Translations under genes and position numbers: made by a program
Assembly: GCA_963836205.1 (NCBI GenBank)
Contig: CAWIIV010000007.1
Location: 96,001 to 160,000 of the forward strand
Reading direction: 5' to 3'
DNA: 64,000 bases
Source: an uncultured Acidimicrobiia bacterium
GTDB lineage: Bacteria > Actinomycetota > Acidimicrobiia > Acidimicrobiales > AC-14
Notes under the pieces: model-generated
What the model saw: the letters and a program-made list of their open reading frames with translations, nothing else
Databases searched by the model: none
What the model was told of the DNA's origin: nothing
Shown: piece after piece, positions 1 to 64,000 of the stretch
How the letters are laid out: each line of letters begins with the position of its first letter
Numbering within the stretch: position 1 is the stretch's first letter

Positions 1-353
1 TGGTACTCAAAGGCGGCAGTGATTTCCAGTCTGGTCTGGCCTGCACTTCGGCCAACGCCATCGCATACCAGGGTGTGACCGCCATTGTGAATTTGACCGG
101 GAAGGTGTCTTGTATCGTCGGGAACCTTGTGGGGAACGGCACCTTGGCTTGGGAAAACGGTGATGTCTCCACTGTGAGCGTGCGGGCAACCACCATCGGG
201 GCGGTTCCACTCATCGACGCCCGGATCACCAGTGGCGCGCTGATCGGGTCCCGAGTGGTCGTGGTGGGTGTCCCGACTGCCTTCTCTGGCCTCTGCATCA
301 CGCCGGTGACTCGAATCTCCTACGTGGGCGCAGGTGCCTTCCTGAAGCTGTAG
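1..353 (+). CDS. Hypothetical, probably secreted beta-rich Cys-containing protein (5' end outside window)
   Basis: Frame is open from base 3 (VLKGGSDFQSGLAC...) to TAG at 351-353; Gly/Thr/Val-rich with several Cys. Confidence 0.55.
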   Translation, partial: VLKGGSDFQSGLACTSANAIAYQGVTAIVNLTGKVSCIVGNLVGNGTLAWENGDVSTVSVRATTIGAVPLIDARITSGALIGSRVVVVGVPTAFSGLCITPVTRISYVGAGAFLKL

Positions 354-387
354 GCAGCGGCGCCATCGCCCGGCAGTCAGCGTAGGG

Positions 388-1752
388 TCATCTTGGCGAA
401 TCCTCGGTTCTCGGGGGAAGTCTGACGACCTCGAACAGGGCGGCCAGGTAGGCCTCGACGAAACGCCCGGCGGCTGCCGGCCCGAACAATCGGCGGCAGT
501 AACGAAACGACAGGTGGAGCCGTCCCCCGGCCGTGACCGCGCCGACCGCGAGGCCAAGGGGCATACGCGCCGGGCCGGAGAAGAGCATCTCCTGGATGTC
601 GCCGGCGCCGGTTCCGAACGACGGCACATCGGCGAGGCGGCCGAGATTGGAAAGCATGGCGGTGTCGATCAGCCGGTTGCCGGTGATGGGGACTAGGCCC
701 ACGATGCCCCGCTTGGCCCACAGCGGGAGCAGCGCGGAGTGACCCAGAGCAGCAAGCATCGCCAGGCCGATATCCGAGGAGTTCTTCTTGCGGCGGGTCT
801 GAGTGGTTACAGCGTCCAGTGCGTTGGCCGCCGTGCGGCGGCTGCGGCGGCGAGTCGACACCCGCGCTGTGAGGCTGAAGTTCCCCGCGATGTCCTGACG
901 CCACTGCGGTGGGCGGAGGTTGATAGGCACGATGACGCCGACCCGGCCGCACCGTGCTCCGTGCGCCGAGTTCCATCTCGCGATCGCCAGATGGAGCGCG
1001 GCGAGGAGAGCGTCGTTGACGGTTCCTCGGCGGTCGCCCTCCACGAGGGCCTTCGTGGTTTGCGCAGGCAGTGAGACCTGGCAGAACCCGTACCCGATCT
1101 CGTCGGTTGCACCGTCTTTCGCGACGCGGGCTGCGGGCGCGACCAGGTCCCGCAGCCCTGCTGCGAGAGAGAGCCAGCGGCGAGCGGTGACGCGGGCCTC
1201 GGCGACGCTCGCCAGGCGCGCCGGCAGCTCGCGGGCCTCCTCGAAGGCCAGCAGGGGAGCGGGGTCGGGCCGGCCGGCGTACGCGTTGGCTATGGATTGC
1301 AGTACCCGCACGGCGCCGACGCCGTCCATTGCCGCATGGTTCACGTTCATCATGAGCACGTCGCCGTCGGGATGGCGGGCCAGCCATACGCGCAGGGGAG
1401 GCGACTCCGAAAGAGGCACCGCCACGCTCAGCAGTTCGGCGCGGGCGACGCCGAGGGCGACATCATCGGGACAGTCGACGACCCGAAGAGCGTTGATGTC
1501 GGGCGCAGATGGGAACGCCCAGATGTCGCGATGCCCGGTACTGGGGGACGCTACCTTCCGGGCCCTCGCCATGGGGTGGATGGCAATGGCGCGTTCGAGC
1601 GCCGACCGCAGCCGATCCTCATCGAGGGATCCACTGACCCGGGTCTCAAGCTGGATGCTCCATGGGGCGGCCTCGATGTCGAGAAGGTGGAACACCTCGT
1701 CGAGCATGCTAAACGGCACCACATCGAGGGGAGGCGGTAGCTCGGAGACCAA
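388..1752 (-). CDS. Condensation-domain / PapA5-like acyltransferase
   Basis: 454 aa ORF; NHAAMDG matches the HxxxDG catalytic motif; TVNDALLAA, VPINLR and LSNLGR segments are typical of the CoA-dependent acyltransferase fold. Confidence 0.8.
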   Translation of the reverse strand: MVSELPPPLDVVPFSMLDEVFHLLDIEAAPWSIQLETRVSGSLDEDRLRSALERAIAIHPMARARKVASPSTGHRDIWAFPSAPDINALRVVDCPDDVALGVARAELLSVAVPLSESPPLRVWLARHPDGDVLMMNVNHAAMDGVGAVRVLQSIANAYAGRPDPAPLLAFEEARELPARLASVAEARVTARRWLSLAAGLRDLVAPAARVAKDGATDEIGYGFCQVSLPAQTTKALVEGDRRGTVNDALLAALHLAIARWNSAHGARCGRVGVIVPINLRPPQWRQDIAGNFSLTARVSTRRRSRRTAANALDAVTTQTRRKKNSSDIGLAMLAALGHSALLPLWAKRGIVGLVPITGNRLIDTAMLSNLGRLADVPSFGTGAGDIQEMLFSGPARMPLGLAVGAVTAGGRLHLSFRYCRRLFGPAAAGRFVEAYLAALFEVVRLPPRTEDSPR

Positions 1753-2000
1753 ATGCTCGACAACCTCGGATCAGAAGTGAGCGAATATTCCGGGAGGCTA
1801 CCGTCTCTTGGAAGGTTGATGAATGAGCCTGATCGGAGCCCCAGCGGAGGGCCGTACTGCCTCGTAGACAAAGGGCCAGAGGTTCATCAAGTCATCCTGG
1901 CGTCCCGAACGGGCCGGACAAATGTCGATGCTGGGGCTCGAATGTGGCTTCCGGTGGTCGAGCGAGCAGCGAAGTGTCTGGGAGTGGGAGAGTTCCACGC

Positions 2001-3020
2001 GTGACCCCGCAACTCGCTGTCGAGGTCCGGAATCTTGAGAAGTGCTACGAGAACGCGGGCGTGCAGGCCCTCGGCGACGTCAGCTTCGACGTCGAGGAAG
2101 GTGAGATTTTCGGCTACCTCGGCCGCAACGGCGCTGGGAAGTCGACCACCGTTCGCATCTTGACCACCCTGTTGCGTCCGAGCGCGGGGCGCGCTCTGGT
2201 GCGGGGGTTCGACGTCTGCACCCAGCCGGGCGAGGTGAGGCGGGTGATCGGAGCGGCACTGCAGCAGGCGGCGCTCGACGACCTCATGACCGGGCGAGAG
2301 CACCTGCTTCTCGCGGCGCGACTCGCCGGCCTCGGCAAGGTCGGATCGCGTCACCGTGCGGCGGAGCTTCTCGAGGTTTTCGGCCTTGGCGCGGCCGCCG
2401 ACCGCATCGCAGCCAGGTACTCCGGAGGCATGCGCCGGCGCCTCGACGTCGCCATGGCCATGATCCGCCGACCGGGCGTGCTCTTCTTGGACGAACCAAC
2501 GACAGGGCTCGATCCCCAGGGCCGTCGAGCCCTGTGGGCTCTCGTCAGCGACTTCCGAGACCAGGGTTCGACTGTGTTCCTCACCACTCAGAATCTGCAA
2601 GAGGCCGACGAGCTCGCCGCCCGGGTGGCAATCGTCCACGAAGGACGGATCGCAGCCATCGGCAGTCCCGCGGAGCTGAAGACTCAGTTCGGTGGAGCGA
2701 CGACGATCCGTTTGCGGGCAGACGCCGCCAACATGGCCCGGGTCCGGGGCGCGACCAACGACCAGCAGTGCAGCGAGAGCGGCGACGGGTGGTTCACCCT
2801 GATGGTGGCCGGGGGCGAGGCCGCGGTCCCATCGTTGATAGCCCGCCTCGGTGAGGCGAAAGCATCCATCGAGCACCTCAGTGTTCGGTCCCCGAGCCTG
2901 GAGGACGTCTTCGTCAACCTTACGGGCTCCGAGATCGAGTCTTCGGCTACGTCCGATGACGCCGGATCCCTGGCCGCCATCCAACGCGGGCGGGGCGTGG
3001 TTCCTGGGAGCTCGCGGTGA
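2001..3020 (+). CDS. ABC exporter ATP-binding subunit (DrrA-like)
   Basis: Walker A GRNGAGKS, signature YSGGMRRR, Walker B FLDEP, C-terminal SLEDVF; GTG at 2001 after GGGAG. Confidence 0.9.
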   Translation: MTPQLAVEVRNLEKCYENAGVQALGDVSFDVEEGEIFGYLGRNGAGKSTTVRILTTLLRPSAGRALVRGFDVCTQPGEVRRVIGAALQQAALDDLMTGREHLLLAARLAGLGKVGSRHRAAELLEVFGLGAAADRIAARYSGGMRRRLDVAMAMIRRPGVLFLDEPTTGLDPQGRRALWALVSDFRDQGSTVFLTTQNLQEADELAARVAIVHEGRIAAIGSPAELKTQFGGATTIRLRADAANMARVRGATNDQQCSESGDGWFTLMVAGGEAAVPSLIARLGEAKASIEHLSVRSPSLEDVFVNLTGSEIESSATSDDAGSLAAIQRGRGVVPGSSR

Positions 3021-3790
3021 GCCCGCTCGACCAGGTCCGGCTCCTCCTGGTACGAAGCCTCCGGGAAGGGACCCGCAACCCGCTGCTGGCCTATGCCCTC
3101 CCCGTGGTCATCCCGTTGGCCTTGCTCGTGTTGGTCGCGACAACCCTGTCCCGGGCCACCGAGCTGCCCGGCTTCCCTACCGACAACTACGCAGCGTGGA
3201 TAACGCCTCCAGTCGTCATGCTGACGGCGATGACGGGCGTGGGCTTCGCCGCGACGAGCCTTGTGATCGACATCCAGTCCGGCTTCATCGACCGTCTCCG
3301 CCTCCTCGATGCCAGGCCGCAGGCGCTGCTGCTCAGCCGCCTGCTCTTTGACGTACTGCGAGTGCTCTTCGCCGGCGCCGTCGTGCTGGTCCTTGGTGTC
3401 GTGCTGGGAACCGAGGTCCACGGCGGGCTGGTGGGGCTGCTGATGCTCTTCGGCCTGCTGACGCTGTGGGCCGCGGCCTACGGCGGTCTGTACTTCGTCG
3501 TCGCACTCACGACGATGCTGCCCCAGGCCCCCCTCGCCCTCCTGGCGATCGCCTTTCCGCTGGCATTCCTGTCGACGTTGTTCTTGCCCGACTCCCTGCT
3601 GCCGCGCTGGGCGGAGGTCGCCTCCCGCTGGAACCCGTACAGCTATATGGCCGATGCGAGCAGGGTCCTGATCACCGGGCCCTTCTCCGCCGCACCAGTC
3701 GCTCGAGCGGTGGCGGTGGCCGTGGGTGTCCTGCTGGTCACCCTGGTGGTTTCGTTGCGATCCTTCTCGCGCGCCGTCGGTGCCCGGTAA
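3017..3790 (+). CDS. ABC-2 type exporter permease (DrrB-like)
   Basis: About six hydrophobic segments, 'G.IDRLR' and 'WNPYSY' ABC-2 motifs; GTGA overlap with the ATPase gene. Confidence 0.88.
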   Translation: MSPLDQVRLLLVRSLREGTRNPLLAYALPVVIPLALLVLVATTLSRATELPGFPTDNYAAWITPPVVMLTAMTGVGFAATSLVIDIQSGFIDRLRLLDARPQALLLSRLLFDVLRVLFAGAVVLVLGVVLGTEVHGGLVGLLMLFGLLTLWAAAYGGLYFVVALTTMLPQAPLALLAIAFPLAFLSTLFLPDSLLPRWAEVASRWNPYSYMADASRVLITGPFSAAPVARAVAVAVGVLLVTLVVSLRSFSRAVGAR

Positions 3791-4046
3791 GCCAATGGCG
3801 CCGTGGGCGATCCGATCTTAGGAAGCTTCGCCTCGTTGGTTGACATGTCGGGTTCGTGATGCTGTGCTCTTGCGAGCGGCGCGCACCGCCGTGCTGCACG
3901 GTTTGCTCCAGCAGGACCCGTTCTTCCATAGGTAGTACTGACGACATCATGCGGCCTCCAATCCGTGCGCTGCTGGGGATGTCAACACTTGACGCTGAAA
4001 TCATTTCCGCGACCAGGCCCCAGTAAGCAGACTCCCAGGAGAGGCC

Positions 4047-4376
4047 ATGATGCAATCATTGCAAAGGCACAAGTCCGTGGTCATGGCGGCCGCCCTCACA
4101 GCGACGTTCGCCAACGCGACGACGGTGGGGTTGTAGACGCCGCGGTGACCCATTCAGCTGACGTGAGGCATCCGAGATGCGTCTCACGGTTGGTGTGGTC
4201 CAAGTCGACCAACGAAAGTGGTTCAATGACGGAGCAAAGCTACGACACCGGGGGACCATTCGCGGGTGACGCGGGGCCTCTCCCGCTGGTCGCCGGCGTC
4301 AGTCCTGCAAGCTGCTCGACTCCGACGGGGTTGACGACAGCGATGTTTGCCAACGCTTCGACTGGTCGGGTTATGA
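4047..4376 (+). pseudogene. Degenerate remnants of two paralogous small secreted-protein genes
   Basis: AGGAG-ATG at 4047 gives signal-peptide-like MMQSLQRHKSVVMAAAL fused to TATFANATTVGL*; 4337-4376 encodes a near-identical C-terminus (TAMFANAST/VGL*, 1-nt insertion). Confidence 0.4.
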
Positions 4377-4436
4377 AGCGGAACCCCCGATTGCGATTCG
4401 ACTCTCCTTATCCCACTGGCACGACAGACCTTTCTC

Positions 4437-7400
4437 ATGAGTGATCCCGCCGCTTATCGCGACGACGCGCTCGCGATTGTCGGATTGGCGTTTCGGCTTC
4501 CGGGCGGCGTCACCACATTGGACGATTTGTGGTCGGCCTTGTCCACGAGACGGAATCTCATAACTGATATTCCTGCTGACCGTTTCGAGACGTCACGCTT
4601 CTTCGACCCGGTCCCGACTCGCGCCGGGAAGGCCTTTACGTTCGCCGGGGGATACATCGGTGACATCACCGGTTTCGATGCGGACTACTTCGGTATATCG
4701 CCCCGCGAGGCGACGTTGATGGACCCACAGCAGCGACTTCTCCTGGAGATGACCGCGGACGCGTTCGACGACGCCGGCATCGATCCGCAGTCCGTGGCCG
4801 GCACCGATACCTCGGTGTTCGTGGGTATGTCCGACATGGGTTACCTCGCCCTGCAAATGTGCTCGCCGGAGACAATTGCCTCCCATACGATGTCCGGCGG
4901 CGCCCTGTCGATCGCCTCGAACCGTCTGTCGTATGTGTTCGACCTTCGTGGGCCGAGCATGACCCTCGACACTGCCTGCTCGTCGGTGATGGTCGCGTTG
5001 CACCAGGCGTGCCAGACGGTGCTCACTGGGCGCAGCGCCCTGGCCGTGGTCGGGGGCGTTCACCTCCTGCTCGGGCCGCACCCGTTCATCGGTTTCGCCA
5101 AGGCCTCGATGCTGTCACCGCTCGGACGTTGCGCGACCTTCTCCGCCGACGCCGACGGCTACGTGCGGGCCGAAGGCGGAGGGGTGCTACTGGTCAAGCG
5201 GCTGTCGGCCGCCGTGGCCGCGGGGGATCGGGTGCACGCGGTGATCGTGTCCACCGAGGTCAACACGGACGGCCGGACCAGTGGGATGACCGTGCCCAGC
5301 GTCGAGATGCAGGCGGCGTTGCTGCGGACCGTTTACCAGCGAGCCGGGGTGGGCGCCGACGACCTCTCCTACTTCGAGGCGCACGGTACCGGTACGCCTC
5401 TCGGTGACCCCATCGAATGCGAGGCGGTTGGGCGGGCGCTCGGGCGGCGGCGCACGCCCGGTCAGCCCCTGCCGATCGGGTCGGTGAAGACGAATCTCGG
5501 CCACATGGAGCCTGCATCCGGCATCTCGGGCATTCTCAAAGCCATCCTGGTGCTCCAGCATCGGACGATCCCTCCGTCATTGCATGGCTCACCGCCGAAC
5601 CCGTTGATCGACTTCGCAGCCTTGGGATTGGCGCCAGTTCACGAGGCCCAGCCGGTCGAGCGAGGCCGGGCCCTGGTCGGGGTGAACAGCTTCGGCTTCG
5701 GTGGCGCCAACTGCCATGCGCTGCTGGCGGAGGCGCCGGCCGCTCGGTCGACGGCTCGACCAGAGGTCGAGCTGCCACTGGTCGTGTCGGCGCGCAGCGA
5801 ACCCGCGCTGATCCAGGCCGTCGGCCGGCTGGCCGAGCGGCTGGCAGGTTGCGCCCAGGACGACTACTACGACCTCTGCCACACGGCCGCCCGCAGGGCC
5901 CGGCACCCGCACCGAGCCGTGGTGCTGGCGTCCACGCCCCGATCCGCGGCGGATCGACTGGCCGCGGTGGCCGGGGGCGACGCTGCCGACGGTGCTGCCA
6001 GCGGAATCGCGGCGAAGGACGGGCGGGTCGTGTTCGCCTTCTCGGGCAACGGGTCGCAGTGGCCCGGCATGGGCGCCGACCTCATAGCGTCGGAACCGGT
6101 GTTCCAGGCCGCTATCGAGGAGGTCGACCGGCTCCTGTGCCGGCGGCTGGGATGGTCGGTGCTGGAGGAGCTGGTCGCGCCGCCTGAGCGATCACGATCG
6201 AGCGACACCGCTTTCGCCCAGCCGGCGCTGTTCGCGGTCCAGGTCGGGCTGGTGGCCTTGTTCGCCGCCCGCGGCATCCGCCCGGCGGCGGTCACCGGCC
6301 ACAGCGTCGGCGAGGTGGCAGCGGCCTACGCGTCGGGGGCTCTCGACCTGGACGCGGCGTGCCAGGTGATCGCTGGCCGCAGCGAGGCCCAGGCCCTCAC
6401 CGCCGGCCAGGGCCGGATGGCGGCGGTCGGCTTGAGCCCGGCTGAGGCGGAGCAGGCGCTGGCGCCCTTCTCCGGTCGCCTCGAGATCGCGGCGATCAAC
6501 ACGGACAGGGACGTGACCGTGTCTGGTGAGGCGGCAGCCGTCGCCGAACTGGCAACACGGCTCGACAGCGCGGTGTTCTTCCGCCAACTCGACCTCGACT
6601 ACGCCTTCCACTGCCGCCATATGGACGCCATCGAGCAGCCGCTGCGGGCGTCGCTGCGCGGCCTTCGCCCGTCAGAGGCCACGGTGCCGTTCGTGTCCTC
6701 CGTCACCGGCGGCCCTGTCGGTGGCGCCGAGCTCGACGCCGACTACTGGTGGGCGAACGTCCGCCAGCCCGTTCGATTCGCCTCGGCCGCCGACCATCTT
6801 CGGGCGCACGGATACGACGTCTTTCTCGAGATCGGGCCCCATCCGGTCCTTACCACCTACCTGCGCCGGATCACGGCGTCGAGCGGCCCAACCGCGGTCG
6901 TGCCGACGCTCAGGCGCGACACCGACGGACCCGCCGCCATTCGCACCGCGACGGCCGCGGTGATGGCCGTCGGCGCACGAGTCGACGAACGTCTGTCTCT
7001 CTCGGGACCGGGGCGGGTCGTGGACCTGCCCCCCTACCCGTGGCAGCGAGAGAGGTACTGGAACGGAACGCCTGGTCAATGGGTTCGCAGCAGTGGCGAC
7101 GGCACCATCGATCACCCACTGTTGGGGGAACGCATGCCCGTGCTGGAGCCCACGTGGCTGGCCACGGTCGAACCTGCGCTTGTGCCGTGGCTGGCGAGTC
7201 ACAAGCTCTGGGGTGCCGTCCTCTGGCCCGCGGTCGGGCACGTGGAAATGGCTATGGCCGCGGGGCGGCGAGTGCTGCATGCTCCCGTCGAGGTCACCGA
7301 CCTGGCCATCCCGGCGCCGCTGGTGCTGCCGTGGAACACGGGCATGGACGTACGGATCCAAACGTCGATGTCGGGCGACGACGGCGTCGTCCGGATCGCC

Positions 7401-10400
7401 AGCACCACTGGCACCGGGACCGACTGGCGATTGCACGCCCAGGGACGGGTCCGGCGGCTGCTGTGCGACGCGCCTCCAGCCGTCGACCTAGGCGTACTCG
7501 AGGAGCGCACCACGAGGCATTGGGATGCCGACGACTTCTACGCCCTCCTCGACCACGTCGGACTTCAGTACGGCCCGTTCTTACAAGTGTTGCGCGACGT
7601 GTACGCGGGCCCTGCAGACGTGGTGGCCTACTACAGCACCGCCATCGATCAAGAGGGTTACGAGGCCCATCCGGCGATCCTCGACGGAGCGCTCCACGCA
7701 GGAGTGCCCCTTCTGGAGGGCCGTTCGTTCATGCCTGGTGCCATCGACCGGGTCCGGCTGTGGCGCCAGCCGTCATCCTCCGGCTTCGTCCATGTCCGTC
7801 AGCGCTCACGGACCAGGCGCGAAGCGTGCTGGGACGTCCTCGTTGGCAACGACGACGGCACCGTGGTCGCCGAGCTGCGGGGTTGCAGGATGCGCCGGGC
7901 CGACGCCGAGCAGGCGCCTTCGGTGCACTACGCGACCGTGCTGCGGGCCGCGCCCAGAAAGCAGGAGCCCGCAGCGCCGAGCCCTCTGCCCGCGCCCGTT
8001 CAGCTTGTCGCCTACGCCCAGAGCCAGATCGAAGACCTCCAGGCTGGTTGGAACCAGAGAGGCTACGAGCGACTCGACGCCACGGCGAAGGTGGCGGCCG
8101 CCCATTTCGCAAGGGCGGCGGTCGACGCCATGCTGGCCGGACAGGAGGAGTTCACCACCGACGACCTCGTGGCCGCCGGGATGTTGCCCAAATACGTGCG
8201 GATGTGGCAGCTCGTGTCCCGTCTCTGCGTCGAGCACGGCCTGCTCGAGCGGCAGAGCAGTGACCGGTGGCGTACGACCGGCAGGAAAGCGAAGCGACCC
8301 AGGGATTTCGCCGAAGGTTTCCTGCTCGCCGAGCCGCGGTTCGCCCCGGACGTGCTCATGTCGGGACGATTGGGGAACCATTGGGCGGACCTTCTTTGTG
8401 GACGGCGCAAGCCAGTCGACCTGCTGTTCGGCGGTGGCGGGTCCGACACCGTCGAACATTTCTACGACACCTCGCCGATCGCAGGAATGCTCAACCACCT
8501 GACGAAGTCGCTGGTGGAGGCCATTGTCCAGAGTTGGCCGACCGACCGTCCGCTCCGGGTTCTGGAGGTGGGAGCCGGGACGGGTGGCACGACGGCCACC
8601 CTCCTGCCAGTTCTTCCCCCGGAACGCACGCGGTACGTGTTCACCGATGTGTCAGCCGCCTTTCTCACGGCGGCCGAAGCACGGTTCGAGACGTACGGGT
8701 TCGTCGATTACCGCCTGCTGGACATCGACCAGGACCTCCGCGAACAAGGTTTCGACGAGACGACTTTCGACCTGATCGTGGCGGCAAACGTCCTGCACGT
8801 GGCGCGGGACCTACGGCGCGCCCTGCGGCGACTCGGCTGCCTTCTGTCGCCGGGCGGCCAGATGCTGGCATGCGAGGTTCACGATCCGGAACTGCTCGTC
8901 GCGCCGCTCGGGTTCCTGGACCAGTTCTGGTCGTTCACCGACAGCGATCTTCGACCCGAGTCGGCTCTGCTCTCTCGCGAGCGATGGTCAGGCGTGTTCC
9001 GCGAGTGCGGGTTCGACGAGGTGGTCCAATGCGGGGCCTCCCAGGAGCCGGCGCGCTCCGACTTCTCGGTGACCCTGGCCCGCCGGGATCGCCGCCCGAC
9101 GGCACCATCGACATCGCCTCGCGCCGAGCCGGGCGGGTCGTGGGTCCTGGCAGTGGAGGACCCAGGCGACGTCGGTGTTGCGTCGGAGTTGGCGGACTTG
9201 CTCTTCGCTGGGGGGGCGGAGGCGGTCGCGGTCATCGCTGAGGCAGACGGAGCGTTGACGGCGGAGCGAGTGCAAGCTGGTGGGTCGATCGTCTTCGTGC
9301 TGGGCGGCGACAGCAGCGGCGACGCGGCGGGAGCGGTCTCCCGCGCCGTTCGACGATTCGGCGTTCTGCGTGCCTTTGCCACGGCATGTGAGGCCTTCCC
9401 ACCAGGTCACGGGACGAGGTTATGGCTGGTGACCCGGCCGAGCGGCGCTCTGCCCGAGCCGGAGCGGCCGCTCGTGCCCGAGGATGCTGCCCTCTGGGGC
9501 GCGGCACGGGTCCTGGCCAACGAACGCACCGACGCTGTGATCAGGAGGATCTCCTGGCAACGCAGCCAGGACGCCACGGAGGACGCCCGTCGACTGGCGC
9601 TCGAGCTGCTCGATCCCTCCGAGGAGGACGAGGTCGTCCTCACCAGGGCAGGGAGGTTCGTGCCCAGGCCGCTCGAGCGCCATCGGCCGCTGCGCCTGGT
9701 TGAGCGGCGACAACAGGCCTACGAGCTGGAGCTCCGCAATCAGGGTCTGTCCTACGAGCTGGCCTGGGTGGAGGCCGCGCCCCTGCGCCCTCTACCCGAC
9801 GAGGTGGTCGTCGAGGTGAGGGCGACGGCGCTCAACTACAGGGATGTCATGATCGCCATGGGCACCATGCCGCCCGACGCCGAGGGCGCCGTTGCCGGTG
9901 GCGAGCAGTTGATCGGGCTGGAGTATGCCGGGGTGGTCGCGGCGGTGGGAGGCGACGTCGAGACGCTGCGGCCGGGTGACCGTGTATGCGGAGTCGCCTA
10001 CCGGTCGTTCGCATCCCACGTGGTCACCAAGGCCGAATTCGTTCTGGAGATACCGGACGACATGGATTTCGCCGGCGCCGCGACCCTGCCGGTGGCTTTT
10101 CTCACCGTGCATCACAGCCTCGACCACCTCGCCCGGCTGGCCCCGGGCGAGACCATCCTGATCCATGGCGCCGCCGGCGGCGTGGGCCTGGCCGCCATCC
10201 AGTACGCGAACCTGGTCGAAGCCAGCGTGATCGCAACTGCGGGAACGGAGGCCAAGCGCGACCTCCTGTCGCTGCTCGGGGTCGACGATGTTCTCGACTC
10301 GCGCAGCATGGCCTTCGCCGACCAGGTCATGGCGCTCACCGACGGCGTCGGCGTCGACGTCGTGCTCAACTCCCTGAGCGGCGAGGCGATCTCCCGAGGG

Positions 10401-11930
10401 CTGGAGCTGCTCCGACCGCACGGGCGGTTCGTCGAGCTGGGCAAGCGCGACATCTACGCCAACAGCCGGATCGGGCTGCGGGCTTTCCGTAACAACATCA
10501 GCCTGCTCTGCGTCGACGTCTCGCAGTTGGCGGGCACCCGGCCGTCATTGGCCCGATCGGAGAGGCGCGAGATCGTTCGCCGCATCCGCGCCGGTGAGTA
10601 CCGGCCGCTGTTGTACCGGGCCTTCCCTGCCCGCCGGATCGACGAGGCGTTCCGGCTTCTTCAGCACTCCCGCCACATCGGCAAGGTGGTGGTCACCTTC
10701 GACGACCCCGTTCCCGTCGAACACAGCCCGGTGCCGGTCCGGCTCGACGCGGAGGCGACGTATCTGGTCTCGGGAGGCTTGAGCGGCATGGGTGCGGCGG
10801 TGGCGCGGGGTCTCGATCGTTGGGGCGCCCGCCATCTCGTCCTGGTCGGCCGGCGAGGCATGGCATCCCCGGAAGCACCGGAGCTGGTGGAGTGGCTCAC
10901 CCGCCACGGGGTCGAGGCCACCGTGTACGCCGCCGACGCCGCCGACCCGGTGGCCATGGCCATGGTGGTCGCGGCCACCGACGACGCTGGCCATCCACTC
11001 CGAGGGGTGATTCACGCAGCCATGCAGCTCGACGACGGCCTCATCGCCGACCTCGGCGACGAGCGCGTCCGGACCGCAGTGACGCCCAAGTTGGGGGGGG
11101 CCATGGTGCTGGACACCCTGACGCGTAGCCGCCCCCTCGACTTCTTCGTCGGCTTTTCGTCCATGACCGCGCTTGTCGGAAGCGTCAGGCAGGCCAACTA
11201 CTCAGCAGGGAACTTGTACGTCGAAGCGCTCACCCGGGCCCGGAACGACGCCGGCCTGCCGGGGCTGGCGGTCGCCTGGGCCGGGATCAGCGACGTCGGC
11301 TACGTCGCCCGCCACGGTCTTCGGGATTCCCTGTCCGGAATGGGGCTGTTGTTCCTCTCGCCCGACCAAGTGATGGCGGCCCTGGCCGATCTTTTGGGCC
11401 TCCCCGTAGGTGTCGTAGGGGTTGGCGGCATCGACTGGGGACGGTTGAGCGCGGTGCTGCCGTCGGCGACGACCCCCCGGTTGGCCGACCTGTTACCGCC
11501 GCTCATCGAGGGCACGGAGTATCGGCGCGACGAGTTCGTGAAAGTCCTGTCCGATGCCTCGCCCGAGGACGCCCGGTGTCTCGTGGAGGACTGCCTGGTG
11601 CAGGTCGTCGCCGGGATCCTTCAGTCGCCCCTGGACAGAATCGACCGCTCCAAGCGACTCAGCGACATGGGCATGGACTCACTGATGATGGTCGAGCTGG
11701 TTACGAGCACATCGGAACAGTTCCAATGCAACATCCCGCTCGCGGAGCTGGCCAACAGCGCCGGCACCATTCGGGCCATAGCCGAGATCATTCTTGGGAG
11801 GCTTGGTATTCAGGCCGGTGGATTGAACGGCGAGGCCAGCGTCGAGAAGACGCCGCGGGATCTCGACTCGGTTGCGGCGGGCCGACCTCGTACGACCTCG
11901 GAGCCGGCGACGGACGTCGTCGTCGCATGA
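4437..11930 (+). CDS. Highly reducing single-module type I PKS (KS-AT-DH-cMT-ER-KR-ACP)
   Basis: KS DTACSS/HGTGT/KTNLGH; AT GHSVG and YAFH; DH HKLWGAVLWP; MT VLEVGAGTGG; ER LIHGAAGGVG; KR GGLSGMG/LDD/NYSAGN; ACP GMDSL. Confidence 0.95.
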   Translation: MSDPAAYRDDALAIVGLAFRLPGGVTTLDDLWSALSTRRNLITDIPADRFETSRFFDPVPTRAGKAFTFAGGYIGDITGFDADYFGISPREATLMDPQQRLLLEMTADAFDDAGIDPQSVAGTDTSVFVGMSDMGYLALQMCSPETIASHTMSGGALSIASNRLSYVFDLRGPSMTLDTACSSVMVALHQACQTVLTGRSALAVVGGVHLLLGPHPFIGFAKASMLSPLGRCATFSADADGYVRAEGGGVLLVKRLSAAVAAGDRVHAVIVSTEVNTDGRTSGMTVPSVEMQAALLRTVYQRAGVGADDLSYFEAHGTGTPLGDPIECEAVGRALGRRRTPGQPLPIGSVKTNLGHMEPASGISGILKAILVLQHRTIPPSLHGSPPNPLIDFAALGLAPVHEAQPVERGRALVGVNSFGFGGANCHALLAEAPAARSTARPEVELPLVVSARSEPALIQAVGRLAERLAGCAQDDYYDLCHTAARRARHPHRAVVLASTPRSAADRLAAVAGGDAADGAASGIAAKDGRVVFAFSGNGSQWPGMGADLIASEPVFQAAIEEVDRLLCRRLGWSVLEELVAPPERSRSSDTAFAQPALFAVQVGLVALFAARGIRPAAVTGHSVGEVAAAYASGALDLDAACQVIAGRSEAQALTAGQGRMAAVGLSPAEAEQALAPFSGRLEIAAINTDRDVTVSGEAAAVAELATRLDSAVFFRQLDLDYAFHCRHMDAIEQPLRASLRGLRPSEATVPFVSSVTGGPVGGAELDADYWWANVRQPVRFASAADHLRAHGYDVFLEIGPHPVLTTYLRRITASSGPTAVVPTLRRDTDGPAAIRTATAAVMAVGARVDERLSLSGPGRVVDLPPYPWQRERYWNGTPGQWVRSSGDGTIDHPLLGERMPVLEPTWLATVEPALVPWLASHKLWGAVLWPAVGHVEMAMAAGRRVLHAPVEVTDLAIPAPLVLPWNTGMDVRIQTSMSGDDGVVRIASTTGTGTDWRLHAQGRVRRLLCDAPPAVDLGVLEERTTRHWDADDFYALLDHVGLQYGPFLQVLRDVYAGPADVVAYYSTAIDQEGYEAHPAILDGALHAGVPLLEGRSFMPGAIDRVRLWRQPSSSGFVHVRQRSRTRREACWDVLVGNDDGTVVAELRGCRMRRADAEQAPSVHYATVLRAAPRKQEPAAPSPLPAPVQLVAYAQSQIEDLQAGWNQRGYERLDATAKVAAAHFARAAVDAMLAGQEEFTTDDLVAAGMLPKYVRMWQLVSRLCVEHGLLERQSSDRWRTTGRKAKRPRDFAEGFLLAEPRFAPDVLMSGRLGNHWADLLCGRRKPVDLLFGGGGSDTVEHFYDTSPIAGMLNHLTKSLVEAIVQSWPTDRPLRVLEVGAGTGGTTATLLPVLPPERTRYVFTDVSAAFLTAAEARFETYGFVDYRLLDIDQDLREQGFDETTFDLIVAANVLHVARDLRRALRRLGCLLSPGGQMLACEVHDPELLVAPLGFLDQFWSFTDSDLRPESALLSRERWSGVFRECGFDEVVQCGASQEPARSDFSVTLARRDRRPTAPSTSPRAEPGGSWVLAVEDPGDVGVASELADLLFAGGAEAVAVIAEADGALTAERVQAGGSIVFVLGGDSSGDAAGAVSRAVRRFGVLRAFATACEAFPPGHGTRLWLVTRPSGALPEPERPLVPEDAALWGAARVLANERTDAVIRRISWQRSQDATEDARRLALELLDPSEEDEVVLTRAGRFVPRPLERHRPLRLVERRQQAYELELRNQGLSYELAWVEAAPLRPLPDEVVVEVRATALNYRDVMIAMGTMPPDAEGAVAGGEQLIGLEYAGVVAAVGGDVETLRPGDRVCGVAYRSFASHVVTKAEFVLEIPDDMDFAGAATLPVAFLTVHHSLDHLARLAPGETILIHGAAGGVGLAAIQYANLVEASVIATAGTEAKRDLLSLLGVDDVLDSRSMAFADQVMALTDGVGVDVVLNSLSGEAISRGLELLRPHGRFVELGKRDIYANSRIGLRAFRNNISLLCVDVSQLAGTRPSLARSERREIVRRIRAGEYRPLLYRAFPARRIDEAFRLLQHSRHIGKVVVTFDDPVPVEHSPVPVRLDAEATYLVSGGLSGMGAAVARGLDRWGARHLVLVGRRGMASPEAPELVEWLTRHGVEATVYAADAADPVAMAMVVAATDDAGHPLRGVIHAAMQLDDGLIADLGDERVRTAVTPKLGGAMVLDTLTRSRPLDFFVGFSSMTALVGSVRQANYSAGNLYVEALTRARNDAGLPGLAVAWAGISDVGYVARHGLRDSLSGMGLLFLSPDQVMAALADLLGLPVGVVGVGGIDWGRLSAVLPSATTPRLADLLPPLIEGTEYRRDEFVKVLSDASPEDARCLVEDCLVQVVAGILQSPLDRIDRSKRLSDMGMDSLMMVELVTSTSEQFQCNIPLAELANSAGTIRAIAEIILGRLGIQAGGLNGEASVEKTPRDLDSVAAGRPRTTSEPATDVVVA

Positions 11931-12982
11931 CGATCGCCATCACCGGCGCCACCGGCTTTCTGGGGTTACGGGTGCTGCCGCGGCTGATGGAACGTGGCTG
12001 CCCGATCATTGTTCTGGCGAACGCCGGCAGCGCGCCCGCGCAAGACCGGATCGAGCGTCACTTCCGGCGCAGCGGCGGGCCGATCGGTCGGGCCCGCGAC
12101 CTCACCGTCGTGCCTATCGACCTCACCAGGCCGCTGCTAGGCCTGTCGCAGCCGGAGTTCGCGGCGTTGGCGGCTCGCCTCACCGAGATCTGGCATTGTG
12201 CCGGATCGATCGATTTGGTCGGACTCGAGCTGGTCCGACGGGTCAACGTGCACGGCACCTACGCCATGCTCGAGCTGGCCGGCGCGGGATCGGCGACGAT
12301 CTTCCACGTCAGCACTGCCTTCGTCGCCGGCGGACGCATCACTGGGACCATCGGCGAGGGCGACCTTGACGGCTCGTACGGCTTTGAGAGCCCTTATCAG
12401 CAATCCAAGTTCGACGGCGAGCAGGCGATCCGCGATTGGTCCCGGCGCAACGACCGACCCGCCGTGATCTTTCGGCCGAGCATTCTCGTCACCGACCGGC
12501 GGCCGCCGCCGGGAGAGTCAAGTCATCCGCTCTTCTCCGCCCTCCGCCTTACGGACCGCATCCAGGCGATGATGGCGCGTGAGGTGGCACCCGGTGAGCG
12601 TGTCCCGATCCGGGCGGCAGCAGACCCCGACGCCCACCTCAATCTCATCCCGGTCGAGCTGGCGGCCCGGCTGATGATCGAGCTCGCCGAGCGGGTCCAG
12701 CCGATAGGTGTGTACACGGCCCACATCACCTATCCGCACGAGGTCACCGTCGCCACTCTTCTGTCCGTGTTCGAACAGCGTTACCCCGTCGACCTGATCC
12801 TGAGCCTTGAGTGGCCCGAGGATCTCACGATCCTGGAATCGTTGTTGCGGACCCAGATGCGCGCCTTCACACCCTTCGCCTTCCACCATCGCTATTACGA
12901 CTGTGCCGCGCTCCGAGACGCAGGCCTTGAGCCGTCGGACGCTCCTCCGCTCGACCTGCCCTACCTGCTCGCGGGCACCTGA
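11927..12982 (+). CDS. Stand-alone thioester reductase / fatty acyl reductase-like extended SDR
   Basis: ATG at 11927 overlaps the PKS stop (ATGA); TGATGFLG, HCAG, VNVHGT, HVSTAFV, YQQSK, FRPS motifs. Confidence 0.88.
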   Translation: MTIAITGATGFLGLRVLPRLMERGCPIIVLANAGSAPAQDRIERHFRRSGGPIGRARDLTVVPIDLTRPLLGLSQPEFAALAARLTEIWHCAGSIDLVGLELVRRVNVHGTYAMLELAGAGSATIFHVSTAFVAGGRITGTIGEGDLDGSYGFESPYQQSKFDGEQAIRDWSRRNDRPAVIFRPSILVTDRRPPPGESSHPLFSALRLTDRIQAMMAREVAPGERVPIRAAADPDAHLNLIPVELAARLMIELAERVQPIGVYTAHITYPHEVTVATLLSVFEQRYPVDLILSLEWPEDLTILESLLRTQMRAFTPFAFHHRYYDCAALRDAGLEPSDAPPLDLPYLLAGT

Positions 12983-13445
12983 CCGGACGACGACGGGAGC
13001 CGACATCGCGGCGAACTCAGGAACGCCTCAGAGGCCGCACCGAATCCTCAGCCGGGGCTCACCAGCGACGTCGAAGCCGACTGCTCCGGGCAGACCAACG
13101 TGGACACTGGCCGCGGGGAGGCACCTGCAACGCGGTCGCTCACTGGGTCCCTTGTCCCGGCCGGACCGAGGTAGACGCGCGACGCGTTTGTTGGTTCGTA
13201 TGGGATCAGCCCAAAACGAGATTTTTCGAGCAGTACCAGGCGACCTCGAAGGCGGCTGGGTTTGAGCGGCGGGACTCTGGAGGGCATTCGCCTAGCCACC
13301 GTCGAGCATATCGCCGGGGCGGCGTGCAGGTTCACGTCGCCCGGCTCGCCTGACGGGTCGCTCCGCCAGTCCGGGAGCAGCCGAACGAGGGCCATCAGCC
13401 ACCAGCAGCACAGGGAGGCCAGTACCCTCTGACGAGATTTGTGGA

Positions 13446-13492
13446 GAGCGGACGACGGGAATCGAACCCGCGTTCTCAGTTTGGGAAGCTGA
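13446..13492 (-). repeat. Distal att site: copy of the 3' part of tRNA-Gly(CCC)
   Basis: 47 bp matching 27757-27803 with two mismatches (13452, 13480). Confidence 0.92.
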
Positions 13493-13581
13493 GCGGAGGG
13501 AGTCTCGCGGCCTGCTCGAATCCGCGAAAGTCCTGGTCAGAGGCTATGTGGGGTGTCCGCCAATGACCACTGGAACTTGCC

Positions 13582-13614
13582 CGTGACCGTGAGTTAGGTC
13601 ACGTTTAGGTCACG
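13582..13614. repeat. Putative integrase arm-type binding sites, left end
   Basis: TTAGGTCACG at 13594-13603 and 13605-13614 (11-bp period), inverted CGTGACC at 13582-13588; same core recurs at the right end. Confidence 0.65.
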
Positions 13615-13652
13615 CCGGGCCCGACGGCGGCGCCGGCTGGCATCATGAAAGG

Positions 13653-13844
13653 GTGCCTCGCTACTTCCACCTCGAGCGGTACCCGGGCAAGTTCGTGGCC
13701 ATCGACATGGCGACCGATGAGGTGGTCCTGACGGCTGACACGCCCGAGGAGCTCCACGAGCAGATCCAGCAGCGCGGCCTGCGCAATGTCGCCGTGATGC
13801 GTGCTCCGAGAGAGGACGAACCCCTCTTCGTCGGCCTGAACTGA
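13653..13844 (+). CDS. Small protein, DUF5678-like
   Basis: 63 aa; 'LERYPGKFVAI...VVLTADTPEEL' pattern resembles DUF5678; GAAAGG upstream of GTG. Confidence 0.6.
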   Translation: MPRYFHLERYPGKFVAIDMATDEVVLTADTPEELHEQIQQRGLRNVAVMRAPREDEPLFVGLN

Positions 13845-14180
13845 TCCCGCGGATGGCCGACGGGCTCCTGGTTGCACCAGAACCTGGCCGAGCACTCCAA
13901 GGCGGTATGACCTCAGCGCCCTTCTTGGCGATGAGCAACCGCATCCCTGGGCATGGGAGCTGCTGACAAACCATTCGACCGCATGCGCAGCCGAGGTCAG
14001 CCGCCTTGTGCACGTCGTCTCCTGGGTACGCGCCCTCGGTCGGCCGACGGGACGGTGGACGTCCGCTGACGGGACACGCCGGCCGGGGGGTTGACTAAAG
14101 TGGGGTGGAAGCGGCTGATTACTTGACGAGATGGGATCAACACGACACATTGGTGGCGCGGTATCTACCTGCCCACGGCC

Positions 14181-14837
14181 TTGGGAGCGCCCTTGACTGG
14201 CGATGAACTGAACACAGAGCTCGGGTCCAGTTTCCCAGACCCGTTCCTACGGGGCTGCCTTCACGCTGTCTTCACGGCACGTCGCCTTGCCTGGGAGGAT
14301 TGCCACCAGCGCTACGCACCAACCGAGGCCGAGAACGCACGACCATGGTTGGCTCGGGCAAACTTGGAAGGCCTACTCCGGGATGTGGCTAACCGGTTCG
14401 ATATCAAGGCAACAGTCATGAAGGCGTCGAACTGGAACCACACGGAGATTCGTGGCGGACGTCTCGTAATGACCCAGAACTCAGTTGCCACGCCTTGCGC
14501 CGTTATAGACACATCTGAGTTTCGGAAGAGCTTGGCTCGAAGCAATCAGGGCCTGCTATGGCCCGAGTATGCGCAGGTTTCGGAGGACGCATCCATCTTT
14601 ATCCTCCTACTTCATAGCCAAAGCCGGTTTCTGGCGCGGGACGAGCAGGAACGATATGGGCACCTAGCCGGCTCCGCTTATCTAGCGGTTCCCGCAGCTG
14701 ACCTGAAAGGTTACCTCCATACGGTTAACCTCTTTGAGAGGTTCCCAGAGGTTGTCCATAGTTACCTACCGAAAGATTGGGATGAGGAGGCCCGAATACG
14801 GTACATCAGCCGGGCAAGACGAACGGATGTTGCGTGA
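14181..14837 (+). CDS. Hypothetical protein, candidate toxin/effector partner of the XRE-ImmA protein (RmrT-like position)
   Basis: 218 aa ORF (start may be TTG at 14193 after GGAG); stop overlaps next start (GTGA); no recognisable catalytic motif. Confidence 0.7.
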   Translation: MGAPLTGDELNTELGSSFPDPFLRGCLHAVFTARRLAWEDCHQRYAPTEAENARPWLARANLEGLLRDVANRFDIKATVMKASNWNHTEIRGGRLVMTQNSVATPCAVIDTSEFRKSLARSNQGLLWPEYAQVSEDASIFILLLHSQSRFLARDEQERYGHLAGSAYLAVPAADLKGYLHTVNLFERFPEVVHSYLPKDWDEEARIRYISRARRTDVA

Positions 14838-16042
14838 AAACGGGTACTCCAGGGTTCGTGGGCAGTCGACTCCGAGAGGCGCGCGATATTCGCGGCCTAA
14901 CGGCGATTTCTCTTGCTGAATTGACCGGTGTTAGCCGACAGGCTATTTCTCAGTACGAGAACGGAAGGGCATCTCCGAGCCAAGACGTCGTTAGTGCATT
15001 GGCAATAATACTTCGGGTTCCACCACAATTCTTTCTTCGTGCGGAACGAAAGCCAGAGCCTGGAACAATATTCTTCAGGTCGATGAGCTCGACGACTAAA
15101 GGTGCAAGGGCTCGTGCTGAAGGTCGCTTACACTGGCTTCACGATATTGCCAAGTTTCTATCGCAGTACGTCGAGCTGCCTACTTCGAACGTGCCGTCCC
15201 TCGGTCTTGCCGCCGAGCCGCTCCTGCTATCCGACGATGATATCGAGGCTGCCGCCGAGGAAGTCCGCCGCTACTGGGGACTTCGCGACGGCCCGATCGG
15301 AAATATGGTCCGGCTCTTAGAGAACAATGGAGCCGTGATTGGTCGGGATGAACTTGGGGCTGAAACGCTAGATGGCTTGTCGAAGTTTACTGAGGGTCGA
15401 CCCTACGTCATCGTTGGAACTGACAAAGGGACCCCTGTTCGTTGGCGATTCGATGCTGCGCATGAGCTAGGACACCTGGTATTGCACGCTGAGGTCAAGC
15501 GTGAACGCCTGCTGAAGCCAGGCGAGTTCAAGAGAATTGAGGAGCAGGCTCACCGCTTCGCGGCGGCCTTCTTGTTGCCCATGGCCCCGTTCGCTAACGA
15601 TTTCTTCGCTCCGAACCTCGATGTTCTGCGAGCTTTGAAACCCAAGTGGAATGTCTCCATTTCAATGATGATCATCAGAGCACGCCATGCAGGTCTGCTC
15701 TCTGAACAGACCGAGCGGAGCCTGTGGGTCAATGTGGCAAGGCGTGGCTGGCGGAGAAATGAGCCTTATGACGATTCGATGCAACCTGAGGAACCACGCC
15801 TACTCCGGCGGGCATTCGAGGTACTCCTAAACGAAGCGGGCCTTACGCCGGATGAGATTGTGGCTGGGTTGGCGTTGCCTGCATCTGATATCGAGTCGCT
15901 GATCGGCCTTCACCGCGGCTATTTTGACGAGGCCTGCGTTCCGATCGTACTAAAGACTCCTCACCATGGTTCGGCGAACCAGAATGACAACGAAGGTCAG
16001 GCGGAGGTTATCCGGCTGCCATTTAGGCCGCGGACATCGTGA
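14834..16042 (+). CDS. XRE-family HTH fused to ImmA/IrrE (M78) zinc metallopeptidase
   Basis: N-terminal RLREAR..RGLT..LAELTGVSRQAISQYENG HTH; IFFRS; RFDAAHELGHLVLH (HExxH); EEQAHRFAAAFLLP. Confidence 0.92.
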   Translation: MKTGTPGFVGSRLREARDIRGLTAISLAELTGVSRQAISQYENGRASPSQDVVSALAIILRVPPQFFLRAERKPEPGTIFFRSMSSTTKGARARAEGRLHWLHDIAKFLSQYVELPTSNVPSLGLAAEPLLLSDDDIEAAAEEVRRYWGLRDGPIGNMVRLLENNGAVIGRDELGAETLDGLSKFTEGRPYVIVGTDKGTPVRWRFDAAHELGHLVLHAEVKRERLLKPGEFKRIEEQAHRFAAAFLLPMAPFANDFFAPNLDVLRALKPKWNVSISMMIIRARHAGLLSEQTERSLWVNVARRGWRRNEPYDDSMQPEEPRLLRRAFEVLLNEAGLTPDEIVAGLALPASDIESLIGLHRGYFDEACVPIVLKTPHHGSANQNDNEGQAEVIRLPFRPRTS

Positions 16043-16154
16043 TGCAAGATTGGCTCGGTTCCGATCCAAGGCGGCAAGCTGCCATTCCGTGACAGCGCAG
16101 CCTCATTGCGGAGCAAGCTAATCATTGAGGAGAATCCCGGCGTGAAGAGGTAGC

Positions 16155-17423
16155 GTGGAGAAGTTTGAGCAAGGGTTGCGGTGCCAGGATATTCACGCGG
16201 GGTTGCGTGGTGTTGATCCGAACTCGCCGGCGCTAGCGCGACTCGACGATACGCGGATGGTTGGCATGGCGGCGAGCCTTGCCGCGGCTGTACGCGGGCA
16301 GGACATAATCCGTGATGCTCAAACTCTGAAGATGGTCGCAGCGGATCAGCTCGACGTCGACTCGCTCGCATTCCCGGCGGTGGTTGAGATTCTCGACGCG
16401 GCAGGATTTGTTCATACGATCGTGCGGCGGGGCGGGAAGATTGTTTCGTTTGTAGAGGACGTTCCATTCCACCAGAATCTGTATGAGACACTCGGGCAGG
16501 TCTGGTCAGATCGGAATCCAACCGAAATCGAACAGGAGATGCTCGCGACTGTTCACCGCCTGGCTGCTGGACCCGTCCCGGCAGAGAACCTCGCTGATGA
16601 GCTAGGCCTTAACCCCAGGGACGTCCCCGGCATTTTGACTCTTGCCCGTGAGGCAGATCTCGTAAAGGGAATCGCCACAGTTGACGGCGAGATACTCTAC
16701 TCACCGTTTATGGGATTCGAGCATCCCACGGCGATAGCCGAGATTCTCACCAGTCATGGCCCGGATCAATTTCAAGAGGAACTCGCTCTTCTTCGGTCGT
16801 ACCAAGGAATGCCAGTCGATGCAACCCGGTGTCCGGCGCTAACGGATGCTGTTGGGCTTGGCCTTATTATGGCGCCGTCTGTTGAAAGGCCAGATCACGT
16901 CTCCCAACCCTTTGGCGCCCTACCGTATTCTCCAGACCCGAGTCTCTTTGGCGTGCGCAAGCCGATACTTGATAAGGCGCTTGCGGTGCTTGCGTGCGTA
17001 AGGTGCGGACAGCATTTCGGCGGCTCGACGGGCATCACAAGTCCACTTGCGATTCTCGACGCCTTACTGGATCCCGCTCGCGGAAATAGGCTTCGCGCCC
17101 ATTCATCTCATAGGCGTCAGTACCAGCTACTGTTCCGTCGCCAAATTGTTGATTTCATGCCCTCTGGAGGATGGGTGATCCCGCGGCTTATTGACACGGA
17201 AGATAATCTCGCTGCTGTGAGACTCGCGAGAGACTTGATTGCCTACGGTGAGCCGCTCCAAGATCGAACTGGCTCGAATGAAGAGGCGCGGCGACTGTTG
17301 ATGACCGAGGCAGAGTATCTTACGCCGCTCCAAACCGTGCATCAGCGTCGACGGGAGCTTCGCCTGACGTCGGCTCAGTACGCGAATGCCATGGAGGCGC
17401 TTATGGGTCGGAGCGCGCTGTGA
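16155..17423 (+). CDS. Hypothetical protein with apparent tandem winged-helix segments
   Basis: 422 aa ORF, GAGG RBS before GTG; wHTH-like segments (LDVDSLAFPAVVEILDAAGFV; LADELGLNPRDVPGILTLAREADLV); CVRC; coupled to the next gene by GTGA. Confidence 0.75.
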   Translation: MEKFEQGLRCQDIHAGLRGVDPNSPALARLDDTRMVGMAASLAAAVRGQDIIRDAQTLKMVAADQLDVDSLAFPAVVEILDAAGFVHTIVRRGGKIVSFVEDVPFHQNLYETLGQVWSDRNPTEIEQEMLATVHRLAAGPVPAENLADELGLNPRDVPGILTLAREADLVKGIATVDGEILYSPFMGFEHPTAIAEILTSHGPDQFQEELALLRSYQGMPVDATRCPALTDAVGLGLIMAPSVERPDHVSQPFGALPYSPDPSLFGVRKPILDKALAVLACVRCGQHFGGSTGITSPLAILDALLDPARGNRLRAHSSHRRQYQLLFRRQIVDFMPSGGWVIPRLIDTEDNLAAVRLARDLIAYGEPLQDRTGSNEEARRLLMTEAEYLTPLQTVHQRRRELRLTSAQYANAMEALMGRSAL

Positions 17424-18709
17424 CGGAAAAAGATCTCTATCTCAAGGCCGCCATTCGCCGCGTGTTCTGGCAAATGGGCTTTAGCACCAAGCTGAACGTT
17501 CCACTGAGGGCCTTTGTCCCTACTCAGCGTCCGACGAGTCGGCAGCGCCCGAAGGCGATGTATGAGGCGTTCACCGACCTTGACGTTCTCGGCATTCACA
17601 TTTCGCCGGACTTGCGCGTTCAGACGGCGATTGCCGACTGCAAGACAAGTACGAAGGGCTCAACGGAACGCATGTTTTGGATTCGCGGCGTCGCCGACTT
17701 CTTCACAGCTGATGATGCCTACATGGTTAGGTCCGGCGATGTCACGGCGGCGTCTCGTCAACTCGCTGCTCGTCTCGGGGTTGCTGTCCTGATGCCGAAC
17801 GATCTCGCGGCCCTGGAGACTCACTATGGAAGCCGACTCCCTGCCGAACCAGGGGCGCTTGATTTCCTCTTCGATGCATCGAGCATTAGTTCAAGCCGTC
17901 AGGCATTTACTGAGCTTGATCGCCGACTTCAGTCGTTGCGTGAATACCAGGAGTTCGATTTTTGGGTCTATGAAGAGTACCGCAACCTCCAGCAGGTGGT
18001 TGCTCATCTCAAGGCAGTGAGCCAGCATCTCGATCCATCCCACCCGTCTCATCAGGCGCTCTTCTTTGAATCTGCATGGCTATACGCGCTTTCTCTCGCG
18101 CGTGCGGTTCATCATGTTCGTCGTACTCACCTTAGTGATATCGACACCAGTCTGCGTGAGTACCTCTTCGGGGGTCAGCTTGGACTCCGAGAGAAGCAAC
18201 ACTTGGCGAAGGTGTTGCGTGCTGCTGCTGGGAAATCGGGCGGTGAGTCCGATGAGGGGGTCTTCCCGCCGTACTTTCCTGCCCTCCTTGAACTCTCGAC
18301 TCGGTTCCTAAGACGGCCGACACTTGCCCTCACGGTGTTGCGCTACGGAGAGTGGGCAGCCGAGGCGCACGTCGCAGGGCAAGTACGACCTGCTGCGGAG
18401 GTTTTCGGAGAGTGCTTCGACGACGTTGCAGCCAAGCTCCTCTCCGATGTGTGTGGTTTCCTCGTGAGCACGACGGGTCTCGATGGCGCCTTTAGGGCCC
18501 GTGCCCGTCAGCTGCTTGCACCAGGCGTGCCACTCCAGCATGGGGCCCCGGAGTCCCGCCGCCCGCTTGGTAGTGGGAGCGACCTGGGGCTCCGGCGGCG
18601 TGGCACGCCCTTCTTGAATCAGGCGCCATTGCCGATTGACTCGATCGGCGGGGATCCCGACGATCCTCCCGTGGGACCACCGCCCTCCGCAGACGACGCA
18701 TCCACTTGA
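17420..18709 (+). CDS. Putative PD-(D/E)xK nuclease-fold protein with helical C-terminal domain
   Basis: 429 aa; TDLDVLG...IADCKT fits the restriction-endonuclease D...(D/E)xK motif; low-complexity tail. Confidence 0.7.
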   Translation: MTEKDLYLKAAIRRVFWQMGFSTKLNVPLRAFVPTQRPTSRQRPKAMYEAFTDLDVLGIHISPDLRVQTAIADCKTSTKGSTERMFWIRGVADFFTADDAYMVRSGDVTAASRQLAARLGVAVLMPNDLAALETHYGSRLPAEPGALDFLFDASSISSSRQAFTELDRRLQSLREYQEFDFWVYEEYRNLQQVVAHLKAVSQHLDPSHPSHQALFFESAWLYALSLARAVHHVRRTHLSDIDTSLREYLFGGQLGLREKQHLAKVLRAAAGKSGGESDEGVFPPYFPALLELSTRFLRRPTLALTVLRYGEWAAEAHVAGQVRPAAEVFGECFDDVAAKLLSDVCGFLVSTTGLDGAFRARARQLLAPGVPLQHGAPESRRPLGSGSDLGLRRRGTPFLNQAPLPIDSIGGDPDDPPVGPPPSADDAST

Positions 18710-18832
18710 CGCCATTGCGCTCGCAGCGTGGGACAGTCACCTCACTAAGCTGAGTATTGGCTCGGCCGGGGGACAGTTGGCGTGCTGTCGATCTCGCGGA
18801 TTTTGGGTGGGCGCGCGGCTAGCGAGGCAGAG

Positions 18833-20530
18833 TCATCTCGGCCGTACTGGCGTTTGTCGAGGGTCAACGGCTGCGGACCCCTTGGCGGCGGCAGACAGGC
18901 GCTGTGCGAGGTACTGGACCGGCTCTCGTTGATCGGGTGGGAGATGCTCGCCGCCGGTGGTCTCGGCGATGACGAACACGCGATTCCGGACCCGTCCCCT
19001 CGTCAGGGCGGTGTAGCCGGACTCGGCACCGAGGTTCTCGCCCCAGACCAGGGCGACGTCGCAGGTGGCGCCCTGGGCCTTGTGGACGGTGAGGGCGTAG
19101 CCGTGGCTGAGGTTGCCGGCGGCCAGGTAGGCCTCGGGTAGCTCTACCTCCCCGTTGTCGAGGGTGACGATGGGGGCCTTGTCGCCGACGCCCGCGACGG
19201 TGCCGGTGTCGCCATTGACGACGCCGAGGCGCTTGATGTTTCTGGTGCACACGACCCGGTCGCCGACGGCGAACTCGACGTGGCCCACCTGGGCCACGAC
19301 GGGGCCGAGCGAGCCTTCGGCCTCCATACGCTGACGGGCCCGGGCGTTGAGTTCGGCGACGGTGTCGCGGGTGGGGCCGAGCATGAGCACGTCCTTGCCC
19401 GCCTTGGTCGCGGCAGACCAATCCTCGACCATGGCGTCGGCCAAGGCGTCGGCGTTGGTGACCACGACCATGCCGCCCAGGCGGCGAAGACGCTCGACCG
19501 CCCGCCGCACGTGGCCGTCCCGCAGGTCGGCCACCACTGCCCGCTCGCCGGGGTGCTGCTGCCGTCGGTTGCCGGTGAGCTGGGTCGTCCCCAGGCGGGA
19601 GGCGAGGGCCTCAAACAGGCCCCCTGCCTCGATGGCCGGCAGTTGCTTGGGGTCGCCGACGAGCACCAGCTTGGCCTCGGCGTGGGCGCAGGCGTGGACC
19701 AGGCGGGCCAGCTTGCGGGTCCCCACCATCGCCGCTTCGTCGATGACCACGATCGATCTTCGGTCCAGCGACTCGTTCCCCGCTTTGAGGTCGATGAGGA
19801 GGCGGTCGATGGTGCGGCTGGTGATTCCCGAGCCCGCTTGCAGGCCCCGGGCGGCCCGGGCGGCGAGGGCGCAGCCCAATACCCGGGAGCCGCCCGCCTG
19901 CCATGCGGCACGGGCCGCGTCGAGGGCGAAGGTCTTGCCCGAGCCGGGAGCCCCGACCACCACGTCGATCTGGTCGCCGCTGGTGGCAATCCGCCGGACC
20001 ACCGCCACCTGCTCGTAGGACAGCGACGGCCGTGCACTCAGGGCCTCGTCCACGCGCTCGTCATCGGCGACACCGAACCCACTGGCCCGACCGCCGACGG
20101 CGATTGCGACCACCCGTTCCTCCAGGGCCAGCATCTTGGTCGTCGTCCACCGCCCTTCGGCGACTTCGACGACGAGGGGACTGGCCAGGAACGCCTGCGC
20201 ACGCTCCCCGATCTCGGCCAGTTCGGCGCCGTCGGATGCGGCGGCGGCCACCACCCACACCGCCTTGGCCGCATCGAAGGTGGCCTCGTCCAGGGTGATG
20301 CGACCGGCAAGGGCCTCGTCGATGGGCAGAGGGGCGAAGGCGCGACCGGACGAGCGGGGGACAGACGCCGGGTCGAAGCCGAGCTGTTCCGCCTCCTCTC
20401 GCCATCCGATGCGCAGGTCCAACTCGGAGACTGAACGGTCCTTGGCCTGGCGGGTGCGAGGGTGGCGACCTCGGCCGCCCTGGGCCCGGACGTGCCCTTC
20501 TTGCGCATGTCGATGGCCGCTCGGCGCCGA
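18833..20530 (-). pseudogene. Truncated MobF/TrwC relaxase-helicase (RecD-like helicase part only)
   Basis: GAPGSGKT, DEAAM, GDPKQL, YALTVHKAQGAT, YTALTRGR; upstream RRRAAID..AAEVATLA/TRQAK resembles the end of the TrwC domain, frameshift near 20455; HUH relaxase N-terminus absent. Confidence 0.8.
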
Positions 20531-21649
20531 CAGCTTGGAGGGGTCGATCGCCTACCGTCCGGTCGTTACCGCGTCCGGCTGACCGACCCGGCAACCGGAG
20601 CGAGGGTCAGCGCGGGCACGTACACGAACAAGGCTGACGCGGAGAAGGCGTTCGCCTCGGCGGTGACGGCCCAGGACCGGGGCACCTGGGTTGCTCCCCG
20701 GACCACCCTCACCCTCGCTGACTACTCGGGACAGTGGCTGGAGTCGAGGCTGACGAGCAAGGGATCGAGGCTGCGGCCTCGGGTCCGGGAACTATGCGAG
20801 GGCCAGCTCCGGCTCCACATCCTCCCGACCCTCGGACGGGCGCCACTGGCAAAGCTGCGTCCCACGACGGTCCGGTCCTGGTACACGGCCCTGGTCGACC
20901 ACGGGCCGGGCGCCATCACCGCGGCCAAGTGCTACCGGCTCCTGCGGGCGATCCTGAACACCGCCGTCGAGGACGGGCTGCTGGCCGTCAATCCCTGTAC
21001 CATTCGCGGGGCCGGCGCCGAACGGTCGCCGGAGCGCATCATCCCCACGGTCGGCCAAGTCGTCGAGCTCGCCGACACGGTCGACCCCAGGTATCGGGCA
21101 CTCGTGCTCCTCGCCGCGTTCGGGGGACTGCGGCGGGGCGAACTGTTCGGGCTGCGGCGCCGTCACGTCGATCTGACGCGGGGCGTGGTGACCATTGAGG
21201 TGCAGCGCCAGCAGCTGGCCCACGGCGAGCAGATCGTCGGACCGCCCAAGTCGGAGGCCGGCCGGCGCACCGTCGCATTGCCGCCGCAGGCGATCGTCGC
21301 CCCACAGTCACACCTCGACCAGTGGACAGGTCCGGCGGCCGACGATTGGGTCTTCACCGGCGCCAAGGGCGGTCCGCTGCGTGACGCCGTCTGGCAGCAC
21401 CAGTGGGACGTCGCCCGTCGAAGCGCCGGTCTCCCGAACCTCCACTTTCACGACCTCCGCCACGTCTCGGCCACGCTCACAGCGGCCACCGGCGCCGGTG
21501 TGAAGGAGATCATGCATCGCCTCGGGCACTCGTCGGCCCAGGCCGCCCTCCGCTACCAGCACGCCACGCCGGAGCGGGACCGGGCCATCGCCGAGGCCAT
21601 CTCCCGGCTAATAGAAGCGGCTGCCACCACCGATCCAAACCCATCATGA
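20513..21649 (+). CDS. Tyrosine recombinase / phage-type integrase
   Basis: GGLRRGELFGL (R), PPKS (K), HDLRH, RLGHS, RYQH catalytic set; N-terminal arm-binding 'RLPSGRYRVR'; ATG at 20513. Confidence 0.93.
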   Translation: MAARRRQLGGVDRLPSGRYRVRLTDPATGARVSAGTYTNKADAEKAFASAVTAQDRGTWVAPRTTLTLADYSGQWLESRLTSKGSRLRPRVRELCEGQLRLHILPTLGRAPLAKLRPTTVRSWYTALVDHGPGAITAAKCYRLLRAILNTAVEDGLLAVNPCTIRGAGAERSPERIIPTVGQVVELADTVDPRYRALVLLAAFGGLRRGELFGLRRRHVDLTRGVVTIEVQRQQLAHGEQIVGPPKSEAGRRTVALPPQAIVAPQSHLDQWTGPAADDWVFTGAKGGPLRDAVWQHQWDVARRSAGLPNLHFHDLRHVSATLTAATGAGVKEIMHRLGHSSAQAALRYQHATPERDRAIAEAISRLIEAAATTDPNPS

Positions 21650-21679
21650 CCGGCGGAACGCGATCGACGGTATGCAGCC

Positions 21680-23371
21680 TCATTCGTCAGGGGGCGGTCC
21701 GTAACGCACGCCTCGCCCGCCTCGCGCGTCACCAATCTTCGTGACGAGGCCGCGGGATCGCAGATCGGCGAGCAGGTTTCGGGCTCGGTAAACGTCGATG
21801 TCGAACATTCGCTGAACGGTTCGATTGGTCACATAGCCGTACTCTCGAATGTGGTCGAGGACCTTGTCGTCAGATCCATCGAGTTGCCGACGATGGTATG
21901 TCAAGGCTCGGGCCAGTCCCGCGACGGCCTCTGGGCGCAGGCGGTAGGTGGGGACAGGGTGGTGCGCCGTCCGCCGCGTCGGTTCAGCCACCCGCTCGTC
22001 GGACATTCGCTGCAGGATTCGCTGGGCCTCTGCAGGAGACCGCTGGATGGCTGCGGCGAGGATCAGTGCATCGATGGTTCGCCGCCGCCTGAGCATCGAT
22101 AGAGCGAGTAGCACGTCGACGTCTCGGCCAAGAGCATCGGGGAGGTCGGCCACGTACCGCACGAAAGGCTTGTTGCCCGTGCCGCCCTCCAAGACGGCCT
22201 GGACCAATACGTCCTCCGCTCGGAACGAGGGGGGTTCCTTCCCGCTCCGAAGCATCTCCCGATAGGCCCGATCAACCCCCTGTCCGGTCCGTTCGGCTAG
22301 CTGCAGGAGAGCAATGGTCTCGGTCAGCAGCCTGTTTCGGGGTGTGGACGGGTAGGTGAGGATGTTCTCGGGAGTCACGCCAGCTACGAACCCGCCAGGG
22401 CTCGAGATCGTCAGCTGGTCAGCGGTGTGCTCGATGTCGACGGTGCCGTGGGTGTCGTACGAGCGGTGGATCAGAGCGTTCACGACCAGCTCCCGAACGG
22501 CGTCGATGGGATAGTCGGTGAGTGAAAGCTGTACCCCTCCCGGAAGACTCAGCGGCTCACTCTCGGTACGTCGTTCGACCGCGTCGATGAGCAGCTCGAT
22601 CGCAGCGAGCATCGGCTCCCTGCCTCGGATTCGACTCGTTGCCTCTGCCCCCGACGTCGGTCGGTACTGGTATGAGTACCCGTATTCAGGGAAGCGTTCC
22701 GCGAGTATTTCGGTAGGAGCGAGGAGAATTGCTCCTGCTCTTGTCACTCGGCCATCCACTGCCAATCTGAGGTCGGCCAGCAGCCGCTCCGTGTCGATTC
22801 CGGCAAGCTCGCGGCGACCGGCGCGCCGAAGCAGCTGCCGGAGCCGTTCAATCTCAAGCGGGGCGAGTTGTGCCGGCCGCACGTCAGCTTCCTCCGCCGA
22901 CCAGTCGATCAGACCGCGGGCCGCAAGGACCTCCCGCTGCTGATCAGGCGTGAACGGAAGGCACTCATGCCCGAGTCGGCGTGTCGCGAGCCCGGCTGCA
23001 TTCGAACAGGTGCCGACGCCTTGGGGCACCAACACGACCACAAGCCGGCGACCGTGCTCGATGCGCTCGGCGACGAAGCACGTCAGGCTCGGGCGGGTGC
23101 GGTCGAAGATGCCCTTCCGGATGATGTCGACGCTGAGCCCCGGTGGTACGTCCTGGAAGGCCTCTGAGCCACCCCGGTCATCGATCACCCCGAGCACGAT
23201 GTCGCCGCCCCGGGCGTTCGCGAAGCACACCGCTGCGTCGGCGAGCATCCGAAGCGTGCCCTTCAGGTCGCGGTCGGCCTGCTTGAACTCAAGCGTGTCC
23301 CCCTCAAGTTCTCGCGCCCTCAGACCCATGGCCACGCTCGCTAGAGCAGCTTCGACCGAGCTCGGAACCAT
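21680..23371 (-). CDS. AlbA_2 (Schlafen-like) domain + HATPase_c_4-like ATP-binding domain + C-terminal HTH protein
   Basis: ELEGDTLEFK and FANARGGDIVLGV (AlbA_2); RELVVNALIHRSY, SPGG, PRN, GQGVDR; wHTH-like C-terminus. Confidence 0.85.
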   Translation of the reverse strand: MVPSSVEAALASVAMGLRARELEGDTLEFKQADRDLKGTLRMLADAAVCFANARGGDIVLGVIDDRGGSEAFQDVPPGLSVDIIRKGIFDRTRPSLTCFVAERIEHGRRLVVVLVPQGVGTCSNAAGLATRRLGHECLPFTPDQQREVLAARGLIDWSAEEADVRPAQLAPLEIERLRQLLRRAGRRELAGIDTERLLADLRLAVDGRVTRAGAILLAPTEILAERFPEYGYSYQYRPTSGAEATSRIRGREPMLAAIELLIDAVERRTESEPLSLPGGVQLSLTDYPIDAVRELVVNALIHRSYDTHGTVDIEHTADQLTISSPGGFVAGVTPENILTYPSTPRNRLLTETIALLQLAERTGQGVDRAYREMLRSGKEPPSFRAEDVLVQAVLEGGTGNKPFVRYVADLPDALGRDVDVLLALSMLRRRRTIDALILAAAIQRSPAEAQRILQRMSDERVAEPTRRTAHHPVPTYRLRPEAVAGLARALTYHRRQLDGSDDKVLDHIREYGYVTNRTVQRMFDIDVYRARNLLADLRSRGLVTKIGDARGGRGVRYGPPPDE

Positions 23372-23373
23372 GG

Positions 23374-23421
23374 AACTGATCCTAACTGATTGACTTCCGT
23401 ATTCGTCGGACTATCAGTTAG
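23374..23421. promoter_or_regulatory. Probable leaderless promoter and operator-like repeats upstream of the AlbA_2 gene
   Basis: Minus strand TAGGAT 7 nt before ATG; CTAACTGAT (23382-23390) / ATCAGTTAG (23413-23421) inverted repeat; third AACTGAT at 23374-23380. Confidence 0.45.
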
Positions 23422-23445
23422 CCGCCAGTTGTAGGAGCGGTGACC

Positions 23446-25333
23446 TAGGAAGCTTGACCTCCATGTTCTGTCGTCGGTGAGTCAAGTTCTGAGACCGATT
23501 CCCTCGGACCGAGTTGGGTCAGGCCGCGGGACTGAGGGTGAAGCCGGACTGCTTGGCTATCCGGTCGAGCTCGCGGTCGAGGTTGGCGATGGCGCGTCGG
23601 AGCTTGCCGTCGGGGTCGCCCCTGGGGTTGGTGGCCAGGTCGGCCATGGCGGTGGCGGTGAACCGGGCATGGGCGCGGTGCAGCACGACGGCGGCGTTGA
23701 GGCCGAAGTCGGTGACGGTGTAGCGGTGGGTGTGGGGGATCCGCTCGATGAGCCCGTGGAGGCGGAGCCGGCGCAGGTGATAGGTCATGCGGCCCGGGGT
23801 CATGGTCTCGGCGGGGACGCCGAGCAGGGGTGCGAGCAAGCCTCGCAGGTCGCGGTTGGCGAAACCGGTGGGCAGCAGGTGGCAGACGACGAGCGCGCCG
23901 AACAGGGCCTGGGTGACGGGGTGGTCGAAGCGCAGGGCGGGGACGCGCTGGCCCTCGACGTGGACGGGTAGGCAGACGCGGTTGTAGGTGTCGGCTCCGA
24001 GGATGGGGTCGCTGCTGGTTCGTTGCACCTGGAGGAGGCGCCGGTTGGCGGGGAAGCCGACCTGCCGCAGGGCGGGCAGGTTGGTCAGCCGCTTGCCGAT
24101 CCCGAAGTCGCGGGTGTCGTTGACGGTCGTCTCCGTGCGAAGGGCGATCTCCTTCTTGAAGTACTGCTTGATCCGGGAGTGCTTGTAGTCGACGTGGACC
24201 GACGGGATGACCCCCTCGGTGAGAACTCTGGTCCGGAACCGGAATCGCTTCAGCGTCGGCTTGGGGATCCGTCGCCCGAAGGTGAGCGACACCTGGTCGG
24301 GCCGGCCGGCGTCGAGGTTGGCCCGGATGACATCCTCGAAGAACACCCGCCCCGCCACGGGCCGGTCGAGAACCTGGGTGAGGGAGAACTCGGCTTGCAG
24401 GACCGAGATGTCGTAGCGGTAACCGGCAGCCCGGTCCTCGGGGGTGAAGGGGTGCGGGAGCCGGGCCAACCACTTGCGGACGAAGGCGTCGATCTCGTCG
24501 GGCCCCAGCCGGTCGCAGATCGCCTGCAGGGCGGCCGGGTCCTCACAGGCACCGAACACGTTGTCCAGCCGTTCAAAGCCGAGCCCGGCCTTGGCCGCTT
24601 GCTGCTGGGCCCAGTGGTGGCCGTTGATGCACACCTTGGCCGTGTAGGGAAAGTAGGTGCAGAACTTGACGAAGAACGGGCCGAAGTCGGCGTCGAAGCC
24701 GTAGAAGTAGAAGTGGTTCGGCATGGCGGTGGCGTTCACGATCCACGGGTAGGCCTTGCCCGTCATGGGGTTGAGCCGCTTCTCGGTCCGATAGACCCGG
24801 GTCTTCTCCTGGGCCCGGCCGACGAACAGGACCTGCTCGCTCACCCCGTCGTGGCCGGCCAGGTACTCATGGGCGACGTCGTCCTTGCGTTGGCCCTTGG
24901 TGAAGTGGACCAGGTCGAGGCCGTGGTCGCGGATGAACCGGTGGATCCCCTCGACGAAGGCGGTGGTCATCGGGTCCATCAGCGCAGAGGAGGCGAAGGG
25001 CATCTGTCGGTGGCCCCTGAAGAAGCCGACCACACCACCCGGGAACATCAGCTTGGGCTGGTAGAGGTTCAGGTACATGCGGTCGATGCAGTCGATCTCG
25101 AAGATGACGTGGTCGTCGAGCACGTCGGCCATCGTGGCGGGTACGGTCATCGTCGGGCTCCGGTCGACTCAGGCCCTCAACGGCCAACAACCGCTTCAGG
25201 CGGTACAAGCGACACCTTCGGGCGTCGCATCTAGGCTCGACCGGAGCCTACGAACACCTGCCGCCGACGCCAACCGCACCGACCTGATCGCGCCACCACA
25301 CCGCCTCGTCGGGCTGGGGCGAAGCCCCGTTAG
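23446..25333 (-). mobile_element. Putative non-DDE insertion element (~1.9 kb), boundaries inferred
   Basis: Single 543-aa gene; minus-strand 5' end CTAACGGGGCTTCGCCCC hairpin; 3' end CTTGAC..GTCAAG stem then CTTCCTAG; TAG (plus strand) at both ends; codon usage differs from neighbours. Confidence 0.55.
23519..25150 (-). CDS. Uncharacterised transposase-like protein with C-terminal winged helix
   Basis: 543 aa; IDRMYLN, QAEFS, IKQYFKKEIALRTETTVN (K-x-Y-x-K...R-x-E, reminiscent of Rep_trans initiators); wHTH MTYHLRRLRLHGLIERIPHTHRY. Confidence 0.8.
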   Translation of the reverse strand: MTVPATMADVLDDHVIFEIDCIDRMYLNLYQPKLMFPGGVVGFFRGHRQMPFASSALMDPMTTAFVEGIHRFIRDHGLDLVHFTKGQRKDDVAHEYLAGHDGVSEQVLFVGRAQEKTRVYRTEKRLNPMTGKAYPWIVNATAMPNHFYFYGFDADFGPFFVKFCTYFPYTAKVCINGHHWAQQQAAKAGLGFERLDNVFGACEDPAALQAICDRLGPDEIDAFVRKWLARLPHPFTPEDRAAGYRYDISVLQAEFSLTQVLDRPVAGRVFFEDVIRANLDAGRPDQVSLTFGRRIPKPTLKRFRFRTRVLTEGVIPSVHVDYKHSRIKQYFKKEIALRTETTVNDTRDFGIGKRLTNLPALRQVGFPANRRLLQVQRTSSDPILGADTYNRVCLPVHVEGQRVPALRFDHPVTQALFGALVVCHLLPTGFANRDLRGLLAPLLGVPAETMTPGRMTYHLRRLRLHGLIERIPHTHRYTVTDFGLNAAVVLHRAHARFTATAMADLATNPRGDPDGKLRRAIANLDRELDRIAKQSGFTLSPAA

Positions 25334-25351
25334 TCAATGATGTGAACGTCC

Positions 25352-25528
25352 CTCGTGCTGGTCGCCACCGGAGCCGGGGTGAAAGAGATCTTGCACCGTC
25401 TCGGGCACTCCTCCGCCCAGGCCGCCCTCCGCTACCAGCACGACTCCCCGGAGCGAGACCGAGCCATCGCCGAGGCCATCTCCCGCCTCATCGAGCCGGC
25501 CAACACCGCCAAATCGGACCCGCCGTAG
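25352..25528 (+). pseudogene. 3' remnant of a second, closely related tyrosine integrase
   Basis: Translates LVLVATGAGVKEILHRLGHSSAQAALRYQHDSPERDRAIAEAISRLIE..*, nearly identical to the C-terminus of 20513-21649. Confidence 0.88.
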
Positions 25529-25848
25529 CACTGGGGAGCGTTCAGGAAGGCGGGTCGAACTGGCGCACCCCTCCGGGCGTCGACCACCCAGAGCTGGCTC
25601 GTGGGATCGCCAATCTCCAAGGCCGTGCACAATCGCTCCAGTACGGCCTCCAACTCGACTCTGCCGGGGCGGTCGCTGACCCGCAGTACGACGATCCCCG
25701 CCGTCGCCTCGGGAGGGAACCGGAACGGGTTGGAGAAGTCGAGGTCGAGCGTGACGCGGGCCCGGGTCGCGCCGGCGGCGGCAGCGAGCACGTCAGCGTC
25801 GAACGCCCCTTCCATTCCCTCGTCGGAGACGGTGTCGACGTCATAACC

Positions 25849-27261
25849 GGTTCTTCGCGAAACCTGGTGATCGCGCCGCCTGAATGGCTTCCCCGTCATC
25901 ATCGGCGATCCCGGCCTCAGCTCGCCAGCGCTGGCGGGTGACCGGAGCAGAACAGAAGCACCCGGGCTCGGTAGTTGGCTCTGGAGGCGAACCCGTACGC
26001 CATTCGCTCCAGCACCTCGATGCGGGTGTTCACCCCCTCCGAGGCTCCGTTGGTGGCCCGGTCGGTCTTGTGGAAGTTGAGCGCCTCGACCCCCCAGCGG
26101 CAGAACGTGGTGATGGCCGATCCCAGGTTGATTCCCGCGGCCAGGTAGGCGTCGGTGAACCAGTCCAGCGCTTGCTCGGCGTCGGCGTCGTTCTCGGCGC
26201 AGAACACGACGTGAAATCTCTGCACCAGGCCCCACACCACGCCGAGCTCGGGATGGGCGTCGAAGAGTGCGCCCAGGCGGGCCATCTCCTCGCCGCTGAG
26301 TCGGTCGAGCCGCTTCATCAGCAGGAACCGGGCCCGGAACACCTCGGCGTCATGCGGCTGGCCGAGGGGGCTGCGCTGGGCGTCCCGGCGGGCGCTGACC
26401 AGCACCTTGGCGAAGCCGCGCACGACATGGAACCGATCCGCCACGTGGCGGGCGTGGGGCAGGTGCTTGCGCACCGCAACCCGGTAGCACTCGGCCATGT
26501 CGGTCACCACCACCGACACGCCCCCTCGCCAAGATGGGCTCTGAGCTGCGAGGAAGCCCCCCAGCACATCCGCCGAGCGGCCCTTGAGCACGGCGATGAC
26601 GGCGCCCCGGTCGCCGTCGGTGAGGATGGTGGAGAACTGGCCCCGGCCCTTGCGCATCGACTTCTCGTCGACCAGCAGCACCCGGCAGGGACGACGCCGT
26701 CGAGCCCGGGCCAGCAGCTCGCCCTCGGCCAGCACCAGGCGCATCACCCGGTGCCAGGACAGTCCGTGGCGGCGGGCCACGGCGGCAACGGTCATGTCCT
26801 TGGCGTCGGCCACCACCGCCCGGGCCAGTCGCCTGGTCATGCGGTCGACGAAGAACGGATGGCTCTCCGTCGTCGTCGTGCGACAGTTCTTGCACCGGAA
26901 CCGGCGGCGGTGCCAGACCAGGGTGACGGGCCGTCCCGACACGGCCAGGTCGGCGATGCGGACCTTGCGGGTGGCATGCACCCGGGCCGTCTTGTGCCCG
27001 CAGGCCGAGCAGCGGATCACGTTGGCGATGGCCACCACCGCCACCACCAGGGACTCGGGCAGGTCCTCCACCACCTCCAGTACACGCACCGCGCGCAGGT
27101 GCAGGCGGATCGTCATAGCGTCGAGGGCAGCCACCAGGCCTCCTTGTTCGATCAGCTTCGTCACTGACCAGTTCAGGAGGCCCGGTGGCCCAGATGGTGG
27201 ATGCCGGCTACGGCACCGGCGCCCGTTCACGAGAGGCCGTCACCAGCTTTCGCGAAGAGGG
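25849..27261 (-). mobile_element. ISL3-family insertion sequence, 1413 bp
   Basis: Imperfect 22-bp terminal IRs (GGTTCTTCGCGAAACCTGGTGA 25849-25870; TCACCAGCTTTCGCGAAGAGGG 27240-27261); 8-bp TSD TCATAACC at 25841-25848 and 27262-27269. Confidence 0.92.
25917..27134 (-). CDS. ISL3-family transposase
   Basis: Zn finger CSACG...RRFRCKNC; VDE, TDM, ADRFHV, TNGASEGVNTRI, R.AYGF motifs; AAGGAGG before GTG 27134. Confidence 0.92.
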   Translation of the reverse strand: MAALDAMTIRLHLRAVRVLEVVEDLPESLVVAVVAIANVIRCSACGHKTARVHATRKVRIADLAVSGRPVTLVWHRRRFRCKNCRTTTTESHPFFVDRMTRRLARAVVADAKDMTVAAVARRHGLSWHRVMRLVLAEGELLARARRRRPCRVLLVDEKSMRKGRGQFSTILTDGDRGAVIAVLKGRSADVLGGFLAAQSPSWRGGVSVVVTDMAECYRVAVRKHLPHARHVADRFHVVRGFAKVLVSARRDAQRSPLGQPHDAEVFRARFLLMKRLDRLSGEEMARLGALFDAHPELGVVWGLVQRFHVVFCAENDADAEQALDWFTDAYLAAGINLGSAITTFCRWGVEALNFHKTDRATNGASEGVNTRIEVLERMAYGFASRANYRARVLLFCSGHPPALAS

Positions 27262-27325
27262 TCATAACCGCGGTCGCGGAGGCCGTTGATCTAGGTGGCG
27301 CCGAGGTTCTCGTCGAGCTTCAGCC

Positions 27326-27560
27326 TCACGCCACGTCGACGAAGCGGGATGTGGCCATCAGGGCGCCGTAGGCCAGGCAGGCGTGCACATCGTCGGTGAC
27401 TAGCTGGGGGTACTCCTCGAGGACGCCCTCCGTGCGTCGCGCCGTCGGCGAGCAGGCCGAGGACGAGGCCTACCCAGATGCGCGTGCCCCGGACGACCGG
27501 CTTGCCGAAGCAGACCTGCGGGTCGATGACGATCCGGTCGAGGAGGGCATCAGGTGACAC
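27326..27560 (-). pseudogene. DUF433 antitoxin-like gene, frameshifted near 27435
   Basis: RIVIDPQVCFGKPVVRGTRI..GAT then, in another frame, EGVLEEYPQLVTDDVHACLAY...*; GTGA overlap with the PIN gene. Confidence 0.8.
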
Positions 27561-27639
27561 AGCGTCATCGTACGGGGGCCGGGGAGAAGAACGCTCGCAA
27601 CGTTGCCTGCGGCGACCGGCACGGCCCGTCCCGACCGCT

Positions 27640-27687
27640 CGTGACCCTCACGTGACCGGAATCCTAAGGTCACGCCAAGGTCACGCC
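27640..27687. repeat. Putative integrase arm-type binding sites, right end
   Basis: CGTGACC at 27640 and 27651; AAGGTCACGCC twice at 27666-27687 (11-bp period). Confidence 0.65.
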
Positions 27688-27754
27688 GGCCTTTGGAGCC
27701 CGATTCGGAGCCCTCGCCAGAGCCTAGAAATAGCCCCTGACCTGGGCTTTTGTC

Positions 27755-27828
27755 TGGAGCGGGCGACGGGAATCGAACCCGCGTTCTCAGCTTGGGAAGC
27801 TGATGTTCTGCCGCTGAACTACGCCCGC
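27755..27828 (-). tRNA. tRNA-Gly(CCC)
   Basis: GCGGGCGTAGTTCAGCGGCAGAACATCAGCTTCCCAAGCTGAGAACGCGGGTTCGATTCCCGTCGCCCGCTCCA: full cloverleaf, anticodon CCC, encoded CCA. Confidence 0.97.
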
Positions 27829-27850
27829 GAGGCGGGGCTTACTTTACCGG

Positions 27851-28489
27851 TCAGTCGGGGTGGCCGGCGTAGAGGGCGGTGAGGGCGTCGAGGTCGTGCT
27901 GGTCGTACCAGTGGAGCTGGCCGTCGAAGTTGGCGTTGGCGTGCATCGTCGCGCCCGGCTCGGGCCGGTGGGAGAGGCCGAAGACGTGGCCCATCTCGTG
28001 GGTGACGACGGTGAAGAGCTGTCCGTAGTTGAGGGTCCCAGGGCGGATGACGACGTAGGGGGTCGTGATGTGGGCGCCGGTCCATTGCAGGCCGGTGACG
28101 CCGGTGGTGCCGGGGTCGCCGACGCAGACGGTGGTGAACGAGTAGCCCGGCCATCCGAAGTTCTTGCAGGCCCCGATGTTGGCGTCGTCCTGGACGTACA
28201 TCACCGACGGGGCGCTGCGCACGTTGAGGTTGCGCTGGCCGTTCCACGACTGCACCCACTGCTGGAGCGCCTTGTGCATCGCCGCGTTGCCGGTGCGGTC
28301 GAACAGCCAGAACGACCGCTCGGTCGACACGACTGTGTTGTTCCACCGGTAACGTCCCCAATGGACGCCGCCGTTCTTGGTCTGGTGGTCGGCAGAGGCA
28401 GTGCCCGTCGTCAGACACGCGACGATCGCAATCGCCGCGACCAACATCGTCGCCCGCCCGCCCCCTCTCATCTGTCGGCTCCGGATCAT
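27851..28489 (-). CDS. Secreted metzincin (matrixin-like) zinc metalloprotease
   Basis: Signal peptide ending ASA; HEMGHVFGLSH (HExxHxxGxxH) followed by Met-turn ATM; exact start uncertain. Confidence 0.85.
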   Translation of the reverse strand: MIRSRQMRGGGRATMLVAAIAIVACLTTGTASADHQTKNGGVHWGRYRWNNTVVSTERSFWLFDRTGNAAMHKALQQWVQSWNGQRNLNVRSAPSVMYVQDDANIGACKNFGWPGYSFTTVCVGDPGTTGVTGLQWTGAHITTPYVVIRPGTLNYGQLFTVVTHEMGHVFGLSHRPEPGATMHANANFDGQLHWYDQHDLDALTALYAGHPD

Positions 28490-28725
28490 GGTTTAGGTGG
28501 TCGACCGTCAACCGGAGAAGGTTGAGCCTTTTATGATGAGTCATCCTCATCATCGCGGGACCTCCTTAACGATCGGCGTAGCGCGTTTGCACCGGAGCGC
28601 CGTCCGTGCCCCCGACTCGGCAAACTCTCGGCGGGGGGGCCGCCACCGGACCGCAGAGGTTCATCGTCGGGAAACACAGCCGCAATACGGGCGCCGTACG
28701 TTCAGCCGGCAATGGAGTCGAACCC

Positions 28726-29226
28726 GTGGACGTGACGCTCCTGCGCTGGCCCGACGAGGACGCCCGCCGGGCTCGGCTCAGCGTGGCGGGCGATCCCCGG
28801 CTGCTGCTGGTGGAAGACGGCCAGGACCCTCCACCGATCTGCGACTGCCTGGAGGACTGGATCCGCGTGCCGGCCGCCGAGGGCGACGTCCGGGCCCGGG
28901 TCGACGCCCTCACCCTCCGCAGCCAGGCCCATCGCCACGACGCACCCGGCCTCGACCTGCACGGTGTCCTGCGCTTCGGCGGACGGTGGGTGGCGCTGCC
29001 GCCGCTGGAGGCCCGTCTCACCGACGCCCTCGTCGCCCGCTTCGGCGCCGTCGCCAGCCGGGAGGCCCTCGTCCGCGCCGGGTGGCCGGAAGGGGCTCCC
29101 GGTCGCAACGCGCTCGACGTCCACGTCCTGCGCCTGCGCCGGCGGCTGTGGCCGCTGGGCCTGGCCATCCGCACCGTCCGGTCCCGCGGCTACCTCTTGG
29201 AGACGGCGCCGATCGAGGAGGCATGA
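28726..29226 (+). CDS. OmpR/PhoB-type winged-helix transcriptional regulator with degenerate receiver
   Basis: LPPLEARL..ALV..G.VASREAL...W....NALDVHVLRLRRRL....IRTVRSRGYLL. Confidence 0.82.
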   Translation: MDVTLLRWPDEDARRARLSVAGDPRLLLVEDGQDPPPICDCLEDWIRVPAAEGDVRARVDALTLRSQAHRHDAPGLDLHGVLRFGGRWVALPPLEARLTDALVARFGAVASREALVRAGWPEGAPGRNALDVHVLRLRRRLWPLGLAIRTVRSRGYLLETAPIEEA

Positions 29227-29360
29227 CGGTGGCCCACCCGGGGGTGGTGTTCGCACGGAGGAGTCGGTGGACCCCAGCCCCGCCGGCTCCTCCGGCGACA
29301 TTCGGTCCGTCTCCGACCTGCGCCTTCTCTAGGCTGACTCCTTGTCTCTAGGCTGACATC

Positions 29361-30560
29361 GTGATCCTCGACATCGCCGCCCTCGTCCAACCCGCACCCG
29401 GCAAGATCGTGCTGGTGGTGCTCGACGGCCTGGCCGGCTTCGCCGGTCCCGACCGGGGCACCGAGTTGGAGGAGGCCCACACCCCCAACCTCGACGCCCT
29501 GGCCGCCGCCGGCAGCATCGGCCTGCACGACCCGGTGGGGGCCGGGATCACCCCCGGTTCGGGGCCGGCCCACATGGCCCTGTTCGGCTACGACCCGGTG
29601 GAGTTCCAGCTCGGGCGGGGTGCGCTGTCGGCCGCCGGCCTCGAGGTCGAGATCAGGCCGGGCGACGTGGCCGCACGGGGCAACCTGGCCACCCTCGACG
29701 CCGAGGGCCGCATCACCGACCGCCGGGCGGGACGGCTCCCCGACGACGAGGCGGCCGAGGTGGTGGCCCGGCTCCGGGCCGCCATCTCCATCCCCGGAGT
29801 CGAGGTCACCCTGGCCCACGAGGCCCAGCACCGGGTGCTGGTCGTGTTCCGGGGCGAGAATCTGAGCCCGCTGCTGGCCGACACCGACCCTCAGAAGGTA
29901 GGCGTCCCGCCCGCCGCCCCCCTCCCCGACATGCCCGTCGCCGACCACATGGCCGAGGTGGTGGCCGAGTTCGACCGCCAGGCCCGGGCCGTCCTCGCCG
30001 ACCATCCCCGCGCCAACGTCGTCCTCCTGCGGGGCTGGGACTCCCACCGGGAGCTGCCCTCGATGTACGAGCGTTACGGCGTGCGCTCGGCGGCCATCGC
30101 CGTCTACCCCATGTACCGGGGCGTCGGCAGCCTGGTGGGGATGGACGTGCTCCCCCGGCCGGCCAACCTCGACGAGGAGCTGGCCCTCCTGCGCAAGTAC
30201 TGGGACGACTACGACTACTTCTTCTTCCACCACAAGTCACCCGACTCGGCGGGGGAGGACGGCAACTTCGAGGCCAAGGTGGCGGCCATCGAGGCCCTCG
30301 ACGCGGCCATCCCCGAGGTGGCGGCCATGGGCCCCGACGTGCTCATCGTCACCGGCGACCACTCCACGCCCAGCCAGATGGCGGCCCACTCGTGGCACCC
30401 GGTGCCGGTGCTGATGTGGGGCCCGCGGATCGGCCGCGACGACCAGACCCGCTTCGGCGAGCGCTGGTGCCTCCACGGCGCCCTCGGCCGCCGCCCCGGA
30501 CAGCAGCTCATGCCGATGGCCCTCGGCGCCAGCGGCCGCCTGGCCAAGTTCGGGGCCTAG
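29361..30560 (+). CDS. apgM: 2,3-bisphosphoglycerate-independent phosphoglycerate mutase (ApgM type)
   Basis: VVLDGL, TPNLD, TPGSGPAH, GRGAL, PDSAGEDG, TGDHSTP, HSWHPVP. Confidence 0.9.
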   Translation: MILDIAALVQPAPGKIVLVVLDGLAGFAGPDRGTELEEAHTPNLDALAAAGSIGLHDPVGAGITPGSGPAHMALFGYDPVEFQLGRGALSAAGLEVEIRPGDVAARGNLATLDAEGRITDRRAGRLPDDEAAEVVARLRAAISIPGVEVTLAHEAQHRVLVVFRGENLSPLLADTDPQKVGVPPAAPLPDMPVADHMAEVVAEFDRQARAVLADHPRANVVLLRGWDSHRELPSMYERYGVRSAAIAVYPMYRGVGSLVGMDVLPRPANLDEELALLRKYWDDYDYFFFHHKSPDSAGEDGNFEAKVAAIEALDAAIPEVAAMGPDVLIVTGDHSTPSQMAAHSWHPVPVLMWGPRIGRDDQTRFGERWCLHGALGRRPGQQLMPMALGASGRLAKFGA

Positions 30561-31375
30561 CCGGTCGTCCGCCCGGGGTCCGCCGGGGGGTTGAGGTTGC
30601 CGCTGCGGAAGCCCTCCAGGTCGACCGTCACCCGTTGGTAGCCGGCTGCTCTCACCGCTTCGACGACCTCCAGCCGGCGGTCGATCGCCGACGGTAGGTC
30701 GGCCGCCTCGAACTCCAGGCGGGCGACGTCGCCGTAGTGGCGGACTCTCACCTGGCGGAAGCCGAGGTGGTGGAGGGCGGCCTCGGCGCTACCCACCCGG
30801 TCGAGGACGCCCACGGTGACGGGGGTGCCGTAGGGGACCCGGGACGCCAGGCAGGCGGCGGCGGGCTTGTCCCAGGTGCGCAGCCCGAGCGCACGGGACG
30901 CCTCCCGGACCGCGGCCTTGGTGAAGCCGGCGTCGACGAGGGGGAAGGCCGCGCCCCGCTCGGCGGCCGCAGCCTGGCCGGGGCGGTGGTCGTGGAGGTC
31001 GTCGAGGTTGGTGCCGAGGACGATGGTGGCGGACTCGGCCGTCGCCCGCGGGGCGAGGGCGTCCATCAGCTCCGCCTTGCAGTGGGCGCAGCGGTCGGTG
31101 TCGTTGGCCACGTAGGCCGGACGGTCGAGCTCGTTGGTGTCGACGACCGACCATCGCAGGCCCCACTCCGCGGCCAGGGCGGCACAGTCGGCGGCCTCCT
31201 CGCCGGCCAGCGATGCCGACACCGCGGTGACCGCCGAGGCCCCCGACGGCCCCAGCGTGTCGTGGGCCATCCAGGCCAGGAAGGCGGAATCGGCCCCGCC
31301 GCTGAAGGCGACGACCACCCGCTCGAGCTCCCGCAACCTCCGCCGCAGAGCATCGAGCAGGACGGTCTCGGCCAC
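30557..31375 (-). CDS. larE: ATP-dependent sacrificial sulfur transferase LarE
   Basis: PP-loop AFSGGADS, RCAHCK, GTNLDD..D.RPG, WDKPAAACLASRVPYG, GFRSG. Confidence 0.92.
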   Translation of the reverse strand: MAETVLLDALRRRLRELERVVVAFSGGADSAFLAWMAHDTLGPSGASAVTAVSASLAGEEAADCAALAAEWGLRWSVVDTNELDRPAYVANDTDRCAHCKAELMDALAPRATAESATIVLGTNLDDLHDHRPGQAAAAERGAAFPLVDAGFTKAAVREASRALGLRTWDKPAAACLASRVPYGTPVTVGVLDRVGSAEAALHHLGFRQVRVRHYGDVARLEFEAADLPSAIDRRLEVVEAVRAAGYQRVTVDLEGFRSGNLNPPADPGRTTG

Positions 31376-31428
31376 CGGACAGACGTTACCGCTACTGTTC
31401 GTCGGTCGAGCCCGGCAAGGAGGTCCCA

Positions 31429-32655
31429 ATGGTCGTGACGAAGCGACGGTCCTGGCGAACGCTCACCCTGGCGATGGTGGCGGTATTGGCCCTGGCTGCG
31501 TGTGGCAGCGATGCCGAGGAAAGCGGAGGCGACGATCGGAAAGTCGCCAAGATCGGCGTGATCGTTCCCTTGTTGGCCGGTTCGACCTCGTTCGGCATCG
31601 GCATCCGCAACTCGGTCGACCTGGCCATCCGCCAGGCCAACGACGCCGACAAGATCCCCGGCTGGCGCCTCGAGCTGGCCGCCGAGGACGACAGCAGCAA
31701 GCCCGACGTCGGCAGCCGGGCGGCCAGCAAGCTGGCGTCCGACGGCGCCGTGGTCGGCGTGGTCGGCACGTTCAACTCGTCGGTGGCCCAGCAGACGAAG
31801 CCGATCCTCGACGGCGCCAGCATCGTCCAGGTGTCGCCCGGCAACACCAACGACACCCTGACCCGGGGCGAGAACTTCGCCACGGCGCCGGTCCGGCCCA
31901 ACAAGAACTACTTCCGGACGTCCACCGTCGACTCCCTCCAGGGCGGCTTCGCGGCCGACTACGCCTACAAGGACGCGGGCAAGCGGACGGTGGTGATCGT
32001 CCACGACGGCAAGACCTACGGGAAGGGCCTGGCCGAGTCGTTCGCGGCGAGGTTCACCGCCAACGGCGGCAGCGTCCTGGGCGAGGTCAGGGTCATCGCC
32101 GAGGACACCACCGACTACTCCGGTGACGTCACCAACATCCAGCCCCTCAACCCCGAGATCATCTTCTACGGCGGCGAGTACACAGCCGGCGCCAGGTTCA
32201 CCAGCGAGCTCAAGAAGCAGGGTGTCACCGTCCCCGTGATGGGCGGCGACGGGGTCGTCGACCAGAGCTACATCGACAACGCCAAGGAGGCCGCGGCCGG
32301 CGACCTCGGTACCTCCATCGGCGCCCCCGCCGAGCAGCTCCCGTCGGCCAAGGCCTACGTCGACGCCTACCAGGCGGCCAGCTACAACGAACCCGGCTCG
32401 GCCCAGGGCGCGCTGGCGTACGACGCGGCCAACGCCATCATCAACGCCCTGGTCACGGTTCTCCCGGGCAAGGACAAGATCGACCAGAGCGTGCGGGCGG
32501 CGGTGATCGCGGCCGTCCAGGGCACCGACTTCCAGGGAGCCACCGGCCGGGTTGCGTTCGACGAGTTCGGCGACGCGGTGACGAAGGTCCTGACCGTCAA
32601 CGAGGTGGCCGACAACGCCTGGAAGCCCATCAAGACCGGCGAGTTCGTCGCCTAG
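31429..32655 (+). CDS. Branched-chain amino acid ABC transporter substrate-binding lipoprotein (LivJ/K family)
   Basis: Lipobox LAAC; KIGV..PL, VVGTFNS, YGKGLA, AYDAA. Confidence 0.9.
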   Translation: MVVTKRRSWRTLTLAMVAVLALAACGSDAEESGGDDRKVAKIGVIVPLLAGSTSFGIGIRNSVDLAIRQANDADKIPGWRLELAAEDDSSKPDVGSRAASKLASDGAVVGVVGTFNSSVAQQTKPILDGASIVQVSPGNTNDTLTRGENFATAPVRPNKNYFRTSTVDSLQGGFAADYAYKDAGKRTVVIVHDGKTYGKGLAESFAARFTANGGSVLGEVRVIAEDTTDYSGDVTNIQPLNPEIIFYGGEYTAGARFTSELKKQGVTVPVMGGDGVVDQSYIDNAKEAAAGDLGTSIGAPAEQLPSAKAYVDAYQAASYNEPGSAQGALAYDAANAIINALVTVLPGKDKIDQSVRAAVIAAVQGTDFQGATGRVAFDEFGDAVTKVLTVNEVADNAWKPIKTGEFVA

Positions 32656-32804
32656 CCGCCCTTCATTCCGAGGCTGTGAGCCGTAGGGTTCGCGCCGGCC
32701 ACCGGACGCGGCCGCAGGCCGCCCCCCTGGCCGGCGCCGAGAAGCGGCCCGCCAGGGCGGCCCCGGGGGGAGGCTCGGAGGGGAGCCTGCCCCCTTCCGG
32801 GTAG

Positions 32805-33718
<914 letters not shown>

Positions 33719-33722
<4 letters not shown>

Positions 33723-35401
33723 CGGGGACGGTCCTCGACCGGGTACGTGGTGCGGCGGGGTCGGCCGTGGCCGGTCTCGTTGGCCGGGTGCCGCCGCTGC
33801 CGGCGGCGGTGGCGGGGACGGTCCTTCTGGTGGTCGGGAGCCTTTCGCCCTGGGCCACGTTCGCCGGCTTCCCGGGCAAGATGTCGCTGGCCGGGTTCCC
33901 GGGCGGGGCCCGCCAGTTCACGTTGGTGCTGGCGGCGTCGGGTGTGCTGGCGGTGGTGCGGTTGCCCGGCCGGAGGCGAGCGGGCCTGGCCGCGGCGGTG
34001 GGGGCGCTGGGGGTGGCGGCCTACAACGTGGTGGCCATCGCGGGCGAGGGCGGGGGACTGGGCGGCGTCGCCTACGGGGCGTGGCTGGCGGTGGTGGGCG
34101 GCGTGCTGCTGGCCCTGGCCTTCGCCGCCCTGCCGGCGGCGGCCGAGCGGCCCCTGCCCGACGACTGGCCCCGGTTGCCCACCGTCATCGAGTGGCTGGC
34201 GGTGGTGGCGGCGGTGGCGGCGGTGCTGTTCCTGACCGTGTGGGGACTCGCCATCGACGAGTCGAGCCGGTTCGTCTCGTGGGTGGGGTTCGTGATCGCG
34301 GCCGCCCTCGCCGTCTCCCGCCTGGGAGTGTTCTCGTGGCTGGAGGAACTGGTCGGGCGGCATCGGGCGGTGGCGCTGGGCGCGGCCGCGGTGGCATCCA
34401 TGGCGTTTCCGTTCACCCAGGCCGGCGACGCCTACTGGATCCGGGTGTTCGCCTCGGTGGGCGTGTTCGCGGCGGCTGCCATCGGGCTCAACGTGGTGGT
34501 GGGGCTGGCCGGGCTCCTCGATCTCGGCTACGTGGCCTTCTTCGGCGTCGGCGCCTACGTGGGCGCCCTGTTCGCCAACGCCACCCTCACCACCCTCCAC
34601 GTCCACCTGCCGTTCGTGCTGGTGGTGTTCTTGGGCGCGGTGATCGCAGCCTGCTTCGGCGTGCTCCTGGGCGCCCCCACCCTCCGATTACGGGGTGACT
34701 ATCTGGCCATCGTCACCCTCGGCTTCGGGGAGATCTTCCGCATCGCCGCCTTCAACCTCGACGGCGTCACCCGGGGCCCCAACGGCATCGCCGGCGTGCC
34801 CAACCTGGCCCTCGGCGACTACGACTTCGGGTCGACGCACCGGGTTTTCGGCGTCGACCTGCCCGGGTTCGCCAACTATTACTACGTGGAGCTGATTCTG
34901 CTTGCCTTCGCCATCCTGGCCTTCAGCCGGCTCAACGCCAGCCGCATCGGCCGGGCCTGGGTGGCCATCCGGGAGGACGAGGTGGCGGCCGCGGCCATGG
35001 GCGTCGACACCGTCCGCCTCAAGCTGCTGGCCTTCGCCATCGGCGCCTTCATGGCCGGAGCTGCGGGGACGGTGAACGCCCACGTCACCACCCAGGTGTC
35101 GCCCGACTCCTACACGTTCCTGGAGTCGATCCTGCTGGTGGCGGCGGTGGTGCTCGGCGGGATGGGGAGCATCCCGGGGGCCCTGTTGGGCTCGGCCGCC
35201 CTTTTCGTGATCCCCGAGAAGCTGCGGGCCTTCCAGGACAAGCGCCTCCTCCTCTTCGGCGTCGCCCTCATCCTGATGATGCGCTTCCGGCCCGAGGGAA
35301 TGATCCCCAGCCGTCGCCGGCAACGGGAGTTCCGGGACGAGGAGGGCGGGGCCGACGCCACCGGGGCGCCACCCGGAACGGCGATGGCCGGGACGCCGTG
35401 A
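33719..35401 (+). CDS. livM: Branched-chain amino acid ABC permease with long N-terminal membrane extension
   Basis: GLNVVVGLAGLLDLGYVAFF, LRLRGDYLAIVTLGFGEI, GRAWVAIREDE, RPEG. Confidence 0.9.
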
Positions 35402-36199
35402 CGGTCGCCGACGCGCCCGCGGACGGCGCCCGCGGCCGCCCCCATCCTTCAGGCCAGGAAGGTCACCAAGCGGTTCGGGGGGCTGGTGGCGGTGCACGAC
35501 GTCGACCTCGACGTGGGGGAGCGGGAGATCGTCGGCCTCATCGGGCCCAACGGGGCGGGCAAGACCACGTTCTTCAACTGCCTCACCGGGCTGCTGGAGC
35601 CGACGTCGGGCCAGGTCCTGTACCGGGGCAAGGAGCTGCCGGGAAATCCGGCCCGGGTCACCAAGGCGGGGGTGGCCCGCACGTTCCAGAACATCCGCCT
35701 CTTCCCCCACATGAGCGGGTTGGAGAACGTCCTCGTCGGCCGCCACTGCCGCACCCGGGCAGGCGTGCTGGCCGCCATCGGCCGGGGACCCGCCTTCCGC
35801 CGGGAGGAGCGGGAGTCGGAGGCCCGGGCCACCGAGCTGCTGGCGTTCGTCGGCCTCACCCGCCGCCGGGACACGCTGGCCAAGAACCTGCCCTATGGCG
35901 ACCAGCGCCGGCTGGAGATCGCCCGCGCCCTGGCCACCGACCCGGGCCTGCTCCTCCTCGACGAGCCCACTGCGGGGATGAACCCGCACGAGACGGCGGC
36001 GGCCATGGACCTCGTCCGCCGGGTGCGTGACCAGGGGATCGCGGTCGTGGTGATCGAGCACGACATGCGGTTCATCTTCAACCTCTGTGACCGGGTGGCG
36101 GTGCTGGTGCAGGGATCGAAGCTGGTGGAGGGCACGCCGGCCGAGGTGCAGTCCGACGCCCGGGTGATCGAGGCCTACCTGGGCGCGCCCGCCACATGA
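35398..36199 (+). CDS. livG: Branched-chain amino acid ABC ATPase (apparent frameshift near the 5' end)
   Basis: GPNGAGKT, RTFQNIRLF, LPYGDQRRLEIARAL; conserved ILQARKVTKRFGG lies upstream of the first in-frame start (35486), and GTG 35398 is out of frame. Confidence 0.88.
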
Positions 36200-36209
36200 G
36201 GATTGGGAC

Positions 36210-36932
36210 ATGACCGGCCCGCTGCTGGAGGTGCGCGACGTCCGCGTGGCCTACGGCCGCATCGAGGCGGTGAAAGGCGTGTCGTTCTCGGTCGACGCCG
36301 GGAGCCTGGTCACGCTCATCGGGAGCAACGGCGCGGGCAAGACCACCGTCCTGCGCACCATCTCCGGGCTGCTGAGCCCGACCGCGGGCGAGATCCACTT
36401 CGACGGCGAGCGCATCGACCAGCTGCCGGCCCACCAGATCGTCGAACGGGGCCTCGCCCACGCCCCCGAGGGCCGGCGCATCTTCCCCCGGATGTCGGTG
36501 CAGGAGAACCTCGACCTGGGCGCGTTCACCCGCAAGGACGGCCCGGCGGCGGTTACCGGCGACCTCGACGGTGTGTACGAACGTTTCCCCGTCCTCGGCG
36601 AGCGCCGGTCGCAGGCCGCGGGGACCCTGTCGGGCGGGGAGCAGCAGATGCTCGCCATCGGGCGGGCCCTCATGTGCCGGCCCCGCCTGCTCATGCTCGA
36701 CGAGCCGTCGATGGGGCTGTCGCCGATCATGATGCGCCGCATCTTCGACGCCCTGGCCGAGCTCAAGGTGGCCGGCACCACCGTCCTGCTGGTGGAGCAG
36801 AACGCGTCGGCCGCCCTGGCCCTCGCCGACGAGGCCCACGTGTTGGAGACGGGCCGCATCGTGCTCTCCGGCACCGCCGCCGACCTCCGCGACAACGCCC
36901 AGGTCCGCAAGGCCTACCTGGGCGAGGACTAG
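36210..36932 (+). CDS. livF: Branched-chain amino acid ABC ATPase
   Basis: GSNGAGKT, PEGRRIF, LSGGEQQMLAIGRAL, VRKAYLG. Confidence 0.93.
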   Translation: MTGPLLEVRDVRVAYGRIEAVKGVSFSVDAGSLVTLIGSNGAGKTTVLRTISGLLSPTAGEIHFDGERIDQLPAHQIVERGLAHAPEGRRIFPRMSVQENLDLGAFTRKDGPAAVTGDLDGVYERFPVLGERRSQAAGTLSGGEQQMLAIGRALMCRPRLLMLDEPSMGLSPIMMRRIFDALAELKVAGTTVLLVEQNASAALALADEAHVLETGRIVLSGTAADLRDNAQVRKAYLGED

Positions 36933-37095
36933 GAGTCGGTCGCTGCTGTCGACCTGGGGCCCGTTCCGCGGCACCCACACGGCGGTCGTGGGCATGAAAA
37001 GGTGCGTGCAGCACCCCTTTTCCGACCCAAGACCAAGCGGCCGGCCGGGACGACGGTGCGGCCGCTCGACGTCGGGCATCGTCGGCGTGGGCTGG

Positions 37096-37812
37096 TTACG
37101 AGGTGGCGCCGACCCGGGCGAGAACCTCCTCGACGGGGGCGACCAGGCCGGTGACGAAGGGGCCGAACTCGGCGTAGACGGCCGACGCCTGGTCGAAGCG
37201 CATCTCGTGGACGCACTCCTTGAGCGCGACCGGGTCGGTGGCGAAGAGGGTGACCGCCCACTCCCAGTCGTCGAGGCCGGTGGAGCCGGTGATGAGCTGC
37301 ACCACCCGTCCCGCGTACGTGCGGCCGACCCGTCCGTGGCCCTCCATCAGCGCCCGCCGCTCCTCGAAAGGAAGGGTGTACCAGTTGCCGGTGAGGTCGC
37401 GACGTTTCGACATGGGATAGAAGCACATGGCCCGCTTGCCCTCGGGCGGAAGCACCGGGTGGAGGCGGGACTCGAGCATCTCCGCCGGCATCCCCTTGGC
37501 GTACTCCGACACCTCGGTGAGCGACACGTAGGAGTCGGCCATGACCAGCCCGGCGGCGGCCAGGTCGGCCTGGAGCCGTTGGAGGCGCCAGAGGTCGGGG
37601 CCGACGGCCATGAACCCCAGGTCGCCCTTGTGGCCGAGGACGGCGAAGGTGACCACCTGGTAGTCGTCGGCCTGGCACGACTTCACCGCCGCCACCACCG
37701 CCTCCCGGTCGACGCCGCCCGCCGGCGCCTTGCAGAACAGGTGGAGCACGCACCAGCCCACGGAGGGGACGATCGGCGCAGTCGAGGAGGTGTCTTCAGT
37801 CACGGTTCCCAT
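37096..37812 (-). CDS. Chlorite dismutase family protein, probable coproheme decarboxylase (ChdC/HemQ)
   Basis: CFYPMSKRR...NWYTLP..ER..LM.GHG, GSTGLDDWEW, MRFD..SA.YAEFGPF. Confidence 0.88.
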   Translation of the reverse strand: MGTVTEDTSSTAPIVPSVGWCVLHLFCKAPAGGVDREAVVAAVKSCQADDYQVVTFAVLGHKGDLGFMAVGPDLWRLQRLQADLAAAGLVMADSYVSLTEVSEYAKGMPAEMLESRLHPVLPPEGKRAMCFYPMSKRRDLTGNWYTLPFEERRALMEGHGRVGRTYAGRVVQLITGSTGLDDWEWAVTLFATDPVALKECVHEMRFDQASAVYAEFGPFVTGLVAPVEEVLARVGATS

Positions 37813-37877
37813 TCTGGACGCGACGAAGGGGCCGGGTGGACCGGCCCCTTCGTCGAGAGTGCTGACCGAGTGGCGAC

Positions 37878-39527
<1,650 letters not shown>

Positions 39528-39554
39528 TTAGCACTCTCTTGCTGTGAGTGCTAA
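39528..39554. promoter_or_regulatory. CIRCE element (HrcA operator) upstream of groEL
   Basis: Perfect TTAGCACTC-N9-GAGTGCTAA. Confidence 0.96.
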
Positions 39555-39640
39555 CAGAATACCCACGGATCGGAGGGGTTTGGCAACCGGCGCCCCAATG
39601 GGTTTCGAGAGTGCCAGCCGCGACCGCCGATTCCGCCCAG

Positions 39641-39913
39641 CTATCCGCCGGCCACCGCCGGGATGATCGACACGGTCTGGCCCTCGCCGACGGCGGTGTC
39701 GAGGCCCTGGGCGAAGCGGACGTCCTCGTCGGCCACGAACACGTTGACGAAGCGGCGGAGCTGGCCGTCGTCGCCGAAGAGGCGCTCCTTGAAGCCGGGG
39801 TGGCCGGCCTCCAGGGCGGCGAGGACCTCGCCGACGGTCGCGCCGTCGACCTTGACCTCGCCCTCGCCCCCCGACAGGGTGCGCAGCTGGGTGGGGATGC
39901 GGACGGTGACCAT
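39641..39913 (-). CDS. MoaD/ThiS-family ubiquitin-like sulfur carrier protein
   Basis: MVTVRIPTQLR...RRFVNVFV...IIPAVAGG with terminal GG. Confidence 0.92.
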   Translation of the reverse strand: MVTVRIPTQLRTLSGGEGEVKVDGATVGEVLAALEAGHPGFKERLFGDDGQLRRFVNVFVADEDVRFAQGLDTAVGEGQTVSIIPAVAGG

Positions 39914-39915
39914 CT

Positions 39916-41160
39916 TCAGCCGATCTCCTCTAGTGGGCCCATGGCGGCCTCGAAGGCGGCCATCGTGGGGGCGATGGTGACGGTGGGGGCGACGAGGGGG
40001 GCGATGGCCTCCAACGTCTTGAGGCCGTGGCCGGTGATGTAGGCCACCACCCGCTCGTCGCTGCGGACGACCCCCGACGCGGCCAGCTTGGCCAGGGTGG
40101 CGACGGTGACGCCCCCGGCCGTCTCCGCGAAGATCCCCTCGGTGCGGGCCAGCAGGAGGATGGCGTCGCGGATCTCGTCGTCGGTGACAGACGCCAGCGC
40201 CCCCCCGCTCGCACGGACCGTCTCCAGGGCGTAGAACCCGTCGGCCGGGTTGCCGATGGCGAGGGACTTGGCGATGGTCTTGGGCTTCACCGGGCGGATG
40301 AAGTCGTGGCCCTCGATGAAGGCGGTGGCGACGGGGGAGCAGCCCTCGGCCTGGGCGCCGGAGATGCGCACGTGGGGCTCCTCGTCGAGCAGGCCAACCT
40401 TCCACAGCTCCTCGAAGCCTTTGGCGATCTTGGTCAGCTGTGACCCGGACGCCACCGGCACGACCACGTGGTCGGGGGTCTCCCAGCCCAGTTGCTCGGC
40501 CGTCTCGAAGGCCAGGGTCTTCGATCCCTCGGCGTAGTAGGTGCGCAGGTTGACGTTGACGAAGGCCCACGTGGGGCGCTCGGAGGCGAGCTCGGCGCAC
40601 AACCGGTTGACGTCGTCGTAGCTGCCCTCGACCGCCACCAGGTTGGGGCCGTAGACGGCGGTGGAGACCACCTTGCCCGACTCCAGGTCGGCGGGGATGA
40701 AGACCACGTGGCGCATCCCGGCCCGGGCCGCGTGGGCCGCCACCGAGTTGGCCAGGTTGCCGGTGGACGCGCACGCGGCCACTTTGAAGCCCATGGCCCG
40801 GGCCCGGGCCAGGGCCACCGAGACGACCCGGTCCTTGAACGAGCCGGTGGGGTTGAGGGTGTCGTTCTTGAGCCACAGCTCGCCCAGGCCCAGCTGGGCG
40901 GCCAGGCGGTCGGCCCGGACCAGGGGGGTGAAGCCCGCCCCCAGGTCGACGGCACCGTCGTTGACCGCCGGCAGCAGGTTGGCGTAGCGCCAGATCGACG
41001 CCGGCCCGGCCGCGATCGACTCCCGGGTGGTGGCGGCGGCGATGGCGTCGTAGTCGTAGCTGACCTCGAGCGGCCCGAAGCACCAGTCGCACACGTGCAA
41101 CGCCTCCGCCGGGAAGGCGCGCCCACACTCACGACATCGGAGACCTTCGACGAAGGACAC
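39916..41160 (-). CDS. thrC: Threonine synthase-like PLP enzyme (possibly O-phosphohomoserine sulfhydrylase)
   Basis: N-terminal CxxC..CxxC, NPTGSFKDR (PLP Lys), CASTGN, EGSKT, ITGHGLK. Confidence 0.85.
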   Translation of the reverse strand: MSFVEGLRCRECGRAFPAEALHVCDWCFGPLEVSYDYDAIAAATTRESIAAGPASIWRYANLLPAVNDGAVDLGAGFTPLVRADRLAAQLGLGELWLKNDTLNPTGSFKDRVVSVALARARAMGFKVAACASTGNLANSVAAHAARAGMRHVVFIPADLESGKVVSTAVYGPNLVAVEGSYDDVNRLCAELASERPTWAFVNVNLRTYYAEGSKTLAFETAEQLGWETPDHVVVPVASGSQLTKIAKGFEELWKVGLLDEEPHVRISGAQAEGCSPVATAFIEGHDFIRPVKPKTIAKSLAIGNPADGFYALETVRASGGALASVTDDEIRDAILLLARTEGIFAETAGGVTVATLAKLAASGVVRSDERVVAYITGHGLKTLEAIAPLVAPTVTIAPTMAAFEAAMGPLEEIG

Positions 41161-41188
41161 GTTGTTGACCACCTCGGGTCCCCTCCCA

Positions 41189-41292
41189 ATCATCGTTCCG
41201 GGCGGTGGCACCTGGCTCGTTCCCGCCGGGGGGCGGGGCGTGCTGGTTGTCGCGGTTTCGTCGGGCCCGGTCCCTCGACCGCTCTGGATGAG
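41189..41292 (-). ncRNA. SAM-I (S-box)-like riboswitch
   Basis: Minus strand CTCATCCAGAGCGGTCGAGGGACCGGGCCCGACGAAACCGCGACAACC...GGTGCC...GATGAT matches SAM-I consensus (ATCxAGAG, GAGGGA..GGCCC, CAACC, GGTGC, GAT) directly upstream of the thrC-like gene. Confidence 0.85.
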
Positions 41293-41328
41293 TTGCCATC
41301 ATCATAGGGGAGGCGGGAGCATGCCGTC

Positions 41329-42141
41329 GTGGCCCCGATCTCACTCCTTGGCCGCGTCTCGGTGTGCCTGCCGGCGCGCAACGAGGAGGCCACCGTCGGC
41401 CCCATCGTGGCCGCCGTCGTGCGGGAGCTGGTGGAGCGCAGGGGCGTGGTCGACGAGGTGGTCGTGGTCGACGACGGGTCCACCGACGCCACCGCCGCGG
41501 TGGCAGCGGCGGCGGGGGCGGTCGTGGCGACCGCGGCCGACGTCCTGCCCGGCGTGGGACCGGGCACGGGCAAGGGCGAGGCCCTGTGGAAGTCGCTCCA
41601 CGTGGCCACTGGCGACGTCCTTGTCTTCCTCGACGCCGACCTGCTCCATTTCGACCCCGCCTTCGTCACCGGGTTGTTGGGACCGCTGGCGGACGATCCG
41701 ACGGTCGGGTTCGTCAAGGGCTTCTACGAGCGTCCGGGCGGCGGCGGGCGGGTGACGGAGCTGGTGGCCCGGCCCATGCTGGGGCTGTTCTTCCCCGAGC
41801 TGGCCTGCGTCCGCCAGCCCCTGGGGGGCGAGTTCGCGGCCCGGCGGGAGGTGCTGGAGCAGGTGCCGTTCGTGCAGGGCTACGGGGTCGACCTGGCCCT
41901 GGTGGTCGACGTGGCCGCCCGCTTCGGGCCGGCCACCATCGCCCAGGTCGACCTCGGCGTGCGCACCCACCGCAACCGGCCCCTCGACGAGCTGGGGGCC
42001 CAGGCCACGGCGGTGCTGCGGGTGGCGTTGCAACGGGCCGGGATCGAGGACCGGCCCGGGTGGGGCTCGGCCGACGTGGCCCAGCGCCCACCCATCGTCG
42101 AGGTCGAGGAGTACCGGGCGGGCCGGGTCACCTGCCCCTGA
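41329..42141 (+). CDS. gpgS: Glucosyl-3-phosphoglycerate synthase
   Basis: PARNEEATVG, GKGEALWKS, FLDAD, GGRVTELVARP, QPLGGEFA, GYGVD. Confidence 0.88.
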   Translation: MAPISLLGRVSVCLPARNEEATVGPIVAAVVRELVERRGVVDEVVVVDDGSTDATAAVAAAAGAVVATAADVLPGVGPGTGKGEALWKSLHVATGDVLVFLDADLLHFDPAFVTGLLGPLADDPTVGFVKGFYERPGGGGRVTELVARPMLGLFFPELACVRQPLGGEFAARREVLEQVPFVQGYGVDLALVVDVAARFGPATIAQVDLGVRTHRNRPLDELGAQATAVLRVALQRAGIEDRPGWGSADVAQRPPIVEVEEYRAGRVTCP

Positions 42142-43153
42142 GGGCCAGCTCGGCGGCCACGACCGCGTCGACGCAGCCGATCGGGTCCCACGTCGCCTCC
42201 TCCCGCCCGAATCGTTCCACCAGGGACACGAGGGTGACGCCGAGGGGAAGGTCGGGGAGCAGGTCGACGGGGTCGATGACCCCGGCCACCACCAGGACGG
42301 GCACGCCCGCGTCGGCGGCCAGCTGGATGACGCCTCCAACGGCCTTGCCCGCGAAGGACTCCGCGTCGAGATGGCCCTCCCCGGTGACCACCAGGTCGGC
42401 CCCCGCGATGCGCTCGGCCAGGTCGAGGGTCTCCGCCACCAGCTCGAAGCCGGGGACGAGGACGGCCCCCGCGGCGGCCAGTCCCCCGGCCAGCCCTCCG
42501 GCCGCGCCCGACCCGGGCAGGCGGCGGACGTCGACGCCGTAGTCGCGGATGTAGACCTCGACCAGGCGCTCGAGGCGGCGGCGGAGGAGGGCGACCTGGG
42601 CCGCAGTGGCCCCCTTCTGGGGGGCGAAGACCTCGGCTGCGTCGACGAACAGGGTGGTGACGTCGCACGCCACCACCACCTCGACCGCGCCCCGGAGCCG
42701 CCGAGCGGGGTTGAGGGCGGTGAGGGCGGCCAGGCCGCCATCGGTGGTGGCCGACCCGCCCACGCCCACGATCACCCGGGTGGCGCCGGCGTCGAGGGCG
42801 GCGGCCAGCAGCTCGCCCGTTCCCCGGGTCGACGCCCGCAGGGGGTCGTTTCCGCCGGGCCCGCCCACCAGGTCGATCCCCGACGCCCGGGCCATCTCCA
42901 CCACAGCGGTGCCGTTGGCGTACATCCGCCACTCGGCCTGGACCTGGTCGCCGAGGGGGCCGTGGACCGTGGTGTGGCGGGGCGTGCCGCCCAGGGCCTC
43001 CAGGGTGCCCTCGCCGCCGTCGGCCACCGGGATCTGGTCGCACGACCACCCGTACCGCTCGGCGGCATGGGCGACGGCCACCGCCACCTGGGCGGCGGTG
43101 GCGGTGCCCCGGAACTTGTCCGGCGCGGCGACCAGTCGGGGGCCCGTTGCCAT
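42128..43153 (-). CDS. glxK: Glycerate kinase
   Basis: APDKFRGT, ADGGEGT, GVGGSATTDGG, GSGAAGGL, TGEG.LD..SF.GK. Confidence 0.9.
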   Translation of the reverse strand: MATGPRLVAAPDKFRGTATAAQVAVAVAHAAERYGWSCDQIPVADGGEGTLEALGGTPRHTTVHGPLGDQVQAEWRMYANGTAVVEMARASGIDLVGGPGGNDPLRASTRGTGELLAAALDAGATRVIVGVGGSATTDGGLAALTALNPARRLRGAVEVVVACDVTTLFVDAAEVFAPQKGATAAQVALLRRRLERLVEVYIRDYGVDVRRLPGSGAAGGLAGGLAAAGAVLVPGFELVAETLDLAERIAGADLVVTGEGHLDAESFAGKAVGGVIQLAADAGVPVLVVAGVIDPVDLLPDLPLGVTLVSLVERFGREEATWDPIGCVDAVVAAELALRGR

Positions 43154-43169
43154 GGCGTTATCGTGGCGC

Positions 43170-44606
43170 ATGGCCGATGCAATTCCGCCGGTCGTCCTCG
43201 TTTCCAACCGGGGTCCGCTCACGTTCACCCGGGACGACGACGGCGACCTGGTCGCCAGCCGGGGCGGCGGGGGCCTGGTGTCCAGCCTGGGGCCGATGGT
43301 GCGCGACGTGGGGGCCACGTGGATCGCGGCGGCCATGAGCGACGAGGACCGGGAGGCGGCGGCCGGGGGCGTGGTCGACGCCAAGGGCTTCAAGGTCCAC
43401 ACCCTGGCCGTCGATCCCCACGCCTACCGCATGGCCTACGACGTGGTGTCGAACGCCACCCTCTGGTTCCTCCACCACGGCCTGTTCGACCTCTCCCGCC
43501 GGCCCCGCCTCGACCGGCGGTGGGCGGAGGCCTGGGCCGCCTACCGCGAGGTCAACCACGCTTTCGCCCGGGCCGTCATCGACCAGGCCCCGGAGGGCGC
43601 GGTCGTCCTGGTGCAGGACTACCACCTGTCGCTGGTGGGCACGTGGCTGGCCCAGGAGCGTCCCGACCTGCGGGCGGTGCACTTCACCCATACCCCGTTC
43701 TGCAGTCCCGACCTGCTGCGGGTGCTGCCGGCCCGGGTGGCCGAGGAGCTGCTGGGAGGAATGGCGAGCCACACCGCGTGCGGCTTCCACGCCCGGCGGT
43801 GGGCCGACAACTTCGCCGCCTGCTGCTCGGAGGTGCTGGGGTGGGAGCCGGCGACGTTCGTGTCGCCCATCGCGCCCGACCTGGCCGAGCTGGAAGAGGT
43901 GGCCGCGTCCGACGAGTGCACGGCCGAGATCGAGAAGCTCGACGCCCTGGTCGACGGGCGCCTGCTCATCGTGCGGGTCGACCGCATCGAGCTGTCGAAG
44001 AACCTGATGCGGGGCTTCCTGGCCTTCGACGACCTCCTGCACACCCGGCCCGAGTGGCGGGGACGGGTGGTCTTCATGGCCCAGGCCTACCCGTCGCGCG
44101 AGTCGCTGCCCGAGTACCTGGCCTACCGCCAGGAGGTCGAGACCCTGGCCCGGCTGCTGAACGACCGGTGGGCGACGCCCGGCTGGACCCCCATCGTGCT
44201 CGACACGTCCGACAACTACGTCTCGTCGGTGGCCGCCCTCGTCCGCTACGACGTGCTCCTCGTCAACCCCGTCCGCGACGGCCTCAACCTGGTGGCCAAG
44301 GAAGGCGCCCTCCTCAACCGGAACAACGGGGTCCTGGCCCTCAGCCGGGAGGCGGGGGTGTGGGACGAGCTGGGTGAGACGGCCCTCGAGGTCAACCCGT
44401 TCGACGTGGCCGGCACGTCCGACGTCCTGTCAGCCGCGCTGACGATGGGAGCGGACGAGCGGGAGGCCCACGCCGCCGCCCTGCGCAAGGCGGCCGGGGC
44501 TCGCGTCCCCCACGACTGGCTGGCCGACCAGCTGGCGGCCGCCGCTACCGGGCGCCCGGGTTCGGGGGGTGCGGGCTCGACGGAGCCAGGGCCTGGAGCA
44601 GGCTGA
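43170..44606 (+). CDS. otsA: Trehalose-6-phosphate synthase
   Basis: VSNRGP, GGGGLV, VQDYHL, HFTHTPF, RVDRIELSKN, DGLNLVAKE, VNPFD. Confidence 0.92.
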   Translation: MADAIPPVVLVSNRGPLTFTRDDDGDLVASRGGGGLVSSLGPMVRDVGATWIAAAMSDEDREAAAGGVVDAKGFKVHTLAVDPHAYRMAYDVVSNATLWFLHHGLFDLSRRPRLDRRWAEAWAAYREVNHAFARAVIDQAPEGAVVLVQDYHLSLVGTWLAQERPDLRAVHFTHTPFCSPDLLRVLPARVAEELLGGMASHTACGFHARRWADNFAACCSEVLGWEPATFVSPIAPDLAELEEVAASDECTAEIEKLDALVDGRLLIVRVDRIELSKNLMRGFLAFDDLLHTRPEWRGRVVFMAQAYPSRESLPEYLAYRQEVETLARLLNDRWATPGWTPIVLDTSDNYVSSVAALVRYDVLLVNPVRDGLNLVAKEGALLNRNNGVLALSREAGVWDELGETALEVNPFDVAGTSDVLSAALTMGADEREAHAAALRKAAGARVPHDWLADQLAAAATGRPGSGGAGSTEPGPGAG

Positions 44607-45354
44607 GAGCGCCCTCGGGGCCCTCTACGACCACGTCGGCCCGCTCCAGCAGCTCCGACGGCGACTCCGGGCTGCGCACCGCCACCCGGGCGATGGTGAC
44701 GTCGCCGTCGGCGGCCAGCCGTTCGAGGGCGTCGAAGGCGTCGAGGTCGCCCCGGTCGTCGCCCACGAACAGCACGTGGCTGAGGCCGTCCGCCGACTCG
44801 GCCAGCACCAGCCCCTTGTCGTGGGGGAGGGGCGGGCGCAGCTCGTACGACATCCGGGCGGGGTGGACGGACAGCCCCGAGCGGGTGGCGGCGTCGGCCG
44901 TCCACTCCCGGGCCAGGTCGGCGTAGCCGGGGGAGATCCGGAAGTGGACGGCGACCGAGAGGTCCTTGCGCTCCACCCCCAGGGCCGGCGGCAGCTCGGC
45001 CTCGGCCCGGGCCGCCACCTCTTCGACCACGCTCCGCCAGCGCTTGGCCGCCGCCACCGGGCGCACACCGTCGGCCGTGACGACCTCCAGCCCGTAGAGG
45101 CCGGTGAGGGCGATCCCCCTCCCACCCAGGTGCTCGGCCAGGAAGGCCCCGGGACGGCCGGAGATCACGCCCACCCGGGCGTAGCAGTGAGCGAGGGCCT
45201 CGAGGGCCTCCGGGGCACCGGGGAGGGGACGGGCAGTGGTGGGATCGTCGACGATGAGGGCCAGGGTGCCGTCGAAGTCGGAGAACACGCCGGCCGTGTG
45301 GGAGTGGGCGGTGAAGGCCGAGATCACGCCCTGGGCGTCGCGCGAGAGGGCCAT
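44545..45354 (-). CDS. otsB: Trehalose-6-phosphate phosphatase (HAD)
   Basis: DFDGTL, ISGR, ELRPP..DKG, GDDRGD. Confidence 0.9.
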   Translation of the reverse strand: MALSRDAQGVISAFTAHSHTAGVFSDFDGTLALIVDDPTTARPLPGAPEALEALAHCYARVGVISGRPGAFLAEHLGGRGIALTGLYGLEVVTADGVRPVAAAKRWRSVVEEVAARAEAELPPALGVERKDLSVAVHFRISPGYADLAREWTADAATRSGLSVHPARMSYELRPPLPHDKGLVLAESADGLSHVLFVGDDRGDLDAFDALERLAADGDVTIARVAVRSPESPSELLERADVVVEGPEGALSLLQALAPSSPHPPNPGAR

Positions 45355-45372
45355 ACCGGTATCTTTGCCGCC

Positions 45373-46188
45373 GTGTCCCGACTTGGCCGGTATCGCCTGC
45401 CCCTCCTCGTGTTCGCCGGCGTCTTCGTGGTCGCCGGAACCCTCACCGGGTGCAGCGAGGACAAGGTGCAGGTGGCCTTCCGGCCCAAGGTGGGCGACAG
45501 CTTCCGTTACGAGCTGAAGGTGAAGTCGGTGACGGTCACCAAGCTCGGCACCGGCGCCCCCGAGCGCTCGGTCGACGAGGCCACCCTGGAGGCCACCGAC
45601 ACCGTCCTCGCCGCCGACCCCGAGGAGGTTCGGGTGCAGGTGGTCCTGCGCCGGGCGGGCTCACCCGACCGCAGCTTCGTCGTCCGCTTCGACCGGGCCG
45701 CCCAGCTGTCGGGCGTGGAGACGGTGGAGGGCCTGCCGCCGAGCGTCCTCGGTCCCCTGGCCTTCCCCGAGTTCCTGCCCGCGGCCGCCGCCGCCCCGCC
45801 CCTGCGCATGCTGAAGCCGGGGGAGAAGTGGAAGATCGACACCAAGCCCGTCCTCCCCGGAGGGGTCGAGGCCCACTTCGAGGGCACCGGGCGGCTGGTG
45901 AAGGTGGGCTCGTCGGGCGGGCGCAAGGTGGCGTCGTTGCAGTCCGACACCCGGCTGCCGTTGGTGAGCTCGAGCCAGGTGGGCAACATCACCGTTGCCC
46001 TGGAAGGGGTGGAGACCACCAGCGCCACCGCCACCCGGGCCTTGTCGGACGGGTCGGTGCAGGCGGCGTCGTCGCTGACGAAGGGCGACTTCCAGGTGAC
46101 CCTTACCGGCCCCGGCGGCGAGGACGCTCCCCCGGTGACGGGCACCATGACGGTGGAGATCCGCTCGGAGACGCGTCGCCTGTCGTGA
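45373..46188 (+). CDS. Hypothetical lipoprotein
   Basis: Signal with lipobox LTGC; typical host codon usage. Confidence 0.7.
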   Translation: MSRLGRYRLPLLVFAGVFVVAGTLTGCSEDKVQVAFRPKVGDSFRYELKVKSVTVTKLGTGAPERSVDEATLEATDTVLAADPEEVRVQVVLRRAGSPDRSFVVRFDRAAQLSGVETVEGLPPSVLGPLAFPEFLPAAAAAPPLRMLKPGEKWKIDTKPVLPGGVEAHFEGTGRLVKVGSSGGRKVASLQSDTRLPLVSSSQVGNITVALEGVETTSATATRALSDGSVQAASSLTKGDFQVTLTGPGGEDAPPVTGTMTVEIRSETRRLS

Positions 46189-46212
46189 GCGCGTCCGCCG
46201 GCGCCGCGTGCG

Positions 46213-46793
46213 TCAGGCGACGGTGGTGGAGGTGGTGGTGGTGACGTTGCGGGCGAGATCGGCACCGAGCAGGACGATGACGCTGGCGCCCTGGGTGTCG
46301 GGCACGGCCGGGGAGTTCAGGGGTTGCGCCGCGGTGCCGGGGAGGCCGAGGGTGAGGGCGATGGCCTGGGCCTCGGCCTGGTACCCGTCGGCGTACTGGA
46401 CGCTGGTGGCATCGAGGGCCTTGGTGGCGTCGACCGCGGTGAGCGTGTTGTAGCTCAGGGCCTTGAGGGCGTCGGCGGTCTGGCTGCCGAGGCCGCGGAT
46501 GCCCGTGCCGTTGGCCACCAGGACGGTGACCTCGGACGGCGCCCGGCTGGCGATCGTCGAGGGCGTGGTGGCCGCCGGCCCCGACGGCACGGTCGAGTTG
46601 GTGGACGAACCGCCGGACGGGATGGTGGTGACGCCGGTGTCGAGGCCCACGCCACTGTCGAAGTCGGTGTCGAAGGCCTGGAGCAGGACGATGCCCAGGA
46701 TGGCGGCCACGGCCAGCAGGATCGCGCCCCGCGCCCCGCGCTGCCGCCCGCGGACGCGGCCCGACCCCCGGCCCGGTTGGCGGGCTGGTTCAC
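46213..46793 (-). CDS. LytR C-terminal domain membrane protein (apparent frameshift near 46735)
   Basis: TM segment, Thr/Ser linker, VLVANGTGIRGLG...Y...A..IA..LG...VIVLLGAD. Confidence 0.8.
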
Positions 46794-46898
46794 GCGGAGG
46801 TCCTCGACGGTGCCGGCGCGGGCGTCACCGCGGTCACGGCGGTCATGGCGGTCCGGGGAGGTACGGCCCACGCACCCGGCAGAGCCGGGCCGGTGCCG

Positions 46899-47156
46899 TC
46901 ACCGGAACCGGCGTTCGGCCGGGCGGCCTTCGATACGGGCCCGGCGGCGGTCGACGCGCAGGCGCCGGAGTCGGCGGACCACCAGCGGGTCGTAGCGGAG
47001 GGCGTCGGGCGAGGTGAGCAGGACGCCGAGCACCTGGTAGTAGCGGGCCGGGGAGAGGGCGAAGCGGTGACGGATGGCGGCCTCCTTGGAGCCCGCCTCC
47101 TGCCACCAGGCGCGCTCGAAGTCGAGGATCGCCCGGTCGCGGTCGGAGAGTGCCAT
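46899..47156 (-). CDS. DUF3263 family protein
   Basis: LSDRDRAILDFERAWW..AGSKE.AIR..F.LS..RYYQ.L...DPLVVRRLRR. Confidence 0.88.
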   Translation of the reverse strand: MALSDRDRAILDFERAWWQEAGSKEAAIRHRFALSPARYYQVLGVLLTSPDALRYDPLVVRRLRRLRVDRRRARIEGRPAERRFR

Positions 47157-47324
47157 TGGCGTCAGGCTGCCCTCCGGGAGTCCCAAGATCAAGGACCCCC
47201 GTGGTGGCCGTACTCGGGGCGGCGGCGCCGGCATCGGTCGGGGCGCCGTCGGGTCGGCCTCGTCGCACGTCGTCAGGCTATCCGGCCGTCCCGCCGCCGG
47301 CCCTTCGGTAGCCTGGGACCTCCG

Positions 47325-47398
47325 GCCGGTGTGGCGCAGTCCGGTAGCGCAGGCGACTTGTAATCGTCAGGCCGTCGGTTCGAATCCGACCACCGGCT
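47325..47398 (+). tRNA. tRNA-Thr(TGT)
   Basis: GCCGGTG acceptor, GGCGA-CTTGTAA-TCGTC anticodon arm, GTCGGTTCGAATCCGAC T-arm; CCA not encoded. Confidence 0.95.
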
Positions 47399-47428
47399 CT
47401 CTGCTCGTGCCGATGCCGTTTGGCCGGC

Positions 47429-48088
47429 TCAGATGAGGGCGGGCGCGGCGACGGCGGCGTCGTCGGCGGAGCGGGCGGCCAGGTGGCCCTCCAGCTTGCG
47501 CTTGACCCGTTGGAGGGCGTTGTCGATCGACTTCACCTGGCGGCCCAGGCGGTCGCCGATCTCCTGGTACGACCGTCCCTCGACGTAGAGGGCGAGCACG
47601 TCGACCTCCAGCTCCGACAGCGTCCGGGCCAGCGACGCCTGCATAGCAGCCAGGTCCTCCGACGACACCAGCTCGTCGGCCGGGTCGGGCACCTGGTGGT
47701 GGGGCAGCTCGTCGACCAGGGGCTCGCCGGGGTCGTCGACCAGGCGCAGGCCCCACAGGGAGATGTACTGGTTGAGGGGACGGTGCTTCTGGCGGGTGGC
47801 GGTCTTGATGGCGGTGTGGAGCTGGCGGGTGACGCACAGCTCGGCGAAGGCCCGGAACGACGCCTCCCGGTCGGGCCGGTAGTCGCGGACGGCCTTGAAC
47901 AGGCCGATCATCCCCTCCTGCTCCAGGTCGTCGGGACCGCCGCCGGCCATGAAGTACCCCCGGGCCCGGGCTTGGACGAAGCGCCGGTAGCGCTCGAGCA
48001 GCAGGTTGAGGGCGTCCTCCTCGCCGAGGTGGCAGCGGGCGACGAGGATGTCGTCGGGGACCTGCACGGTGCTGCGAAGGAAGGGCAA
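47429..48088 (-). CDS. sigH: RNA polymerase sigma factor of the Bacillus SigH (Spo0H) family
   Basis: YF.AGG..DDL.QEGMIGLFKAVRDY, SFRAFAELCVTRQ..TAIKTATRQKH.PLN.YIS, KSIDNALQRVKRKLE; GGAG then TTG at 48088. Confidence 0.88.
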   Translation of the reverse strand: MPFLRSTVQVPDDILVARCHLGEEDALNLLLERYRRFVQARARGYFMAGGGPDDLEQEGMIGLFKAVRDYRPDREASFRAFAELCVTRQLHTAIKTATRQKHRPLNQYISLWGLRLVDDPGEPLVDELPHHQVPDPADELVSSEDLAAMQASLARTLSELEVDVLALYVEGRSYQEIGDRLGRQVKSIDNALQRVKRKLEGHLAARSADDAAVAAPALI

Positions 48089-48209
48089 AGCGTGCTCCTG
48101 CGATGGTCCGACGCGTGGTGGGATGGCTGCTGTGCGCTGTGCGTGACGGCTGCTGTGCGTGACGATTGTCTGTCGCGGAGGTGAACATTTCAATGGCCGG
48201 AAGGGAAAT

Positions 48210-48964
48210 TCACCTCTCCGGCGGGCCACTTCGTAGAGGGCGAGGGTGCCGGCGGCGGCCACGTTGAGCGACGGGAGGGCGCCGGCCATGGGGATCGACG
48301 CCACCAGGTCGCACCGCTGGCGGACGAGGCGGGACAGGCCGTCGCCCTCGGAACCGACCACCAGCACCAACGGTTCGGTGGCCAGGTTGAGGTCGAACAG
48401 GCTGGCGTCGCCGTCGTCGGCCAGGCCCACCACCCAGCACCCCAGCTCCTTGGCCCGGGCCAGGGCCGCGGGCAGGCCGGGCACCACCGCAAGGGCGACG
48501 TGCTCCACCGCCCCCGCGGCGGCCTTGGTGACGGCCGGGGTCACGTGGGCCGACCGGCGCCGGGTGAGGATGGCGCCGGTCGCGCCGGCCCCATCGGCGC
48601 TGCGGAGAAGGGCTCCAAGGTTGCGAGGGTCGGTGACTCCGTCGAGGGCGAGGAGAAACGGCTTGGCCGCCGGGCCGTCGTCGGCGTCGTCGGGGTCGAG
48701 GCCGGGGCCGGGGTGGCAGAGGCGGTCGAAGTCGGCCTCGGGGACGGGCGCGGCGTGCGCCAGCACCCCTTGGGGGGACTCGGTGGCCGCCTCCCGGTCG
48801 AGGACGACCCGGGCCGTATGGCGGACGGGGACCCGCCGGCGCTCGGCCTCGGCCACGATCTGGTCGAGGATGGGGGCGCGATCGGCGCCCTCGGCCATCC
48901 ACACGTCGTAGACCTTGCGCCGACCGGCCCGCAGCAGCTCGGCCACCGCCTGGCGACCCTCCAC
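48210..48964 (-). CDS. rlmB: 23S rRNA (G2251-2'-O)-methyltransferase; as sequenced it reads through into sigH, start uncertain
   Basis: EGRQAV.E.L, LDGVTDPRNLGALLRSA, GSEGDGL, IPM.G..PSLNVA; out-of-frame TGA at 48210-48212 at the expected end. Confidence 0.88.
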
Positions 48965-49118
48965 CTGCTCACCGCCGAGGCCGTCGTGGCCCCGGTCGGC
49001 CGGTCGCGCGGCGCGAGGAGCGCGTTCGCCGGGGGGTCTGCTTCGGCCGGGGACGGGCTTGTTCCGCCGGGGCGGCGGGCGCCGCCCCGGGACCGGCGGG
49101 CTCGCTACGGGAGCGCCC

Positions 49119-49598
49119 TTACGGGAGGGCCTCGTCGAGCTTCTTCTCCGCCTCTTCCTCGCTGACGCTGAGGGCGAAGGTGAGCTCGGAGACCAGGATC
49201 TGGCGGGCCTTGGTGAGCATGCGCTTCTCGCCGGCGGAGAGTCCCTTGTCCTTCTCCCGGATGGACAGGTTCCGCACCACTTCGGCCACCTGGTAGATGT
49301 CGCCCGACTTCAGCTTCTCGACGTGGTTCTTGAAGCGCCGCGACCAGTTGGTGGGCATCCGCGCCTCCTTCTTGCGAAGGACGGCGAAGACCTCCTCGAC
49401 CTCCTCGTCGTTGATGACCTCCCGCAGGCCCACTTCCTCGGTGTTGTCGGCCGGCACCATGAGGGTGAGGTCGCCGTACGCCAGGCGCAGGACCAAGTAC
49501 TCCCGATCGGCGCCGAAGGCATCCCGACGCTCGCGTCGCTCGATGACCGCAGCCCCGTGATGGGGGTAAACGACCTTGTCACCTACGTCGAAGGGCAT
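49119..49598 (-). CDS. carD: CarD family transcriptional regulator
   Basis: FDVGDKVVYPHHGA, NWSRRFK, GLSAGEKRML.KARQILVSEL. Confidence 0.95.
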   Translation of the reverse strand: MPFDVGDKVVYPHHGAAVIERRERRDAFGADREYLVLRLAYGDLTLMVPADNTEEVGLREVINDEEVEEVFAVLRKKEARMPTNWSRRFKNHVEKLKSGDIYQVAEVVRNLSIREKDKGLSAGEKRMLTKARQILVSELTFALSVSEEEAEKKLDEALP

Positions 49599-49706
49599 AC
49601 GGCTCCCAGGGGGGAAAAGTGCTGGTGGGGACAACTCCAGAGTGCCAGGGAACGCGCCTGTACACCAACTGACCCGCTGATAGCGAGCCCGTGCTGATTA
49701 TTGGAC

Positions 49707-50780
49707 TCACCCATAGCGGTCGAGGACGCTGCTCTCGGCCAGGCGGGACAAGCCCTCCTGGATGGCCCGGGCCCGGCTCTCGCCCACGCCCTCGACCTCG
49801 TCGAGGTCGTCGACCGTGGCCCGCAGGATCTTGGGCAGGGTGCCGAAACGCTCGACGATGCGCTCGACGATGGCCTCCGGCAGGCGGGGGATCTTGTGCA
49901 GCAGCCGGTAGCCCTTGGGCTGGAGCCCGGCGTCGAGCTCGGCCTCGTTGCCCGACAGGTGGAGCACGGCGGTGACCGACTTGAGGTCGAGGAGGTCTTC
50001 GGTGGTGAGGTCGGCCAAGCCCTCCATGGCGTCGGCCAGGTGCCAGCCCTGGTCGGCGTGGAAGTAGTCCTTGATGACCAGGCGGCGGTCGTCCTCGACG
50101 CCACCCAGCAACTCCTCCAGCTGGAGGCGGATGAGGCGGCCGTCGGTGCCCAACTCGAGGATGTAGCCGTGGATCTCCTCCGCGATGCGCCGCACCATCT
50201 CCGTGCGCTGGAGGACGGTGACCACGTCGCGCACCGTCACCAGGTCCTCCACTTCGAGGGCGGACAGCGACCCCGACACCGCGTCGAGGCGGTTCTTGTA
50301 GCGCTCGAGAGTCTGTAATGCCTGGTTGGCCCGGCCGAGGAGGCGGGCGCTGGCATCCAGCGGGTGCTTGATGGTGCCGTGGTACACCGCGATCACCGAC
50401 ATGTCCTCGGACACCGAGATCACCGGCACGTGGATGGAGCGGGCCACCCGCTCGGCGGTGCGGTGGCGGGTACCCGTTTCGGACGTGGGCACGTTGGGAT
50501 TGGGGACGAGGTGGACGTTGGCCCGGGCGATGCGGCTGGCGTCGCCGGCGAGGATGATGGCGCCGTCCATCTTGGCCAGCTCGGACAGGCGCTGGGGGCT
50601 GAACTCGGCGTCGAGCAGGAAGCCGCCGGAGCATATGGCGAGCACCTCGGGACCGTCGCCGACGACGATCAGCGCCCCCCGGCTGCCCTGGAGGATGCGG
50701 TCGAGACCGTCGCGCAGTGGTGTCCCGGGCGCGACCATGGCCAGCGCGTCGATCACGGCGACGTCGCGCCGGATGGGCAC
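49707..50780 (-). CDS. disA: DNA integrity scanning diadenylate cyclase DisA
   Basis: APGTPLRDGL, ELAKMDGA, ETGTRHRTAER, C-terminal HhH VEGVG. Confidence 0.96.
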   Translation of the reverse strand: MPIRRDVAVIDALAMVAPGTPLRDGLDRILQGSRGALIVVGDGPEVLAICSGGFLLDAEFSPQRLSELAKMDGAIILAGDASRIARANVHLVPNPNVPTSETGTRHRTAERVARSIHVPVISVSEDMSVIAVYHGTIKHPLDASARLLGRANQALQTLERYKNRLDAVSGSLSALEVEDLVTVRDVVTVLQRTEMVRRIAEEIHGYILELGTDGRLIRLQLEELLGGVEDDRRLVIKDYFHADQGWHLADAMEGLADLTTEDLLDLKSVTAVLHLSGNEAELDAGLQPKGYRLLHKIPRLPEAIVERIVERFGTLPKILRATVDDLDEVEGVGESRARAIQEGLSRLAESSVLDRYG

Positions 50781-50816
50781 TATCGCGCCCCCGACCTTCG
50801 ACTCACGATCGCCATT

Positions 50817-52205
50817 CTACCTGCTCAGGCCCACCCGACCCATGGCCTCGGTGAGGGTGGCGGCCCGGATGGCCCGCACCCCAGGGGGTGGGTCGGGTGC
50901 CGACGCCGGCACCACCGCGGTGGTGAAGCCCAGCCGGGCCGCCTCCGCCAGCCGCCGGGGCGTCTGCCCGACCAGGCGCAGCTCGCCGCCGAGGCCGATC
51001 TCGCCACAGGCCACCAGGTCGCCGGGCAGGGGCTCGTTGTAGGCCGACGACGCCACCGCCAGGGCCAGGCCGAGGTCGGCCCCCGGCTCCACCACCCGGA
51101 CGCCACCCACGGCCAGGGCGAAGACGTCGGTGGTGGCCAGCTTGAGGTCGAGCTCGCGGTCGAGCACGGCCAGCAGCAGGGCCAGGCGACCGCCGTCGAC
51201 GCCCTGGGCCGAGCGCCGGGGGTTGGGGATGGTGGTGGGCGTGGCCGCCACCAGCGCCTGCAGCTCGACCAACAGCGGCCGTTGGCCGTCGAGGGTAGGG
51301 ACCACCACCGAGCCGGGGGTGCCGGGTCGGCGATCGGCCAGGAACAGGGCGCCGGCGTCGGGCACGCCCTCCAACCCGGTGCCCGTCATCTCGAACAGGC
51401 CCAGTTCGTTGCTCGACCCGAACCGGTGCTTGGTGGCCCGCAGCAGGCGCAGGGCGTGGTGGCGCTCGCCTTCGAAGGACAGGACGGTGTCGACCACGTG
51501 CTCGAGCACCCGGGGCCCGGCCAGGCCCCCGTCCTTGGTGACGTGGCCCACCAGCACGACGGCCAGGTTGCGCTCCTTGGCCACCCGCACCAGGCGGTGG
51601 GCGCACTCCCGGACCTGGGTGACGGTGCCGGGGGCGGACGACAGATCGGGGTCGAACACGGTCTGGATGGAGTCGATGACGACGATGGCCGGGGCCACCT
51701 CGTCGAGGGCGGTGAGGATGGCGGGCAGCTCGGTCTCGGACAGGAGCCACAGCCGGGGGTGGAGGGCACCGAGCCGCTCGGCCCGCAGGCGGACCTGCTG
51801 CGCCGACTCCTCGGCCGAGACGAGGAGGCCCCGGTGGGCGGCACCGGCCATCGCCGCCAGGGCCTGGAGGAGGAGGGTGGACTTGCCGATGCCCGGTTCG
51901 CCTCCGATGAGGGTGACCGACCCCGGCACGAGCCCGCCGCCGAGGACCCGGTCGAGCTCGGGGACGCCCGTGGGCGTTGGTCGCCAAGCGGCGATGTCGA
52001 CTTCGGAGATCGGCATGGCCGTGGCCGGCGGACCCACTCGCGGCGGCCGGGCCCGGGCCGCCCGGCCGAGGCCACCGGCAGCTTCGGGGGGGGCCGTTTC
52101 CTCGTGCAACGAGTTCCAGGCCCCGCACCCCGGGCACCGCCCCACCCACCTGGCCGCCTCCGCCCCGCAGCCGGCACACCGGTATGTCGTTCGCACCCGT
52201 CCCAT
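50817..52205 (-). CDS. radA: DNA repair protein RadA/Sms
   Basis: C4 Zn finger, GEPGIGKSTLLLQ, GHVTKDG.LAGP, KHRFG, GEIGLGGELR. Confidence 0.96.
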   Translation of the reverse strand: MGRVRTTYRCAGCGAEAARWVGRCPGCGAWNSLHEETAPPEAAGGLGRAARARPPRVGPPATAMPISEVDIAAWRPTPTGVPELDRVLGGGLVPGSVTLIGGEPGIGKSTLLLQALAAMAGAAHRGLLVSAEESAQQVRLRAERLGALHPRLWLLSETELPAILTALDEVAPAIVVIDSIQTVFDPDLSSAPGTVTQVRECAHRLVRVAKERNLAVVLVGHVTKDGGLAGPRVLEHVVDTVLSFEGERHHALRLLRATKHRFGSSNELGLFEMTGTGLEGVPDAGALFLADRRPGTPGSVVVPTLDGQRPLLVELQALVAATPTTIPNPRRSAQGVDGGRLALLLAVLDRELDLKLATTDVFALAVGGVRVVEPGADLGLALAVASSAYNEPLPGDLVACGEIGLGGELRLVGQTPRRLAEAARLGFTTAVVPASAPDPPPGVRAIRAATLTEAMGRVGLSR

Positions 52206-52437
52206 GCCGGCGCAACCTACCGAGGGGCTGCGACAGTTTCGGGGACCGGGTGCCTCCGCGGGTCGGTCTCGGCCAGGACGGGCGACCCGGGCGGGGCTCG
52301 TCCGGTGGGTCGGCCCGGTCGGCCCCTTCCTGGCGGGCGGCATCGCCCTGCACCTGGGCGCCGAGCGGCGCTGAGAGGTAGTCACGGAAGTCCACCGACC
52401 GCCGCTCCCTGCGCCGAACCGGGGACAGCCCGCGCCA

Positions 52438-52615
52438 CGACCTCGAACCGGTGACGGATCTGGTGGCCAGGACCACCGAATTCGTCACCGGTTGGCGGGC
52501 CGACCTCGAACCGGTGACGGATCTGGTGGCCAGGACCACCGAATTCGTCACCGGTTGGCGGGCCGACCTCGAACCGGTGACGGATCTGGTGGCCAGGACC
52601 ACCGAATTCGTCACC
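52438..52615. repeat. 63-bp tandem repeat (~2.8 copies), each unit a long hairpin (REP/BIME-like)
   Basis: Units start at 52438, 52501, 52564; AACCGGTGACG...GGTGG-CCAGGA-CCACC...CGTCACCGGTT. Confidence 0.93.
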
Positions 52616-52623
52616 AGGTGGCG

Positions 52624-53312
52624 TCATGTGAGTGCCTCCAGGCCGGCGGCGCGGGGGACCAGGAGGCCGAGGGCGAGGCAGGCGGGGCAGCAGGCCTCGG
52701 CCGCGGCCTGGGGGCCCTTCCGTCGGCCCCGCTTGCGGATCCACAGGGCGAAGCCGGCGAGGGCCACGAGGGCCAGCACCGCCACCGCCGGCCCTTTGGC
52801 CGACTCGATCCGTTGCGGGCCACCGGCCCGAGGAGGTAGCCGAGGACCAGGTGGAGCTGGAGGAACACGCTGCTCCCCACCACGAGGGCGGGCAGGGCCC
52901 GGGCGACGGATATGCCCGAGCTCCCCGTGGCCAGCACCGTCAAGGTGCGCAGGCCGGGGGTGGCCCGGCCGACGGCAAGGGCGCCCCGACCCTTGCGCTC
53001 GACCAGCGCCGTTGCCTTCGCCAGCCGCTCGGCGGTGAGGCCGAGACGGGGGCCGAGGCGGCCGATCACGGCCCGTCCCGGACCCCGGCAGGCGAGGAGA
53101 AGGGCGCCGGTGCCTACGACCGCGACCACTTCGAGGAGCAGGACGGCGGCCCACAGGGGAAACGTCCCCGCCGCAGTGCGCTCGCCGAGGACGAGCACGA
53201 CCAGGTCGGACGGGATGGGGATAGGGACACCCGCTTCCATCGCCACCAGGAGCACGCCCAGTCCGGGCAGGCCGAGACCCGCGCCCGCCCCCGCCCCCGC
53301 CTCGGTGGCCAC
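52624..53312 (-). CDS. DedA/VTT family membrane protein (apparent frameshift near 52815)
   Basis: EAGVPIPIPSD, GRATPGLRT, LGYLLG; C-terminal TM continues in another frame to stop at 52624. Confidence 0.78.
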
Positions 53313-53346
53313 CGCGACCCCCCGGTGCACCGGCGCCGGCGAGGCC

Positions 53347-53541
53347 TTAGCGGCGGACGGCGGCCAGCAGGCGGTCGCTGGTGGCGGTGATCTCCTCGAC
53401 GGCCCGTTCGAAGGCCTCCTGGTTGGCCTTCGACGGCTGGCGGAAGCCGCTGATCTTGCGCACGAACTGAAGGGCGGCGGCCTGCACCTCCTCGGGGGTG
53501 ACCGTCTCCTGGGTCCGCAGGGTCTTGATGCTCCGGCACAT
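53347..53541 (-). CDS. DUF2277 family protein
   Basis: MCRSIKTLR...AAALQFVRKISGF..PS.AN..AF. Confidence 0.88.
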   Translation of the reverse strand: MCRSIKTLRTQETVTPEEVQAAALQFVRKISGFRQPSKANQEAFERAVEEITATSDRLLAAVRR

Positions 53542-53551
53542 GGTGCCGAAA

Positions 53552-54347
53552 CTACCGCCGCGACCGCCGCTTTCGCCGACGGACCCGCGCCCGGAGCGCG
53601 ACCGCCGTCAGTCCGGCTGCCACCAGCACCAGGGCGAGGACGCCGTAGACCAGGGGTCCGAGCCGGCGGAGGTCGCCGGTGGCGGCGAGCTCGAGCCGCT
53701 CCCCTGGTGTCGGCCGCCAGACGGCCCGGCCATTCTCGACCGTGGCGGTAGCGGAGCCGGTGGTCGCCTCGACGTTCCCCGGCAGCTTGGCCGACACCTC
53801 CACCCGCACCCGTTCGCCGAGGGCGTCGCCGAAACGACGCTGGAGGCCGTCGACGTCGAGGCCGAGGTCGAAGTCTCCCAGCGCGGCCTGGAGGTCGGCG
53901 TCGCTCAGCCCGGCCAGGCCGGCGGTGAGGTCGACCACGCCGGTGAACGACGTCCGGGTGTCGCAGCAACGACCGTTCCCGGGTCACCCGGAAGTCCCGG
54001 AAGGGCCCGTTCGGACCGCTCAGCTCGGCCGCCACCACCGCCGCCTCGTCGGGGTCGTCGAAGCCCTTCGCGGCCCGCACCCACGTGAGCCCGTCGTCCT
54101 CCTTGGCCGGGCCCTCCACCTCCCAGCCGGCGGCGCGCAGGTCGTCGACCCGCAGGGCACCGCCCAGGTCGCCGAGCTCGGCCAGGGCCTCGTCGTCGAA
54201 GCCGACCGCCGCGTGCACCGTGCCCGACCCGCCGGCCCGCAGGTCGATCCCCGCCGAGAGCGTGACCTGGCATCCGGTGGCGACCAAGGCCAGGGCCATG
54301 ACGGCCACGACGACGACGGCCCGCCGCGACGACACCCACCAGGCCAT
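53552..54347 (-). CDS. LppM-like lipoprotein with C-terminal membrane anchor (apparent frameshift near 53965)
   Basis: Lipobox ATGC, 'GSGTV', later 'LPGNV...W' and TM plus basic tail in a second frame. Confidence 0.65.
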
Positions 54348-54546
54348 CCGTCGACCGTACTGGCGCCCCACCCGGGCAGGGTCCCACCCCGGTCGACGGG
54401 TCTACTGCCCTGGTCGCATGCTGTCGGACCGGTTGGGGTCCGGCGCCGTTGCCCGAACCGTGACCCGTGCGCCAAGCGGCCCGAGGCCAACTGGTGACGG
54501 AAAGGGTCGCCTGGCGCCCGAAACCGTCGCCGGTGCGCCGGTGGGG

Positions 54547-55758
54547 TCAGGTCCCGGGCACGGCCAGGTCGATCCGGACCTCGGGGAAGTTGCCCCGCAG
54601 GACAAGGGTCGCGGGCTGCCCGGCGGCGTATGACAGCTCCCGGTTGACGCGTTCGCCCGGCGCCAGGTTGGAATCGATGTCGGCGCCGCCCCGGAAGTTC
54701 ACCACCCGGTCGCCCCGGCGGACACCGATGCCGGCGTCGTGGCCGAGCGTCTTGTTGAGGTCGAAGCCCACGTCGCCCGTCCCCGGTCCGGCGCCCTCCG
54801 CCTCCAGGATCTGAGAGGTGGCGTGGCCGACGTTGGTCCACTCCACCTTGAGCAGGCGGTTGCGGTCGAAGAAGCCGGGCGCCACCGAGTACGACCGGGC
54901 CTCGAGGACGGTGTCGGCCACCGGCCACACGTCGACCCATGCCTGGCGCGCCCCTTCGACCCGGGCCGAGAGCGCCCAGTCGTCGCCGTCGAAGGTGGCG
55001 GTGGCATCGACCTGGGCCCCCTCCACGGCCACGACGATGCCGTCCCACGACCGCCCGTCGGCCTCGACCCGACCGGTTCCGGCCACCGCCGCCTCTCCGT
55101 CGCCCGAGCCCCGCACCGCCATCCCCTCGGTTGCCTCCACGGTGGCGACCGCCCGGCCGTCGTCGTCCCCCTGCTGGGCGGACGCGACGACCACGACCGT
55201 CCCCGCGGGGAGGACGAGCTCCTCCACCCGGGTGCCGTCGGCCGCCAGGAAGTCGCCGTGGACGGTCGCGGAGCCCCCCGCGGCCACCAACACGTCGGTG
55301 AGGAGGACCTGCGCGGTCACGCTCCGGCCGTCGGCGCTGACCGAGTGTGTCCCGTCGTTGTCCGGTGAGGCCGTGGCGACGATCGGCAGGTCGCCCCCGG
55401 CGGCGAAGCGGAAGGGTGCCTGCGGGTACCACTGCCCACCGCCGGGCAGCACCAGCGACCGCCCCGCGGTCGGCTCCTCGGAACTGGCGCCCAGGCTCAC
55501 GCGAGCCCGCCCGAGGGCGCCGGCGATGGTTCCGCCCGTGGTGAGCGTCATGCGGGGCCCGGTGCCGTCCACCGACGCCGACCACGGCCCCGACGGCGTC
55601 ACCCGCGCCGGCCACGGCCGGGCGAGCACGGTGTCCGCCATCCCGTCGACCAAGCCGACGCGGTGCCCCGAGTCGCAGCCGCCGGCGAGGAGCGCGAGGG
55701 CGACCAGGGCGGCCGACGACCCGACCCACCGGCGCGACGAAGGCCCCGGAGTTCTCAC
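54547..55758 (-). CDS. Hypothetical lipoprotein (start uncertain)
   Basis: Hydrophobic signal ending AGGC; beta-rich body; host-like codon usage. Confidence 0.65.
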   Translation of the reverse strand: MRTPGPSSRRWVGSSAALVALALLAGGCDSGHRVGLVDGMADTVLARPWPARVTPSGPWSASVDGTGPRMTLTTGGTIAGALGRARVSLGASSEEPTAGRSLVLPGGGQWYPQAPFRFAAGGDLPIVATASPDNDGTHSVSADGRSVTAQVLLTDVLVAAGGSATVHGDFLAADGTRVEELVLPAGTVVVVASAQQGDDDGRAVATVEATEGMAVRGSGDGEAAVAGTGRVEADGRSWDGIVVAVEGAQVDATATFDGDDWALSARVEGARQAWVDVWPVADTVLEARSYSVAPGFFDRNRLLKVEWTNVGHATSQILEAEGAGPGTGDVGFDLNKTLGHDAGIGVRRGDRVVNFRGGADIDSNLAPGERVNRELSYAAGQPATLVLRGNFPEVRIDLAVPGT

Positions 55759-55798
55759 CCCGGAGCCTTCGGCAGAACGACTTGACGAGTTGAGTGGA

Positions 55799-58288
<2,490 letters not shown>

Positions 58289-58457
58289 GGTGAACCCCCT
58301 CCCGGGGACAGCGGGCTCCTGATTAGGAAGTCTATAGGCGAGCGTCCGACAAGCGGTACCGGAACGTCGGTGCCGGTGCCCGTGGTTCCTTCACCAACCC
58401 CACGGAAACCATCCCGATTCCGGCCCACCTCCGCTCCAGTTCCCTGCGAGGCTCGCC

Positions 58458-59477
58458 GTGGCGTACCGTCGGGGCGTGGTGAGCCCCGCGCCGCTGCTGC
58501 TGGTACCCGGCCTCGAAGACGACCTCCAGCGCGTCGAGAAGGCCATGGTCGACAGCGTCAAAGCGGGGGATCCGTTCCTCACCGAGGTCGCCAGCCACCT
58601 CATCACCGCCGGTGGGAAGCGGTTGCGGCCGGCGCTGGCGGTGGCCGTGGGCCGGCTGGCGCCCGGGTGCGACGGGTCGGTGAGCGACGACGTGATCATG
58701 GGCGGGGTCGCGGTCGAGCTGGTCCACCTCGGGTCGCTCTACCACGACGACGTCATGGACGAGGCCCGCACCCGGCGCAACGTGGAGTCGGTGAACGCCC
58801 GTTGGGGCAACCTCGTCGCCATCCTCGCCGGCGACTTCCTCCTGGCCCGGGCGTCGGAGATCGCGGCGTCGCTGGGCACCGAGGTGGCCGGGCTGCTGGC
58901 CGCAACCATCGGCCGGCTGTGCGAGGGCCAGGTCCGGGAGCTGGCCCAGACCTTCGACGTGAGCCGCAGCGAGGAGTCGTACCTGGCGTCGATCGCGGGC
59001 AAGACGGCGTCGCTCATGTCCACCGCCTGCCGGATCGGGGCGTTGACGTCGGGATTCTCGCGGGACGGGGTGGAGGGGTTCACCGCCTTCGGCCAGCAGG
59101 TGGGGATGGTGTTCCAGATCGTCGACGACATCCTCGACGTGGTCGCCACCGACGAGGAGCTGGGCAAGCCCGCGGGCAAGGACATGATGGAGGGCGTCTA
59201 CACGCTCCCTGTGATCCGGGCGCTGGCGTCGGAGTCCAACGAGGCGCTGCGCAAGCTGCTGGGAAATCCCCTGAGCGTGGGCGAGGTCGACCAGGCCCGT
59301 GAGTTGGTGAGGGGGAACGGGGCGGTCACGGCCGCCATCGGGGTGGCCCGGGGCTACGCGGCCCAGGCGTCGGCCGCGTTCGACACGGTCGCGGGGGCCG
59401 GGGTCGGCGGCGAGGGCCCGGTGGCCGCCGCCCTCCGGTCGCTGGGCGACGACCTCATCGAGAACCTGCCCCGGTAG
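58458..59477 (+). CDS. Polyprenyl diphosphate synthase (HepT/IspB-like)
   Basis: GGKRLRP, LYHDDVMD, RR, GKTA, FQIVDDILD, GKPAGKD. Confidence 0.92.
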   Translation: MAYRRGVVSPAPLLLVPGLEDDLQRVEKAMVDSVKAGDPFLTEVASHLITAGGKRLRPALAVAVGRLAPGCDGSVSDDVIMGGVAVELVHLGSLYHDDVMDEARTRRNVESVNARWGNLVAILAGDFLLARASEIAASLGTEVAGLLAATIGRLCEGQVRELAQTFDVSRSEESYLASIAGKTASLMSTACRIGALTSGFSRDGVEGFTAFGQQVGMVFQIVDDILDVVATDEELGKPAGKDMMEGVYTLPVIRALASESNEALRKLLGNPLSVGEVDQARELVRGNGAVTAAIGVARGYAAQASAAFDTVAGAGVGGEGPVAAALRSLGDDLIENLPR

Positions 59478-59507
59478 CTGTCAGAGGCCCCCGGTAACCT
59501 GGGTCGC

Positions 59508-60060
59508 ATGGCGATCCAAACTCGACTGAGCATCGAGGAGTTCCTTGGCGGCGACTGGCCGCCTGGCGCGCAGCTCATCGACGGCGAGGTCATCGTGAAC
59601 GACCCGACACGGATGCATCAGGAGATCGCGAAGCGCATCATCGTCGCGCTGGAGCTCTGGACTCGTACCGGCTCGGATCGGGGCCGCGTGGGGTTCGGCG
59701 GCAACTGGACGGTCGCGCCGGGCCAGGTGTTCAAGCCTGATGTCTGGTGGGTGCCGCACGATCGGCCGCTCGACCTCGATGCCGTCCGTGACGACGTCCC
59801 GCCCACGTTGGTGGTTGAGGTTCGCTCGCCGGGCACGTGGCGGTTCGACGTCGGGCGCAAGCGCGACGTGTACGAACAGGTAGGCGTCCGGGAGCTGTGG
59901 CTGGTCGACATGCCGGCGAAAGAGCGTGATCGTGTTCCGGCGTAGCACGGTCGAGAGCGCCGACTTCGACGTCGATGCCGAGGTCGGGCCGGGCGAGACG
60001 CTCACCTCGCGCCTACGGGCGGGCTTCGAGCTCTCCGTCGACGGCCTGTTCGCAGACTGA
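59508..60060 (+). CDS. Uma2 family endonuclease (apparent frameshift near 59920)
   Basis: QLIDG, H, PDV, LVVEVRSP, K..VY...GVRELWLVD; C-terminus SVIVFRR...LTS....GFELSVDGLF* is in another frame. Confidence 0.82.
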
Positions 60061-60086
60061 CCGTCCCTGGGTAGAAGGGTCGGCGG

Positions 60087-61031
60087 ATGCCTGCCACCCG
60101 TCGCCCCCGAGCCGCTGTCTTCGCCCCCGCGCCGGTCCTCACCGTCACGGTCGAGGCGAGGGGTGACGAGCCCGAGATCCACTTCCACGCCGGGGGCCAG
60201 GGCTTCTGGCAGGCCCGGATGATCGCCGCCCTGGGCGTTCCCGTCACCCTGTGCGGGTCCTTCGGCGGCGAGTCGGGCGACCTCGTCCGCCGGCTGGCCG
60301 AGCGGGAAGGGGTCGACGTCCACCCGGTGGAGGTGGCGGCCGACAACCCGTCCTACGTGCACGACCGCCGGGGCGGGTCGAGGGAGCCGGTGGCCGAGAC
60401 CCGGCCCGTCCCCCTGTCCCGGCACGAGGTCGACGACCTCTACGGGGTGATGCTGGTCGAGGGCCTGGAGGCCGACGTGTGCGTGCTGGGGGGCACGACC
60501 AAGGCGGGGGCGGCCGTGCCTGCCGACGTCTACGGGCGGCTGGCGGCCGACCTGGGGGCCAACGGCCGGATGGTGGTGGCCGACCTGTCGGGGGCGTTCC
60601 TGGAGGCGGTGGTCGAGGCCCGGGTCACGGTGATCAAGCTGAGCGACGAGGAGCTGGTGGCGAGCGGCCGGGCGGAGTCCCGCGAGCTCGACCACGTCCT
60701 GGCCGCGGTCGGCGACCTGTGCCACGCGGCCCGGATGGTGGTGGTGTCCCGGGCCGGCGAGCCGGCCGTCGCCACCGTCGACGGTGAGGTGGTGGAGATC
60801 GTGGGTCCCCGGCTCGACCCGTTCGACCCCCGGGGGGCGGGCGACTCGATGACGGCGGGGATCGCGGCGTCGCTCGCCCTGGGGCGCGACACGGGTACCG
60901 CCCTGCGCATCGGCACCGCCGCCGGGGCCCTCAACGTCACCCGGCGGGGACTGGCCACGGGCGAGCGCGACGACATCGAGCGGATGGCGGGCCACGTCGA
61001 GCTGCGGCCCGTCGGCAACGTGAGGGGCTGA
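60087..61031 (+). CDS. PfkB-family carbohydrate kinase (1-phosphofructokinase-like)
   Basis: AGGQG, IKLSDEEL, DPRGAGDSMTAG. Confidence 0.87.
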   Translation: MPATRRPRAAVFAPAPVLTVTVEARGDEPEIHFHAGGQGFWQARMIAALGVPVTLCGSFGGESGDLVRRLAEREGVDVHPVEVAADNPSYVHDRRGGSREPVAETRPVPLSRHEVDDLYGVMLVEGLEADVCVLGGTTKAGAAVPADVYGRLAADLGANGRMVVADLSGAFLEAVVEARVTVIKLSDEELVASGRAESRELDHVLAAVGDLCHAARMVVVSRAGEPAVATVDGEVVEIVGPRLDPFDPRGAGDSMTAGIAASLALGRDTGTALRIGTAAGALNVTRRGLATGERDDIERMAGHVELRPVGNVRG

Positions 61032-61035
61032 GCCG

Positions 61036-61812
61036 ATGCGAGCGCTGGTGACGAACGACGACGGGATCGAATCGGAAGGGATCCGGCAGCTGGCCCTGAC
61101 CGCGGTCGGCCTCGGGCTCGACGTGGTCGTGGCCGCGCCGCTCACCGACGCCAGTGGGAGCAGCGCCTCGCTGTCGGCGCTGCAGGAGGAGGGCCGGATC
61201 GTGCTGGAGCGGCGGACGCTCGCCGGGCTCGACGGGGTCCCGGCCTACGGCGTGGCCGCCGCCCCCGGCTTCATCTCCCTGCTGGCGGCCCGGGGCGCGT
61301 TCGGGGAGCCGCCCGACCTGGTGCTGTCGGGCATCAACCGGGGCCTCAACGCGGGCCACGCCATCCTCCACTCGGGGACCGTCGGGGCCGCCTTCACCGG
61401 GTCCACCCTCGGCTGCCGGGGGGTGGCGGTGTCGCTGGAGAGCGGGTGGCCGGACGAGCCCGCCGAGCTGCATTGGGAGACGGCCGGGCACGTGGCCGCC
61501 CAGGTCATCCCGTGGGTGATCGACACCGACCAGCCCCTCGTGCTGAACGTCAACGCCCCCAACGTCGACGTGTCGGAGGTGCGAGGACTCTGCCGGGCCC
61601 GGCTGGCCACGTTCGGCGCGGTGCAGACCAGGGTCGCCGAGACCGGCGAGGGGTGGGTGCGGATCACGGTCGCCGACGTCGACGCCCACCACGAGCCCGG
61701 CACCGACGCCGCCCTCGTCGCCGACGGCTACGCCACGGTCACGCCCCTGCGGCCGATCTGCGAGGCCGACGACGTGTCGCTGCCCATCCCCGGCGGCGCC
61801 GCCACCCGGTAG
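61036..61812 (+). CDS. surE: 5'/3'-nucleotidase SurE
   Basis: LVTNDDGI, PDLVLSGINRG.N, SGTVGAA, TVTPL. Confidence 0.93.
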   Translation: MRALVTNDDGIESEGIRQLALTAVGLGLDVVVAAPLTDASGSSASLSALQEEGRIVLERRTLAGLDGVPAYGVAAAPGFISLLAARGAFGEPPDLVLSGINRGLNAGHAILHSGTVGAAFTGSTLGCRGVAVSLESGWPDEPAELHWETAGHVAAQVIPWVIDTDQPLVLNVNAPNVDVSEVRGLCRARLATFGAVQTRVAETGEGWVRITVADVDAHHEPGTDAALVADGYATVTPLRPICEADDVSLPIPGGAATR

Positions 61813-61895
61813 CCGTTCCGGCGGCCGGGGCTCGACGGCTCCGCCGCGTGCCAGGATCGCCTGGCGACCAGAACGCGCCAACGTCCGGCGGGCGG

Positions 61896-62792
61896 CTATC
61901 CCGGGTGGGAGGCGAGGGTGAGGCGGCGGCGTTGGGGTCCGACGGTGAAGGCGGGGTCGACGGCCGACTCGATGCCCGCCTCGAAGACGGCGAAGCGCTC
62001 GGCCGCGGCCCCGACCAGGACGAGGAGGGCGCCCGCCACCTGGGGGACCCGGCGGCGCCGGCCGAGGGTGGCCAGGACGGCGGCGCCGGTGGTGGTGGCG
62101 ACGAGGGCCAGGGGCTTGAGGCGCGCGGCCCGGCCCCGGTGGAAGGCGTCGGCGGTTTCGCCCAGGCGGCGTTGGAGGAGATCGGCGGCGGCGACCTCGA
62201 CGACCGCCCCGCCGATGGCGACCCGGCGGGCGGCGTCGGTGCCGGGGACGAGGAGCACGGCCAGGGCACCGGAGCTGGCGGCGGCGCCGCCCGCGAACAG
62301 GAAAGGGAGCTGGTGGCGGGCGTCGTGCCAGGCGGGGACGGCGGTGTCGGCGACCAGCACCGCGGTGTAGGTGGCCATGGCCGGGGCGAGCGCGGCCGCG
62401 ACTCCCTCCGCGACCCGACCGGTGCCGCGGCCCACGCCGGTGAGCTCGACGGCGGTGGCGGCCGTCACCGCGGTCCCGAATGCGGACAGCAGCCACGTCC
62501 CTACGCTCATCGGTGAGGTGACCTTGGCCACCCGCAGCATGTTGAGGAACCGTCCGGGGCGGCCGAGATCGGCGACGAGGAGGACCCCACTCACGCCCAC
62601 CGCCGCCGACGAGGTCACCAGGCACCGGCGGGCGAGGCAATCGTCGCCGGTGAGCCGGCCTCCGGCCGCGAGGAGGGCGGACCCGGCCGCCAGCCCGCCG
62701 GTGAAGAAGTAGGCCGGGATGTACCACCTCCACACCGGCCGCTTGAGGACCGGGCGCCCGTAGTACGTCCGCAACGGCGACGAGTCCGTCAT
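61896..62792 (-). CDS. NrfD/PsrC-type membrane anchor subunit
   Basis: YYGRPVLKRPVW, YFFTGGLAAGS, DLGRPGRFLNMLRV.K.TSPMSVG, YTAVL. Confidence 0.88.
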   Translation of the reverse strand: MTDSSPLRTYYGRPVLKRPVWRWYIPAYFFTGGLAAGSALLAAGGRLTGDDCLARRCLVTSSAAVGVSGVLLVADLGRPGRFLNMLRVAKVTSPMSVGTWLLSAFGTAVTAATAVELTGVGRGTGRVAEGVAAALAPAMATYTAVLVADTAVPAWHDARHQLPFLFAGGAAASSGALAVLLVPGTDAARRVAIGGAVVEVAAADLLQRRLGETADAFHRGRAARLKPLALVATTTGAAVLATLGRRRRVPQVAGALLVLVGAAAERFAVFEAGIESAVDPAFTVGPQRRRLTLASHPG

Positions 62793-62862
62793 GTTCCGCA
62801 CCGGACGCACGATTCGCCGCTCGGAGGGGTATCGGAGCGGATCGAGCGCATGGGGATCGCGG

Positions 62863-63672
62863 TCATCGACGGCGGCGTCGGCCGAGGAAGGCGGCGGCGA
62901 CGCCGACCGCGAGGGTGGCCGCGGCCGCGGCCGCGCTGCGCCACATCCCGGGGAGGTCGCGGGTGGTGACCACCGGGTCGGGGGGGAGGCCGTAGACCTC
63001 GGGGTCGTCGAGGAGCAGGAAGAAGGCGCCCATGCCGCCGACACCGTCGTCGGGGTCGGCGCCGTACAGGCGGGCCTCGGACACGCCGGCCGTGACCAAC
63101 GTGGCGACCCGTTCCGCGGCCCGGGTCCGCAACTCGTCCAGCGGGCCGAACTGGATCGACTTGGTGGGGCAGGCGGTGGCGCAGGCCGGTTCCAGCCCTC
63201 CCCGCAGCCGGTCGTAGCACATGGTGCACTTCCACGCCCGGCCGTCGCCCTTGCGCTGGTCGATCACCCCGAACGGGCAGGCGGGGATGCAGTAGCCGCA
63301 GCCGTTGCAGATGTCCTCCTGCACCACCACCGTCCCGAACTCGGTTCGCACCAGTGACCCGGTGGGGCAGACCTCCAGGCAGGCGGCCGACGTGCAGTGC
63401 TTGCACACGTCGGAGCTCATCAGCCACCGGAAGCCCCCGGCTTGGTCCAACTCGTCCACCGGCTGCTTCTGCTCGATGAAGGCCACGTGACGCCACGTGT
63501 CGGCGCCCAACTCGCCGGTGTTGTCGTAGGACTGGCCGAGGAAGGTGAACCCCCCACCATTTTTGTCAGCGGGGGGGACGCCGTTCCACTCCTTGCACGC
63601 CACCTCGCACGCCTTGCACCCGATGCAGATGGAGGTGTCGGTGAAGAAGCCCATCCGCGGCTGGTCAGCCAC
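62863..63672 (-). CDS. Formate dehydrogenase iron-sulfur (beta) subunit
   Basis: CIGCKACEVACKEWN, CKHC..AACLEVCP, CNGCGYCIPACP, KCTMCYDR, PACATACP. Confidence 0.92.
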   Translation of the reverse strand: MADQPRMGFFTDTSICIGCKACEVACKEWNGVPPADKNGGGFTFLGQSYDNTGELGADTWRHVAFIEQKQPVDELDQAGGFRWLMSSDVCKHCTSAACLEVCPTGSLVRTEFGTVVVQEDICNGCGYCIPACPFGVIDQRKGDGRAWKCTMCYDRLRGGLEPACATACPTKSIQFGPLDELRTRAAERVATLVTAGVSEARLYGADPDDGVGGMGAFFLLLDDPEVYGLPPDPVVTTRDLPGMWRSAAAAAATLAVGVAAAFLGRRRRR

Positions 63673-64000
63673 CGTCGTCCGCCTCCAGCCCCGCTCGCCG
63701 CCGGTAGTCGGCCACCAGCGCCGGCAACGCCGCTCCCCGGGGACGACGCCCGGGCCGGACGTCGCACGTCGCCGCCTTCGATTCCTGGATGACGACGTTG
63801 GGGTCGAGCGCCAGGCCCAACAGGTCGTTGGCCGAGTCGCCGGTCACCAGCCCCTTCGACCCCCAGTGGTAGGGGAGGCCGACCTGGTGGATGCGGCGTC
63901 CGCCCAGCGACAGCGCCGGCATCCGGTCGGTGACGAGCACCCGGGCCTCGATGGCGCTGCGGGCGGTGATCACGGTGGCCCAGTCCCCGTTCACCAGTCC
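63665..64000 (-). CDS. Formate dehydrogenase major (alpha) subunit, C-terminal part (truncated by window)
   Basis: Molybdopterin dinucleotide-binding domain: VGLPYHWG..G...GDSANDL....LDPNV.IQESKA. Confidence 0.88.
   Translation of the reverse strand, partial: GLVNGDWATVITARSAIEARVLVTDRMPALSLGGRRIHQVGLPYHWGSKGLVTGDSANDLLGLALDPNVVIQESKAATCDVRPGRRPRGAALPALVADYRRRAGLEADDGG

Follow-up and report, generated by a model that had tools for sequence, protein, structure and literature searches.

The window, that is, the whole stretch of 64,000 nucleotides that was analysed, contains a lone gene for a 543-aa protein on its minus strand. The locus raises the question of whether this gene forms an insertion element of its own and, if so, what kind of enzyme would move it. 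A first-pass annotation, made from the sequence alone, had described the region as a putative new class of insertion element with a Rep_trans-like protein, and the features it listed (the 543-aa open reading frame, the 5′ hairpin, CTTGAC/GTCAAG, and TAG at 23446-23448 and 25331-25333) were all present at their coordinates.

The locus carries a discrete, recently mobile element

Further copies and empty sites, by which the first-pass annotation had proposed to check its reading, were both found. Comparison within the genome identified window 23445-25333 as the discrete repeat unit of a 1.9-kb insertion element. Contig C23 of this genome carries a second full copy, which covers exactly 23445-25333 (1889 bp, 1 mismatch) and has flanks unrelated to those of the window copy. 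The third copy, on contig C20, is 5′-truncated and frameshifted and shares its 3′ boundary with the others. The genome holds two full copies and one partial copy in all, with two left ends and three right ends; solo ends or miniature derivatives were not found in it. The limits are as follows.

23446..25330, minus strand: element proper, the 1885 bp missing from the empty site (defined by the copies on C23 and C20 and by the contigs of runs X5 and X6)
25331..25333, minus strand: CTA (TAG on the plus strand) contributed by the target to the CTA...CTA repeat, adjoining the 5′ end on its upstream side
23445..23448, minus strand: CTAG, composed of the element's terminal CTA (23446-23448) and the target G (23445, C on the plus strand)

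Contigs of two metagenome runs, X5 and X6, carried the locus without the element. Their flanks are ~99% identical to those of the window copy, and position 23448 joins directly to a slightly diverged copy of 25334 onward, reading GAC-CTAG-TCA; the empty site predicted earlier, TGAC-CTA-GTCA, is present in both. Because these contigs go from 23448 straight to 25334, the net insertion is 1885 bp into CTAG. The phasing 23446..25330 presumes cleavage after CTA; if TA or CTA is duplicated instead, it moves by 1-3 bp. For the C23 copy, no counterpart of its flanks was found in 41 genomes of the bacterium's family. One of the limits proposed at first (23446..25333) is corrected: the repeat unit includes the C of CTAG and begins at 23445, not 23446.

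The window element is a real, recently mobile insertion element. Matches were found in 11 of 41 related genomes and in only one of seven other genomes of the same genus, and five long-read MAGs contained 6 to 32 matches each. Homologues are multi-copy and patchily distributed rather than single-copy in conserved synteny. Copies within a genome are 99.6-100% identical, the exception being one diverged beta-proteobacterial copy (~96%), and the element boundary is the exact end of many contigs. The long-contig copies examined were all chromosomal or on megaplasmids. Terminal units and flanks are duplicated now and then among copies.

The ends are conserved and the target is asymmetric

The ends are conserved across phyla, the 5′ end as YTA followed by a GC hairpin and the 3′ end as a hairpin followed by CTA, and they co-vary with the gene. 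Five features were assigned to them.

25316..25328, minus strand: hairpin GGGGC-TTC-GCCCC, subterminal at the 5′ end and 2 nt in from the junction (paired in 210/210 cells, 42 sequences)
25305..25315, minus strand: conserved box AGCCCGACGAG after the 5′ hairpin (nearly invariant, alignment A3)
25151..25304, minus strand: remainder of the 5′ UTR, presumably holding the promoter (the distance from the end to the start codon is 135-230 nt among relatives)
23445..23487, minus strand: 43-nt 3′ end module consisting of ACTTGACTCA, a variable/hairpin segment and CAAG-N5-CTAG (length and boxes the same in most of 55 aligned relatives)
23453..23486, minus strand: 3′ outer stem CTTGAC/GTCAAG (23453-23458 / 23481-23486), enclosing a GC hairpin in most relatives and not in the window copy

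In gene orientation the 5′ end reads CTAAC-GGGGC-TTC-GCCCC, and one pair of its hairpin has changed from GC to AT on both sides in 8 of the 42 sequences. At the 3′ end, GTCAAG (23481-23486) is followed by CTTCCTAG. In relatives, 73.6% of the cells of the inner 3′ hairpin are paired and 6/6 pairs have changed on both sides. Because the window copy and the C23 copy, with its one mismatch, lack this hairpin, it may be dispensable. Folded as single-stranded DNA, the window ends did not score better than shuffles (z 0.31 to -0.80); what supports the hairpins is their conservation and covariation in relatives, not the folding energy of the window ends. Counts of G.T versus A.C mismatches in the hairpins, an uninformative strand test, did not favour the coding strand (9 versus 22). 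The 3′ hairpin could also be a transcription terminator.

Among the longest 25 of 136 inverted repeat pairs, none joins both ends, in agreement with the initial description of an element devoid of terminal inverted repeats. A weak candidate, CTA plus GCTT offset by 1 nt, is common to both window ends; it was rejected because the family as a whole does not conserve it. The triplet (C/T/A)TA is conserved at the ends in members of several phyla. In a subfamily at ~41% protein identity (38-43%), CTA was found at the 3′ end in 3/3 genomes examined and TTA at the 5′ end in 2/3. The G463 pair showed no clear TA-type left junction.

The target is asymmetric, A-N3-CTA^G. At unique left junctions the flank-side triplet is CTA in 44/48 and ATA in 4/48. 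An A at -4 was present in 36/48 of these flanks and in 61/78 metagenome flanks; it was present in 46/63 when 15 flanks that are ends of another IS were set aside (background A 0.205, p = 5e-19). At the mirror position, +5, T was present in only 11/65. Left and right triplets are unlike in two subfamilies (ATA/TTA and TTA/CTA), so that a plain duplication of 3 bp does not account for them. The TA or CTA on each side fits insertion with a duplication as well as insertion without one; by sequence, an insertion at CTA^G without duplication would look the same as a 2-bp TA duplication in CTAG or TTAG.

One metagenome contig (L191, 2509 bp) contains a head-to-tail junction of a 3′ end and a 5′ end with a single CTA between them, which may reflect a tandem insertion instead of a circle. 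In 77 of 78 metagenome contigs with judgeable upstream sequence, the 5′ end is joined to other DNA rather than to the 3′ end of the element itself. Orientation was compared with three weak proxies: the GC skew of the flanks was positive at 32 loci and negative at 37, the skew over ~40 kb flanks was positive for 16/30 copies, and 14/30 copies were co-oriented with the neighbouring genes.

The protein has a TBP-like fold with a candidate catalytic tyrosine

The coding part of the element is organised as follows.

23519..25150, minus strand: sole conserved gene, 543 aa, putative transposase (open reading frame call, family alignments)
24005..25117, minus strand: two-module TBP-like fold, putative nuclease domain (residues 12-382)
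24161..24163, minus strand: codon of Y330, the proposed catalytic Tyr in K328-x-Y330-x-K332, with R338-x-E340 on the next strand (invariant in alignments A2 and A8)
23612..23998, minus strand: MarR/PadR-type winged helix-turn-helix (residues 385-513)

The C-terminal winged helix that had been read from the sequence was confirmed. Beyond weak HTH matches, the protein matched no Pfam, NCBIfam or PHROG family; Y1_Tnp, any HUH family and DDE families were among those not matched, in keeping with the earlier view that no established transposase family is involved. The three conditions that the first-pass annotation had named as refuting its reading, namely single-copy homologues in synteny, ends not conserved at CTA and an established IS family, were all checked, and none spoke against it. 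A PDB sequence search returned only MarR-like matches (E 0.2-0.5), and the ESM Atlas only 'hypothetical protein' clusters (scores ≤0.82). All named homologues examined are annotated as hypothetical or as HTH or ArsR-type DNA-binding proteins, one distant homologue being called an ArsR family regulator. NCBIfam has no model for the protein, and in GenBank and RefSeq (PGAP) the gene is 'hypothetical' even where it adjoins a gene named IS110 transposase. A full-text literature search, of scope outside subscription journals, found no description of a Rep_trans or TBP-fold transposase or of this element.

The nuclease domain was modelled with a pLDDT of 90.5 and a pTM of 0.88. The model has the crescent of two five-strand modules that is typical of the TBP-like catalytic domain of Rep_trans, and the comparison with Rep_trans structures suggested at the outset gave a Foldseek match to 4cij_B (E 6.9e-4, probability 0.98). 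Matches in BFVD include a viral TBP-fold protein that the available part of the Rep-Arvir paper (PMC13107129) also reports as a match. The sequence K328-Q-Y330-F-K332 ... L-R338-T-E340 lies on strands 325-332 and 336-343 of the model. D23, E254, K328-x-Y330-x-K332 and R338-x-E340 are invariant in 12/12 sequences down to 23% identity (alignment A8), the most distant members reading VKVYDK...LRVET; E115 and D153 are further invariant acidic residues.

For RepC, which has the same fold, Carr 2016 (PMC4797284) assigned D46 to strand 1, D142 to strand 6, R189-x-Y191-x-K193 to strand 10 and E214 to strand 11, and this numbering was confirmed on the RepC sequence. In the model, D23 is on strand 1 of module 1, and E254, KxYxK and RxE are on strands 1, 4 and 5 of module 2. 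KxYxK...RxE thus mirrors RxYxK...RxE of RepC, with L337-R338-x-E340 in the place of LWRVE. By strand order, D23, E254 and E340 are candidate equivalents of D46, D142 and E214; the best hhalign segment, which is non-significant, pairs D23 (CIDR) with D46. For Rep_trans motif I (RxD), the candidates are E254, D196 or D239. For motif III (YxKxxE), K328-x-Y330-x-K332 is invariant and on a strand, and the Glu of the motif is not conserved. Motif IV, (W/L)xRxE, is on the following strand and is invariant in A8.

At the sequence level, PF02486 gave no hmmscan match for the protein or 27 relatives at E ≤ 10, and neither PF02486 nor PF25227 matched anything in the whole genome at that threshold. Alignment by hhalign with RepC-like and more diverse Rep_trans alignments gave probabilities of 0.1-0.2%. 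By sequence, the protein is not a PF02486 member. As for Rep_trans sequences to compare with, an IMG/VR scan with the RepC alignment returned no relative, and PF02486 was found in 0/401 sampled Actinomycetota genomes. The original description of a Rep_trans-like protein is supported by the fold and the motifs, and not by sequence homology.

Relationship to known systems

The Rep_trans proteins (PF02486: RepC/RepD of pT181-type plasmids and RepSTK1; RstA of CTX-phi; MOB_T relaxases) share with the element's protein the two-module TBP-like fold, as given in the available part of PMC4797284. Other likenesses are the in-strand Tyr in basic-x-Y-x-K followed by R-x-E on the next strand, the conserved Asp in the first strand, the separate DNA-binding domain after the nuclease domain, and a GC hairpin adjoining the cut, which is predicted here, as the DNA substrate. 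Unlike them, the protein has no detectable sequence homology, a domain ~150 residues larger with long insertions, and no clear counterpart of motif II (T/SxY/ExG) in alignments A2 and A8, which are sequence and not structural alignments. RepC cuts within the hairpin loop, whereas the proposed cut of the element would be outside the hairpin. The element's protein serves a multi-copy chromosomal insertion element, while the roles given for Rep_trans in the available text of PMC5714925, PMC4797284 and PMC13107129 are plasmid replication, phage replication and conjugative transfer only.

Rep-Arvir (DUF7845, PF25227), from archaeal viruses and plasmids, has the same architecture in the accessible sections of PMC13107129: an N-terminal TBP-fold nuclease whose kinship to Rep_trans shows only in structure, a MarR-like winged helix behind it, and a neighbouring DNA hairpin serving as cis element. 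The Rep-Arvir motif given there is KHYYM, in contrast to KxYxK here. The element's protein also differs in its lack of a PF25227 match, in its bacterial host, and in being part of an insertion element, where Rep-Arvir belongs to replicons of viruses or plasmids.

IS200/IS605 elements are mobilised by HUH Y1 enzymes by 'peel and paste'. They are small, have no terminal inverted repeats and carry unlike subterminal hairpins at their ends; cuts are made a fixed short distance outside the hairpins, insertion is 3′ of a short specific sequence in an asymmetric target, and an orientation bias is tied to the direction of replication. The element is likewise small, with no terminal inverted repeat found, with unlike subterminal hairpins at its two ends and with insertion 3′ of a short specific sequence in an asymmetric target; its predicted cuts, too, lie outside the hairpins at a short constant distance. 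It differs in that its enzyme has no HUH motif or Y1_Tnp match and its Tyr is on a strand and not a helix, in that no orientation bias was seen with weak proxies, and in that one and the same YTA stands before each of its two proposed cleavage sites.

IS91/ISCR and Helitrons (HUH Y2) use an initiator-like tyrosine nuclease for transposition, as is putative here, and share with the element a hairpin ~10 nt before a CTAG/CTAA (CTRR-like) 3′ end and sometimes duplicated terminal units and flanks; a classical duplication is absent from them and probably from the element. Their nuclease fold is not homologous, and the element lacks a helicase domain. The resemblance to Helitrons noted at first is hence one of the form of the ends (hairpin plus CTAG), not of the enzyme, which has another fold and no HUH Y2 match. 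The general rolling-circle transposition model of the IS91/Helitron type is outlined in PMC5714925, in the part available. CTAG-targeting DDE elements, of the IS5 type or like the IS701-like element of genome G060, also share the CTAG target and short flanking repeats, but they end in terminal inverted repeats of 14 bp and encode a DDE transposase, and the element has neither.

Proposed mechanism and alternative explanations

The reading that we favour, with a probability of about 0.62, is that the insertion element is autonomous, belongs to a very large family that has no annotation, and is moved by a TBP-like, Rep_trans-like non-HUH tyrosine nuclease joined to a winged helix-turn-helix. In this model, the protein would recognise both ends by their conserved subterminal hairpins and boxes, and Y330, assisted by a metal on conserved carboxylates (candidates D23, E254 and E340), would cut a single strand at each end, directly 3′ of (C/T/A)TA. 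The cut at the 5′ junction would fall between the target CTA and the first base of the element, and that at the 3′ junction after the element's own terminal CTA. The enzyme would stay on the 5′ phosphate, as in Rep_trans initiators. Strand exchange would reseal the donor as CTAG and join the 3′ end to the 5′ end, and the predicted product is a single-stranded circle with the junction ...CTA-ACGG.... The reverse reaction at a target A-N3-CTA^G would insert the strand, and the host would make its complement. We infer catalysis by Y330, the single-strand polarity and the circular intermediate, with either copy-out (rolling circle) or cut-out as the mode of release.

The same protein might instead work on both strands, by cut-and-paste or copy-paste with a short staggered cut in CTAG (TA or CTA duplication) in the manner of IS5/IS630, the carboxylates doing the chemistry and the Tyr not being the nucleophile. 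We consider this unlikely. The TA (or CTA) flanking each copy, the palindromic CTAG of the empty site, the lack of orientation bias by skew or gene direction, and several invariant acidic residues (D23, E115, D153, E254 and E340) would all agree with it, but the fold is TBP-like and not RNase H-like, no DDE family was matched and terminal inverted repeats were not found. The asymmetric target, with its A at -4 and no mirror T at +5, the conserved hairpins that differ between the two ends, and the unlike left and right triplets of two subfamilies also argue against double-strand transposition.

The match of the fold and of the nuclease-winged-helix architecture to initiators (Rep_trans, Rep-Arvir) would also be expected if the unit were primarily a very small plasmid or satellite that replicates by rolling circle, with its Rep-like protein starting replication at the end hairpin and with integrated forms as the chromosomal copies; the head-to-tail junction in the 2509-bp contig points the same way. 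Such a replicon seems quite improbable, given the matches, as many as 32, that one genome can carry at separate sites, the chromosomal or megaplasmid location of long-contig copies, the lack of a second gene for integration, the absence of the exact 5′ end 29-mer from viral contigs (0 matched), and the 77/78 contigs in which the 5′ end abuts other DNA. We regard as very improbable that the protein is a DNA-binding regulator or accessory and the unit is mobilised in trans, for example by the transposase of a co-resident CTAG-targeting IS. Its winged helix is regulator-like, as is the ArsR annotation of one distant homologue, and the element is often located where an IS701-like, CTAG-duplicating element ends (6/12 copies in G060, 15/78 metagenome flanks). 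On the other hand, across phyla the ends and the gene vary together, the ends are unlike the inverted repeats of that IS, the element's own genome has copies that lack such a neighbour, and the nuclease-type motif is invariant.

Spread and significance of the family

In public data, 10,350 cluster representatives (clusters at 50% identity) were matched at E ≤ 1e-3. In species genomes, 561 of 607 candidate stretches were confirmed, from Actinomycetota, Planctomycetota, Verrucomicrobiota, Chloroflexota, Acidobacteriota and Pseudomonadota. Because cultured Rhodococcus and Burkholderia strains carry intact copies, the mechanism is directly testable. With its short asymmetric target, A-N3-CTA^G, and only one small protein, the element is well suited to mechanistic study and might also serve as a tool. 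Copies of the element break assemblies, so that a sizeable share of soil-bacterial mobile DNA is at present invisible to annotation.

The known transposase classes are DDE, DEDD, HUH, serine, tyrosine-recombinase and Cas1. The element probably stands for a class of bacterial transposable elements that is very large, lacks annotation and moves by a new mechanism. On balance we lean towards regarding it as the first recognised member of a new, very abundant prokaryotic transposon superfamily, with a TBP-fold, Rep_trans-like tyrosine endonuclease as transposase and an independent recruitment of a rolling-circle initiator, in parallel to IS91/Helitron and IS200/IS605. If true, a new enzymatic class would be added to the few known ways of DNA transposition, and a second, non-HUH lineage of rolling-circle initiators would also have been recruited for transposition.

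The element is a mobile repeat with an empty site

The motifs and end sequences quoted in the first-pass annotation were confirmed in the window by a sequence check. The element and its surroundings contain the following features:

18833-20422: helicase/relaxase-like ORF
20462-21649, plus strand: tyrosine integrase, intact, upstream of the element
21680-23371: AlbA_2/HATPase_c_4 protein, upstream of the element
23519..25150, minus strand: putative transposase gene (ORF, 543 aa)
25355-25528, plus strand: second tyrosine integrase, 57-aa C-terminal fragment, downstream of the element
25917-27230, minus strand: ISL3 transposase gene (Zn_ribbon_ISL3, HTH_Tnp_ISL3 and DDE_Tnp_ISL3 domains)

The stretch is rich in mobile DNA, and the ISL3 transposase, the integrases and the helicase/relaxase-like ORF suggest a mobile-element-rich island. 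The integrase fragment starts ~10 bp away from the 5′ end of the element and is a paralogue of the intact integrase, which lies 4 kb upstream. A 403-aa open frame lies antisense to the putative transposase gene (24023-25234, plus strand), where other long opposite-strand ORFs also occur; it was regarded as artefactual, a result of high G+C content.

Copies were searched for in the assembly that contains the window (25 contigs, 4.05 Mb). A second full copy of 1889 bp on contig C23 differed from window 23445-25333 by one mismatch and was flanked by unrelated DNA. A third copy on contig C20 (67620-68521) comprised only ~900 bp of the 3′ part, with frameshifts and an abrupt stop inside the gene; its 3′-adjacent flank, TCACCGC, was similar to that of the window copy over ~7 nt. 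The 3′ boundary was identical in all three copies and the 5′ boundary in both full ones. The element is a discrete repeat, and the additional copies anticipated by the first-pass annotation are present in its own genome. The empty site that had been predicted was also found, on one contig each in metagenome runs X5 and X6. In these contigs, whose flanks were ~99% identical, position 23448 joins directly to sequence that matches 25334 onward with slight divergence; therefore, the uninterrupted site is GAC-CTAG-TCA. The net gain from insertion was 1885 bp. Because the empty-site contigs carry the same truncated integrase arrangement, the element was not the cause of that truncation. We put the probability that this is a genuine mobile element at about 97%.

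The family is enormous and patchily spread

The 543-aa protein had no match in Pfam, NCBIfam or PHROG except weak HTH signals, and the 27 diverse relatives scanned (27/27) likewise gave nothing further. The view that the protein belongs to no established IS family thus holds for the transposase families of these databases. In a 90%-clustered collection, all 8000 scored candidates were significant, and every name was ‘hypothetical’ or ‘helix-turn-helix domain-containing’. The family is enormous: 10,350 representatives of 50%-identity clusters matched at E ≤ 1e-3, 5,157 at 1e-10 and 1,138 at 1e-30. Carrier contigs were mostly ~2 kb, which is the signature of an assembly-breaking repeat, and several contigs started exactly at the element's first base.

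In species genomes, at least 561 stretches were confirmed among the 607 candidates listed. The best 80 loci of these were mostly from Actinomycetota, the other MAGs belonging to Planctomycetota, Verrucomicrobiota, Chloroflexota, Acidobacteriota and Pseudomonadota; Mycobacterium persicum and Actinoplanes subtropicus were cultured carriers among the same 80. The family was also carried by 27 plasmid records (17 Rhodococcus, 6 Burkholderia/Paraburkholderia/Caballeronia, and others), where the annotation under the match, if present, was ‘hypothetical’ or ‘uncharacterized protein’; some records had no annotation there. One distant plasmid homologue was labelled ArsR family regulator. In one RefSeq record the adjoining gene was named IS110 transposase and the family gene ‘hypothetical’.

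A match was present in 11 of 41 related genomes, a tally that takes in G008, G015 and G017, flagged unpublished; within the genus, a single one of the 7 other genomes had a match. Long-read MAGs held 32, 14, 7, 7 and 6 matches per genome. Copies within a genome were 99.6-100% identical over 1.77-1.9 kb, with the exception of one diverged beta-proteobacterial copy (~96%). Single-copy genes in conserved synteny, which the first-pass annotation had set against its own proposal, were not seen in this multi-copy, patchy distribution. In one beta-proteobacterial MAG (locus L064), two copies lay ~100 bp apart in the same orientation.

The two ends are conserved and dissimilar

The end boundaries were set by comparing multiple copies in seven genomes, and the end architecture was alike in all seven. 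In gene orientation, with a slash at the boundary, the 5′ junction reads flank/CTA-(A or G)CG-GGGC-loop-GCCC-AGCCCGACGAG. The stem has five pairs, and in an alignment of 42 distinct 5′ ends all 210 of its 210 cells were paired; in 8 of the 42 sequences both partners of one pair had switched (GC to AT), and the loop was variable. A 43-nt module forms the 3′ end: ACTTGACTCA, a variable segment and then CAAG-N5-CTAG. In most members the variable segment is a GC hairpin, which was paired in 73.6% of 314 cells versus 62.4% when shuffled and 20-49% when slid, with changes on both sides at 6 of 6 pairs; it might be a transcription terminator. The window copy is without this inner hairpin and has only the outer stem of CTTGAC and GTCAAG. 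The proposed hairpin ends are therefore borne out at the 5′ side and, in most members, at the 3′ side. No terminal inverted repeat joining the two ends was found, in agreement with the first-pass annotation.

A subfamily at ~41% protein identity (38-43%) keeps this end plan. In genome G461, which has 32 matches, it co-exists with the first subfamily. Its five copies there (L315-L319) read flank-CTAG-NN/TTA-GCGAGC... on the left and ...GAGCTA/G on the right, and in 5 of the 5 examined CTAG lay 2 nt ahead of the point of insertion at TTA, which points to a longer target, CTAG-NN-TTA^G. Two copies in G462 had TTA/G followed by an 8-bp GC hairpin on the left and ...TTCTA/G on the right. Two copies in G463 kept the CTAG-type 3′ end, and their left boundary, which was indistinct, showed no YTA. 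Another subfamily had ATA on the left and TTA on the right. The end triplets proposed as CTA were CTA on both sides in the main group, and differed between left and right in the two subfamilies (ATA with TTA, TTA with CTA). Given that difference, a plain 3-bp duplication does not account for the CTA repeat in the main group.

Short tandem duplications bounded by CTA(G) were seen at the 3′ ends of six loci (L047, L052, L061, L082, L089 and L096) and in the 5′ flank of L155. They comprised a terminal 8-19-nt unit repeated two to three times, the whole 43-nt module, or flank plus CTA, and resemble the traces that mis-termination or repeat cleavage at CTA sites would leave.

Target preference and the strand question

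The left flanks showed a strong one-sided base preference. A stood at -4 from CTA in 36 of 48 unique flanks of genome loci and in 61 of 78 in an independent metagenome scan; once 15 flanks formed by an end of another IS had been set aside, the count was 46 of 63 (background A 0.205; p = 5e-19). Of 65 right-hand ends, 57 had G and 8 had A directly after CTA, under a search pattern that admitted G or A alone. Positions further right look random, with T at +5, the mirror of -4, in 11 of 65. Thus, the site is A-N3-CTA^G, read on one strand despite its palindromic CTAG core.

In an Isosphaeraceae MAG (G060), 12 copies of a 1514-bp IS701-like element were observed (L114-L125; e.g. L116, L041), with an inverted repeat TTCTACAGCCGCAG and a flanking CTAG duplication. 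In 6 of the 12, our element lay exactly between CTA and G of the right-hand duplicate, which again places the insertion at CTA^G. Similar IS ends (..GGCTG[C/T]AGTA) made up 15 of the 78 metagenome left flanks. Repeated targeting could account for this, as could joint movement that began at the left CTA^G.

The simplest model fitting these data, and the most likely, is a tyrosine-nuclease transposon acting on one strand. The protein would bind the two dissimilar subterminal structures and cut after YTA at both ends; the donor would be resealed as CTAG, the strand circularised, and the reaction reversed at A-N3-CTA^G. The strand may be either copied out by rolling-circle replication, as suggested by the fold, or excised. 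We lean towards the proposed tyrosine-nuclease enzymology being correct. A 2509-bp metagenome contig (L191) carries exactly the junction that the model predicts: from the 3′ end of the gene it passes through the 3′ module, one CTA and the 5′ hairpin, joined at locus positions ~355-430, into the 5′ UTR and the start of the gene. The first-pass annotation had proposed a search for circle junctions; this contig may represent one, or else a tandem with its copies head to tail.

A dimeric DDE enzyme with symmetric double-strand attack would be expected to leave a symmetric target logo, and the one-sided preference therefore argues against a double-strand mechanism. On the other hand, no orientation bias was seen in flank skew (32 versus 37 loci, 1.5-kb flanks), nor in ~40 kb of flanking DNA: there, 16 of 30 copies had positive skew and 14 of 30 pointed the same way as neighbouring genes. 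Skew and gene direction are weak proxies of orientation because they were uncorrelated with each other (r = -0.08). Hairpin mismatch types did not single out the coding strand. On the sequence evidence, a 2-bp TA duplication at insertion is possible; the sole sequence always shared by both sides was TA. The element might also be an integrated rolling-circle replicon, or be moved in trans by another enzyme.

Predicted fold of the protein

An AlphaFold2 model built on a 27-sequence alignment had a pLDDT of 85.4 for the whole protein, and 90.5 (pTM 0.88) for residues 1-385 alone. In Foldseek, structure 4cij ranked second for the N-terminal domain (E 6.9e-4, probability 0.98, TM only 0.27/0.36); these structural scores are middling. 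Against a viral structure library, this domain matched TBP-fold proteins, including a phycodnavirus TBP-fold protein that a query with the archaeal Rep-Arvir protein (DUF7845) is reported to match as well (PMC13107129). The Rep_trans catalytic domain is described by Carr et al. 2016 (PMC4797284) as a TBP-like sheet made up of two modules with five strands each, with catalytic Tyr191 on strand 10 between R189 and K193, and metal ligands D46 (strand 1), D142 (strand 6) and E214 (strand 11). We confirmed the numbering SxD46, RxD142, RxY191xK and RxE214 in RepC and five small Bacillota plasmid initiators (~30% identity).

In 12 of 12 family proteins, down to 23% identity, the invariant residues were D23, R24, E115, Y148, Y150, D153, G157, P168, N176, N197, Q252, E254, K328, Y330, K332, R338, E340, R371, G429, T480 and G483. 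In the predicted model, D23 is on the first strand of the N-terminal domain and E254 on the strand that opens the second module (boundary ~residue 250, from half-domain matches), followed by K328-x-Y330-x-K332 on that module's fourth strand and R338-x-E340 on its fifth. In RepD the corresponding residues follow this strand order too, and from the order we infer that D23, E254, KxYxK and RxE are their equivalents. No sequence relationship to Rep_trans or Rep-Arvir was detectable with PF02486 or PF25227, and hhalign against Rep_trans alignments gave probabilities of 0.1-0.2%; its best, non-significant segments paired D23 with D46 and GFERLD196 with GFTRLD142. Motif II of Rep_trans, taken from the motif list of a review (PMC5714925), had no visible counterpart. 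The proposed Rep_trans likeness is thus supported by the Foldseek match, motifs and strand order but fails as sequence membership.

Relation to known systems

Rep-Arvir is likewise reported (PMC13107129) to be tied to Rep_trans by structure and not by sequence, and to have the same nuclease-plus-MarR-like architecture. Full-text searches, ISfinder and subscription journals aside, found neither a Rep_trans or TBP-fold transposase nor this element described. The relevant portions of three papers (PMC5714925, 2017; PMC4797284, 2016; PMC13107129, 2026) name no role for this fold beyond plasmid replication, phage replication and conjugative transfer, and discuss rolling-circle transposition for HUH enzymes only. 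Within that literature, and as proposed, the element would work like the tyrosine-nuclease transposons IS200/IS605, IS91 and Helitrons, yet it is a member of none of them, its enzyme having a different predicted fold.
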